Positions 1 through 64,000 of a stretch of 64,000 bases of DNA are shown here, piece after piece. The notes under the pieces were generated by a model. That model ran no database searches and was not told where the DNA came from. It saw only the letters and a program-made list of their open reading frames with translations. Source of the stretch: Somniosus microcephalus (lineage: Eukaryota); contig CM126202.1 of NCBI GenBank assembly GCA_052327205.1, forward strand, positions 105,028,001 to 105,092,000. Reading direction: 5' to 3'. The stretch's first letter is position 1. Every line of letters starts with the position of its first letter. The translations under genes and the position numbers were made by a program.

Positions 1-730
1 CCAAGACAGCTGTGCAGCTTGTGCCACCTGCTGAGCAATCTGTATATCCAGTTATTGGGACAAATGAGCTACAATTCCACATAATGCCCCTGAGGAATTA
101 ACCTGTTACCAGGAACTTGTGAGCCAAGAAATGATCCAGTGCTTTGCAGCATTATTTATAACATTTTAAAAATTTACTTCAAACTGAAATTAGTTGAGTG
201 TTCTTTGTTGCACAGGGTTATTTTAATGCCTGTTTGGTAAAAGAATTTAGGTTAGTGTCAAAAACACTGAACAGGCAAATGTGAAGAGATTCAAAGCAGC
301 TCCAGTAGACATACGTTTGGATCAAGTAAATACCTAATGCAGTAATCATATGAATCAGTGCACTACATTTATGAATCATTTATCAATCATATTCAAATAA
401 TTACAAGTGTATCATTTCAATTCCACATTTCAATTCCAATGGATGTACTTAGTGTACAGTGATTTGTAATCATTTGCAGAGTTGTCACTAAATTATCATC
501 CTTAACGCTATTAATCTTAAAATAGAATAAAATTAAGTTATTTTCAATCGTTGAAGATCTGGATGTTTTACACTGCCGCAGAATACAATAAAACTAACTT
601 ATTTTACAGAATTAAGACTGTCGGTCGAATATAGCATAAGCATGCATTTACCCATAGCATTTTTTTAAAGCGCGCCTACATAATTAATCAATTAGGACCA
701 AGAAAATGTTACTCCTCCAAATAACTGGGC

Positions 731-1160
731 GTCTGCTTGGCTCAGATGGTAGCACTCGTCTCTGGGTCAGAAGATTGTGGGTTGAAGCCTGCATTAGAAC
801 TTAAGTATATAAAATGGGCAGACAGTACAGGACTGAAGGAGTGCTGCATTGTCAGAGATGACATCCCTCAGATAAGATGTTAAACCAAGATTCTGTCTGT
901 CTGTATAGGTGGATGTTAAACATCTCTCGGCACTAAGAGAAGACGAACAGGGAGCTCCCCCTGGTGTTCTGGCCAACATTCCTCCACCAACTAACACTGC
1001 AAAATGATTAACTCGTTATTCATTTCATTGTTATTTGTGTGACATTGCTGGTGCAGAATGGCTGCCTTGTTTGTCTGGATGAGTTTCCAAAGTAATTTAT
1101 TGTGTATGAAGCACTTTGAAATGTCTGTACATAACACGTGGCTGTATAAAAGCAAGTATA
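731..1160 (+). mobile_element. Old SacSINE1-like Deu-SINE
   Basis: tRNA-like head (tggctcagatggtagcactc), Deu-like core (ctggtgttctggccaacatt), L2-type tail. Homologous to 12841-13299. Confidence 0.7.
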
Positions 1161-1371
1161 ACTATAATATATTTAAAATTCTCCGTCTGCGTGCACTCCC
1201 TGTCAACGTTTTTCATTATATGTCTTGGGGTAAGAATTCCACCATGACTTTGGCAGAGGATCAGCAAAAAACTCCGAGAAGCGGCATAAATAGCCACTTA
1301 ATTCCTCTGAGCTTTCCACATAGTTACAGTGGACGATCAGGGAGCCCTCACGGAAATTACTGCCGCTTATT

Positions 1372-1521
1372 TCCACATTTATAATGGAAATTGCCTATGT
1401 AAATCTATCAAACTGCAATTATATCCTCCCCCAGTGGGAGCACTGCAGCATCACTACTGGCAGGATGGTATAATTTACAGCTTAACAAGTTCACTTTGGA
1501 AGTTTCCGTTGTAAATGTGGA
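1372..1521. repeat. ~150-bp imperfect palindrome (old MITE-like)
   Basis: tccacatttataatggaaatt (1372) is the near reverse complement of agtttccgttgtaaatgtgga (1501). Inner arms also pair. Confidence 0.6.
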
Positions 1522-2304
1522 CGTCGGAATTTATAATGGAAATACAGAAATAGAAACAGAATGTATGACTTTAAAATGGAGACTGAATGTCCTGTTCCAT
1601 TTATCCCCCCACCCTCTAACCCTGCTTCACCTGAAGACTACACTTGATCTTGACTTCCTTGTGCAACGCCAAGAGAGATCAACTAGCATATTATAAATTT
1701 TGTTACTTCAGCATCATCAGCATACCATATTTCCCTGTCAAAAATTTATGAACTGCTGCCTTCCTCTCCTCAACTGTCTGTTTGTTTGAAACACTGCTTA
1801 GAACTGGAGAATCATGTAATGCTCACATGAGAATATCTTTCAGTTTTTGGATGTTGCAGAGATGTATTACAAGCTTTTTGCAACTAAACCAGTTTATTCT
1901 GGTCAGTACATTATCTCATTCTTTGGGGAAGATATTGGCGTCTCATTACACTTTGGCCGAGCAGCCCTTTGGATTGCACATTTTCCATTCTTGCATGCTT
2001 TGTGACCCAAAGGATGCTATGATGACAATTCTAAGTTGTCAAGAAGCCCTTCGCAGTCACTGGGGCCAGCTGGAGCAATGCTCTCAGCTCAGTACCCTCT
2101 CTTCCACAGCTGTTGCCTTATGGATAATGTGTTATGTCCAGAAACTTACTTTTGCCAAAAGAATTACATGTAGTATTTATGCCTGAAAGAGGTTTGTGCC
2201 ATCAGAATCGTACCATTTCTTTTTAAGATGAGCCATTGGACTGTTCTATTCACTTCAAATTCTTGGGGGTAATTTTGACTTTGTGCAACAGCGCGAAACA
2301 GGTG

Positions 2305-3146
2305 GGGCTGGATTTTCATTCAGAAGTTGGGAAGGAGGCGGGACTACAACTTTCGGGTTTTAGTCCCGCCTCCATCGAGATGCGGCCAATCCACGCGATT
2401 TTAACTTGATTAACCGTGTTCAGCCCGCCCAGCGGGCCCAGCAGGCCAATTAAGGGCCACCCGGCAACAGGTGACGTCACAGACTGAAATTTCATCTGTC
2501 AAGACGTGTTGACAGATGAAATATCAGTGTTTCACAGCTGCTTGAAGCTGTCAAACACTGACAGTCTTACTTCTAACCTGAGTCCTTCTACGCAGACTCA
2601 GTTAGAAATCTCACTGGCACTGAAAGCTGCAGGCTGTCACTTTTGACAGATCGCAGCCATTCTGCTTTCTGTGCTGGCTGAATGATGGACTCCCGAAACC
2701 TAGAGGAAGGAAGGCTGTAAAGGTAAGTACAGGTAATTTAAACATCTTTACACACTTTAGACACACCAAACACACTTACGTTTGCACTCATGCACCCATC
2801 ACTCACCTGAACACCGAGATCTCGACCCCTCCAAGTCCTTCAACCCGACGACCCGACTCCTCTAACTTGGCGTGGTTTGGAGCTGTCGGGCATCCCACAC
2901 GACAACCTTCAAAATAGGGATTAGGCTAAAAACTGCCTGTTAACTACCTGTTAACAGGCAGTTAATTGGCACTAATCCCTTCCCGCCTCGGGTCGGCGGG
3001 TCCCAGTGCGGGGCGGGTACCCGCCTCCTTTGAAACTTACATGGAGGCGGGTTTTGGGCGGGATGGTGTCGGGACCCCCGAATTCGGGAATTTAACCCCC
3101 CACACGCCTCCAATCCTGACTCCACGGCACACTGAAAATCGACCCC
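2305..3146. mobile_element. Non-autonomous PIF/Harbinger-like element, copy 1, nested in a smaller old MITE (~2265-3215)
   Basis: TIRs gggctggattttca / tgaaaatcgacccc. Highly similar along its length to 14990-15840. Confidence 0.8.
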
Positions 3147-3872
3147 GTCGGCAGCCCATTTTACATCTCACCCAATTTTTATTTGCATTGACTTCAATGT
3201 CAAACATACCACCCCTTGACTTTGTGTTTTGAGATCAAATTGCTTCAAGAAACCCTACTGAATAAGTGTGTGTGTAAAGACTATTAATGGGGATAGGATC
3301 CAGCGGAGCTGCAATCCCATTTCCCTAACTCCCATCCCCACACAGTTGAATAGTCAGCTGATATTCATTGTCTAGGGTCGTGGATGAAGAGAAAGCCACT
3401 TGGGTGGGGTGCCAGCACCCACTGGCAAAGGTCAGTGGCTCCAGGAGAAATGGGGAGTAAAGGGAAAAAAAATTATTGCAAAAACAGGTCTGGACCAAAT
3501 CATCTTACATGTGGCAGTAAAGGCTTTTTGAAATTCTGCATCATAATTACAGAGGCATAAGGATGCTACTTTCTGCACTTGGGCTACCAAATAAAACACT
3601 TTTTCAGTAATTGCTTTAAAACATGGCTGTTGACCCCTTTAAGTAACTTTGCATTAATACTGCCAACTTATCATTTTGAAACTGGACAACTTCACAAAAT
3701 GTTATTGAAAGAAACTTCACACCAGCAGCTATCTTTCTTAATATCAGCAAAAAAAGACAATGGGCTGGAATTTTCGCACAAGTTCCCCAATCTCCTGCCG
3801 TAGCATTGGTGGAAGATTAGCAGAAACTCTGGAGAAGTGGGAGAAACAGAAATTCAACCCCAATATCAAATT

Positions 3873-5187
3873 CAACTACAATTTGCATTTATATAGTGAT
3901 TTTAATGTAGAAAAATGGACGCTGAGCTGAAGAAGGAAATATTAAGAGGGAGACCAAAAAGGTGGGTCTTAAGCAAGATCTTAAAGAACAAAAGGGAGGT
4001 TGAGAGGCAGAGGATTTAGGGAGAGAATTCCAGGAAAGGGGAGATGCACAAGAGGCCTAATTTGGAGATGTGGAGAGTTCAGGGGAAGGGTTGCAGGGCT
4101 GGAGGAGGTTACAGAAATAGGGAGGGGCAAGACAATGAAGGTCACAGTCATAGAGAAAATCATTTGTGACTTTGGTTAGGGCCATTTCAGTGCTGTGAAA
4201 GGGACAAAATCTCAATTGGAGAAATTAAAACAGGGAGCTGCGGGAGAGATGGGCACGGATTTGGGAGGTGATGGCATGGTCAAAGATTTTGGGGAGATGA
4301 TTGTTTGCAAGGGCAGAGGGGTTGAGGGTAGGTTTTTTTTTGGAAGAGATTATGGCAGTTTTGAAATGGAAGGGGACTGTCCTTCCAGCATGGAGACCAG
4401 GTAGGCAATTTGTGTGGTCAGCATTTTAGTAGGATTAGGGTCAAGGGAGCAGGAGGTAGGACTCGTGAGTGAGATGAGCTCGGAGATGGCATTAGGGGAA
4501 ATGTGCAAGAAACTAGAGAGAGACAAGGATTCAGAGCTAGGTCAGAGGGATTGCCTGTGGAGAGGTTTGCCTTGCTGGGCAAGGGGAGTAGCAGCAGAAG
4601 AAGCTAAATAGATGGTCTCTATCTTGGTGATAAAGAAATCAGTGAGCTCCTTGCATTTGATGTTAGCGGTGAGGGTGGAGGTGGCACAGGAGAGGGATTT
4701 GAGGACATGGTTGGTAGTGGAGAAATGAAGCTGGGGATTGTCAGAGGAGAGTGAGGCACGATAGCACTTGAAATGGTCCAATCAGATCTGGTGATGGATG
4801 GCTATACCAGTTGTGTGCCATATATGCTCAAATATGGGGAATAAAAATGGGGACCATAGCAGGGGGAACAACCAGGATGGGAGAGTAAAGATTTTGCTGG
4901 GGACGAGGGCATGAAAGGTGAAGGTGAGGGAGTGGTTGAGCAAATCGACTGCTACAGAAGTATTGTGGTGAATAGAAGACGAGGCAGTTGGGAGTTTGAA
5001 AGTGCAGTTGTAAATCATTGCCATACCAAGGGAAACGATCAGGGTGGGAGATGGTGAATGTTTTGCTGGGGATAAGAGCATCAAAGGTGGAGGTCAGGGA
5101 GTGGTTGTATAAATTGATGGCTGCTGAGGTATCATGTTGAATGAAGGGCCAAAGGTTGGCCAGTTGGGAGTTGGTGAGGGTGGAGGT
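3873..5187 (-). mobile_element. Degraded L2-clade LINE fragment
   Basis: L2-type 3' tail (ttgcatttatatag) at ~3880. ORF2-like remnants (KCKELTDFFITKIETI; LYNHSLTSTFDALIP). Confidence 0.7.
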
Positions 5188-5443
5188 TGCCCTCGTCCCC
5201 AGCAAAATCTTTACTCTCCCATCCTGGTTGTTCCCCCTGCTATGGTCCCCATTTGTATTCCCCATATTTGAGCATATATGGCACACTACTGGTGTAGCCA
5301 TCCATCACCAGATCTGATTGGACCATTTTAAGTGCTATCGTGCCTCACTCTCCTCTGACAATCCCCAGCTTCATTTCTCCACTACCAACCATGTCCTCAA
5401 ATCCCTCTCCTGTGCCACCTCCACCCTCACCGCTAACATCAAA
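4656..5443. repeat. 256-bp near-perfect inverted repeat (4656-4911 / 5188-5443), 276-bp spacer
   Basis: Direct reverse-complement comparison; about 4 mismatches counted. Confidence 0.95.
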
Positions 5444-6277
5444 CAATTATATGTGTTGACTTAGCTAATTTTAGCGTAAAAAAAAATAAAACATGCTGGA
5501 CAGAAAGTGCTAGCAGATTACTCGTCTTATGTTTAGCATACCTCTGACCCTACCTACCCATCCAACAATGCATTAACAAATGTTAGAAAAAAGTTCATGA
5601 TAGATTAGATACTGCCATTTTATGCTGATCTGGATATTAAGAAAAATCACTACATGTGTAAACTTTCTTTATATTTCAACTATCATAAATCTTGCCAGTG
5701 GTACATTGAACATAACAAACAAAACAATGTGTAGTGTAGTGGCGCTTCTTAGTTTCCAAACAGGCAGGCCACTGAGCTGTGGGGCCTTTAACAACGAGTA
5801 GACGCGTGTCGAAATAAAACGTTCCCAAACGTAGCTTTGTCTTTTAAACTGTTTACTATAACACTTAACAAACGGAATTACAAAGCAAACACGTATAAAC
5901 GAACACGGTCAAAAACTGTACTGCTCCAAACCTCACAGCTTCTGCCTCTTTCACCACGTGCAGTTTAAACTGTAAAATGGCTGCACCCATGTGTGGCTTA
6001 GGGACTGTTCCATTGTGGCAAGAATGAAGGGGGTGTCGGACTATACTACTGGAGCAAGAAAATAGGGGGTTTCTTAATACAATAAGTCGGTCAGGTAAAT
6101 TAACTGTATTATGCCATTTAGCCACTATTTTAAAGTATTTCCTTAAGCTTTTATGGCTCTTACATTCCGGCCCCTAATTGACTAGGCACATGAAGCATAT
6201 CAATTACTCAAACATTCTTAAGAGTCATAAACTAATGAGTTCAACATATTTACAATATAAATGTCCACTTTTTTCGT

Positions 6278-9200
6278 TCAGGAACCTTTCACGCTACTTC
6301 TTGTAGCAGGCAGAGCTTTGTGATCGGTCTTTCCAGGGTCGTGTAACCGTCTGCAAACAATGCATTCAGAGAGTATTTTTCTTATTACGGAATTAGCTCC
6401 TGGAATCCAGTATCTTTGTCTTAGCTTCGCAAGCACGTGATTCCTCCCACTGTGTCCAATACTCTGGTGTATATGCTGAAGAATGAGTGTAGCAACCCGG
6501 AGGTCCTTAGAAAGGATAGCAGGATGCTTGGCCTCCTCTGGCATAGCAGATTTGTTTAGTCTCCCTCCCACCCTCAGTACTCCATCTTGCAGTGTAGGGT
6601 CCAGCTTGTAGATATGACTACCTTTCTTGATTGGAGTATTTCGCTGTAGAGCTTCGATTTCTTCTGGGTATCTTTGTCTTTGACTGAAGCGAACTATCTC
6701 CTTCTCAGCCTTGGCCAAATCCTCCACGGTCAATGAATTCTTGCCCAATGTGGTCTTGTGCTGATGCATGTACTGCTGTAGAAGCATTCTCTGCTTATCA
6801 GGGTTACTTTCAGACTGACTGATAGTGGCTCGGTACTCTTTTCTCTTACCGCTCAGGTGTAGCAGCAACTCTTTCAACCTTAGAAACCATGCAACTGCTT
6901 TCCTCAACTGGTGCCATCCTGAGAAATGGTTAACAAGCTTGTTCACTGTGTCGAAGTTCTCTTTCGTATTTGAGATTTACTGTGACTGATCTCTTGACTT
7001 CGACGTCGTCTTCAGCAATCTGACTTGGCATATCTGGTCTTTCTGGCCATGATCTCTCTGTTTCCAGCAGATAACTTGGGCCTTGTATCCAAGTTTCGCT
7101 CCTCGTGAAGTTTTCAGCCTTCAATCCCCGTGAGGCTTGATCTGCTGGGTTTAATGAGGTGTTTACATACCTCCATTGAGATGGTTGTGTAGCTTCTCTA
7201 ATGGATGAGATTCTGTTTGCTACGAAGGTCTTGAAGCGTATCTTCTCATTCTCTATATACTTCAGCACCGTCGTGCTATCCGTCCAGAAGACAGATTCTT
7301 CTAATGGGAGCTGTAACTCTTTACGCATCACCTGGTCAACTTTAACTGCAACAACCGCTGCCGTCAATTCCAGTCTCGGGATGGTGACCTGCTTCAGCGG
7401 AGCCACCCTGGATTTCCCCATGAGGAAGGCACAATGTTTCTGGCCCTGTTGATTTGTCAGCAAGAGGTAAGTAGCCGTGCCATAGCCGTCCTCACTGGCG
7501 TCCGAGAAATGATGTAGTTGAGCCGTCCTTGTAACTCCAAAACTCGCGGGCTTGATGCATCTACTGACGTTGAAGCTAGAAAGTTGTTGCAAATCTGTCA
7601 GCCATCTGTGCCATCTCTGAGCTTGACCTTCTGGGATATCTTCATCCCATCCTCTCTTGTCTCTACACAGCTCTCGTAGCATCAGCTTCACCGGCAGAAT
7701 GAGTGGTGCCAGGAATCCGAGAGGGTCATAGATGGAACTGACCACGGAGAGAATCCCTCGTCTTGTGGATGGTCTTTCGTTCACCATTATCCTGAAGTTG
7801 AACGTGTCTGACTCGATGCACCATTGTACACCAAGAGCTCTCTCGATAGGAAGGACATCGTGGCTCAGGTCCAGATCTTTGACTTCAGTGGCTCTTTCCT
7901 TTTCTGGGATAGAAGCTAGAACTGCTCTGCTGTTGCTTATCCACTTAGTCAGATGGAATCCTCCATTCGAACACAGAGTTCTAAGGTCTCTTGACAGTGC
8001 GATGGCATCGTCTTCTGTTGACACGGACTTCAGACAGTCATCGACATAAAAGTTTCTGAAGATTGTCTCCACGGCCTCTGATGGTGCTTTGCCTTTGCCA
8101 TCTTCTGCAGTTTTTCTGAGAGCGTAGCTTGCACAGCTGGGAGATGATGTGGCTCCAAACAAGTGTACGGCCATTCTACATTCCACCATCGCTTGACTAA
8201 CGTCGCCATCTGGCCACCAAAGGAAACGCAGAAGATCAGCATCTTCATCAGGGATTCTGACTTGGTAGAACATTGATTCTATGTCTGCCATCATGGCAAC
8301 GAGCTCTTGTCTAAACCTAGTCAAGACGCCAATGAGGGTATTAGTAAGATCAGGACCTTGAAGCAGCTGGTCATTCAGTGAAGTTCCTTTGAATGAGGCG
8401 GCGCAGTCAAACACTACACGGATCTTTTTCTTCTTTGGGTGATACACCCCGTGATGAGGAATGTACCAGACCCTTCCATCGTCTCTGTTCAACTGTTCTT
8501 CGGGCACTTTTACAGCATAGCCTTTCGCTATGATGTTTCTCATGAAGTCTTTGTAGTCTTCGTGAAAGTCAGGGTTCTTGTTCAGCTTTCTCTTTAGACT
8601 GATGGCGCGTTGCTCTGCTATGCAGCGATTGTTCGGCATCTTCGCGGTCTGTCTTCTCAGTGGCAAACCAATGTGATAGTGGCCATCAATGAACTGTGTA
8701 GACCTTGTCATCAAATCCATGAACTGATGGTCTTCTTGTGACATCTCTGTCTTTTCCTCACAGCTGCGTTCTGAGAAGTCTGCGTTGAACTGCTGTATCA
8801 ACAGCTCTTCAATGCTTGCGATCGAGATGCGATTAACTGTGACATTTTGTCGTTCCTCCTTGTTCGACTTGTTGCCATCATCTCTCCTTACCGGTCCATT
8901 GACTACCCATCCAAGGGCTGTCCTGACGGCGTAGGGTCCGTCATCCTTGCTGTTTATCACCTGCCATGGCTCCATAGTTTTGTAGGCATTGGTTCCAATT
9001 AATAGGCCAATTTCTGCTTCAATGTATGGGAGACGCACCTTTTCTAGGTAAGGCCATCTATCCACATCCTTCTGCAGGGCTAGGTTCCCTATTCTAACAG
9101 GAATCTCCCTCTGTGTGAAAACATTAGGCAGGTCTATGAAGTCCTTCTCTTCAAGTCCACACACTTCTAGGTCTGACAGGATATAACTTTGCATTGCCTT

Positions 9201-12185
9201 CTCATGACCCATGGTGCGTAATAGGATTTCTGTTCTTCTGCCTCTAACGTTCAGCTGTCGCATGAGTGATTCTGTGCAGAACGTTGCTGAACTACCTGGA
9301 TCCATGAAGGCGTAAGTCTCCACAAGCTTCTCACTCCTCTTAGACTTGATCCTTACTGGTACGATGGCAAGAATACAATCACTGTCACCGGCCCCAGTAA
9401 GTCCACAAGTCTCTGGTTCTAGCGACACCAGAGCACTTGAAACAACCGTCTCGTCGGTATTGTTTTCTTCACTCTTCTTAGGGACTTGTTCTTCTTTCTG
9501 GATATGCAGCAGACTGGGATGTTTCCAAGTGCACTCTCTGCATGTTGTTCTTTGCTTACAGTTTCTACTCAGGTGCCCCTGAGAGAGACATCCAAAACAT
9601 AGGCCGTTGCACTTCAGGAATTCGATTCTGTCCTTATGTGGCTGTGCTTTGATGTCGCTGCAGAAATCCATGTATGATTCTTCTGGCAGAATAAGCATGG
9701 CTTCTGAAAGGCATCAGCAGACGTCCCTGTGCTGCTCCTTTTGGTAGAGGAGTTCTGGGGCCTTTCTTCCTCGGCCTGAGTGACGATAGTTGCAAAGCTG
9801 CTTCCCCTGGAACCACCTTTCCTGAGAGTCTTTGATTCAACAGGCTTGGCTTTCACTCTTCCATCAGTAGTCGGGCTGACATCCTGGATGTTTCCAAACA
9901 ATGGGTCCCTAGCAATTTTAGCCTGTTTGTCTATGAAATTCACTAAGTCTGCAAACCTGGCTCTACTTTTCCGTCTCTCCATTATCTCAAAGGCTGTTCT
10001 TCTCCATTGTTCTCTCATCCTGTAAGGAAGCTTAGAGATGATGATTCTCATAGTCGTAGGATTGTCCATCTCTTCCATGAATTCAACATCCTCCATGGTG
10101 TTGCGACATCCTATGAGGAAAAGAACGTATGCGTTCAATGCCTCTCCGTCCTCCGATCTGATCTGTGGCCACTTGGTAGCCTTTTCAATATATGCAGTGG
10201 CTATCTTCAGCTCGTTACCATAGTGCTCCTGCAGCAACTTCCTGGCTTCTATGTATCCCCGGTCCGGTCTCATGTGTTCACAGCTTCTGACCAGGTCTTG
10301 TGGTTTACCACTGGTGTACTGTCCCAGGTAGTACAACTTATCACTGCTGCTCTCTGTTTTGGAGTCAATGGCTTGTTCAAAGGATCTGATGAAGGGCTTA
10401 TACTTGAGTGGGTCGCCTTGGAACACTGGTATGTCTCTTTGAGGGAGTCAAAACAGATTCTGTTGTTTTACAAGCATCTCTGTAATTTCGTTCTGACGTT
10501 GCATCACTCGGTATAGGCTTCTCCCTGTGTCTTCAGGCCTCTGGTGGTCATCAGCAGGGTCTAGTCTAGACCGTCTGGGGTAGCATCACGTGCTCCTGTT
10601 AGTGGAGAGGCCACTCTTCCACGCTGTAATGCCAGGGGATTGCCTTCGGGCTCTGTTGTAACTCTTGAAGGTGCCCTGGATCCAACTCTATGTGACAACG
10701 TTGACTGGCAGTGGCTCCCGCCATCCCGTGAGCCTTCATAATCTTCGTACGCACTCAACCTGGCGTCTGAGACCTCGATAGCTGTTTTTACCTCCAGCTG
10801 TTCTTTCTTTGCCTGCACCTGGGCCCGTTGGGCCTGCAGTTGGGCCTCTTGGACCTGCAGTCGGGCCTCTTCCCATTCAAGAGCTTGCTTCTCCGCTAAA
10901 GATGCTGCGCGCGCCATCAACGCCGCCCGTTCAGCCTCCGCTCTCATGCGTCGCGACGAGCTTGTGGTGGAAGCGACTGACCTGCGTCCAGAAACAGAGC
11001 TACCTTCTTTTCGACTTTTGCTCGGTCTGGCGGAAGTCTCTGAAATGCTATCGTCTGGTCCGACTTCATCGTCAACTTTATCTTTCTCTGCTGTATCAGC
11101 ATCTTGACGAATCTTTAAAATCCACTGTTCCGTGGCCTTGATATAGTCCTTAATGCTGGTTGATTTAAGATCAAACCAGTTGTGCTGATCATCGTTTCCC
11201 TCTTCTTCAGACAGAAGTGCTAATACATCTTCATTGAGTACATTAAATTCTTCATGCAGCTTGGAGAAATCGTAATACATTATGGCCTAGAAATTGGGTT
11301 TTGGCGCAGCAACGGCTTTAGCGCCGGAAGTTAGTGCCGGAGCTAAGTCGCGCTGGTCGGGCCAAAAATTCACTACTTCTGCGCCCAAACGGCTGCCGGC
11401 GCTGCTGAAAGCTGTTAGCGCCTGAAAACTGGCGCTATGCGCTGAATTTCGGCGCTATTCCGGCGCTGCGGCGCCCGCTGCGGTGCGGCAGGTTCGGGAA
11501 GTGCAGGCCTCCTCCTTCCCTTAAGGAGGAGCTGCCTGCACCCGGCCGCGGCCCGCGATAATCTTATTAAAAATGAGCCCGGCACCTCGGACAAGTGCCG
11601 GGCTTGCTTCTGTTCCGGGGGGGGGGGGGGGGGGGAAGTCCGGGGAGTGAGCTGCGGCCAGGCGGGCGGCGGGAAAGCGGCCGGCCGCCGCGGGGCCTTT
11701 AATGCGCCGGCGCAAACTTGTGCAAGGCACCTCTGCCAGAACGTTGCTTGCGGCTGCCACGGGCGAGGCGGCCGCAAGTCAATTTCCCAGTTCGGGCGGG
11801 TTACCATGGCAACCGGGACGCTGCGCACACCGATGACGTCATCGGTGCCGGCGCAGCGCTACCGGTCTACCGCGGCGGAAGGGCCCCAGGCAATTTAGGC
11901 GCCGGCGCCAATTGCAGCGCTAGGCCCTCTAGCGCCGCAAAATCGGCGCTAAGGTCACTGAATTTCTAGGCCACTGTCTTCAGCTTTCTTAATATTAGCA
12001 TTATCTTCCATGAGACGATCAATTATCTTCATTTTTCCAGTTATCTGAGCTAATTTAGCCTTCCTTGCACCTATGCTTCTATGTAACTTCTCTTCCATTG
12101 CCTTTGGGGTGAGCTTTATTTCCCCCTTTTGGCCAGCAATCTTTCTGGCTGATGGAAGCTCCTGGCTCCGTAAGGCCTCGGCCAT
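6278..12185 (-). pseudogene. BEL/Pao gag-pol, disrupted by frameshifts, a MITE insertion and an IN deletion
   Basis: ORF pieces 11973-12185, 10561-11283, 9614-10426, 6930-9698 and 6278-6946. After CIVCRRL the sequence jumps to the terminal ERPITKLCLL motif in another frame. Confidence 0.9.
11284..11972. mobile_element. CpG-rich Harbinger-type MITE (689 bp) in BEL gag
   Basis: TIRs ggcctagaaatt / aatttctaggcc. Removing it restores the gag frame (...AEDS-I-MYYDF). Internal long G run and CRE palindrome. Confidence 0.88.
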
Positions 12186-12840
12186 TTTACCCGCAGCTCT
12201 TATTTAGCTTCTCAATAGAATGAACAAAGCAAGTAACAGTCACTGTACCTTCGCTTTCTTATATTGTCGTCTGGCTCCATGACCATTCATGTATACGTTC
12301 GCCGACGATTCCGTCCCTTCCTTCTTAGGGAGCAAGTTTTTGACTAATGTAGTGGCGCTTCTTAGTTTCCAAACAGGCAGGCCACTGAGCTGTGGGGCCT
12401 TTAACAACGAGTAGACGCGTGTCGAAATAAAACGTTCCCAAACGTAGCTTTGTCTTTTAAACTGTTTACTATAACACTTAACAAACGGAATTACAAAGCA
12501 AACACGTATAAACGAACACGGTCAAAAACTGTACTGCTCCAAACCTCACAGCTTCTGCCTCTTTCACCACGTGCAGTTTAAACTGTAAAATGGCTGCACC
12601 CATGTGTGGCTTAGGGACTGTTCCATTGTGGCAAGAATGAAGCGGGTGTCGGACTATACTACTGGAGCAAGAAAATAGGGGGTTTCTTAATACAATAAGT
12701 CGGTCAGGTAAATTAACTGTATTATGCCATTTAGCCACTATTTTAAAGTATTTCCTTAAGCTTTTATGGCTCTTACATGTAGTTATCCTTGGTTTTCAAA
12801 AAAAAATCTTCCACACAAGATACTCATCCTACTCATCCAA

Positions 12841-13299
12841 GGTGTCAGCCTTGCCTCAGACGGTAGCACTCTCGCCTCTGATTCAGAAGGTCATGGATTT
12901 AAGTCCCACTCCAGAGATTTGAGCACATAATCTAGGCTGGCACTTCAGTGCGGTACTGAGGGAATGCTACACTGTTGGAAGTGCCATTTTTAGATGAGGC
13001 GTTAAACCGAGGCTCTATCCAGCACTCAGATGAACATTAAAGATCCCATGGCACAATCTGAAGAAGAGCTGGGGCGTTCTCCTGGTATCCTGGCCAACAT
13101 TTATCCCTCAACCAACATCTAAAACAAATGATCTGCTCATTTAATTCTTTGCTGTTTGTGGGAGCTTGCTGTGCACAAATTGGCTGCCGCATTTTCTACG
13201 TTACAGCAGTGACTTCAAAAAGTTTTATTGGCTGTAAAGCACTTCGGGACGTCCTGAGGTTGTGAAAGGCACTATATAAATGCAAGTTCTTTCTTTCTT
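12841..13299 (+). mobile_element. Full-length SacSINE1-like Deu-SINE
   Basis: tRNA-derived head, Deu domain, L2-derived tail ending tatataaatgcaagttctttctttc. Confidence 0.85.
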
Positions 13300-13557
13300 T
13301 ACATATACCACACATTCTCCTTCTGCATGGACCTAGAGCCGGGATTCTGTTCCTTGCCGATTTGTTATACTCCATATCTCTTTTGGTCGTGTATTTCACT
13401 CTTAGTATGTATTCTTTTAGAAATTTTGCTTTTAACTGTTGCAACATTGTTCTTACTGTGCCTTCAGCTACCTCGGCCCTAAGCTCTGGAATCCCCTCTC
13501 CACCATTCGCTCCTCCTTTAAGATGCTGCTTAAAACTACCTCTCTGACCAAGTTTTT

Positions 13558-14254
13558 GGGCCAGATTTTTCTGTAAAAATAATGATGAGGCTAACAGCGC
13601 TCATTGCTATTTATGTGCAAATCGGACAGTAACTTCCGGCGACCACACATGCTGTCCAATATGCGCTGTTCCTTCAAAAGCTGCACTATAACGATATCTT
13701 GCCGTCTGACTCACCATTCAAATGGATTGAACGGCGTGAAGTTGCTGTACTTACCTCATAGATACAGACTAAACTTGCCAAAAAGTTAGTGTTTGTCCAT
13801 TCCAGTCTAAGGACCCATTTAACAGCATAGTAAGTCTTAATTTCTGCCAAACAACCTCTTTGGCACTGAAAATTTACTTTTACAAGTGTGGAGTCTCATT
13901 CCTTCAGCTTTTAATTATTGTTGGAGATTTTTTTTTTAATTTAAAACTTTTTTTTTACTTTCTGTCTCTTTTATCTCTCTCTCTTAATCCAATATTTCTT
14001 TCCCTCTCGTTATTTTGTTTTCTATGAGTGATTTGACATTGAATTCAATATTCCAACTGACACTTCCTGATTCAGACTATGCGCTGCTCATTAACGATTC
14101 ATCAGTCTGGTTAAGGGGATACACAGGTCCCAATGCTCTGTAGAGGGTGCTGTGCTTTTTGGATAATTGGCTGACAGGAACTTGCCTGCAAAAGTCGATA
14201 AAATGTCTGTGGGCAAATGCAAGTGTAACAAACGCTGAGAGCAAAATCCGGCCG
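13558..14254. mobile_element. Older Harbinger-type MITE inside an L2 3' end (~13450-14365)
   Basis: TIRs gggccagatttt / aaaatccggccg. L2 3' UTR sequence resumes on both sides. Confidence 0.65.
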
Positions 14255-14989
14255 AATGTCTCCCTCTTTGGCTTGGTGTCAATTTTTGTCTGATTATGCT
14301 CCTGTGAAGTGCCATGGGATGTTATACTATGTTAAACTCGCTATATAAATGCAGGTGGTTGTTACCATTATTTCTCATTGATATCTTTGTCTCAGTTATT
14401 GCAGTAATGTTTATCTTATGCAAAAAGCACACAGCAGGTATTTTCAGTGGGTAAATACAGCTCTGAAGTTCATCACTTGTGCTTCCGAAGGTAAAAAAGA
14501 CAAAATGGTCATGTGAACACACTTACGTGATTTGAGAGAGACAATCACCTGTGTTCTAATGAAAAAGGCTTTTCACAGCTGCAGTACTTACCTTCTCCAT
14601 AGATTAGACTATCACATCACCCACCTTCCAATCCTGTTAACCAAGATTATGAAGTATACCTTCTACACACAGAAGGAATCCTTTATAAATGCTCTCTTAC
14701 ATGGCAAAATATCATTGTCATTATATGCAGTTAGTGATTAATTTCTCACAGTCAGAAGATATTGGGAGTAAATTAATGAAGCATACAGTATAATGTGAAG
14801 ATTGTAAAATTACTCCCATTTAAGCTGAGTCACAGAAGGATCCATGTGAAAATTTTAAGGGTAGGCTGGTTTAAAGGGCTGAGAAATACCCCATTCTTAT
14901 GCAAGAGATTTAGAACAGAGGGCAGGAGAAACTTCTTTACAGGTTTGTGAGGATGTAGAATTCACTTCCACGGTTAAGGCAGAAATGAT

Positions 14990-15840
14990 GGGCTGGATTT
15001 TCATTCAGAACTCGCTAAGGAGGCGGGACTACAACTTTCTACAACTTTCGGGGTTGTAGTCCCGCCTCCATCGAGATGCGGCCAATCCACGCGATTTTAA
15101 CTTGATTGACCGTGTTCAGCCTGCCCAGCGGGCTCAGCAGGCCAATTAAGCGCCACCCGGCAACAGGTGACGTCACAGACTGAGATTTCATCAGTCAAGA
15201 CGTGTTGACAGATAAATATCAGTGTTTCACGGCTGTTTGAAGCTGTCAAACACTGACAGTCTTACTTCTAACCTGAGTCCTTCTATGCAGACTCAGTTGG
15301 AAAGCTCACCGGCACTGAAAGCTGCAGGCTGTCACTTTTGACAGATCGCAGCCATTCTGCTTTCTGTGCCAGCTGAATGATGGACTCCCGAAACCGAGAG
15401 GAAGGAAGGCTGTAAAGGTAAGTACAGGTAATTTAAACTTCTTTACACACTTTAGACACACCAAACACACATACCTTTGCACTCATGCACCCATCACTCA
15501 CCTGAACACTGAGATCTTGACCCCTCCAAGTCCTTCAACCCGACGGCCAGACTCCTCTAACTTGGCGTGGTTTGGAGCCGTTGGGAATCCTACACGACAA
15601 CCTTCAAAATAGGGATTAGGCTAAAAACTGCCTGTTAACTACCTGTTAACAGGCAGTTAATTGGCACTAACCCCTTCCCGCCTCGGGTGGCGGGTCCCAG
15701 TGCGGGGCGGGTACCCGCCTCCTTTGAAACTTACATGGAGGCGGGTTTTGGGCAGGATGGTGTCGGGACCCCTGAATTCGGGAATTTAACCTCCCGCACG
15801 CCTCCAATCCCAACTCCACGGCACACTGAAAATCGACCCC
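14990..15840. mobile_element. Non-autonomous Harbinger-like element, copy 2, inside an old CR1 fragment
   Basis: Same TIRs as 2305-3146; perfect 3-bp TSD GAT. Confidence 0.85.
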
Positions 15841-15950
15841 GATGTCAAGATTCAAGATTATTAGATTGGATAAACGGATAAAGAGTTGAAGTGATATGGG
15901 AACAGGATGAGTAAATGTGATTGCAACTCTTTGCTCACGTGGAGGGTAAA

Positions 15951-17243
15951 CATAAGAACATAACATAAGAAATAGGAGCAGGAGTAGGCCAATCGTCCCC
16001 TCGAGCCTGCTCCGCCATTTAATAAGATCATGGCTGATCTGATCCTAACCGCCAATCTACTATCACAGAACCATCTCCTGAATCTAACAGAATTAGACAC
16101 ATGAAATAGGAGCAGGATCAGGCTACACGGCCCCTGGGCCCGCTCTGCTACCCACAGGGCCATGTCCGATCCGAACCTAGACTCATGTCCAAATTCCTGC
16201 CCGCTCCCCGTAACCCTTAATTCCCTTTACTTCTAGGAAACTGTCTATTTCTGTTTTAAATTTATGTAATGATGTAGCTTCTACAGCTTTTTGGGGCAGC
16301 ATATTCCATGGACCTACCACCCTCTGAGTGAAGTAGTTCCTCCTCATCTCAGTTTTGAAAGAGCAGCCCCTTATTCTAAGACTATGCCCCCTAGTTCTAG
16401 TTTCACCCATCATCGGGAACATCCTCCCCGCATCCACCCGATCCAACCCCTTCACAATCTTATATGTTTCAATAAGATCGCCTCTCATTCTTCTGAACTC
16501 CAATGAGTAGAGTCCCAATCTACTCAACCTCTCCTCATATGTCCATCCCCTCATCCCCGGGATTAACCTACTGAACCTTCTTTGCACTGACTCGAGAGCA
16601 AGTATGTCTTTTCTTAAGTATGGACACCAAAACTGTATGCAGTATTCCAGGTGCGGTCTCACCAATACCTTGTGCAACTGAAGCAATACCTCCCTATTTT
16701 TATATTCTATCCCCCTAGCAATGAAAGCCAACATTCCATTGGCCTTCTTAATCACTTGCTGCACCTGCATACTAACCTTTTGAGTTTCGTGCACCAGGAC
16801 CCCCAGATCCCTTTGTACTTCAGTACTTTCCAGTTTCTTGCCATTAAGATAATAGCTTGCTCTACGATTTTTCCTGCCAAAGTGCATAACCTCACACTTT
16901 CCAGTATTGTATTCCATCTGCCAAATCTCTGCCCACTTACTTAGCCTGTCTATGTCCCCTTGCAGGTTTTTTATGTCCTCCTCACTCACTACTTTCCCTC
17001 CCATCTTAGTATCATCTGCAAACTTTGATATGTTACACTCGGTTCCCTCCTCCAAATCATTAATATAGATTGTAAAGAGTTGGGGACCCAGCACCGACCC
17101 CTGCGGAACACCACTAGTTACTGATTGCCATTCTGAGAATGAACCATTTATCCCAACTCTCTGCCTTCTGTTAGATAGCCAATCCTCTATCCATGCCAGA
17201 ATATTACCCCCAATCCCGTGATTTTTTATCTTAAGCAATAAAC
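15951..17243 (-). mobile_element. Young 5'-truncated CR1 LINE (RT C-terminal half, open frame)
   Basis: ORF 16183-17337 with GVPQGSVLGP, KFADD and TRGH motifs. (TTATGTTC)n-type tail. Inserted into the 3' UTR of an older + strand CR1. Confidence 0.95.
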
Positions 17244-18115
17244 GCTGGCATGGAGTCGTTGGGCTAAATGCCCTGACTCTGTTGTAACTTCTATGTACCT
17301 GCGTTCTATGATCCAGCTTTATTACAACTAAAAGCAAATACCCATCCCACTACTAAATTGTTGGAGCTACACAATCACAAATCTATATAATCTGATGGTA
17401 CTAGTTCAGCCTTCACTGATATATCTGACAAAAATTCAGATGGCAAATATAACTAAAAGAAATAAATACTTACATTTATATAGTGACTTTCATGATCACT
17501 GGACATCCCAAAGCGCTTTACAGCCAACGAAGTACTTTTTGAAGTGTAGTCACTGTTGTAATGTAGAAAATGTATTAAATGTGAACCTGGTGTTACATTC
17601 CCCACTTGGCAAAAACATCAAAGCGTTCCTCAACATTAACTGTTACAAATTTAAATGGCATTTTACTGTCTTCATTTTGAATAATCCAATTAACTGAAAG
17701 GCAAATTACACCACGCAATTTAGACTTGATTAACAATTGGAGTTTAGTAATTTGAGATCTTTTTCCAGAAGACATTTTCCGTAAATTGTTTTTCAACTTT
17801 TTCCAGGGCCAAATCAAAATGTATAACCATATGAAATCCAAATTAATTTTATACCTGATATTGTGAATACAGTGGAATTGCAATAAGCATTTACCTGATC
17901 ACTATAAATATCTGTAATGAAACCGTTTCTATTTTAATGGTGCATTTGGATTACAATTTCAAAATATTAACAAGTAACTTTGACAACTGTTTTTGTGTGC
18001 CAGAATTCTCCTGATCAAAGCATAACAAGATTTTTCTTTCATTTTTACTCCCCTTTTTTCCCCTTCTCTCCTAAAGCTGCTGGATTATGTTGGAGTGCAG
18101 TGTCACAGGTACCTA

Positions 18116-18546
18116 GGGGTAGATTTTCCGCTTTGGGCGCAATCGGTGATCCGGGTGCAAATTGCGCCCAAAACTGCACTAGTTTTGGGAAATGTTTCTT
18201 TTCCTGCAGTTTCCACTCAAACTCATTTGCATATCACCAAACGTAAAATCTGCCGTGAACCAGCGCAATCAGGCAATGTTTTAGCACATAATTGGCACAA
18301 ACGCACGCAATTAGCGGTAACTCACGATGATCAATTCGATATGGGGGCGTGACCAGTTTTGTGGGCAGCACCGGCTTCCAGCGCGATGTTTTTTAAACTA
18401 GCGCAAAAGATCACAGAAACTCGATTTGCGCCGAACGTAATTTGTGCTTAAAATTCCACGATCTTTTGCACTGGTTTCACCGAAAAAAAACAACGCAACC
18501 GAGCGGAACCCAGGTGTGAGTGTTACAGGTGAGCCGAAACCTCCCC
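18116..18546. mobile_element. Harbinger-type MITE (right end degraded)
   Basis: Left TIR ggggtagattttcc; CpG-rich with gcgca repeats. Confidence 0.5.
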
Positions 18547-18820
18547 TTAACCCATATTTGTAAACACTTACTATCCAGCAGGGGTCCATTGGCAGCAATG
18601 TTAATCCCTTCTGATTCTTTCCCCCTCCCAAGCCCCAGAGTGTTGAAGCCAACTGTGGTGCTCCAATTGGAGCCCTGGCTGAAATTAACTCAGTCAACAC
18701 AGCCAGGTATAAAACATCTGAAGCTCATTGCTACACCATGCAGCATGTGTTTAATCCATAACACATTTATCACAAAAATGTTAAACTTTGATTAGCATTG
18801 TTCTTGTAACATGTGACTTG

Positions 18821-19215
18821 TATAATAATAATAATAATCAACTTTATTGTCATTGTTAGTGCACAAGTGCAGTACAACGAAATGTAGGCTTGCGGCTCCC
18901 GAGAGTGTACAATTAGATTAAGACATTTAAACATTCAACATTCATTTGGCTTGTAATACATTAACATAAACATAATAAAGTGCATTGGCAGATGTGCAGG
19001 CTTTAGAGTTTATTTGTGGAGTTCAGTAGGATGACAGCCCTGGGAAAGAAGCTGTTCCTAAATCTGGTCGTTCGGGTGCGAATGCATCTGTAGCGTCTCC
19101 CAGATGGCAGGGGGGCGAACAGACTGTGGCTGGGGTGGGTAAGGTCTTTGATGATGGTCCGTGACCTCCGTAAACAGCGTTTCTGGTATATGTGCTCTAT
19201 GGTTGGTAGCCGGTA
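18821..19215 (-). mobile_element. Rex1/Babar LINE 3' fragment
   Basis: Minus strand encodes ...PLPSGRRYRCIRTRTTRFRNSFFPRAV, followed by a 3' UTR with AATAAA and a (TTA)n tail. Confidence 0.8.
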
Positions 19216-19898
19216 TCATGCGCAGCATAACAAAGACCGCCTATTTCCGCCTCTGTAACATCACCCGTCTCCGCCCTTGCCTCAGCTCATCTGCTGCTGA
19301 AACCCTCACCCATGCCTTTGTTACCTCTAGACTTGACTATTCCAATGCACTCCTGGCTGGCCTCCCACATTCTACCCTACGTAAACTTGAGGTCATCCAG
19401 AACTCGGCTGCCAGTGTCCTAACTCGCACCAAGTCCCGTTCACCCATCACCCCTGTGCTCGCTGACCTACATTGACTCCCGGTTAAGCAGCGCCTCGATT
19501 TCAAAATTCTCATCCTTGTTTTCAAATCTCTCCATGGCCTCGCCCCTCCTTATTTCTGTAATCTCTTTCAGCCCCACAACCCCCCGAGATATCTGCGCTC
19601 CTCTAATTCTGTCCTCCCGAGCATCCCTGATTATAATCGCTCAACCATTGGTGGCCGTGCCTTCTGTTGCCTAGGCCCTAAGCTCTGGAATTCCCTGTCT
19701 AAACCTCTCTACCTCTCTCTCCTCCTTTAAGACGCTCCTTAAAACCTACCTCTTTGACCAAGCTTTTGGTCACCTGCCCTAATTTATCCTTATGTGGCTT
19801 GGTGTCAAATTAATTTTTGTCTTATAATAATCTTGTGCAGCGCCTTGGGACGTTTTACTATGTTAAAGGTGCTATATAAATGCAAGTTGTTGTTGTTG
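19216..19898 (+). mobile_element. L2 LINE 3' fragment
   Basis: HAFVTSRLDYSNALLAGLP...ITPVLADLH*LPV; tail tataaatgcaag(ttg)n. Confidence 0.9.
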
Positions 19899-20089
19899 AC
19901 TGAATGCAATTCACTTTGGAATGTTATGCTTTCATCAGGTAAACACTTATCACAATTCCATTGCATTCACGGTATATCAAATATATATTTAGTTGTAGCC
20001 AGCATGACAGTGGAGTGAGTGAATCAATATTTTATTCCTAAAATACATTCTAGTATTAAAGCTGTTTCATTTCACTGTTTGTCCCTCCT

Positions 20090-20460
20090 CCCCCTCCACT
20101 GCTGACTCCTTGCTGGTGTACAATTTTACTTGGCTATCACCTCATTATTCATGTGAGGTGTGATGGTGAATGTTAAGTTATTTCCCCACATTGTTGGGGG
20201 GGGGGGGTGGGAGGAGACAACCAAAGTTCAATCTTGTCCTCATCTGAAATCTCTACTTCTGCACTATTTAACATGGGTTTGCTAGAGAGTAATCTTGAGT
20301 GGGAACACTGAGCAATTTGTCCTCGTCAGTTCTTGGACTACCTTTCCTGCTACCATGGCTGAGGTCAGCCAACTCAGCACAAACTAGAGATCAAACCTGG
20401 GACCTTCCTAGGCTGTACAATGTAGTCAACTCATTGGATAAACTCACTGAGCCAATGAGC
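20090..20460 (-). mobile_element. Old tRNA-derived SINE-like repeat (related fragments near 3290-3470, 36030-36270, 53040-53140)
   Basis: Reverse tRNA-like head (tggctcagtgag...ggtcccaggtttgatc) and similar bodies at several places in the window. Confidence 0.45.
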
Positions 20461-21200
20461 AAACTGAAAACTGAAATTTTACAGAAATGTAATTGGACTT
20501 TTTAAGTAAGCCAAGTAATGCTAAATATTATTTGTGTGTGTTTGTGTACGCGTAAAGGATGTTGCTCCATTTTAAATAAAACACTCCCAGTTCAGGTACA
20601 GCACAGTTAGATGCAGATTAAATATTCCCCATCCCTGTTCCAACATTATGTCTGGGCCGCAATCTTAGAAGAGCACCTCCCCCCCCACCCCCGCTGTATT
20701 AATATGACATTTTCAACAGCAGCCATTTTATGTCCTCTCCAAGTGTGATTGCCATTTAGTATCATTGAATTGAGATTACCCAAACCTACTTGATGTAGAA
20801 CATTTGGAGCTCACAGACTTTCATCCCATTTGTCAGGCCTTGATTCACACTCAGGCCCCATAGGTGAAAGGCCAGTGTGTAAGCCCCGGAACCATCCAGT
20901 CACTCGGTGCACATAAATATGACATATTGCTTACACTTCATTTTTCACCCTTTTAAAGTGTATAAATAATTATCATGTTCTTTGTTCATCATTCATATCA
21001 ACCACAAACATTCTCATGATTCTACAAACAGCACAGTTGTTAAAGCAGGCTCGATCTACGCACTCACCACACTGTCATCAGAAACAAAAGTGAAAATGTT
21101 TGTCTCCAATAGTGTCACTCCTCACAATAACATAACACTGAAAAGAAGCATTCAAGTACTGAAAGGGTTATGTTCTAACAACATGTGTCTTTACCTACAG

Positions 21201-21378
21201 TGTTCCGTTACCTGCGGAAAAGGAATGCAATCACGAGTAATCCAGTGTATGCACAAAGTGACAGGAAGACATGGAAATGATTGTTTCCCATCAGAAAAGC
21301 CTGCAGCCTATAGGCCCTGCCATTTAAAGCCCTGCAATGAAAAAGTCAATGTGAACACTATCACATCACCCAGACTAG
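21201..21378 (+). CDS. ADAMTS19: ADAMTS19 penultimate coding exon (last TSP1 repeat)
   Basis: Acceptor ttacctacAG|, donor |GTacgt (phase 1). Translates [59 protein letters not shown]. From recalled sequences this matches ADAMTS19 ([19 protein letters not shown]) better than its paralogue ADAMTS17. Confidence 0.93.
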
Positions 21379-23164
21379 GTACGTAGCAACATCCCAGCTA
21401 TTCATTTATCTCAATTGTCAGTTTAAGGATTTCATTTTGTGAAGTAGAGTGAAGGACATAGTACAAGCTTTTCAGCTGAATTTTCTTTCCTGAGCTTGCT
21501 GTATGCAAACTGGGTGCTATATCTGTCAATCGCTGCACTTCAAGAGTAATTTGTTGTATGTGAAGCACTTTTGGCTATCTCTAAGGGATAACCTACATTA
21601 CAACAGTGCCTACACTTCAAAAAGTACTTCATTGGCTATAAAGCACTTTGGGACGTCTGGTGGTCGTGAAAGGCACTATATAAATGCAAGTCTTTCTTTC
21701 TAAGAGATCTGATAAATAAATGCCAATTTTTCTGACACGTGGTACCATTTATTTTAAAAGAAAAGAACTTGCATTTTATATAGCGCCTTTCACAGCCTCA
21801 GGATGTCCCAAAACACATTACAGCCAACAAAGTACTTTTGAAGCGTAGTCACTGTTGTGATGTAGACAAATAAGCTTTGTTTGTTAATGGATAAGAAGGA
21901 AGGAAAAGAAGCATCATCAGCATAACGTTTTCAGATTGTCACAGGTAATAATTCAGAGTAAGTCCACCTTTACCAAACATGAGGCTTTCCTGTGTATCAT
22001 GGCCGAAATGCATTTGCTCTAGATTTTACGGCATACTCATATTTTTGCCACATGCTGTATTGTAGTCTACCACCACCCCCCCCCACCACCAAATTTGCTG
22101 CTTCCTTCTAGGCTGTGGCGTGTTGCTCAGGAAGGGTTGGAACCAGTACCAATGTGCCACTTGAGATGCCACCACCCAAATTCTGCTAAAGCATCAATGA
22201 ATCCAAAAGATCAACCTCTCAGTGGAGTGCACATTACAGACAGCTCTCATTTGTTTCTAACTTCATAAACTTACACAGGGCTTTTTTCTTTAAAAAAAAA
22301 CTATTGGTCCCCCTGTGTCCTAGTGTGGAAATTGCCTCCATGTTTCTTTTGGTGCTTTGTGAGGCCGTAGCTATTTTGATATCATTTCAGTGCCTTTAGG
22401 CAAATATGTACTCGAAGCAAACAATGAGCTCAGATATATTTATTTGGACTGCCAAATGGAATAGAGTTTTAGGATATGACGCATTTAAATGCATACTTTA
22501 TTGGCATGGGTGCTGACACAATAAACAACGATAGAAGCTTGCTCATGAAGGGTATGTTGGATTTACATTCTAATGCAAAAAATGTTAGTGAGCCGCAAGT
22601 TCCAATTTCAAGGCCGGCCTCAGGCCTTCCAGTTGGGGTGAGCATCACAGATTCTGGGTGTGAAATTGGATCCAGATGAATTTCTATCCCTAGATATCAA
22701 AATTGGCACCTTCTAAGTGTCATGGCTATGTTTCATACGACAAAATGCAATGCACTTACCTACTGCGCCATTAGAAAAGCAGCTCATTTCAAGGATCTTC
22801 CTTCCATCCTGGTAACAAATTGAAGGAAGGAGTTTGGGCAAGTGACAAATAATAGGCAAAGGAAAGGAACAGAAAAAATTAAAGTATAATTTAAGAAAGC
22901 AAGTTCATTTAAATCATTGCACGTTCTAAAAACTACTAAATGTTTCCTTTTTAAAATGTAACCAGCTCATCTCCTGACATCAGCAAATTGATTATTCCAG
23001 GTTGTCAATCCCTGGGTAGAAAACCTAAAATTTATAAAATGGCCAAAAATATCTATTACATACTGCAAATGTTCCAGTTGCCAGTCGAAGGTCTGAAAAC
23101 AAGTTCTTAGCCCTGTATACATTCCTTACTAAATATACATCTTGTTTAAAAAAGGAAAAGTAAT

Positions 23165-23927
23165 GGCCCAGAAATTCGTGTCGGGGGCTTCCCGCGGGTG
23201 CAAGCCCCGACCTACACTTACCTAGCGCGCCGGCAGTTGAGGCCTGGGCCTGCGTGGATTTCCTGTCTGCGGCCCGGTCCAGCTCCCGGCGCGCTGTGCT
23301 TGCGTGATCCAGCGGCGTACTTAGTGCGATGCGTCGGCTGGGATCACGTGAGCACTGGGCAACCAATCGGAGGATGCAAAAGTTCATTCATGAGTTTGAC
23401 AGTAAGAACTGTTAAACTCATGAAAACTCTGGGCGTCCAAAACAGTACTTAAACTTGAAATAAAATTTTAAAAAAATCACACTATTTAAATTAACTATAA
23501 ATAACTTTAAATAACTATTTTAAACAATAATTTAAATTTTTGAAAAAAATAATTTTATAAAAATCGGGGCTAAAAATACACTTACCTTACTGTAAAGTCT
23601 TTAAAAATAATAAACCTGTGGGAAAAAAAATTCTAATTTTAATTAATAGACCACTTACCTTTTAAAATTAAGTCCTTACGTCTGCTTTTTTAAAGTGTAA
23701 AAAGTGGAGGCCTTCACGCACGGGCAAACCTGGAAAAAAAATGAAGTTCAACGCGCACGTGCAGACTCCTGCGCGCACGCGTTCGACCTCTGAACCCCTT
23801 GGTTCAGAGGATCGGAAATGCCGGTTTCCCGCCCAAGCGCTGTGCATGCAGAAAACCGGCAAGTCCATCAGTCCCACGCGTGAGTACACAGTGCTTACTC
23901 GCGCGTTTGGACACTAATTTCTGGGCC
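23165..23927. mobile_element. Harbinger-type MITE (763 bp), GC-rich ends and AT-rich core
   Basis: Perfect 12-bp TIRs ggcccagaaatt / aatttctgggcc; flanks AAT / ATT. Confidence 0.85.
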
Positions 23928-23993
23928 ATTGTTTATTTTAGAATGTAAGAAGTCACACAACACCAGGTTATATACCAACAGTTTTATTTGAAA

Positions 23994-24030
23994 TCACAAG
24001 CTTTCGGAGCACTGCTCCCTCGTCAGGTGA
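23994..24030 (-). ncRNA. Minimal hammerhead motif, antisense copy
   Basis: Reverse complement reads tcacCTGACGAgggagcagtgctccGAAAgcttgtga. Confidence 0.65.
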
Positions 24031-24140
24031 AGTGGAGAGATGCCTATAGACACAGATTATATAGTCAGAGAATAATGCCAGATGATTACAGGTAATCTTT
24101 ATAACTGCCATTTAATCTTTCTAACTGGCACCTCTCCACT

Positions 24141-24177
24141 TCACCTGACGAAGGAGCAGTGCTCCGAAAGCTTGTGA
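24141..24177 (+). ncRNA. Minimal type I hammerhead ribozyme motif (PLE type)
   Basis: tcac-CTGACGA-a-ggagc(agt)gctcc-GAAA-gc-tt-gtga: conserved core, 5-bp stem II, palindromic AAGCTT stem III and 4-bp stem I. Confidence 0.7.
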
Positions 24178-25357
24178 TTTCAAATAAAACTGTTGGACTA
24201 TAACCTGGTGTTGTGTGACTTCTTACATTTGTCCACCCCAGTCCAACACCGGCATCTCCACACCATGGCTATTTTAGAATGTATTACAGATGTAGGATTC
24301 TGTGTAACAGCAACAATACTGCTCAAGTGTGTGGCTTGATTTATCTGCATTTGAACCACAATTAATATCGGGAATTTCTTCGGAGCTGCTCCCGCTCTGC
24401 TGCCTTACCTTTGGCAGATGACGGTGGATCCGGAGCAACTCAAGGAAATTCCTGGCCTCAGTCAAGCAAGTTGTTGCTTATTAAAGCTCAGTATAGGACC
24501 TACACCAGCTCTCAGCTGGCGTAGATCCCAATAGGCTTATTGATGGCATATTGAGCCTAATTCCCAGGGTAGCATGGGAATGTTCTCCTGACAAGCACCG
24601 AAAGCAGTGCTTTGACAGGCAGGCAGAAGACTCGCAGTGCTCCAGCTTATTTTTGTGGGGCTTGGAGGAGCAGTCCCTGGTCCTCTTCAGCTGTACCACT
24701 GGGTATAACTGGGCAGAACATCTACTGTGCACACTGCGCTCACTTGTCTCCTAAAATAGCAGTCAGGGTTCTACGTACATCATAGGGCCCTGATTTTCAG
24801 GCAGGCACTCTAGTCGCCCAGTGGTAGGCCCCATTCAGGACGGTGTTGGCCAGATTGGGAGTAGGAACGAGGCGGTGAGTTTTTCCACATGATTTTCAGG
24901 GTGCTATGACCCCCTTTCTGCCAAGTGGAGCCAGTGAAAATTTCCCCCAAAACATCCTTCGTTATTTATCTTTTGCAATATATGACCTGCGATTGTGAAG
25001 CTAAAGTAGTCCATAGGTATTGTTTTGTATAACAGCTTTTATGCTGTCAGCTGTTATGCAAAACAATACCTATGGACTACATCATACCAGGTAGCATCAT
25101 ACCATAGGCTAACAGAAAACAGTTGGCGCATTCAGCATGGGAGAACAGTTTGCCAAAAGGCATATTTTGCTGCCCTGTACAATGGTATTTTTCAACAACA
25201 TGATAATTGGTTTCATAAGTTGGACTATTTAAGCAGTATCAAATTTTTTGTGTGTGTGTTTTCGGTTAAAAATTCCAGTTTTAAATTAAATGCATACTAA
25301 GTTGGCACCATAAATATAATAAACTACTACATTTCAGAAATTTGTATATGTATCAGA

Positions 25358-25513
25358 CAATGTTCCCGTTAAGCTGCCGCAGCGGTCTGGAAGTCCCACA
25401 CAGGCCGCTTATCGGCTTTTCAATGGGAATAAGCACACATGCCCGAAGATTTGAATGGGCTGCGCAGCCAGTTAAAGGGCCCACGCACCAAAAAAAAATT
25501 ACAGGGAACATTG
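25358..25513. mobile_element. hAT-like MITE
   Basis: 15-bp TIRs caatgttcccgttaa / ttacagggaacattg; imperfect 8-bp TSD gtatcaga / atatcagg. Confidence 0.7.
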
Positions 25514-25629
25514 ATATCAGGCTGTACGGTAAACAAATAATTCAGTACTCTCAAAGGTTAGACTATCAGGCTGCACCAATATATTTTAACTAAAGGGAAT
25601 TTATGCAAACTATTTCTTTCTCCTGTCTA

Positions 25630-27827
25630 GCCTTTCTGGAACATAGGAACAATTTCAGTGGGATGAGTATGGATCTGGCCCCGTTAAACTGGAATCAAAG
25701 ATTGGTAGGCAAAACTGTAATGGAACAATGGGCTACCTTTAAAGAGGAAATAGTTCAGGTACAGTTGAGGTACATTCCCACTAAGGGGACAGGCAGGGCA
25801 ACTAAAGTCAGGGCTCCCTGGATGACGAAAGAGATAGAGATTATGATGAAGCAGAAAAAGAGTGCGTATGACAGATGTCAGCTTGCAAATATATCTGAGA
25901 ATCAGGCTATCTACAGAAAGGTCAGAGGAGAAGTGAAAAAGAAAATAAGAGGGGCAAAGAGAGGATATGAGAATAGAATGGCAGCCAACATAAAAGGTAA
26001 TCCAAAAGTCTTCTATAGGCATATAAGTAGTAAAAGGGTAGTAAGAGGAGGGGTGGGGCTGATTAGGGACCAAAAAGGAGACCTATGCACGGAGGCAGAG
26101 GGCATGGCTGAGGTACTAAACGAGTACTTTGCATCTGTCTTCACCAAGAGGATGCTGCCATAGACATAGTGAAGGAGGAGGTAGTGGAGACACTTGATAG
26201 GATAAAAATTGATAAAGAGGAGGTGTTAGAAAGGCTGGCTGTACTTAAAGTAGATAAATCACCAGGAGTGGATGGGATGCATCCTAGGATGCTGAGGGAA
26301 TTGACTGGGGAAATCACGGAGGTACTGGCCATAATCTTCCAATCCTCCTTAGAAACGAGGGAGCTGCCAGAGGACTGGAGAATTGCAAATGTTACACCCT
26401 TGTTCAAAAAAGGGTGCAAAGATAAAACCAGCATCTACAGGCCAGTCAGTTTAACCTCGGTAGTGGGGAAGCTTGTAGAAACAATAATCAGGGACAAAAT
26501 TAACAGTCACTTGGACAAGTGTGGTTTAATTAAGGATAACCAGCACGGATTTGTTAAAGGCAAATCGTGTTTAACCAACTTGATTGAGTTTTTTGATGAG
26601 GTAACAGAGAGGGTTGATGAGGGTAATGCAGTTGACATAGTGTACATGGCCTTCCAAAAGGCGTTCGACAAAGTGCCACACAATAGGCTTGACAGCAAAG
26701 TTGAAGCCCATGGAATAAAAGGGACAGTGGCAGCATGGATACGGAATTGGCTAAGTGATAGGAAACAGAGTAGTGGTGAACGGTTGTTTTTTGGACTGGA
26801 GGAAGGTACACAGTGGTGTTCCCCAGGGGTCGGTTCAAGGGCCACTGCTTTTCTTGATATATATTAATGACTTGGACGTGGGTGTACAGGGCACAATTTC
26901 AAAATTTGAAGATGATACAAAACTTGGAAGTATAGTGAACAGTGAGGAGGAGAGTGATAGACTTCAGGAAGACATAGACGGGCTGGCGCAATGGGCGGAC
27001 ACGTGGCAGATGAAATTTAATGCAGAAAAGTGTGAAGTGATACATTTTGGTAGAAAGAATGAGGAGAGGACATGTAAACTAAATGATACAATCCTGAAGG
27101 ATGTGCACGAACAGAGAGACCTGGGGGTATGTGTGCACAAATCGTTGAAGGTGGCAGGGCAGGTTGAAAAACAGTTAAAAAGGCTTACGGGATCCTGGGC
27201 TTCATAAATAGAGGTATAGAGTACAAAAGTGTGGAAATTATGATGAACCTGTATAAAACACTGGTTCGGCCTTAACTGGAGTACTGTGTTCAATTCTGGG
27301 CACCACACTTTAGGAAGGATGTGAAAGCTTTAGAGAGGGTGCAGAAAAGATTTACAAGAATAATTCCAGGAATGAGGGACTTCAGTTACATTGATAGACT
27401 AGAGAAGCTGGGGTTGTTATCCTTGGAGCAGAGAAGATTGAGAGGAGATTTGATAGAGGTGTTCAAAATCATGAGGGGTCTGGACAGAGTAGATAGAGGG
27501 AAACTGTTCCCATTGGCAGAAAGGTTGAGAACCAGAGGACACAGATTTAAGGTGATTGGCAAAAGAACCAAAGGCGACGTAAGAAAAAACTTTTCTACAC
27601 AGCAAGTGGTTAAGATCTGGAATGCACTGCCTGAAAGGGTGGTGAAAGCAGATTCAATCACTGCTTTCAAAAGGGAGTTGGATAAGTACGTGAAGGAAAG
27701 AAATTTGAAGGGCTACGGGGAAAGGGTGGGGGAGTGGGACTAGCTGAAGTGCTCTTGTAGCGAGCCTGCACGGGCTCGATGGGCCAAATGACCTTTTTCC
27801 ATGCTGTAACCATTCCATGATTCTACG
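25630..27827 (+). mobile_element. 5'-truncated CR1 LINE, frameshifted ORF2
   Basis: ORFs 25603-26163, 26169-26867, 26755-27207 and 27321-27743 with RT motifs; CR1 3' UTR. Confidence 0.95.
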
Positions 27828-28375
27828 AAGAGTAAGCCATTCAGCCCCTTGAGCCAGTTACGCCATTCAGTTAGGTCATGTCTAATCTGTATCGTAACGT
27901 CATTTACCCGTCTTGGTTCTGTAGTGTCCGTGTGTTGATAAAGACACTGAAGACAGGAGTTGGTTCATAGGTATTTACTAAGCAAAGTCTGGGGGGGGGG
28001 TTCTAACGGATATACACAATATACAGGCTTATATAGCCCGAGTGGCAATTACCGGCATTACAGCACACCTGGGGCTCTTAAAGGCACATACACCACAATT
28101 CCTCCCCTTTTAGCTAACCAGTACATCATATTTTAAGTAATTATTAATTACATGTTATAAGCAAAATAATATACATTGCTGTAGTTAATTAATTATAAAT
28201 TAGTCTCTCGGGAGGCTTCCTGACTCGGTCCGGATAACGCCTCGGGGGTGTAGTAGTTTCTGGTGGTGTAGTAGGTTCTTCTGGCAAGGCTGATTCGGCT
28301 TGAATGCCAATGTCGGGTTCATTGGGTTCCAGTATCACCGGATCGGAGGTAGATATGGGTATCTCTACTTCATCG

Positions 28376-31300
28376 TTAGATGTATAGAGTTGTGGTGTAG
28401 GTTGTCCCTTTTCGGATGACTATGATTTGGTCAGCATGGCGCCTTATTATGCTTTCTCCAATGTCCACGGTATACATCAGTGGTCCTAGTCGTGTGCAGA
28501 TAGTTCCAGGCTGCCATTTCTCGGTACGGTAGTCCCGGGCCAAAACCTGTTGACCTATCTGGAAGGCCCTAGTAGGCCTTTCATTCATGCCTTGAAACTG
28601 CCGGTTCTCCACGTCCCTTCTGATGTTGGGCTTGACCAAATCCAGCCGGCATCTTAGGTTTCTATTGAAGAACATCATGGCGGGAGTTTGGTTGGTAACC
28701 ATATGTGTTGCATTCCTGTATGCGAATAAGAAGTTATCCACCTTGTGCTGAAGTTTTATGTCTTCATTACCCATGGCCTTTATGGCCTTCTTGAAGGTCT
28801 GGACAAACCTTTCAGCCAATCCATTGGTGGCGGGATGGTATGGGGCGGACGTGTAGTGCTTAACCCCATTGTTTTTTAAGAACTTTCTGAATTCTCTGGA
28901 CACAAATTGCGGTCCATTATCAGAACATATCTGTTCCGGCAGCCCATTCCTGGCAAATATGGTCCTTAATACTGTGATGGTTTTTTCCGTGGTGGTGGAG
29001 GACATCTTTATTACCTCCGGCCACTTGGAGTGTGCATCAACCGCGATTAAGAACATTGAGTCCATAAATGGACCAGCAAAGTCGATGTGCACCCTTTGCC
29101 AGGGAGATGAGGGCCACTCCCATGGATGTAGAGGGGCTTGTGGTGGAGCGTTTTGGACCTTCTGGCATCCTAGGCAGCTCTTGGTCATTTCTTCGATGTC
29201 TCCATCGATACCTGGCCACCATACAAACGCCCTAGCTAGGTTCTTCATTTTCACTCCACCCAGATGCCCCTCGTGAAGCTCCTTTAGCACTTTATCCTGG
29301 AGTTTGGGTGGAATCACCACTCTGGATCCACACATCAAGGTTCCTCGGCACACTGACAGCTGTTCTCTTCTTTGCGAGAATGCTGGCAACAGTGGTTCGC
29401 CATGTGCTGGCCATCCCTTCACTGTTAAATCGTAGACCCGTGAGAGAGTCGGGTCATTTCTCGTCTCCCTTTCAATGGCAGAATTTGTCACTGGTAAACA
29501 TTCCACTATGGTAGAGTGGAACATCTCTACTGGGTCTACTGTAGGTGCCTCTTCTACCGTTGGCAACGGTAGGCGCGATAAATCGTCAGCATTCCCATGC
29601 TGTTTTGACCCTTTGTATTCTATGTTGTATTGGTGTGCCCCTAGAAAAAGGGACCACCTCTGTAGCCTTTGTGCTGTCATAATGGGAACACCTTTTTTAG
29701 GGTTGAATATGGAGATGAGGGGTTGATGGTCAGTCAACAAGGTAAATTTTTGTCCGTGTAGGTAATGGTTGAATTTCTTCACTCCCCATACCAGGCTGAG
29801 TGCTTCCCTGTCGATTTGGGCATAGTTACGCTCAGCTGAGTTTAATGAGCGTGACGCAAAAGCTATCGGCCGTTCTGAGCCATCAGGGAATTTATGGGAT
29901 AATACTGCTCCTATGCCATAAGGGGATGCATCGCACGCCAGTCTGATTGGCAGTGATGGGTTGTAATGAGCCAAAACTTCTTCGGATGTGATTAAGTCTT
30001 TGCATTTATGGAAGGCACATTTACAGTCTTCGCTCCATTTCCAAATCACTCCTGTTTGTAGAAGTTCATTAAGAGGGTGTAGAAGAGTTGATAAGTTCGG
30101 TAAAAATTTATGATAGTAATTTATTAATCCCAGGAACGACCTTAATTGTGAAACATTTTCAGGTGCTGGGGCTTTTATAACCGCTTCAATTTTTTCAGGT
30201 GACTTATGCAACCCTTCATTATTAATTATGTGGCCACAATATGATATCTGATTTTGGAAAAATTCGCACTTGGGGCGATTCGCTCGTAGGCCCCGTTCTT
30301 TCAGCCTAGTGAGCACCTGCTCCAAATTGGCAAGGTGCTCGTTGTCTTTTTCTCCTGTTATAAGGATGTCGTCTAGGTAGCATTGAGTCACAGAATCACA
30401 GAAACCCCACAGTGCAGATAGAGGCCATTTCGGCCCATCGAGCCTGTCCGACACATATCCCACCCGATCCCCGTAACCCCTACACCAACACATATCCCAC
30501 CCTATCCCTGTAACCCCACGTATTTAATCCCCCTAACACTAAGGGTCAATTTATCATAGCCAATCAACCTAACCCGCACATCTTTGGACTGTGGGAGGAA
30601 ACCGGAGCACCCGGAGAAAACCCACGCAAACACGGGGAGAATGTGCAAACTCCACACAGACAGTCGCCCCAGGCCGGATTCGAACCCGGGTCTCTGGCGC
30701 TGTGAGACAACAGTGCTAACCACTATGCCACCGGAATCCCTTGCAGGATTTGCTCCATAGCTCTTTGCCAGATAGCTGGAGCTGATGCTACTCCAAAAAC
30801 CAGTCGATTGTACTGGTACAGGCCTTTGTGTGTGTTTATCGTGAGATACTTTTTAGAGGCCTCCTCAACCTCCATCTGTAGATATGCCTGTGCCAAGTCA
30901 ATTTTGGTGAAACGTTTCCCTCCGGATAGTGAGGCGAAAATATCTTCTATCCTCGGAAGAGGATACTGTACTGTGTGAAGGACCGGGTTTACAGTCACCT
31001 TGAAGTCACCACAGATGCGAATTTTTCTCTGTTCTTCAGATTTATCTTTATTCAATGCTTTTTTCATGACTGGAACGATGGGTGTTGCCCATTCGCTCCA
31101 ATCTATTTTGGATAATACGCCTGCTTTTTCCAAATTCTCCAGCTCTGCCTCGACTGCTGGACGTATTGCGTATGGCACTGGTCTTGCCTTAAAAAATTTG
31201 GGAATTGCTGCATCTTCCACTTTTATTGAGGCGGTGATGCCTTTCAAGGTTCCTAGTTTCTCTTGAAACACTTCTTTGGCGTTGGCCAAGATGTCTTTTA

Positions 31301-32514
31301 ATCGTTCAGGTATGATGTCATCATTGTTTTTTTCCTTACTGGTCACCGTCAGTGCCTGAATGGAGTGCCAGTCTAAACGTATCTTCCTGATCCATTCACG
31401 TCCCAACAACGGTGGACCACCATCTTGTAGAATGTATAAATACAACTTTTGTATTTCTTTGCCGTTGTATACAACAGGCACCCTTATTTTTCCTTTGGGG
31501 TATACTTTCTGCCCCGTATATGTTTTTAAGATAATGGATGTGTCTTTTAGAGGTATATGCGAAAATAGCCTCGTAATCCCGTCGATTTATTACGGTTAGA
31601 GCTGATCCTGTATCTAGCTCCATTTTAACTGGGGACCCTGCTATTGTGAGGGTAACCCAAATGGTTTGGTAATCATCTTTGGCAAGTACATTATGTAATT
31701 TGAGACAGCTTAGTCTCTTGTTTTCGAAGTCGCTATCGCTCTTCTGGTCTTCGGAGCTACTGTCCGTCATCATTTGTACCTTCCTGTACTTTTCCTTATT
31801 GATTTTTTTTTTTCTGTCAGTGGATTTATTTTGTCCAGATCGGCATACCCGTGCAATGTGTCCAATCTTCCCGCATTGCCTGCATGCTTTGTCCTTGAAC
31901 CAGCAGTCCCTCTGGTTATGGGTGGATCTGCCGCAGCGATAACATCTTTCGAAACCCTGTGTCATTTCATGGGTGCCGAAGTCCTGTGTCTTTTGTTGTA
32001 CCTCTGCAGCTCCTTTTGCTGCTGCTTTGTATGATACAGCCATACTGAAAGCTTTGTTCAATGTTAAATCTTTTTCAGAAAGCAGTCTTTTTTGTGTTCC
32101 TTCACTTAAGAGACCCCAAACGAATTTGTCTCGAAGATAATCTGATAGTCCTGCCCCGAATTGGCAGTACTTTGATAACTTTCTTAATTCGGTTAGGTAA
32201 TCAGCGTTACTTTCATTCTCGTGTTGATTTCTCTTGAAGAACTTGAATCGTTCCGCTATCAGCAGCGGTGTTGGGTTTAAGTGCTCCTGCAGGGTATCAA
32301 CAATTTCTTTAAAATTCTTGTCCTTTGGTTTGGCTGGAGTGATTAAATTTCGTAACAGCCCGTATGTCTTTGCGCCCATTAAGTTCAGAAGTACTGAAGC
32401 TTTTTTTTCATCTTCTATTCCATTTGCAGTGCAATATACCTCTACTCTTTCCACGTATGTGATCCAATCCTCTATTTCGCTATCAAAAGCATCAATATTA
32501 CCAGATTTAGGCAT
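28376..32514 (-). pseudogene. Gypsy gag-pol with a frameshift near 31560 and a SINE insertion
   Basis: ORFs 31396-32514, 30723-31481 and 28376-30388. Confidence 0.9.
30389..30732 (-). mobile_element. HE1-type V-SINE inserted in Gypsy RT
   Basis: tRNA head (tggcatagtggttagcactg...ggttcgaatcc), V domain (gggtgctccggtttcctcccacagtccaaagatgtgc), CR1-derived tail (ttctgtga)n. Confidence 0.9.
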
Positions 32515-33132
32515 TTCAGAAAAGATATGGCGCTTCCCGCGCTTTTTTTTCTTTTCTGTAGCAAAGATATGGCGCTTCCCACGCTTTCCCGCCGCTGCTG
32601 CCGATAACGTTGTTTACTGCGGTTTCCGTTCTCTTTTTTTTAATTTACTGTTGGAGACTTGTTCCCGCCGGAGGTCTGAACGCTGACCTGCTTCCCGCGC
32701 CGGCCGTCTCCCGAGTGCTCCCTCCCAGTCCGTTATTGCTTGCCTCCGATTTCGCTGCCTGTCTCAGCTGTAGAGCCAGCCGCTGGAGCCCCAGCCTGAC
32801 GCCCAGGAAGGATTAGCGCAGTACCTGCCACCAGCTTGGCCAGCTGGTGAAACCACAGCTTCTCTCACTTCCTTGAGTCTTCTGGACGCCCGAGGAATCG
32901 ATGTCCTTGAGGTGCTGCCGAATTGCAGGTAAGTCCGTTTCCACTTCGTCGCCACTGCAGTGTCCGTGTGTTGATAAAGACACTGAAGACAGGAGTTGGT
33001 TCATAGGGATTTACTAAGCAAAGTCTGGGGGGGGGTTCTAACGGATATACACAATATACAGGCTTATATAGCCCGAGTGGCAATTACCGGCATTACAGCA
33101 CACCTGGGGCTCTTAAAGGCACATACACCACA

Positions 33133-35045
33133 GGTTCCGTAACCCTTAATACGCTTGCCTAACAAAAATCTATCAACCTCAGTTTTGAAATTTTCAATTG
33201 ACTCAATCTCAACAGCTTTTTGGGTGAGAGTGTTCCAGATTTCCACTACCTGTTGTGTGAAGAAATTATCCCTGACATCAACCCTGAATGGCTTAGTTCT
33301 TAATTTTAAGGGTATGCCCCCTTGCTCTGGACTCCCCATCAGAGGAAATAGTTTCTCTCTATCTACCATATCAACTCCTTTGATCATCTTAAACACCTCA
33401 ATTAGATCACCCCTTAATCTATATTCAAGGGATTCCAAGCCTAGTCTATGCAATCTGTCCTCATAATTTAACCCTTTTAGCCCAGTATCATTCCGGTGAA
33501 AGTGCACTAAGGTCAATATATCCTACCTGAGATGCGGTGCCCAGAACAGAATGCAGTACTCCAGATGGGGTCTAACCAGAGCTCTGTACAGCTGTCATGT
33601 AACTTCCACCCCTTTGTATCCCAGCTCTCTTGAAATAAAGGCCAACATTCCATTAGCCTTTTAAATTATTTTTCTACCTGTCCGTTAGGTTTTAGTGATT
33701 TCTGTACATGTACCCCTAAGTCTCTCTGCTCATCCACAGTTCCTAGCTTCTCGCCATTTAGAAAATACTCTGACCTATCTTTCTTAGGTCCAAAGTAGAT
33801 GATCTCACTTTCCCACATTGAACTCCATCTGCCACAGTTTTACCCACTCACTTAATCTATCAATGTCCCTTTGCAACTTTCTGCTCCCATCTACACTATT
33901 TACTGTGCCACCTAACGTAGTGCCATCAGAACAGTTAGATATATGGCTCTCTATTCCTTCATCCAAGTCATTTATAAATATATAGTGAAAAGCTGAGGCC
34001 CCAGTACAGATCCCCAGGGGACAACACTAGCCACATCCTGCCAATTTGAGTACATATCCATTATCCCTACTCTAATACCTCCTAACCAATTCCCTATCCA
34101 AGCTAATAGGTTGCCTCCAATTCCATGCACTCTCATTTTTATTAACAGTCTCTTACGTGGAACCTTGTTGAATGCCTTCTGAAAGGCTAGATAAATAACA
34201 TCCATAGATACTCCCTTATTTACTACGTTTGTTACAACCTCAAAAAAAATCAACCTGGTTCATTAGACATGACTTACCCTTTATAAATCCATGCTGGCTC
34301 TCTCTGATCAGCTCATATTTGTCCAAATGCTCAGTCACTCTGTCCCTAATAACAGACTCTAGTAACTTCCCCACAACTGACGTTAGACTAATAGGCCTAT
34401 AATTTCCTCGTTTATCTCTTCTATCCTTCTTAAATAATGGAGTGACATTGGCAATATTCCAAAACAAGGGGACAGTTAATAATCAAGAGAGTTTTTGAAG
34501 ACCATGGCTAGAACATCTACAATTTACTCACCTGCTTTTAATACTCTGGAGTGGAAACCATCAGGTCCTGGGGATTTGTCTAACTTTATCTCATTAGCTT
34601 CTCCATCACCATTTTTTTAAACTTATATTGAATCTAGTTAGTTCTTCCCATTGATTTATTTTTAGTTTTCCTTGTATCTCTGGTACTTTATCCTCACCCT
34701 CGTCTGTGAAGACCGATACAAAGTAACTATTTAGTAAGTCTGCTATTTCCTGATTTCAAATTACAGTATCACCTGCGTTTGTCAATAAGGGGCCCACATT
34801 ATTCTTTCTCTTAATATATTTGTAAAAACCTTTAGTGTTGTCCTTCATATACCTCGCCAGCTTTTTCTCATATTCACTTTTTGCAGCTCTTACCACTTTC
34901 TTTGTTGTTCTTTATATCTCTCCCAGTCTGTGGGAATTCTATTGTTCTTGCCTTCGTATAAGCCTTTTCTTTTAGTTTTCTACTATCTCTCACTTCCCTT
35001 GTTGAGCAAGGTTGTTGAATTACACACATTGAGCTCTTGCCTCTC
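33133..35045 (-). mobile_element. Degraded CR1 LINE; its 3' tail continues at 27828-27914 across the Gypsy insertion
   Basis: RT remnants in ORFs 33064-33516, 33972-34253 and 34240-34467. The 3' UTR is contiguous across the GGTTC TSD. Confidence 0.9.
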
Positions 35046-35248
35046 AAGTTTCCAGTATTACTATTAATGAACAGAAAGTATGGCAGCATTTTCGAGGATC
35101 GAGTTAAAACTCTGGCAGAAATCCAACATGTATTGCTAGTTGCAGTTTACCCAAGACAAAGCCAAGGCATTAGCAATATATTGCTGGACACAGACCTTAC
35201 ACACAAACAAGAGGAACATCTACAGAGTATTTCCACTTTAAACACAAT

Positions 35249-35861
35249 GGGCCGTATTTTCCGATCGGAGGCTTCCCGCGTGCGTCCCTGGGATCACGTG
35301 GGACATGGGGAGCCAATCAAAGAAGGGAATCTCCCTTCATACACTTGACAGATAGACCTGTCAAATATAGAATGGAGATCACCCCAAAAACACTGTAAAA
35401 CATTAAATAAATAAATCACATTTTTAAAATTAGTTGAAATTACAATAAATTAAATATTTTAAACTAAAATTTAATTTTTTGAAAAAAGTAATTGTTTTTT
35501 ACAGGGCTACAAAAATAAACTTACCTTTTTTAAAAGTATTTTTAAATTAGAAATGAGTGGGAATTTTTTTAAAAACTTTTTAAAACTCTTATGCTGGTCA
35601 AAGCAGAACTTACACCTGCTTTTACCAGGCGTAGGATGTCGAAGGGTTTTCAGTGGGTGGAGGTTCTGCAGAAAGCGGAACTCTCTGCCCGCAGAGGCCC
35701 TTCTCCAGGGCAGGCATCCGATCTGTCAAGAGGATTCTTGACAGATCCGAAATGCCGGTGTTCAGCACATGTGCTTCGCATGCCTGAAACCGGCATTTCC
35801 GATGTCCCTACGGGTGTGTACACAGCTCGTACACACCCGTAGGCATCGGAAAATACGGGCC
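35249..35861. mobile_element. Harbinger-type MITE (613 bp), related to 23165-23927
   Basis: 17-bp TIRs gggccgtattttccgat / atcggaaaatacgggcc; flanks AAT / ATT; same GC-AT-GC layout. Confidence 0.85.
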
Positions 35862-36384
35862 ATTGACTAAGCTTGCATCTATGTTTGAGCACACAGCCTA
35901 ATAAAATTATAAACTTCGTAAAAACGTTTTCAATTCAATAACATTGAAGCAGAACTGGGACAGCAACTATATAAAGCAGCCCATTGTGGTGCCTAGTTAT
36001 TATTAAATTAGCAGGGGAACATTCAGGACATGGCTTGGGTTCCTGCTTCTGATCACTATCTAGTGGCTCCTGCTGGAATGTGCATGCGTGTGGATGTCAA
36101 GTGAGAAAAGATAAGCCCTGGTTGTCTTGCTGCCAGTGGTCGATTCACCTGCCTTTACTTGCTGTCAAAGCTCATGAGTACTGGCTACTGATGAGAAATA
36201 CTGGAGAATTCCTGTAATCTATCAAACTGTGCATCAGCACAAGTCAATGCCTCCAGGAGGGAAGGGGAAGAAATTGGGGCGTGGAAACCCTGGAATGGGT
36301 CAATGATTCAAAAGAAAGTGTGAAATATAAAATGGATGTTTTTAAAATAACTGATTTTCTTTTTTTTTACTTTTGTTTAAATAG

Positions 36385-36536
36385 CTGCTTTGACATTCAA
36401 ATGTTTGAAGGACCAGTGGCAAGTGTATTGCAAAATAATAAGAGAGACTAACCTCTGTCAGGACATGAGGTGGTATCAACGCTGCTGTGAGACCTGTAGA
36501 GACTTCTATGCACAAAAGCTACAGCATAAGAGTTGA
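36385..36536 (+). CDS. ADAMTS19: ADAMTS19 terminal coding exon (PLAC domain, stop codon)
   Basis: Polypyrimidine tract and atAG| acceptor. Joins the previous exon in phase (G+CT=Ala): [50 protein letters not shown]. Not present in the ORF track. Confidence 0.93.
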
Positions 36537-39500
36537 CATCTTCTTCCGCATCAGCACCAAACTTTTATAAGTACAATCTAATTTATGAAATACAGAACTA
36601 CAACTTGTTTAGACCAAGGTACTGATGTATTAGGTATAATTTATTCATTTTAATTTATTTTTTTGTTTACCAAGATTTTTTTTGGAGTGCTATTCAGTGG
36701 TTTTCGAAATCCAAATATTTTAGCTTTTTGTATCTAAGATGGGTCCATTCGTCGCAAACTGATAACTTGGAAACTGTCAGAATGTAGCCCATGCGTAGGT
36801 GGCCCATGTCTTCATGGATAGCGTGTCATGAGCTGAAGTTAACACTTACTGTAATCGTTTCAAAGACTGTAAGGAAAGCCTGTAGCAAAATATTGAAGTT
36901 CATATTATGCATTCAATAGTGACAATGATATTTGCTTGAAAAACAGTGACTTGAGAGTAAAACACTGTGGAGCGCAACACTGAATTATTTTTGCATCATT
37001 CAGGTACTGTCTAAGTTTCTACAGTCTAAGAATAAATGTCAACCGCATTATTGTAAAAGCGTCACTATTAGCAGTTTACCTTTATAATTTTGTAAAGCAG
37101 TGTAGAATGGAACATTGTGACTGTTCACATACAGCAGCTAAACCTTTCACTCGCTAAATACTGAGAATAAAATTCTATGAATTTTAGCTCTGAATGAATA
37201 TTAATTTCTGTATGCAGTGCATGGGTACTTACGCCATGTTTGATATTTTCTACTTTGTCAAACTCAGATCCCTTGTTTGTATATTGCTAAATACCAGGGG
37301 TTAAAAAGAAAATAAACACTGCAAATGCTGAAAATCTGAAATAGTGCTGGGAATACACAGCAGGTCATGGCAGCATCTGAACAGAGGGCGTAGTGAAGAC
37401 AAGAGTCTGTACCCGAATCATTAGCCCTGCTTTTTAATGTTTCAGATGTTGTTAGACTTCCTATGTATTGCCAGCATTTTCTGTATTTTTTTAACCAGTT
37501 TTAAATAAAATGTTTTATTTAAACATTTGGGAGAAGAAAAAAATTAAGCAAAAGAAATTCATAATGCCATTATGCAGAACATGCTTTGGATACAAAAGAA
37601 ATCAGGGTAAAAGATTCGGACGGCACTCGTGTCACCAGAAATGCGAAGGGTGAACTTCCGTCTGCCACTCTCGCCTCACACTGACCCCATCTCAAATTCC
37701 TGGGATTTAAATAATGGGGCTGGGCGTCCCCAACTGTGGCAATGCAACAGAGGCAAGTGCCCCACTAAGACAGTGGAACGGCACCCAGCCACTCCCATAG
37801 CGGGAGCCCAAGGCCAGGATCAAAATGAAGTAAAAGGGCCAAAATATTTTTAGTATTTTTCCTGGAGTGCAATGTGACCCCTATTCCAATGGTAATCGAT
37901 CTTCCTGCGATCGATTACTCTTCATCTTTTTGACTTGAGGCCCACAACAGGGCGAATGCCTGTTCTCAGCAGACGCAGGCCCTTCTGGACCTTTCAGGGG
38001 CACTTCTCATAGAGTTTCTAGATTAGCCTGGGAGAGCACCTCTCTGGCACCCTGCTAAACTGCTGGTTCAGCACAACTGGGGTAGGTAGAAGAATCGCCT
38101 GCTCCCTCCCGCCCCTGTCACCCAGGAGTGTAATTTGCTAGTGACTGGAAAAGGGCAGAAACTTGCCTGACTCAGGTTCTGCTCTAGCTTCTGACTCCCC
38201 TGCCAGAATTACACATCAATTGTGATATTTTCATCGCTTAATTTTTTTTATCTGTTAAGTCACGTGTGACTCGCTTTTTTGCAATGAAAAAGTTAAAAAG
38301 CTTAGGTTTGAAATTATATTGTGCAATATTAGCATACAAACACATGCATTTATATTAAAATTCTCTTGCCTGCTATTTTAATAGAAGCATTAATTCATTT
38401 AAAATAAAATGCCTCCATTAAAATAATAAATAAAGGAATTTCGTAGCATAATTTGAAGGATTTGTGGCAAACTACTGGTTTTAGCAGTACTCATCGTGTA
38501 GGTATGTTCTCTACCCCCATTGCATGCCACTGAGAGATTTACAGCAGTTGTTTGACCGGATTGTCCAATAAGCCACATTTTTTTAAAAAGGTTTCTCTTA
38601 GCTACATCTTTTTTTAACATGTTATTTTCTCCGCCACGCACACTCAAGTTCCTAACTTTCGAGTCGGGAGGTCTGTAGAGAACGATTAGTTGACTTCCCT
38701 CTGCTTTGTTATTCATTTTTCTTTCAGCATTATAGCAGAGCTCCTCACCCAGCTGTCGCTGTGTATTAATGCTAAAATGGCCAGGCTATGCGCTGTTACT
38801 AAAATAATATTTTTGAATTTTCCCCTTTGCGTCATTATTTTGAGCACAGCTATCATTTTCTGAAAGACTAAAGGTGGGCCGATTAAGTTTCAGGCTTGAA
38901 AAATTAAGGGCTTGCTTTTTTTTGAGAAATGAATTATTTAAATATGAATCAAGATGATTACCTACAAATGCATTAGTGCTGTGCAATCAGCTCCTGTTGC
39001 TGGCATATTTGGCTGCTGTGATTTTAATTTACAGTTTGCAGTCGAAAGTTACGCTCTTTATTGGAATGTGTTACATTTGAGAAATGTTGACATTGTCTCT
39101 CTCAGGACCTTGACTAATTTAAATAGTGTCCTTCAGAAAATCAACAATCTGTAGTGTAAAATTGACAAGGTGCTCCATTTCAAAGTGGAACAGTTACTGT
39201 TAATCACAAGGATGCAAGCTTGTTTGTGTCCATGTAAACTGTAGCAACTAAACAGTAAGGTTGTGAAAAAACCTGACCATACAAATTTAGTTTGAGAACT
39301 CCTATTCCCATGTGTGTACATGTTAGCAAAGCTGAAATATTGTAACTCAAGCAAGCAAGTTGTACTGAAGCTTTTTCTGCCTCCTTGTATAAAATATACA
39401 AACAAAAATGCCCAGATTTCCTGTATTTTTAACAGCATAATTTATTCATATAATTAACAAAAATTGGTCAGGTCTCCTCTGTAGTCATTTGAAAAATGTC

Positions 39501-39990
39501 TCCGAACAAAACGGTCTTTGGCATATTAAACAAAATGAGGTCTGCAACTCTGGATAAGCAGGCGGTTTCTCATTCCATCGATAACCTCTTTTAGTTTTAT
39601 TATTGCAGATCATTTTATTCTAGAAAGTAATTTCATATCAACTTGCCCAGAATCATTTAAACAGTAAAAGTTATTATTTGGCAGCATTCTAAATTGATTT
39701 TTATTTTTTCTTCAGGTGCTGTTACTTGAAATTATCTGTGTAGAACTGAGTGTAGATCTTTAGAATTGTAACGTTTGGAATAATTCCCTTTATTGTTGTT
39801 GCATTCATTGCTTTTAACTAAAATTTTGAAGAAATACCAAGTGTAATGGGATTTGCAAACTATTGCGTAATTGTGAAATTGTATGTATTTGATCAACTAC
39901 TCTGTATACTTTATGCCTCATAGCACCAGGCATCTCCCCAAATTGTTATCCTTGTACAATCGTAAAATAAACAATATATTAAAAGACTTT
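36537..39990 (+). promoter_or_regulatory. ADAMTS19: ADAMTS19 3' UTR with candidate poly(A) signals
   Basis: AATAAA at 37031, 37166, 37311, 37504 and 39966. The last has upstream TGTA motifs and a downstream T/GT-rich tract. The true end cannot be determined from sequence. Confidence 0.45.
37305..37490. mobile_element. Degraded Penelope-type inverted-repeat remnant
   Basis: tgctgggaatacacagcaggtc...cagcatctg versus cagatgttg...gtattgccagcattttctg, with a decayed hammerhead-like centre. Confidence 0.55.
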
Positions 39991-40207
39991 TTTTCTACAG
40001 TGTCAGTTTATTAATAACATTTTATTTGCAAATCCAGTTGAATGCCTGTTAAGAATTCCTAAATATTGTCATTAAGAACAAATTCTCCTTCATTTTCTAC
40101 CATCCCTCACCTTGATGAGCACAAAAATTCATCCCACCAGAAAAAGGTAACATTATTATTGCTACATAAATGATTAAGGAATCTAATTATATTCCATTTC
40201 ATTCTAT

Positions 40208-40416
40208 GGGGTAGAAATTCCGTAGCACCCATCTGTGCGCTCAGACTTGGCGCTGCAGAGACAGTTGCGCCTGAACTGAAAAGCACAAGGCCAGCCTGAA
40301 ATTGGGCATCGGACCTCATTAGCATTTTATTCCCGAGCTGCCGATACCTGTTGCACCTCCACATGCAGCTTGCGCATTGCGGGTCATGAATGTCACCGAG
40401 TACCAATTTCTATCCC
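40208..40416. mobile_element. Short Harbinger-type MITE
   Basis: TIRs ggggtagaaatt / aatttctatccc; flanks TAT / TAA. Confidence 0.65.
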
Positions 40417-41375
40417 TAATTATGCAAAGAATATTACAATTTGTATTGCTTACAAGGCAGCAGTGGAAGACATCAGCATCTAGAGACATGAAAATTGCAT
40501 GAATAGAATATACATATTTTCTTCAGTTATAAGCTGATATAAGAATTGCATCCATTCTAAGGCAAGGTAAAAAGCTGTTTAAAGATTCCTTGGAACTCAC
40601 CCAATGAAGCGCAACTAAGCAATTGCATAAACACTGTGGGGATGTAAGAAATTATTAATCTTCTCCCTCAATAAAATAATAAGTTTAATTCACCCACTTC
40701 CCCAAAAAGGGGCTGAATTATAGCCACCCCAGGGTAAGAATATGTTTGATTTCACTGTGTATAGTAAAATCATAAACAATTTCTTTTTGAATGTATTTAC
40801 GATGTCTGTACACATCACAAGCAGAGAAATTCAACTGTCCCACATGATCAAGAAAGGTATATCTGTGTGACCCAGACAAAAATTGTTGAGTTTGCACTCA
40901 TTTCACAATTCCTAGGTATAATTGGATAATTAATGAGTTGGGTAACAGGAAACATTGAGTGGTTATCACTGGTAATGGTTCTAATTGGGCAACTGTAAGC
41001 AGCAGAGGCCCCCAGGGATGAGTCCTGTGACCCACATGGTTCATAATATTTATTAATAACATTAATAAGGTATTGCAAGCACTATGTCTAAGTTTACAGT
41101 GACACCAAGCTGTGTGGGAAAGCAAGATGTTCCATAGAGATGGGCACAGTTTAAAGAGATTGACTGAGACTTAGCAGCTAAGCAGATGAATGGTAGATCG
41201 TATTTAATATTGAGAAACAAATAGCAAATCCAATTACTGAGTGAATGAATGCTTAGTTACAAATACAGCTCTGCCGTAAATACTTTCTTGCATTCAGTGG
41301 GCTCAGTCACTACCTGAAGTGGTCTGTCCAACTTACTTTTATGGGAATTGATTCTCAGTACCCTATATCTACTAT

Positions 41376-44300
41376 TGTAGGAATCGTCAAATTCCTAACT
41401 AATAACTGAGGTCGACTCAGGAGATCAAACAAACAGGTCTTTAATGTAAGACTAAACGAGTTCGAACCGTTTGTTGAGATCGATACAGGAGAACCACGAA
41501 AACAGGTCTTAACAAGATGGAGATTCCAGGAGGACTGCCTGGGCAGTCATGTGGTTTGCGACATGACGTCATCGCGTTTGCCCGCGTTTTCCCGCGCTCT
41601 TAAAGGGGCCACGCCCCGTACATACAAACACTATATACAAAACACAGTAATGTCTAACACAATGGTACCGGCTTAGGCTAATGGTAGAACATCGCTAAAC
41701 GGAATTATATACAGTTGCCCAGAGTCATTCAGTGGCTCCGCCACATGCGCCCCCCCAGAATTCGCTTTAACGGACAAAGTCAAACGGTGAGGGGGTCTGA
41801 TGAGCCTGTCAGAGCGACTCCTGTACTCCTGAGGCAGAGGCTGTTGGGCGGCTGGCGGTCTGGCGGGCGGTTGCACTTGGTCTGCTGTAACAGCGATGGG
41901 TGGCCGACCTCGTCTCAGCGGTTGTGCTGTCTCGACGGGGCGATCGAGGTCCAGATGTGCTGGCTTTAAGCGATCGACCGAAATGTGGTCCGGTTTACCA
42001 CCAACATCTACCATGAAGGTTTTGTCCCCTGCCTCCAACACACGGAAGGGACCAGTATATGGGGCCTTGAGTGGATCCCTATGAGCATCGTGGCGAATAA
42101 AGACGTACTCAGCCTTGTGAAGCTGGCCAGACGCGGACCATGGCTTTGTCGATGCTGGCAGGAAATCCCCCCGAGACTCGCAGCGGCTGACCGTACACCA
42201 GCTCCGCTGATGAAGAGTGAAGGTCTTCCTTGGGGGCCGTGCGAAGGCCCAACAGGACCCACGGTAGCTTGTCTGCCCATCCAGCGTCCTGGAGGCTGGA
42301 AGCGTTCACCGAGGCCATTCGCCTGTGGGTGGTAGGCCGTGGTGCAGTGCAACTTGACACTGAGTCCTTGGGCCACTGCATTCCAGAGTTCGGAGGAAAA
42401 CTGCGGTCCTCTGTCGGAAGAAATATCTGCGGGCACTCCGAAACGGGCGACCCAGGTGGAAATGAATGCCTTGGCCACGTCCGCCGAAGTAGTGGATGAC
42501 GGGAACCGCCTCCGGCCATCTGGTGGTGCGGTCAACCATGGTCAGGATGTGTGAAAAACCATGGGAGGGTGGGAGTGGTCCTACCAGGTCCACATTGACA
42601 TGGTCAAAACGTCGCTCCGGAACTGTGAATCTGGCCAACGGAGCTTTGACGTGGCGCTGTACTTTGGCCTTTTGGCAGACCACGCAGGTGTTGGCCCAGT
42701 CACGGACATCCTTGTGCATGCCATGCCATACGAATTTCGCTGACATCAGCTTCTGAGAGGCCTTCATTCCTGGGTATGACAACCCGTGTATGGCATCGAA
42801 CACTTTACGGCGCCAGACAACCAGCAGGACCGGGCGAGAGTCCCGTACGGAGATGTCACACAACAGCGTGGTACCTGCCGAATGGAACTTGACGTCAGCC
42901 AACCGGAGGCCAGTGACGGTCGTTCTGCAGGCTTGGACTTCTGGGTCTGAGGCTTGGTCCGCTGCCATGAGGACGTAATCGATGCCCAAATGAACTGTAT
43001 TGACGGTCGCGCGGGAGAGGCAGTCTGCCACCAGGTTGTCCTTACCGGCCACGTGCTGTATATCCGTGGTGAATTCGGATATGTAGGTCAGTTGATGTTG
43101 CTGTCGGGATGACCATGGTTCGGCGGTCTTGGCCATGGCAAAAGTTAGTGGCTTATGGTCCACAAAGGCGGTGAACGGACGTCCTTCCAGGAGGAAGCGA
43201 AAATGGCGGATGGCCAGAAAAAGGGCGAGCAACTCCCGGTCGAACGTGCTATATGCTCTCTCATTCCGCCGTAGTTGATGGCTGAAGAATGCCAACGGCT
43301 GCCATGTCCCGTTCACCCACTGCTCTTGCACGGCGCCGATTGCGTAGTCTGACGCGTCGGTGGTGAGGGCGATGGTGGCTCCTGGCAGCGGGTGCACCAG
43401 CTTGGTTGCGTTGGCTAAGGCGCTTTTGGTGTCGGCGAACGCTCGGGCCATGTCATCCGTCCAGTCTACTGGGTTCTTGCCAGTCTTGCCCTTGAGGGCC
43501 TCGTACAGGGGCTGCATGAGTAGTGCTGCCTTAGGCACGAAACGGTGGTAAAAGTTTACCATGCCTAGGAATTCCTGCAGGGCCTTAATGTTTTGCGGGC
43601 GTGGAAAGGATATCACCACCTCTACCTTCACTTGTAAAGGAACTGCTCCCTCTGTGGTGATGCGATGCCCCAGGAAATCAATTTGGTGCAGGCCAAACTG
43701 ACACTTGGCCGGGTTGATAATCAGGCCGTGTTGGCTCAGGCGTCGAAAAAGGGTGCGTAGGTGACAGATATGTTCCTCTTTAGTAGGACTGGCAATTAGA
43801 ATATCGTCCAGGTAGACGAAGAGGAACTTGAGGTCCCACAGCACAGAGTCCATCAGGCGTTGGAAAGCCTGGGCGGCGTTCTTTAACCCAAACGACATTC
43901 GCAAAAACTCGAAGAGGCCAAATGGGGCGATGACTGCGGTCTTTTGGACATCCTGTGGGTGCACTGGGACCTGGTGGTAGCCCCGTACGAGGTCGACTTT
44001 CGAGAAGACGGTGCTCCCTGCCAAATGGGCAGAGGAATCCTGGATGTGGGGGATCGGGTACCGATCAGGAGTGGTGGCGTTGTTTAGGCGTCGATAGTCG
44101 CTGTATGGTCGTCATCCGCCGCCAGGCTTCGGGACGATATGGAGGGGTGAAGACCAGGGACTATTCGACCGGCGAATAATCCCTAACCGTTCCATGGCTG
44201 CGAACTCCGCCTTTGCGACCGCCAGCTTGCCAGGTTCCAGGCGCCGGGCTCACGCGTTGACCGGGGGGCCGTTGGTGGTGATGTGGTGCTCAACACCATG

Positions 44301-45850
44301 TTTCGTGACTGTGGAGGAGAACGTGGGTCTTGTCAGGTCAGGAAATTCGGCGAGCAGACGAGCGAACTTGTCAGGAGTCGGGAAAGCACAGGCGACGGTG
44401 CACGATGTAGTGTTACTGCGGTAACAAGGGATAGAATTGAAAGTTTCTGCGTTGATCAACCACCGGTTTTTCACATCGACCAGGAGGCTGTTGGCCCACA
44501 GGAAATCTGTGCCAAGAATGGGCTGAGAAACCTTGGCCGTAACAAACTCCCAGTGAAAACGTTGCCCCCCGAAGCACACCTCCACTCGCCGTCTGCTGAA
44601 GGTCCGAATTGCTCCGCCATTGGCCGCTTCAAAGGCGAGGCCGTGATTCCCTGCCTGCACATCGAGGGCGGACGTGGGTAAAATGTTGCACTGCGCTCCA
44701 GTGTCGCACAGAAAACGACAACCGGAGAGCGTATCGGTGATGAAAAGCAACTTGCCCGCATTGCCGATTGCCATGGCGGACGCGGGGCGCCCGTTAGACC
44801 CGTTCCTCAGTAGTCGCGGTTGTTTTTTTGGGGGGAAAGCTGCAGGGAGGGCAGCAATGTCTCGCCTTCATGCCGAACTGCGCGTGGTAGAAACACAGCC
44901 CAGCAGGCTGACGAGCTGGGGCGGCGTCTGTGGGGGATGGGCGCCTCGTGGCGGTGCAGTACTGCTGCGTTACCACGAAAATTTTGTCCGCCTCTGCCGC
45001 GAGTGCCGAGCAGTCTTCCACCTCGGATCTGGCCAGGGCAGCTTGCACCTGCTCAGGCAGCTGGCTGAGGAATAGTTCACAGAAAAGGAAGCATTCCGGT
45101 TCTGAGCCCAGGAGTGTGAGCATTTGGCTCATCAACTCCGAAGGCTTGGAGTCCTCGAGCCCGGGCATAGCGAGCAATCGACGGGCGCGCTCCGATTTAA
45201 TGAGCCCGAAAACTTGCAGCAACCGCGCCTTAAGGGTTTCATACTTGCGCTCTGTTGGAGGGTTCTCGAGGAGGCTATTGATCCGCGAGGTGGTAGAGCC
45301 ATCGAGTGCGGAGACCACATAGAGATATTTGGTCTGATCCGCAACGATGTCCCTCAGGGCGAACTGGGCCTCGACCTGAATGAACCAAGAGGTCGCTTGC
45401 TGCTCCCAGAACTGCGGTAGGTTCAGCGAAACGGCGTTGGCCTCCATGTTGTGTTCTTTTTGCGAAAAACGTTCACAAAAAACGGGGTCACCAATGTAGG
45501 AATCCTAACTAATAACTGAGGTCAACTCAGGAGATCAAACAAACAGCTCTTTAATGTAAGACTAAACGAGTTCGAACTGTTTGTTGAGATCAATACAGGA
45601 GAACCACGAAAACAGGTCTTAACAAGATGGAGATTCCACAAGGACTGCCTGGGCAGTCACGTGGTTTGCGATGTGACGTCATCGCATTTCCCGCATTTTC
45701 CCGCACTCTTAAAGGGGCCATGCCCTGTACATACAAACACTACAAAACACAGTAATGTCTAACACAATGGTACCGGCTTAGGCTGGTGTTAGAACATCGT
45801 TAAAGGGATTTATATACAGTTGCCCAGAGTCATTCAGTGGCTCCGCCACA
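41376..45850 (-). mobile_element. Ty3/Gypsy LTR retrotransposon, older, frameshifted
   Basis: LTRs 41376-41745 and 45495-45850 (several % diverged). PBS TGGTGACCCCG (tRNA-Trp-like). PPT GGGGGGGCGCA. Flanks CTAT / ATAT. Gag 44794-45447, PR CDTGA, RT YLDD with RNase H and IN at 42306-44024. Confidence 0.95.
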
Positions 45851-47969
45851 ATATAACATAACCCAGGATGTAACAGTAGCACCGCACCCCCCCCGCCTCC
45901 GCAGCCCCCTGTGATCTGCACTGGATATTTGTTTATTTTATATATGCACTTCTTAAATCTCTCGTGGATCAAGTAAACACTTGGTGAGATCAGGCCAGAT
46001 AGGAATCATCAAGTTGCTTTATTGCACAGTAAGCCAATCATATGGAAAACTCATGATCGGACTTACTTAATGTAATCCATGCTACTTATTGTTTAACAAC
46101 ATAAAATATCATGCCATACTGCCCCACATCAGTGGATCATCTTACTAGACTTAAACAAGATGGCTTCTAACTGTCCTCCAGCATTTCTAACCTCGTCAAC
46201 TTCATGAAAGCCCTCACAAACTTCTCTTTAACAAATGGGAATATTTTCACTGTGCTCTCGTTCCAAAAAGCCTCACTGCCTGTGTCCCCATCTCTGCCTT
46301 GTCTGCCTCTCTAGCAGCTAATGGGATCAGATCTTTTCCCACACACGGGCGTGAGGTGTTTGTCAATTGCTGAGACAATCTAATGAATTACTTGTATACA
46401 ATCTATAGGAAGACAACATTACCACTAGCTCATTAGTAGCTTAACTGCCTATTGTCCTGGCTTATTTTTACTTGTTTGAATACAGTATGTTTTTTAAAAT
46501 GCAACTTTAAAACGAACTAATTTTTCCAAATCCTTTCTCTGGAAAAATGTTAAGGGAATTCCCAAAACATGACATAACATGCTGTTAAATACTATGGCCG
46601 AATTTTCTGGGGTTTGTGCGGGCGCGATCAGAGGCGGGTCGGGTGGGAAATATGAAAAAAGTTGGAGTAGGTCGGGAACCCGCCGTCATCCCGCCCCCAC
46701 TCGCCTTTCCCTTGGGCGCGTTTGCCAGTGCAGCAGCGACCCAACCGGCATGGTTGGCGACCTAATTGAAATCATTATAAGCTTGATGTCAGACACTTAG
46801 CCTTTTCCCCCCCTACATTTCAAATTTCCCTGCATGGCCACGGGATTTATGCAGCTCGGGAACCTCATCTGTTAACCTGAGGCAGGAGTTGAGTGGCCAT
46901 TACTCCAGCTGATTACTTGACTGCATCAAATGTACTATAAAAGCTCCAACCTCACAGCTGATCACTTTCCTCGGGCAGAAGCTGTTGCTGACTACATTGC
47001 CAGCACAGATTTAACTTTCTGCAGGCTGCAAGAGTTTCCAACAAAGCCTCCATGCAGTGTCACCTCATTGGAAGAACCTCTCTCTCCATTGACAGATTGC
47101 TTCTGTCAACTCCACTTGACCTGCTATCTATTCCATCAGCATAGGTACTGTTTATACTGTCTCACGTTGGACCTCAGAATCTAACCACGATGAGCCCCAA
47201 CACCAGCAGCATCAGGCACACCAGCAGCACCAACAACAACACCACCAACCTTTTCCGCAACCACCTAATGCTGCACAGGGCAGAGGGCATCAGTACCCGA
47301 GCACACTGCTGCCCAGGAGGCCAAGGATGGCCACATCATGGCCAGATTTACTTAACTTTATGCTGTACACCCAAATGGCTGCCACAAGATGTGCCAGGTT
47401 GGCACCACCCCACAGCAGCACCCTAAAGGAACCCTACAATAACCAAGCCATTCCTTTCACACTGACCATCATTGATGGAAGTTCCGGTATGTGTTACCAG
47501 TCACTGTAACTCACTAAGCCGCTTCCAAAGGTGCGCACAATTGTGTCCAAGACAGGAAAATTATGAAAATAAAGATTTTAATGGTTGACAGTACATTAAC
47601 GGAAACTTGCCATTAGTATTGACAAAAACACCCAAGTGGCTACCCTTGTGAATCTACTTGTGTGTCATTTTTCTCTTCCACGTGCTTCTACGAGGTGCTA
47701 CCCCTGTGGCTTCAGCAGAGGTAGAGGCAGCCTGCTCACTTTCTTGCTGCTACTACTTAGACATGTTTGGCGGACGTCCTCTGAGTTTTGGAGCCTGTGA
47801 TGGTCCCGCCAAAGTCTGCTCCTCTTGCAACTGTGCAGGGGCAGACTTGGCCATCGTGATCCAAGGAGCCATCTGGGGCTCTGACTGAGGGGGTGGCAAA
47901 GGGGGAGAAGTGTGAGTGCTTTGAGAGGAGCCCACACTTCCCTCTCTCCTCTCACTGTCACCCCTCCCA

Positions 47970-49007
47970 TACAGGAACAAGGATGTCTTGCTACAGTTGT
48001 ACAGGGCCTTGGTGAGACCGCATGTTCTGGACATTTTACATGCAGATAGCACCCTCTCGTGGTAGCTATTGTATAGCAGTGATGTTCTGGACTGATGAAC
48101 CATTTTATATGCAGATAGCACCCTCTGGTGGTGGTTATCGTGTTAGAAGTTTGTATGAAGCAGAGGTCATTTGACCTTTCTACCTTTCTTCCTGTGTGAC
48201 TCAGGAAGTAGAATCCCAGGAAGTGGAATTCCAGGAAAAACCTGACTTGAGTAATGGAGGATTCCATGCGGGATTCACAATCCAATGTAATCTGATCTTC
48301 TATTTTAGGCCAAACGCAATATCTTTTCACAAATTTGTTCAAGTAAAGCTTCAAAACAGCAAATGGCTTCACGAGGAATTACTTTGAATAAGTGTTTAAC
48401 TTGCTGGATAACTAGATAGGAGCACGTCTAGCGCGGCCAGTACACCGCACCTTGAGTAGTGTGTGCAGTTTTGGTCGCCTTACCTGAGGAAGGATGTTCT
48501 TGCCATGGAAGGAGTGCAGCGAAGATTCACCAGGCTGATACCTGGGATGGCAGGAATGACGTATGAGGAAAGATTGTGTCGATTGGGCTTATACTCACTG
48601 GAATTTAGAAGATTGAGAGGGGATCTCATCGAAACCTATAAAATTCTGTCAGGCCTGGACAGACTAGATGCAGGAAGGATGTTTCTGATGGCCGGGGAGT
48701 CCAGAACCAGGGGTCATAGTCTAAGGATAAGGGGTAAGCCATTTAGGACTGAAATGAGGAGGAATTTCTTCACCCAGAGAGTGGTGAACCTGTGGAATTC
48801 TCTGCCAGAGGGCGGTGGAGGCCAGTTCATTAAATATATTCAAGGAAGAGTTGGATATATTTCTTAAGGCTAAAGGGATCAAGGGATATGGGGAGAAGGC
48901 AGGGACAGGGTGCTGAATTTGGATGATCAGCCATGATCTCATTGAATGGTGGAGCAGGCTCGAGGGGCCAAATGGCCTACTCCTGCTCCTATCTTCTATG
49001 TTTCTAT
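47970..49007 (+). mobile_element. CR1 3' fragment inside the Harbinger element
   Basis: YRNKDVLLQLYRALVRPH[insertion]LE*CVQFWSPYLRKD...; tail ttctatgtttctat. Confidence 0.92.
48023..48444. mobile_element. Solo LTR (422 bp)
   Basis: tgttctgg...ccagtaca termini, perfect 5-bp TSD CCGCA, interrupts the CR1 reading frame. Confidence 0.88.
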
Positions 49008-49819
49008 AGGCCACCCGCACTTCCCTGCTGGAGCTGGAGAGCACCTTGTTGCACATCAGTGGGGCCATGAGGACTCACATCTATGCTGACATCCCTCCTA
49101 GACAGGAGGTCTATGAGCCTCTGTCATCTATTCTCCATATATAGCCATCTATTCTCCATAGATAGCATATGCTCCTGTGAGTGGCGCATTAGCTGCTCCA
49201 TGCAGGTGGCCATCCTATCCATGGAAGAGCCTACAGTCACAGTGGTGCTCATGTTGGAGATGGACTCCTCCATTCTCTGAACATTTGCAGACATCATGCT
49301 CGCAAAACCTGTCAGAGCTTCCTGCACTTCTTGCTGCACCTCCAGGATCGCTCTCTTTCTGGATGGCCCCTGAGGCTCAGCATCTGCATGCAGCTGAGCA
49401 GAGCTGGGAGTGTCCTATGCCCTCCGGCGAGGAGTCTCCACTGCTGTCCCTGTCTCCACCATCTGCTCTTGCTCACTTGTGACTTGTGACGGACCCGGTG
49501 ACAACACTACTCTATTTCGCGTTGGACCCACCGAGGTGTGCATCTCTGCGCTGGTGCTGGGTGCGCTCATGTCTGGTGACGCTGCTCCCTCAGAGGCTGG
49601 AGGTTCCTCTGAGGAGTCGTCTGCTCTTCCTCCTGGATAGTGGGGTGGGGGGAGGCTCTTGATGGACCTGTGGGAGAGTAAAGAGATGAGTTAGATATGC
49701 CATATGAAGAATGGGTGCACATATCATTATGCACATGATGACCATTCAGTGGCTGATGATATCAGTCCCTATATGAGTCACTGCTGTATGCCATGTAGCT
49801 GTATGATATGTAATTCTGC

Positions 49820-50532
49820 CACTAAGTTCCTGGGATGTCCCCCTCTCCTCCCATCTCCAGCTTGTCGGCCACTCGCAAGACTTCCAACGCAGCCTCCCAT
49901 GCTGTTGTTAGTGTCGCAAATGATGGAGTGCCACCTCCAGTTCTCTCCCTTTCCCTCTTATTGTGAGCTCCCTTCTGCAAGGAGGGAAAGAAGAGAAGGT
50001 GAGTGAGAGATGAAATGAGTGTAAGGAATGGATGGGTTACATCTTTAGAGGGAGACTATGATGGAGTGGGCTCCTTGTGTGTTGTTAGTTGGTATGATTG
50101 CGTTAGAATGAGGGTGAGTGTGAGGGGTGGCTAGTAAGATAGGGATGTGATAATGTAGATAGAGAGAGGGATGGGTGGACGTGAAACGTATGTTGTGAAT
50201 AAGGATCTGCAGAAGTAGAGTTGGGAAGGCAGAGTGATGGGGATGTGATGAGAGGCACAGCAGGATGAAGTTGAGTGTGGCTTTGTACTCACCTTTCCTG
50301 ATCTAATGAGATAATTGAAATGTTTGCAGCGCTGCATCCAGGTCCTCCTGACCACATCCCTGCTATTGAACTCCTCTGTAATTTGGAGCCAGGCTCTTTT
50401 TGTTTCCTGGGGAAGTCTCTTCTGCCCATTGGAAGGGAAGAGGACCTCCCACCGTGCACTGACTCCCTCCACAAGAATATGAAAGGAGTCATCGGAGAAC
50501 CTGGGTGCAGCCCTCTGTCTCTGTGCAGCCAT
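49820..50532 (-). pseudogene. Harbinger Myb/SANT-like DNA-binding protein, exons 1-2
   Basis: Exon 1 50532-50293 (80 codons, MAAQRQRAAPRFSDDS...KRAWLQI...RRTWMQRCKHFNYLIRSGK |gtgagt). Exon 2 from ttgcAG|49974 in frame: KGAHNKRERERTGGG. The downstream exon is interrupted by a CR1. Confidence 0.8.
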
Positions 50533-51149
50533 CTCTCCAACTGTTTGGAGCAATGCAAAACTCCAGTGTAGTGACTGCACACTCCTAGATGAACTTTCAA
50601 ATGCAATGTGGCCATGCCCCCTTTAAATATACCGGCTGAAAATACGTCATGGATGATGTTATCAGACCCGCACCATTTAATTGGGCCGAGCCATGCGCAG
50701 GGCGGGCTAAATAGGCCCCATTATCACAAAGTCCTTTTCTGTAGCGGGATGGAAGCAGCAACAGGATTGCGATCCGACACACCGACCGCCCGCACCCGAC
50801 CCACTCAGGTACAGAAATTTCCGGCCTATGAAGCAGGAAAAAGCCATGAATGTGGTAGTTCACCAAATGTTGGGAAAACAGTCAAAGTATATTGCTGCAA
50901 TTCTGAATATTCGATCTAAAGGCAGATTCAAAGGAAGTTAATTCCCACGTGACCTATTTTTAGCACAATAGCTAATGTATTTCCATCAGATTCCAGCCTG
51001 TGCAATTCTAACAGTTATTATTCCATTTGTTTTACATAAACTAATGACTGTTAAGATAGCACATGGAATTAATTAAAACTAATTTTGAACTTTGGCGATA
51101 GCATAAAACTATATGGCCACGAAATTCGGCACCTTCTAAGAATAAAACC

Positions 51150-52405
51150 GGATGGACCACCCAGCACCAACCTAGGCACACAACAAAGGCACACCCAGCC
51201 CAGTTGACCCTGCAAAGTCCTCCTCACTAACATCTAGAGACTTGTGTCAAAATTGGGAGAGCTGTCCCACAGACTAGTCAAGCAACAGCCTGACATAGTC
51301 ATAGTCACAGAATCATACATTTCAGCCAACGTCCCAGACTCCTCCATCACCATCCCTGGTTATATCCTGTCCCACTGCCAGAACAGACCCACCAGAGATG
51401 GCAGCACATGGTATACAGTCGGGAGGGAGTAATCCTGGGAGTCTTCAACATTGACTCCGGACCCCATGAAGTCTCATGTCATCAGGTCAAACATGGGCAA
51501 GGAAACCTCCTGCTGATTACTACCTACTTCCCTCCCTCAGCTGATGAATCAGTACTCCTCCATGTTGAACACCACTTGGAAGAAGCACTGGGGGTAGCAA
51601 GGGCACAGAATGTACTCTGGGTGGGGGACTTCAATGTCCATCACCAAGGGTGGCTCCGTAGCACCACTACTGACCAAGCTGGCCGAGTCCTGAAGGACCT
51701 AGCTGCCAGACTGGGCCTGTGGAAGGTGGTGGGAGAACCAACACGAGGGAAATACCTGTTGCAGATAGCTGTCCATGACAGCATTGGTAGGAGTGACCAC
51801 CACACAGTCCTTATGGAGACAAAGTCCCATCTTCACACTGAGGGCACTCTCTATTGTGTTGTGTGGCACTACCACCATGCTAAATGGGATAGATTCAGAA
51901 CACATCTAGCAGCTCAAAACTGGGCATCCATGAAGTGCTGTGGGCCATCAGCAGCAGCAGAATTGTATTCCACCACAATCTGTAAACTCATGCCCCGGCA
52001 TATTCCTCACTCTACCATTACCATCAAGCCAGGGGACCAACCCTGGTTCAAGGAGGAGAGTAGAAGAGCACACCAGGAGCAGCACCAGGCATACCTAAAA
52101 ATGAAGTGCCAACCTGGTGAAGCTACAACACAGGACTACATACATGCGAAACGGTGATCGCACAACCAACGGATCAGATCAAAGCTCTGCAGTCTTGCCC
52201 ACATCCAGTCGTGAATAGTGGTGGACAATTAAACAATAAACAGGAGAAGGAGGCTCTATAAACATCACATCCTCAATGATGGCGGAGCCCAGCACGTGAG
52301 TGCAAAAGACAACCCTGAAGCGTTTGCAACCATCTTCAGCCAGAAGTGCCGAGTGGATGATCCATCTCGGCCTTCTCCTGAGGTCCCCACCATCACAGAA
52401 GCCAG
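51150..52405 (+). mobile_element. LINE ORF2 5' part (APE endonuclease), degraded
   Basis: PDIVIVTESY, TYFPP, WVGDFNVHH and GRSDHH motifs (ORFs 51244-51432, 51408-52157). Confidence 0.85.
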
Positions 52406-53415
52406 TTTATTTTTTAAATTACATGGGGAACTAATCAGGTGAATGTGAAATACTTTTGTACAGAACAAGAAAAAGAGACCCATGGGTCATGATTGTAAGC
52501 TAAGCATTGAGCGACTCCTCATTCTCAGTTATTTCAATCTCCATCTTAGCATCCCTTGCACACTCCCTTCTAAATTCATTGCTCTCCTACCCCCCTAAAC
52601 TTTTCCCTCCATATAAACCTTCTTACCCATATTCACAGCCACCCCTTTGAGCTCGCCATATCTTGTGGCCTCTCTATTCATGAAAAGGCCATCTCAGACC
52701 ACTTCCTTGTATCCCTCGCACATCCCCCTCCCTCTTACCAACCCACTGCATCCATCCTTGGAATAAGCTCTCCCCTAAGTAATTTACAACTGCAATTTCA
52801 AACTCCCAACTACTTAGCCTTTGATCTACCATTCACCACAACACTTCTGCAGCTGTTAATTTGCTCAACCACTCCTTCACCTCCACCTCTAAAAAGGCAA
52901 TGTTCTCCCTTTCTCTCGTGAAGCTGGTAACAAATGCTGTGGTATCATATTACATTGCATCCGCCCAAAATGCTATATTCTAGATTGTAGCTGCACAGTC
53001 GGTAATAACCTTCTGCTTATACCTCCCCCAAGTAGGTGATTTGAAGTATGAGCCTAGATGAGGGCTGGCGGACTATACAGCTAAAGGAGGACTGACACAG
53101 CCATGCCCGATCTTGTCCTCTCATCTAATGTCCACACATGTTGTAAAGTTTCGCTACATTACAGCAGTGACTACACTTCTGAATCTATCCCAGTTAGCAT
53201 GGTGGTAGTGACACACAACACAATAGAGAGTGCTTTGGGACCTCATGAGGTTGTGAAAGGCGCTATATAAATGCAAGTTTTTCTTTTCTTTCTTAATTAT
53301 GTGTACTTTCCCACAGGGATTACTGGACAGTAATCATGAGTGAGCAGTCTGACTAATTGTTCTGCTCTAACCCAGCAACATTGAGGCCCAGTGTAGTGCC
53401 CCAGAACTGGTGAGT

Positions 53416-56322
53416 CATAGAAACATAGAAGATAGGAGCAGGAGTAGGTCATTCGGCCCCTCGAGCCTGCTCCGCCATTCAATCAGATCATGGCTGATCA
53501 TCCAAATTCAGTACCCTGTCCCTGCTTTCTCCCCATATCCCTTGATCCCCTTAGCCTTAAGAAATATATCTAACTCCTTCTTGAATATATTTAATGAATT
53601 GGCCTCAACTGTCTTTGTGGTAGGGAATTCCACAGGTTCACTACTCTCTGGGTGAAGAAATTCCTCCTCATCTCAGTCCTAAATGGCTTACCCCTTATCC
53701 TTAGACTGTGACCGCTGGTTCTGGACTCCCCCGCCATTGGGAACAGCCTTCCTGCATCTAGTCTGTCTAGTCCTGTTAGAATTTTATAAGTTTCAATGAG
53801 ATCTCCTCTCATTCTTCTAAACTCTAGCGAATATAAGCCTCATCGACCCAATCTCTCTTTATACGTCATTCCTGCCATCCCAGGTATCAGTCCAAATCAT
53901 GCTGGAGTTTCTCTGCATCCTCCTCACAGCACACACGTCCACCCAGCTTTGTGTCATCTGCAAACTTGGAGATATTACATCTAGTTCCCTTGTCTAGATC
54001 ATTAATATATATTGTGAATAGCTGGGGTCCTAGCACCGATCCCTACGGTACCCCACTAGTCACTGCCTGCCACTCGGAAAAAGACCCGTTTATTCCAACC
54101 CTTTGCTTCCTGTCTGCCAACCAGTTTTCTATCCAAGTCAGTACCTTACCCCCAATCCTATGTGCTTTAACTTTGCACGCTAGTCTCTTATGCGGAACCT
54201 TATTGAAAGCCTTCTGAAAGTCCAAATACACCATATCCACTGGTTCTCCCTTATCTGTTCTACCAGTTACATCCTCAAAAAATTCCAGTAGATTAGTCAA
54301 GCATGATTTACCTTTTGTAAATCCATGTTGACTTTGTCTGATCCTGTCACTGTTATCCAAGTACTCTGCTATTACATCTTTTATAATGTACTCTAGCATT
54401 TACCCCACTACCGATGTCAGGTCTATAATTCCCTGTTTTTTCTCCACCACCTTTTTTAAATAGTGGGGTTACATTAGCTATCCTCCAATCCATGGGAACT
54501 GTTCCAGAATCTATAGAATTTTGGAAGATGACCAGCAATGCATCTACTATTTCTAGGGCCACTTCCTTAAGTACCCTAGGATGTAGATTATCAGGCCCTG
54601 GGGATTTATCGGCCTTCAATCCCGTCAATTTCCCTAACACCATTTCCCTACAAATACTGATTTCATTCAGTTCCTCCCTCTCATTAGACCCTATGGCCTA
54701 GATTTTCAGTATAGACAGTTTTGGGGCGCTAACCTTAGCACCCGCCCGAAGTTAGCGCCCGCCCCAAAGTAGCGCCCCGTTGCCGGAAATTCAGTGGCTT
54801 CGCCCTAAGAGGTAGGTGGAGCGCTAAAAGAGGCGTTCCACTACTATCTTTAGGCGCTAAGCCGGCGGTGCAGAGCGCTGCGCACGGCAGACACTCTGGT
54901 GCCAGTGAGCTCTTAAAGGGGAAGGGTGCATGTGTTTTTTGCAAAGGCAGAGTCTGGGGGGGAAAAGACGAAGGAGGAGGAGGAGGAGGAGGAGGAGGAG
55001 GAGGAGGAGGACGGAAACATAAATACACCATTCACAACACACTGGTTCCTTCCATTATAGTGCAGGAGGAGGGCCCTTTAATTTGCGCTCCCCAGGGTGT
55101 GTTGCGTTCCATTTTACAAACGCACTGGACGCCAGCCGCACAATCGGGCGGTCCGACTGAAGTTTGGATTCGGGGCGGCCAAAGGGCGTTGCACGAGGAT
55201 GTGACGTCATTTTCTGCGCGCGCATCCGGGCGGCCGCTAAACTTTGCGCCGGCGCTAACGGGCAACTTAATTTGGGGCGGGGCGCAAACTGCGCTGCGCC
55301 CGGGCGCTACACGCATAGCGCCCGAAAATCACTTCTCTTAAGGCGCTAACTGCTGGCGCAAGCAACTGAAAATCTAGCCCTATGTTCCCCGACATCTCTG
55401 GGAGTTTATTTGTGTCCTTCTTTGTGTAGACAGAACCAAAGTATATATTTAATTGATCTGCCATGTCTTTGTTCCCATTATAAATTCCCCTGATTCTGAC
55501 TGCAAAGGACCTACGTTTGACTTTACCAATCTTTTTCTCTTCACATATCTATAGAAGCTTTTACAGTCAGTTTTATGTTCCCTGCAAGCTTACTCTCATA
55601 CTCTATTTTCCCCCTCTTAATTAATCCCTTTGTCCTCTTTTGCTGAATCCTAAACTGCTCCCAATCCTCAGGTTTGCTGCTTTTTCTGGTCAATGTATAT
55701 GTCCTCTCCTTGGATCTTATGCTATCCCTAATTTCCCTTGTTAGCCACGGCTGAGTCACCTTTTTTGTTTTATTTTTATGCCAAACTGCAATGAACAAAT
55801 TCTGTAGTTCAGCCATGCGATCTTTAAATGTTTGCCATTGCCTATTCACCGTCAACCCTTTAAGTAACATTCCCCAATCCATCCTAGCCAACTTGCGCCT
55901 CATACCATCGTAGTTTCCTTTATTTAAATTTAGTTCCCAAGTCTCTGAATCAACTACTTCACTCTCCATCTTAATGAAGAATTCTATCATATTATGATCG
56001 CTCCTCCCCAAGGGGCCTCGCACAACAAGATTGCTAATTAATCCTTTCTCATGATATAATAGCCAGTCTAAGATGGCCTGATCTCTAGTTGGTTCCTCGA
56101 CATATTGGTCCAGGAAACCATCCTGTATACACTCTAGGAATTCCTCTTTCACAATATTGTTACTAAGTTGGTTAGACCAATCTATATGTAGATTAAAGTC
56201 ACTCATGATAACTGCTGTGCCCTTATTGCACGCATCTCTAATTTCCCATTTAATGACATCCCCAACCTCAGCATTACTGTTTGGGGGTCTGTATACAACT
56301 CCCACTAACGTTTTCTGCCCCT
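53416..56322 (-). mobile_element. CR1 LINE, 5'-truncated in APE, internal deletion near 53890, MITE insertion
   Basis: ORFs 55541-56305 (VYRPP, SDFN, SDHN), 54353-54643, 54043-54399 and 53591-53812; CR1 tail. Confidence 0.93.
54695..55380. mobile_element. CpG-rich Harbinger-type MITE (686 bp) in CR1
   Basis: TIRs ggcctagattttcagt / actgaaaatctagccc; TSD TAT; internal (GGA)n at ~54972-55010. Confidence 0.9.
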
Positions 56323-57818
56323 TGGGTCTGGGGTTATTTACATCAGCAGAGATCAGGGATTGAGCCTGAGACCTTTATGGTCTGTAGGATTTAGCATGAT
56401 ATAACAGAGTGCTTTACTCACTGAGCCATTGGGAGAACACTTCAAAAAGAGTTTTGTTCAAAAAAAACTTTCTATATCTGGCTTATGCTTTACGAACTGG
56501 GCCAAAGTTTCTCCCTCATGTTTCCCTTAGCATCTTTATTGTAAGTATCTTTTACATCAAGATATGCTTGTTTGATCTTGTGGCGTTTTAATAAACAAAA
56601 TGAGCTCATTTGTTGGCATGCAAACTGTCAATTCAATTAAAAGATTAATGGAATAAACAAACAAAGACGGATTATTAATATTTTCCTTCAACATTTTTTA
56701 GCTGCAGACAAGACTTGAGGCCCAGTTCTAATCAGTCTTCGCTGCTTTAAATTGACATATCCCATTGAGGCTGAACAAGATGGCTGAACACCGATTAGAT
56801 GTCAGTAGCCCCGAGACATTTTCCATTTAAATCTATCTCAACCAGAAGTGCTCATGCCTCAAAAGTAGATTTTTTTCTAATAAAAATTCTGTTCTAAACT
56901 GTGTTCGGTTTACTCCACCTATACACATCTTATCTTATCATCTCAAAACATTTCAGTAAATTGTGATGATCAATGATAGACACAGATTTCCATAGCCTCA
57001 AGCAAATGATCGAGCCCTTATTCACAGAATGATTGCAGTACGATTATATTTAAATTAAATATTGCTCTATTTATGAAGCCAATGCTGGCAGCTGATAACA
57101 ATATGAAGATTTACGAAGCTATTACTTGGAAAAGGCTTGACTGATTGCATCACTGATGGTAATAAAATAATATGTGCAAAGTATGGAAATTAAATTAAAT
57201 AGCCTGAACTCAAGTGTTGTGTAGACCTCAACCTTATGTCCATTATTAAAAAGATAATTTTCTAAAGATAAATACCTCTCTGAATGGGGTTTGACATAAA
57301 TCATGCCATTCATGTAGAAATGACTTATGAAATATACTGGGCAGCCTGCTGGTGGCGCTGTCCAGGAAGTGTATAAATACTCGGGCACGGGCCCAGCTTG
57401 CTCAGGGACATTTTGTAAACAGCAACTAGTGAAGGATAACTAGACTTCCATGTTGTGAAACAGTCGATTAAAGCCTTGTTTAATAGTCTGACCAAGTGCC
57501 TAGTAGTTTTCTTATGTCAATTTAATCGGCTGCTTGTTGCTCCATGCTCTGAGTGGTTTTGGGAACAGACAGCTATGACTCAAACGGTAGAAGGGAACCA
57601 GAGGTAGTAATCAATCCATCATAGAGAAACTACTCTGACCCGCCCGTCTTGACCTGGACCCGAATTCACCTACAACAGCTAAGGTATGGCAACACTGGTA
57701 TCGTACCTTCAGCAACTTCCTCAGGGTGTGTGGTGAGAATGTTCCTGATAAGTTAGAGATACTTGCCAATTATGTATCCCCTCATGTGTTTGACTATATC
57801 GAAGACTGTGTAGACTAT

Positions 57819-58505
57819 GGCCTAGAAATTCAGTGGCGCCCCGTTTGGGGCACCAAGCTCGCCTGGGCGCCGGAATTACCGCTTCGGGCGGAGCCGCTTG
57901 CGCCAGCCCGATATTCAGTTTCAGTGCCCCAAACGGAAGCAGGGCGCTGCTCGAGGCGCCCCTCATCCTTCTTGGGGTGCTGCAACTGAATATCGCAGCG
58001 CAACGGTACTGCAGGCCTTCCTCCCCTTCTTAAAGGGGAGGGGCCTGCACCAGCGCGATCGGTGATCATGAGTGCCAGCAAAAGAGCCCGGCACCGAGGA
58101 GAAGTGCCGGGCTCTTGGAACACAGCCGGCACTGCCTGGGGCGGGGGGGGCTCAGGAGGCTGGGGACGGCGGCGCGAGGAGGTGCTGGCAGGCGGCCAGC
58201 AAAAAAAATGGCCGCCCTGCACCTCCCCTTTAATTAGCGCCACTACCGCCGCAGGTAGGCCCCCCTGAACTGGTCACAAATTGCGACTGGCGTTACAGCG
58301 GGGGGCGCAACCAAATATCACGATCGGGGCGGTAGCGGGGCGTTGCGCACACCGATGACGTCATCAGTGGTGGCGCAGCGCTACAGGCTAACGCCGCCAT
58401 TAGCGCCCCGCTAAATTTCATGGGAGGCGTGGCCAGCGGTGCTAAACCCACTAAGTGCCCTCTTTGGGCGCTAACTGGTGGCGCAGTCCACTGAATTTCT
58501 AGGCC
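57819..58505. mobile_element. CpG-rich Harbinger-type MITE (687 bp) in Gypsy gag
   Basis: 18-bp perfect TIRs ggcctagaaattcagtgg / ccactgaatttctaggcc; TSD TAT; removal restores EDCVDY-DAAI. Confidence 0.92.
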
Positions 58506-59077
58506 TATGACGCCGCTATCCAAATACTACAGCAACTATATGTTAAGGCCCCAAACAAAATTTTTGCTCGGCATCTACTTGCCACAACTCGACAACAACC
58601 CGGGGTATCACTTGACGAATTCCTTCAAAAGCTTCGCAGGCTCAGCAAGGATTGTAATCTCAAAGCTGTCTCAGCTGAGCAGTACCAGGAGTTAATTCGT
58701 GATTCCTTTATTAACGGAATTGTGTCTCCTTTCATATGCCTGCGTCTGTTGGAGAATAAAACCCTCAAGTTACAAGTTGCCTATGACCAGGCATGTTCTC
58801 TGGACTTAGCAAAAAAAAAAATGCAGATGCCTATCTTTTACCGCGTGCACGGACTGCTGCTATCACATTTGGTGACTCCTCCAATGGGCCTCGGGCGGAA
58901 GCCCACACTGATGACTACTCTATCCTAGCCGATGGCGACCCTACCCTCGAAGCCCTGATTGATGACGGCCCTGCCCTAGTGGCATCTTGGCAATCTGGAA
59001 GGAAGTGTTTCTTCTGTGGATTTGCATTCCACTATAGGAAATATTGTCCTGCTGGTAATGCAACCTGCAGTCATTGC

Positions 59078-59325
59078 AGTAAGAAAGGTCATTTTTCTAA
59101 GGTATGCCAGTCAAGAGACTCTGTTAGTAAGAAAGGTCACTTTTCTAAGGTATACTGGTCAAGAGCCCCTGTTAGTTTTGCAGCTGCTATCTATAAAACT
59201 GTTCCTCCCCCAAGAGCCACTACTAAGGTTACAGCTGCTATCTATAAAACTGCTCCTCCCCCAAGAGCCACTACTAAGGTTACAACTGTCAAGGGTAAAA
59301 CTACTCCTCCTCCCATCACAGCTGT
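59078..59325 (+). repeat. In-frame tandem repeats in Gypsy gag (48 bp x2; 51 bp x~2.7)
   Basis: SKKGHFSKV..SR..V twice; AAIYKT.PPPRATTKVT repeated. Confidence 0.9.
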
Positions 59326-61966
59326 TTTGCCCCAAAGCCTGTCCCATGCAACCACGAAGGTTTCAGTAAATGGACACATTTTGAGTGCACTAATTGACTC
59401 ATGCAGCTCTTACAGCTTCATCAGTGAGCAGGCTGTCAGAAAGTTAAAACTGCATATTTAACCCTCAGACAGGGAAATTGCAATGGCTCTGACGACACTG
59501 ACCACCAACTCTTCCGGCTTTTGTCTTGTCGACCTTATTCCCAATGGCCGCATCTATTCCTCCACCCGGCATGGGGTGCTCAAAAACCTATGCAGTGATG
59601 TGCTCCTGGTACAGGATTTCCAGAAACAACACAAAAGACTCACTTTTGAGTTTGGAAGGTCAAAACTGGAGCTTACTATTTCCAAAGTACCGTTTTGTGC
59701 ACTTTCTTAGGCTTCGCTCGACGAGCCCTCCTTGTTTGCCAATCTTTCCCCCCGATGTAAGCCCATAGTCACTAAATCACGACGTTTCAGCCAAGATGAT
59801 CTATGCTTTATTGAGGCAGAGATCTCTCGCCTTCTAGCTGATGGTATCATTGAGCCATGTTCATCTTCCTGGCGGGCTCAAGTCGTCATTGTTAAAAGTC
59901 CTCTGAAGCAACACAAGAAACGTCTTTGCATCGATTACTCGCAAACTATTAACCAGTATACCGACCTGGATGCCTACCCACTACCACGCATCGATGACAT
60001 GGTCAATAACCTTGCCAACTACAAGGTATTTTCAACTTTTGACTTAAAGAGCGCATACCATCAAGTACCGTTAAAGGACTCTGACAAAAAGTATACAGCC
60101 TTTGAGGCCAATGGTCGGCTTTACCAGTTTTGTTGCCTTCCATTTGGGGTCACCAATGGGGTGGCCATCTTCCAATGGGCAATAGATAGCCTAGTCAAAC
60201 AGGAGAACTTAACGGACACTTTTCCATATCTGGATAATATCACCATTGCTGGTCATGACCAGAAGGAGCATGATGCCAACCTCTAGAAATTTCTTGACAT
60301 TCTCCATCGTCGCAACTTAACCTTAAATGAGTCCAAATCTGTGAAATCAGTACCATCAGTCAACATCCTTGGCTACTGGGTGGGCAATGGTGTCATCAAA
60401 TCGGATCCGGAGCGACTTCATCCGCTTCAGGAGCTCCCTCCTCCTCCGAATCTCGGCTCTCTTCGTCGGGCCTTTGGCATGTTCGCCTATTATGCGAAGT
60501 GGATACCCCACTTTTCCAACAAGATCCAGCCTGTGCTTCACGCAAAGTCATTTCCGTTGAAGACAATGGCTATTTCAGCTTTCGACCTCCTCAAGCGACA
60601 ACTGGAAAAAGCCACGCTTCGTTCCATCGATGAACATCTCCCTTTCGTGGTCGAGTGCGATGCATCGGATGTGGCGATCTCGGCTACCTTGAATCAAGGT
60701 GGTCGACCCGTTGCATTTCTGTCCAGAACTTTGCAGGGTAGCGAGCTCCATTATCCTCCTGTCGAGAAGAAGGCTACGACCATCATCGAAGCAGTACGTA
60801 AATGGAGTCATTTTCTCGCTCATCGCCATTTCACGCTTATAACCGATCAGCGCTCCGTGGCCTTTATGCTGGCTAACCGGAAACGCACTAAGATCAAGAA
60901 TAACAAAATACAGCTCTGGAGGATGAAATTGGCTGCCTTTGGCTACACCATACATTATCGACCCGGCAAATAGCATGTGGCACCGGATACCCTCACGTGT
61001 GCATTCTGCTCTTCCATGTCAACCTTCGACTCTTGCGGATCTTCATACTGACTTATGCCATCCTGGCGTTACCCATATGTTACACTTAGTGCGATCTAAA
61101 AATCTCCCATTTTCTACGGAAGACGTGAGAAGAATATGCTCCACTTGTAGAATTTACACGGAATTAAAACCACAATTCTTCCATCCTTCGGATGGCTCGC
61201 TCATACACGCTATACAGCCTATGCAGCGACTCAGCATTGACTTTAAGGGGCCACTGCCCTCCTCAACGCGAAACACCTACTTGCTTACTATGATGGATGA
61301 ATATTCACGCTTTCCCTTTGCTTTCCCCTTTCCCAATATGCTTACTTCCACAGTGATCAAATGCTTCGATCAGGTCTTTTCCCTTTGTGATACAGCCAAT
61401 TTCATCCACTCTGATTGGAGTCCCTCCTTCATGTCAAGCGAACTCAAAAGTTATCTTTCCCAACAGGGAATCGCCACAAGTAGAATGACACCGTATCATC
61501 CTATTGGAAACAGACAGGTTGAGAGATACAATGCTATCATTTGGAACGCTGTTCGTCTTGCACTGAGGTCACACAACCTATCAGACCAGCAGTGGGAAAC
61601 TATGCTCCCTGACGCATTGCATTCCATCAGGTCTCTTCTTTCTACATCCACCAATGCTACTCCTCATGAACGATTTTTCGGGTTCCAGCGTCGCTCCACT
61701 CATGGGACGTCCCTACAGGCATGGTTGGCAGCTCCTGGCCCCGTGCTGCTCCGAAGATTCGTCCGATCCTCTAAGAGTGATCCCCTCGTTGACGAAGTGG
61801 AACTGATGCTTGTCAATCCCACGTACACATACGTGCAGTACCCTGATGGCCAGGCATCCACAGTGTCACTTCGGGATCTGGCTCCCTGCCCAACCGATCC
61901 CACGGACCCAATCGATGGCGGGACCTGTATCAATGACGCTGATACCCTGCGCTCCTCTGAGGATGA

Positions 61967-64000
61967 TGTTGTGTCCGTGTATAATAAGACACAGACTGCA
62001 GGAGAACGGTACAACAGGTGTTTACTAAACGTGGCTCACACTGGAACTGATCTGTACAGATCACTACTCAGTGCTATATACAGGTGTGGTCACTGCCGGT
62101 ACTGCAGTATACATGAGCTGTCAAAGATAGTTCCCCCCTTAAAGGTATATACATTACAATTCCTCCCCTTTTAGATTAACAGGACCATAACACTCATTTA
62201 ACAATTAAATATCAAACTAATTACAATTAACACTTTTAACATGCAACATTAGCTGAAAATAGTCTATTTATATATTCAGTCTTTGGGGAGGCTTCCTCAT
62301 CCTTTCTGGATAGCGCCTTTCCCGAGTGTCTTGCTCTTGGTGCGGAGGCGATTCTGGCCCCCTGTCGTCGGTTGGTTCATCAGCTTCCGATGCTACTGTT
62401 TCTGGGGTAGATGCGACCTGTACGTCGGGTTCATCACCAGGTACGTATGGGCGAGGCATGAGGTTGACTTGTTCCTGTGACTCTAGGATCTGGTCAGCAT
62501 GGCGTCTCACGATGCTCTCCCCAACGTCCACTGTGTACATTAGTGGGCCCTGCCGTGTGCATATCGTTCCTGGCTGCCATTTTTCTGTTCGGTAGTCGCG
62601 GGCCAAGACTGGTTGCTCTACATTGAAGCTCCTTGTTGGCTTCTCATGGATGTGCTAGAATTCCTTACTCTCAACATCTCTTCGTATGTTTGGTCTGAGC
62701 AAATCCAGGCGAGATCTTAACCTTCGGTTAAAGAACATCATGGCTGGGGCCTGGTTGGTGACTGCATGTGTCGCATTCCGGTAGGCGAACAGGAAATTGT
62801 CCACCTTGTGCTGCAGTGGAATATTGTCATTGTACATAGCCTTTATTGCCTTCTTAAAGGTTTGTACGAACCTCTCAGCCAATCCATTTGTGGCTGGATG
62901 ATACGGGGCGGATGTGTAATGCCTTACCCCATTCTTTTTCAAGAACCTCCGGAACTCTTCGGACACAAACTGTGGTCCGTTGTCGGGGCAAATCTGTTCT
63001 GGCAAGCTGTTCCTGGCAAAAATGGTCCGTAGGACTGCAATAGCTTTCTCCGTGGTAGTGGAGGACATTTTGATGACCTCAGACCATTTCGAGTGCGCAT
63101 CCACGGCTATTAAAAACATTGAGTCCATGAATGGACCAGCAAAATCAATATGCACCCGTTGCCATGGAGATGAGGGCCACTCCCATAGGTGTAGAGGGGC
63201 CTGTGGTGGTGCATTTTGGACTTTCTGGCATCCTGAGCAGCTCTTGGTCAGGTCCTCGATTTGTTTATCGATTCCCGGCCACCACACATAAGCCCTGGCT
63301 AGGCTTTTCAATTTTACCCCTCCCAGATGACCCTCATGAAGCTCATTGAGCTCTCTATCTCTTAACTTGGGTGGAATTACCACTCGGGATCCACACATCA
63401 AGGTCCCCCGGCACACTGACAGCTGTTCTCTCCTTGTCAAGAATGCTGGCAACAGTGAGCCACCAATGTGCTGGCCATCCCTTCACCGTCAAATCATATA
63501 CCCGAGACAGTGTCGGGTCATTTCGGGTTTCCTTTTCGATACAAGCGTTAGTTACCGGTTGGTATTCAACTGTAGTCGAATGGAATATTTCGACAGGATC
63601 CACTGCTGGTGCTTCCTCCGCAGTAGGCAGTGGCAGGCGTGATAGCCCATCAGCATTTCCATGCTGTTTCGTGACCTTATATTCAATCTCATAGTGGTGC
63701 GCCCCTAGAAAATGTGAGCATCTTTGTAGTCGTTGCGCAGTCATCACCGGAACGCCCTTCTTTGGATTAAAAATGGAGGCAAGAGGCTGGTGATCAGTCA
63801 GCAAGGTGAATTTCTGCCCGTGCAGATAGTGATTGAACTTTTCACTCCCCACATTAGGCTGAGGGCCTCCCTGTCAATCTGGGCGTAGTTACGCTCGGCT
63901 GAGGTTAGTGATCATGACGCAAAGGCTATTGGCCTCTCCGAGCCGTCTGAGAATTTCTGCGACAGCACCGCTCCAATGCCGTAGGGTGATGCATCACATG
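61967..64000 (-). mobile_element. Ty3/Gypsy (Mag-like) element, 3' LTR plus IN/RNase H, nested in the preceding Gypsy; runs off the window
   Basis: LTR 61967-62158 (tgttg...taca); PPT identical to that of the 27920 element; ORFs 62655-63452, 63355-63852 and 62268-62606 closely match that element's Pol. Confidence 0.93.

What the first reader, a model, noticed from the sequence alone, without database searches (positions are those of the whole stretch)
12335..12530. BEL/Pao element with a Tf1-like self-priming signature instead of a tRNA PBS
Seen: on the element's sense (minus) strand the 5' LTR is followed by TTA-GTCAAAAACT, with no TGG-type tRNA PBS. The exact 10-nt complement AGTTTTTGAC lies inside the LTR (plus 12521-12530; also 5908-5917). 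It starts at the A of an initiator-like tacAGT, downstream of a TTTAAA (12577-12582) and upstream of the poly(A)-like AGTAAA (12465-12470). Known: S. pombe Tf1 primes reverse transcription by pairing the first 11 nt of its mRNA with the PBS, and this is described for the Tf1/sushi Gypsy lineage. Inference: this BEL family may prime without tRNA. I do not know of this being established for BEL/Pao; the literature should be checked.
Basis: partly seen in the sequence, partly recalled or inferred. Interest (0 to 1): 0.78.

Follow-up and report, generated by a model that had tools for sequence, protein, structure and literature searches.

The report
Jumping gene priming itself without tRNA
A young jumping gene lacks the usual tRNA landing site and carries there a short stretch complementary to its own end repeat, so it likely starts copying itself with a piece of its own RNA, a piece that many of its relatives would first have to build by splicing.

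Summary
Confirmed and extended. Window 5735-12777 (minus strand) is a young BEL/Pao element with 430-nt LTRs. It has no TGG site, and the 10 nt at the primer-binding position (12335-12344) are complementary to 12521-12530 in its LTR. Alone this is modest (1.6-2.5% by shuffle). A second 5-bp helix lowers that to 7 of 30,000. In related families both sides change together: 21 of 26 rows pair with their own LTR over 11 nt or more, against 4 of 642 cross-family pairs. In 20 of those 26 the match forms only across a GT-AG intron in the LTR, mostly with a canonical donor, which points to pairing in spliced RNA. This element is an intron-less form. The predicted start at 12530 is probably wrong; 12541 or upstream fits better, on weak RNA evidence. 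Cleavage and priming are inferred from Tf1, not shown. ICTV describes the family as tRNA-primed, and ten literature searches found no BEL/Pao self-priming; Repbase Reports were not searchable. The scan noted the splice-built primer before, in three findings on other DNA, read after my own result.

The parts
12348..12777 (-). 5' LTR, 430 nt, TG...CA
   Evidence: 1 difference from the 3' LTR
5735..6164 (-). 3' LTR, 430 nt
12778..12782 (-). 5-bp target site duplication (partner 5730-5734)
12345..12347 (-). 3-nt spacer between LTR end and primer-binding position
   Evidence: spacers of 0-4 nt in relatives
12335..12344 (-). primer-binding position, core 10 nt, no TGG
   Evidence: 2 of 390 cells vary in 39 copies
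12329..12333 (-). 3' arm of the second helix (12334 varies in 15 of 39 copies)
12521..12530 (-). core of the inferred self-primer inside the LTR; inferred cleavage after 12521
   Evidence: 3 of 390 cells vary; covariation in relatives
12536..12540 (-). 5' arm of the second helix
12541..12556 (-). likely zone of the transcript start (weak)
   Evidence: 7 molecule ends at 12541 in run X7, and sense depth rising across 12549-12522; TATA-like spacing
5908..5917 (-). 3' LTR copy of the primer core, from which new LTRs would inherit it
   Evidence: inference
12577..12582 (-). TATA-like hexamer
   Evidence: TATA-like words 42-53 nt upstream of the second helix in 4 of 4 intron-less families looked at
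12465..12470 (-). poly(A)-like hexamer, 50 nt after the primer core
6165..6175 (-). polypurine-tract-like segment before the 3' LTR
   Evidence: similar motif in many relatives
6278..12185 (-). gag-pol region, broken in this copy into several frames (DUF1759, protease, RT, RNase H/Peptidase_A17, integrase zinc finger)
11285..11974 (.). about 690-nt insertion with short terminal inverted repeats inside gag; not part of the priming system

Best explanation
This BEL/Pao retrotransposon has no tRNA-type primer site and carries a 10-nt segment plus a 5-bp second helix in its LTR that are complementary to the primer-binding position, and it likely primes minus-strand DNA synthesis with that piece of its own RNA. 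Shown: the complementarity, its conservation within the family, and its change on both sides across related families. Inferred: the transcript starts at or upstream of 12541; its 5' end folds back onto the primer-binding position; the RNA is cut after 12521, by analogy with Tf1 by the element's own RNase H; reverse transcriptase extends the new 3' end through the spacer into U5. Because the primer segment is cut off the 5' end, new LTRs would inherit it from the 3' LTR copy. In most scored relatives an LTR intron splits the primer core, so host splicing of the 5' copy would have to build the primer while the 3' copy stays unspliced and passes the intron on. This family likely descends from such an ancestor by copying a spliced 3' LTR.
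For: No TGG within 8 nt of the LTR end in 26 of 26 rows. Two Gypsy elements in the same window have TGG sites and best LTR matches of only 5 nt. Own-family match of 11 nt or more in 21 of 26 rows, cross-family in 4 of 642 pairs under the same rule. In 20 of 26 the best match spans a GT-AG gap of 75-426 nt; the search asked only for GT and AG, yet 12 donors are GTAAGT and 2 GTAAGC, and most acceptors follow pyrimidine tracts. Unspliced, these 20 reach only 6-9 nt. Six rows whose LTR end is fixed by 5'/3' LTR comparison all show it (10-15 nt). Three further loci with a whole LTR, found afterwards, gave it as the top hit (12, 11, 11 nt). L055 equals sister L054 with the 168-nt intron removed exactly at the predicted junction. 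The second helix scores higher within families than across (means 10.8 vs 7.0; 25 vs 588 pairs). Within the family, primer and PBS vary 0.5-0.8% against 3.0% elsewhere in 39 copies. Tf1 precedent: PMC7175516 (passages).
Against: No primer, cleavage product or cap site was observed. The window's own core is 10 nt, a length reached by 30 of 642 cross pairs under the permissive spliced rule. For 20 of 26 rows I placed the LTR end by eye knowing the pattern. The blind scan ranked the signature first in 20 of 53 loci and gave apparent chance top hits of 11-14 nt in 9 others. No compensatory change was seen within this family. No RNA read shows splicing in any relative; L055 could be an intron-less family or an assembly of spliced RNA. 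The host tRNA set obtained was only 4 distinct genes of 2 types. The tree is a quick search with a midpoint root and no tRNA-primed outgroup, so the direction 'intron lost' rests on parsimony. Rows are related, so p-values overstate independence.
Confidence: 0.85

Rival explanations
1. The duplex is a structural RNA element (packaging, dimerisation or translational control) that masks the site, and priming uses a host tRNA, half-tRNA or other small RNA at the same place.
For: ICTV describes the family as tRNA-primed (PMC8742986, whole text). Half-tRNA priming exists in Copia lineages (PMC6317226, passages). Only 4 host tRNA genes were tested.
Against: The site differs in nearly every family yet tracks its own LTR, so a host RNA would have to change with each family. 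No TGG in 26 of 26 rows. The window's primer would need five consecutive U, which ends RNA polymerase III transcription (established knowledge). Best match to the 4 tRNAs was 4-7 nt; Rfam gave no tRNA-like match in 11900-12900.
Confidence: 0.06
2. Self-encoded priming as strictly in Tf1: the transcript starts at 12530 and the primer is its first 10 nt; the second helix is incidental promoter sequence.
For: The core begins at a pyrimidine-A step like an initiator. The core is 11 nt in 14 of 26 rows, the Tf1 length.
Against: The second helix is conserved while the base beside it varies and covaries across families. In intron-bearing relatives exon 1 would then be only 3-10 nt long. Seven molecule ends lie at 12541.
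Confidence: 0.12
3. The primer is self-encoded but supplied in trans, from the partner genome, solo-LTR transcripts or short LTR RNAs, not by fold-back of the same molecule.
For: LTR-derived RNA is abundant on both strands in the related species. Sequence complementarity cannot tell cis from trans.
Against: Primer and site lie only 46-222 nt apart in most rows and fold together in one molecule. Tf1 uses its own 5' end. This changes the source of the primer, not the absence of tRNA.
Confidence: 0.1
4. Chance inverted repeat with no function.
For: The 10-mer alone has a 1.6-2.5% chance.
Against: Cross-family control, canonical donors, exact intron loss and within-family conservation.
Confidence: 0.01

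Closest known systems
Tf1/Tf2 of Schizosaccharomyces pombe, Tj1, and the Tf1/Sushi and Tcn1 chromoviruses (Ty3/Gypsy)
   Same: No tRNA site; about 11 nt of the element's own LTR RNA complementary to the primer-binding position next to the 5' LTR (PMC7175516, PMC4600332, PMC6317226; passages).
   Different: Different superfamily (BEL/Pao domains). The duplex is bipartite, with a second helix 5' of the core, so the core is probably not the first bases of the RNA. A spacer of 0-4 nt separates LTR and site. In relatives the core is split by an intron, which the passages read do not describe for Tf1.
TAR lineage of plant Ty1/Copia (Houba, Osr-1)
   Same: Self-priming predicted from sequence outside the Tf1/Sushi group (PMC6317226, passages), so the mechanism has arisen more than once.
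   Different: Copia, plants; no intron-split primer mentioned in the passages read.
Belpaoviridae (BEL/Pao) as defined by ICTV; probably the Sinbad/Sailor side (not tested against reference sequences)
   Same: Gag with three zinc knuckles, PR-RT-RH-IN order, Pao peptidase and DUF1759 families, TG...CA LTRs, 5-bp target duplication. Nearest proteins are from teleosts, bivalves and amphioxus.
   Different: ICTV gives an 18-nt site complementary to tRNA-Arg or tRNA-Gly and priming by host tRNA; this element has neither.

Membership tests
BEL/Pao (Belpaoviridae) | Pao-type Pol (Peptidase_A17, DUF1759) with PR-RT-RH-IN order | tested here: met
   PF05380 E 5.8e-49, PF03564 E 5e-9, integrase zinc finger downstream
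BEL/Pao (Belpaoviridae) | LTRs of 0.2-1.2 kb, genome 4-10 kb, polypurine tract | tested here: met
   430-nt LTRs, 7043-nt element
BEL/Pao (Belpaoviridae) | 18-nt PBS complementary to the 3' end of tRNA-Arg or tRNA-Gly (ICTV description) | tested here: not met
   no TGG. I read this as a gap in the description; membership rests on Pol
Sinbad/Sailor clade within BEL/Pao | RT/RNase H phylogeny with reference elements | not tested
   no named reference sequences obtained; only the third zinc-knuckle spacing and host range fit
Tf1-type self-priming (works like) | PBS next to the 5' LTR complementary to about 11 nt of the element's own LTR | tested here: met
Tf1-type self-priming (works like) | the complement is the first bases of the transcript | tested here: inconclusive
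   hints at 12541; searches point upstream of 12530; no cap data
Tf1-type self-priming (works like) | RNase H cleavage releases the primer and RT extends it | not testable with these tools
   needs biochemistry; RNase H acidic motifs appear present in the translation (motifs recalled)
Tf1/Sushi group (membership) | Ty3/Gypsy chromovirus Pol | tested here: not met
   Pao-type Pol

The most novel reading that the evidence does not exclude
A broad aquatic lineage of BEL/Pao elements primes reverse transcription with a primer that the host spliceosome assembles across an intron in the LTR. The intron survives replication because the spliced 5' copy is cut off as primer and new LTRs are templated from the unspliced 3' copy. 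This family, several fish-group families and at least one other lineage lost the intron by copying a spliced 3' LTR and now carry the primer ready-made.
Probability: 0.65. Interest if true: 0.9.

Novelty: new variant of a known kind. Interest (0 to 1): 0.8.

Why it matters
It would extend tRNA-independent priming to a third LTR superfamily, against the ICTV description of Belpaoviridae, and could explain why three BEL/Pao papers checked never mention a primer site. The splice-built form couples reverse transcription to host splicing and explains how an intron can persist in a retroelement's LTR. It also marks the 5' copy of the repeat as the only competent primer. The intron-less family here, with over a thousand candidate copies and near-identical LTRs, shows that splicing is dispensable once the junction is fixed in DNA. 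Intron-bearing and intron-less sisters make both the priming mode and intron loss directly testable. For annotation, the duplex gives a way to call LTR ends in elements that tRNA-based finders miss.

Tried and rejected
Sister BEL families in the own genome: two protein searches with distant queries returned, in all 40 loci fetched, only this family and its subfamilies (LTRs 88-99% alike), so no within-genome covariation test was possible. Viral contigs: two scans found no relative. Host tRNA set: the search gave 63 matches, and the 30 loci read held only 4 distinct genes, Cys and Lys; too narrow to exclude a tRNA fragment by itself. No RNA holder was listed for this stretch; the RNA runs laid come from a species label added by the tool. 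A finer look at the transcript start was not obtained. Run X8 looks unstranded inside the element and was not used for the start. Length of match alone in a blind scan was rejected as a criterion, because chance hits reached 14 nt. L094's top hit (11 nt, non-canonical donor, 450 nt away) is probably chance; its canonical match is 10 nt. An intron in the window's own LTR at the primer was rejected: no joints, and the segment is contiguous in 39 of 40 loci. Priming by the free exon 1 splicing intermediate was rejected because exon 2 supplies the 4-7 nt nearest the LTR end in all 20 spliced rows. The careful tree did not finish. PMC109269 and PMC6388632 were not held.

Full report
The element. 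Window 12777-5735 (minus strand) is an LTR retrotransposon of 7043 nt. Its LTRs are 430 nt, TG...CA, differ at one position, and are flanked by a 5-bp target duplication. Pfam gives Peptidase_A17, DUF1759, RVT_1 and an integrase zinc finger in BEL/Pao order. The best 120 of 2358 protein hits are 47-67% identical and, where named, come from teleosts, bivalves and amphioxus. The host genome is 6.4 Gb, and the first look of a DNA search gave 1579 candidates, 40 scored. I take the host to be a shark or ray by inference, as other scan notes do. This copy is broken by a 690-nt insertion in gag, frameshifts and a deletion in integrase.

The observation. Every coordinate is right. The 10-mer alone has a chance of 503 of 20,000 or 486 of 30,000, so it needed outside support. 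A second helix, 12540-12536 with 12333-12329, extends it; both together occur in 7 of 30,000 shuffles. In 39 of 40 family copies found by protein search, primer core and site vary in 3 and 2 of 390 cells and the helix arms in 2 and 0 of 195. The rest varies in 520 of 17,238 cells, and the unpaired base 12334 in 15 of 39 copies. No compensatory change occurs within the family.

Relatives. A scan of metagenome contigs with a 46-protein alignment kept 79 loci out of 539 confirmed stretches. I scored 25 of them plus the window and 3 more later. Five near-duplicates and one locus split over the contig ends were left out. The other 45 had no complete 5' LTR and site that I could place; ten of these were scanned and gave 5-9 nt. 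With the same rule for all pairs, a site matched its own LTR over 11 nt or more in 21 of 26 rows, and a non-sister LTR in 4 of 642 pairs. All 26 own matches were 9 nt or more. The sites differ from family to family, so both sides change together. None has TGG within 8 nt of the LTR end. Two Gypsy elements in the window do, and match their LTRs over 5 nt only. For six rows the LTR end is fixed independently by 5'/3' comparison, and all six show the duplex. For the other 20 I placed the end by eye. A blind scan ranked the signature first in 20 of 53 loci but also gave apparent chance hits of 11-14 nt in 9. The three later loci had it as top hit.

The intron. In 20 of the 26 rows the match exists only across a GT-AG gap of 75-426 nt inside the LTR; unspliced they reach 6-9 nt. 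The search required only GT and AG, yet 12 donors are GTAAGT and 2 GTAAGC, and most acceptors follow a pyrimidine tract. Exon 2 gives the 4-7 nt nearest the LTR end and exon 1 gives 3-10 nt. L055 matches its sister L054 with 168 nt missing exactly between the predicted donor and acceptor. A complement that exists only after splicing points to pairing in RNA. The second helix also covaries (means 10.8 vs 7.0, donor list chosen after seeing hits). In a quick tree of 50 RT-RNase H segments, intron-less rows are the window with L048 in a fish clade (support 99), L043 with L051 in another (97), and L055 beside L054. Intron-bearing rows occupy most other branches. Repeated loss is the simpler reading, but the root is a midpoint.

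Transcript start. No cap data exist here. In run X7, from a species label added by the tool and stranded inside the element, sense depth rises from 7 to 22 to 29 across 12577-12494, and 7 molecule ends lie at 12541. This is one run and could include duplicates. With the second helix and the exon 1 constraint, it puts the start at or upstream of 12541 rather than 12530. No splice joint was seen in this family's LTR.

Mechanism. Shown: complementarity, conservation, covariation, splice-site-like ends, one exact intron loss. Inferred: fold-back of the 5' end, a cut after 12521, and extension into U5. Tf1 does this by RNase H cleavage after base 11 (PMC7175516, passages). Strong-stop DNA would then lack everything upstream of the cut, so new LTRs take that part from the 3' copy. 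This would keep an intron if the 3' copy is not spliced and lose it if it is. Cap-proximal splicing could explain the asymmetry (established knowledge, untested here).

Literature. ICTV (PMC8742986, whole text) describes a tRNA-Arg or tRNA-Gly site and priming by host tRNA. The Sinbad paper and two BEL/Pao surveys have no occurrence of 'PBS' in their main text (PMC554778, PMC3118150, PMC6238403; term counts and passages; supplements not read). Self-priming is given for Tf1/Sushi, Tcn1 and Copia TAR (PMC6317226, PMC4600332; passages). Passages of PMC3601003, PMC6934838 and PMC8672886 added nothing on BEL priming. Ten searches (listings only) found no BEL/Pao self-priming and no splice-built primer. 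Repbase Reports and most subscription papers are not held, so a prior mention there cannot be excluded. Three earlier scan notes report the splice-built primer on other DNA. I read them; they are unchecked AI notes and are not counted as support.

Verdict. The feature is real and most likely a self-priming site (0.85). It is a new variant of a known mechanism in a superfamily described as tRNA-primed, and this element is the intron-less form of a primer that most scored relatives would build by splicing. Interest 0.8.

Noticed in passing
window 11285-11974: About 690-nt GC-rich insertion in gag with 12-nt terminal inverted repeats, a probable non-autonomous DNA transposon; no clear target duplication read.
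   Followed up: partly
window 6339/6340: This copy lacks about 900 nt of the integrase region relative to another copy; L032, L040, L129 and L139 also have shorter LTR-to-LTR distances, not checked for the same deletion.
   Followed up: partly
window 12678-12679: Sharp pile of read starts in both RNA runs (13 in X7, 90 in X8), antisense to the element if X7 is stranded; unexplained. A pyrimidine tract and CAG, like a splice acceptor, lie at 12680-12662 on the sense strand.
   Followed up: no
window 27919-33132 and 41393-45850: Two Gypsy-type LTR elements on the minus strand with TGG-type primer sites; used as controls.
   Followed up: partly
L077 and L076 LTR: Two acceptors each followed by the same primer-completing bases (75-nt and longer intron), a possible duplicated or alternative acceptor.
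   Followed up: no
L049, L054, L055, L058, L061, L070, L082, L086, L088, L094: One tree clade (12 rows, support 100) has no spacer between LTR end and primer site in all 10 scored rows, while most others have 2-4 nt; this may mean different integrase end processing.
   Followed up: no
L126 (G000 C1) and L063, L088: Tandem elements that share one LTR.
   Followed up: no
G000 C24, about 42.9-43.16 Mb: Tandem array of tRNA genes with a period near 1.59 kb, Cys in the loci read.
   Followed up: no
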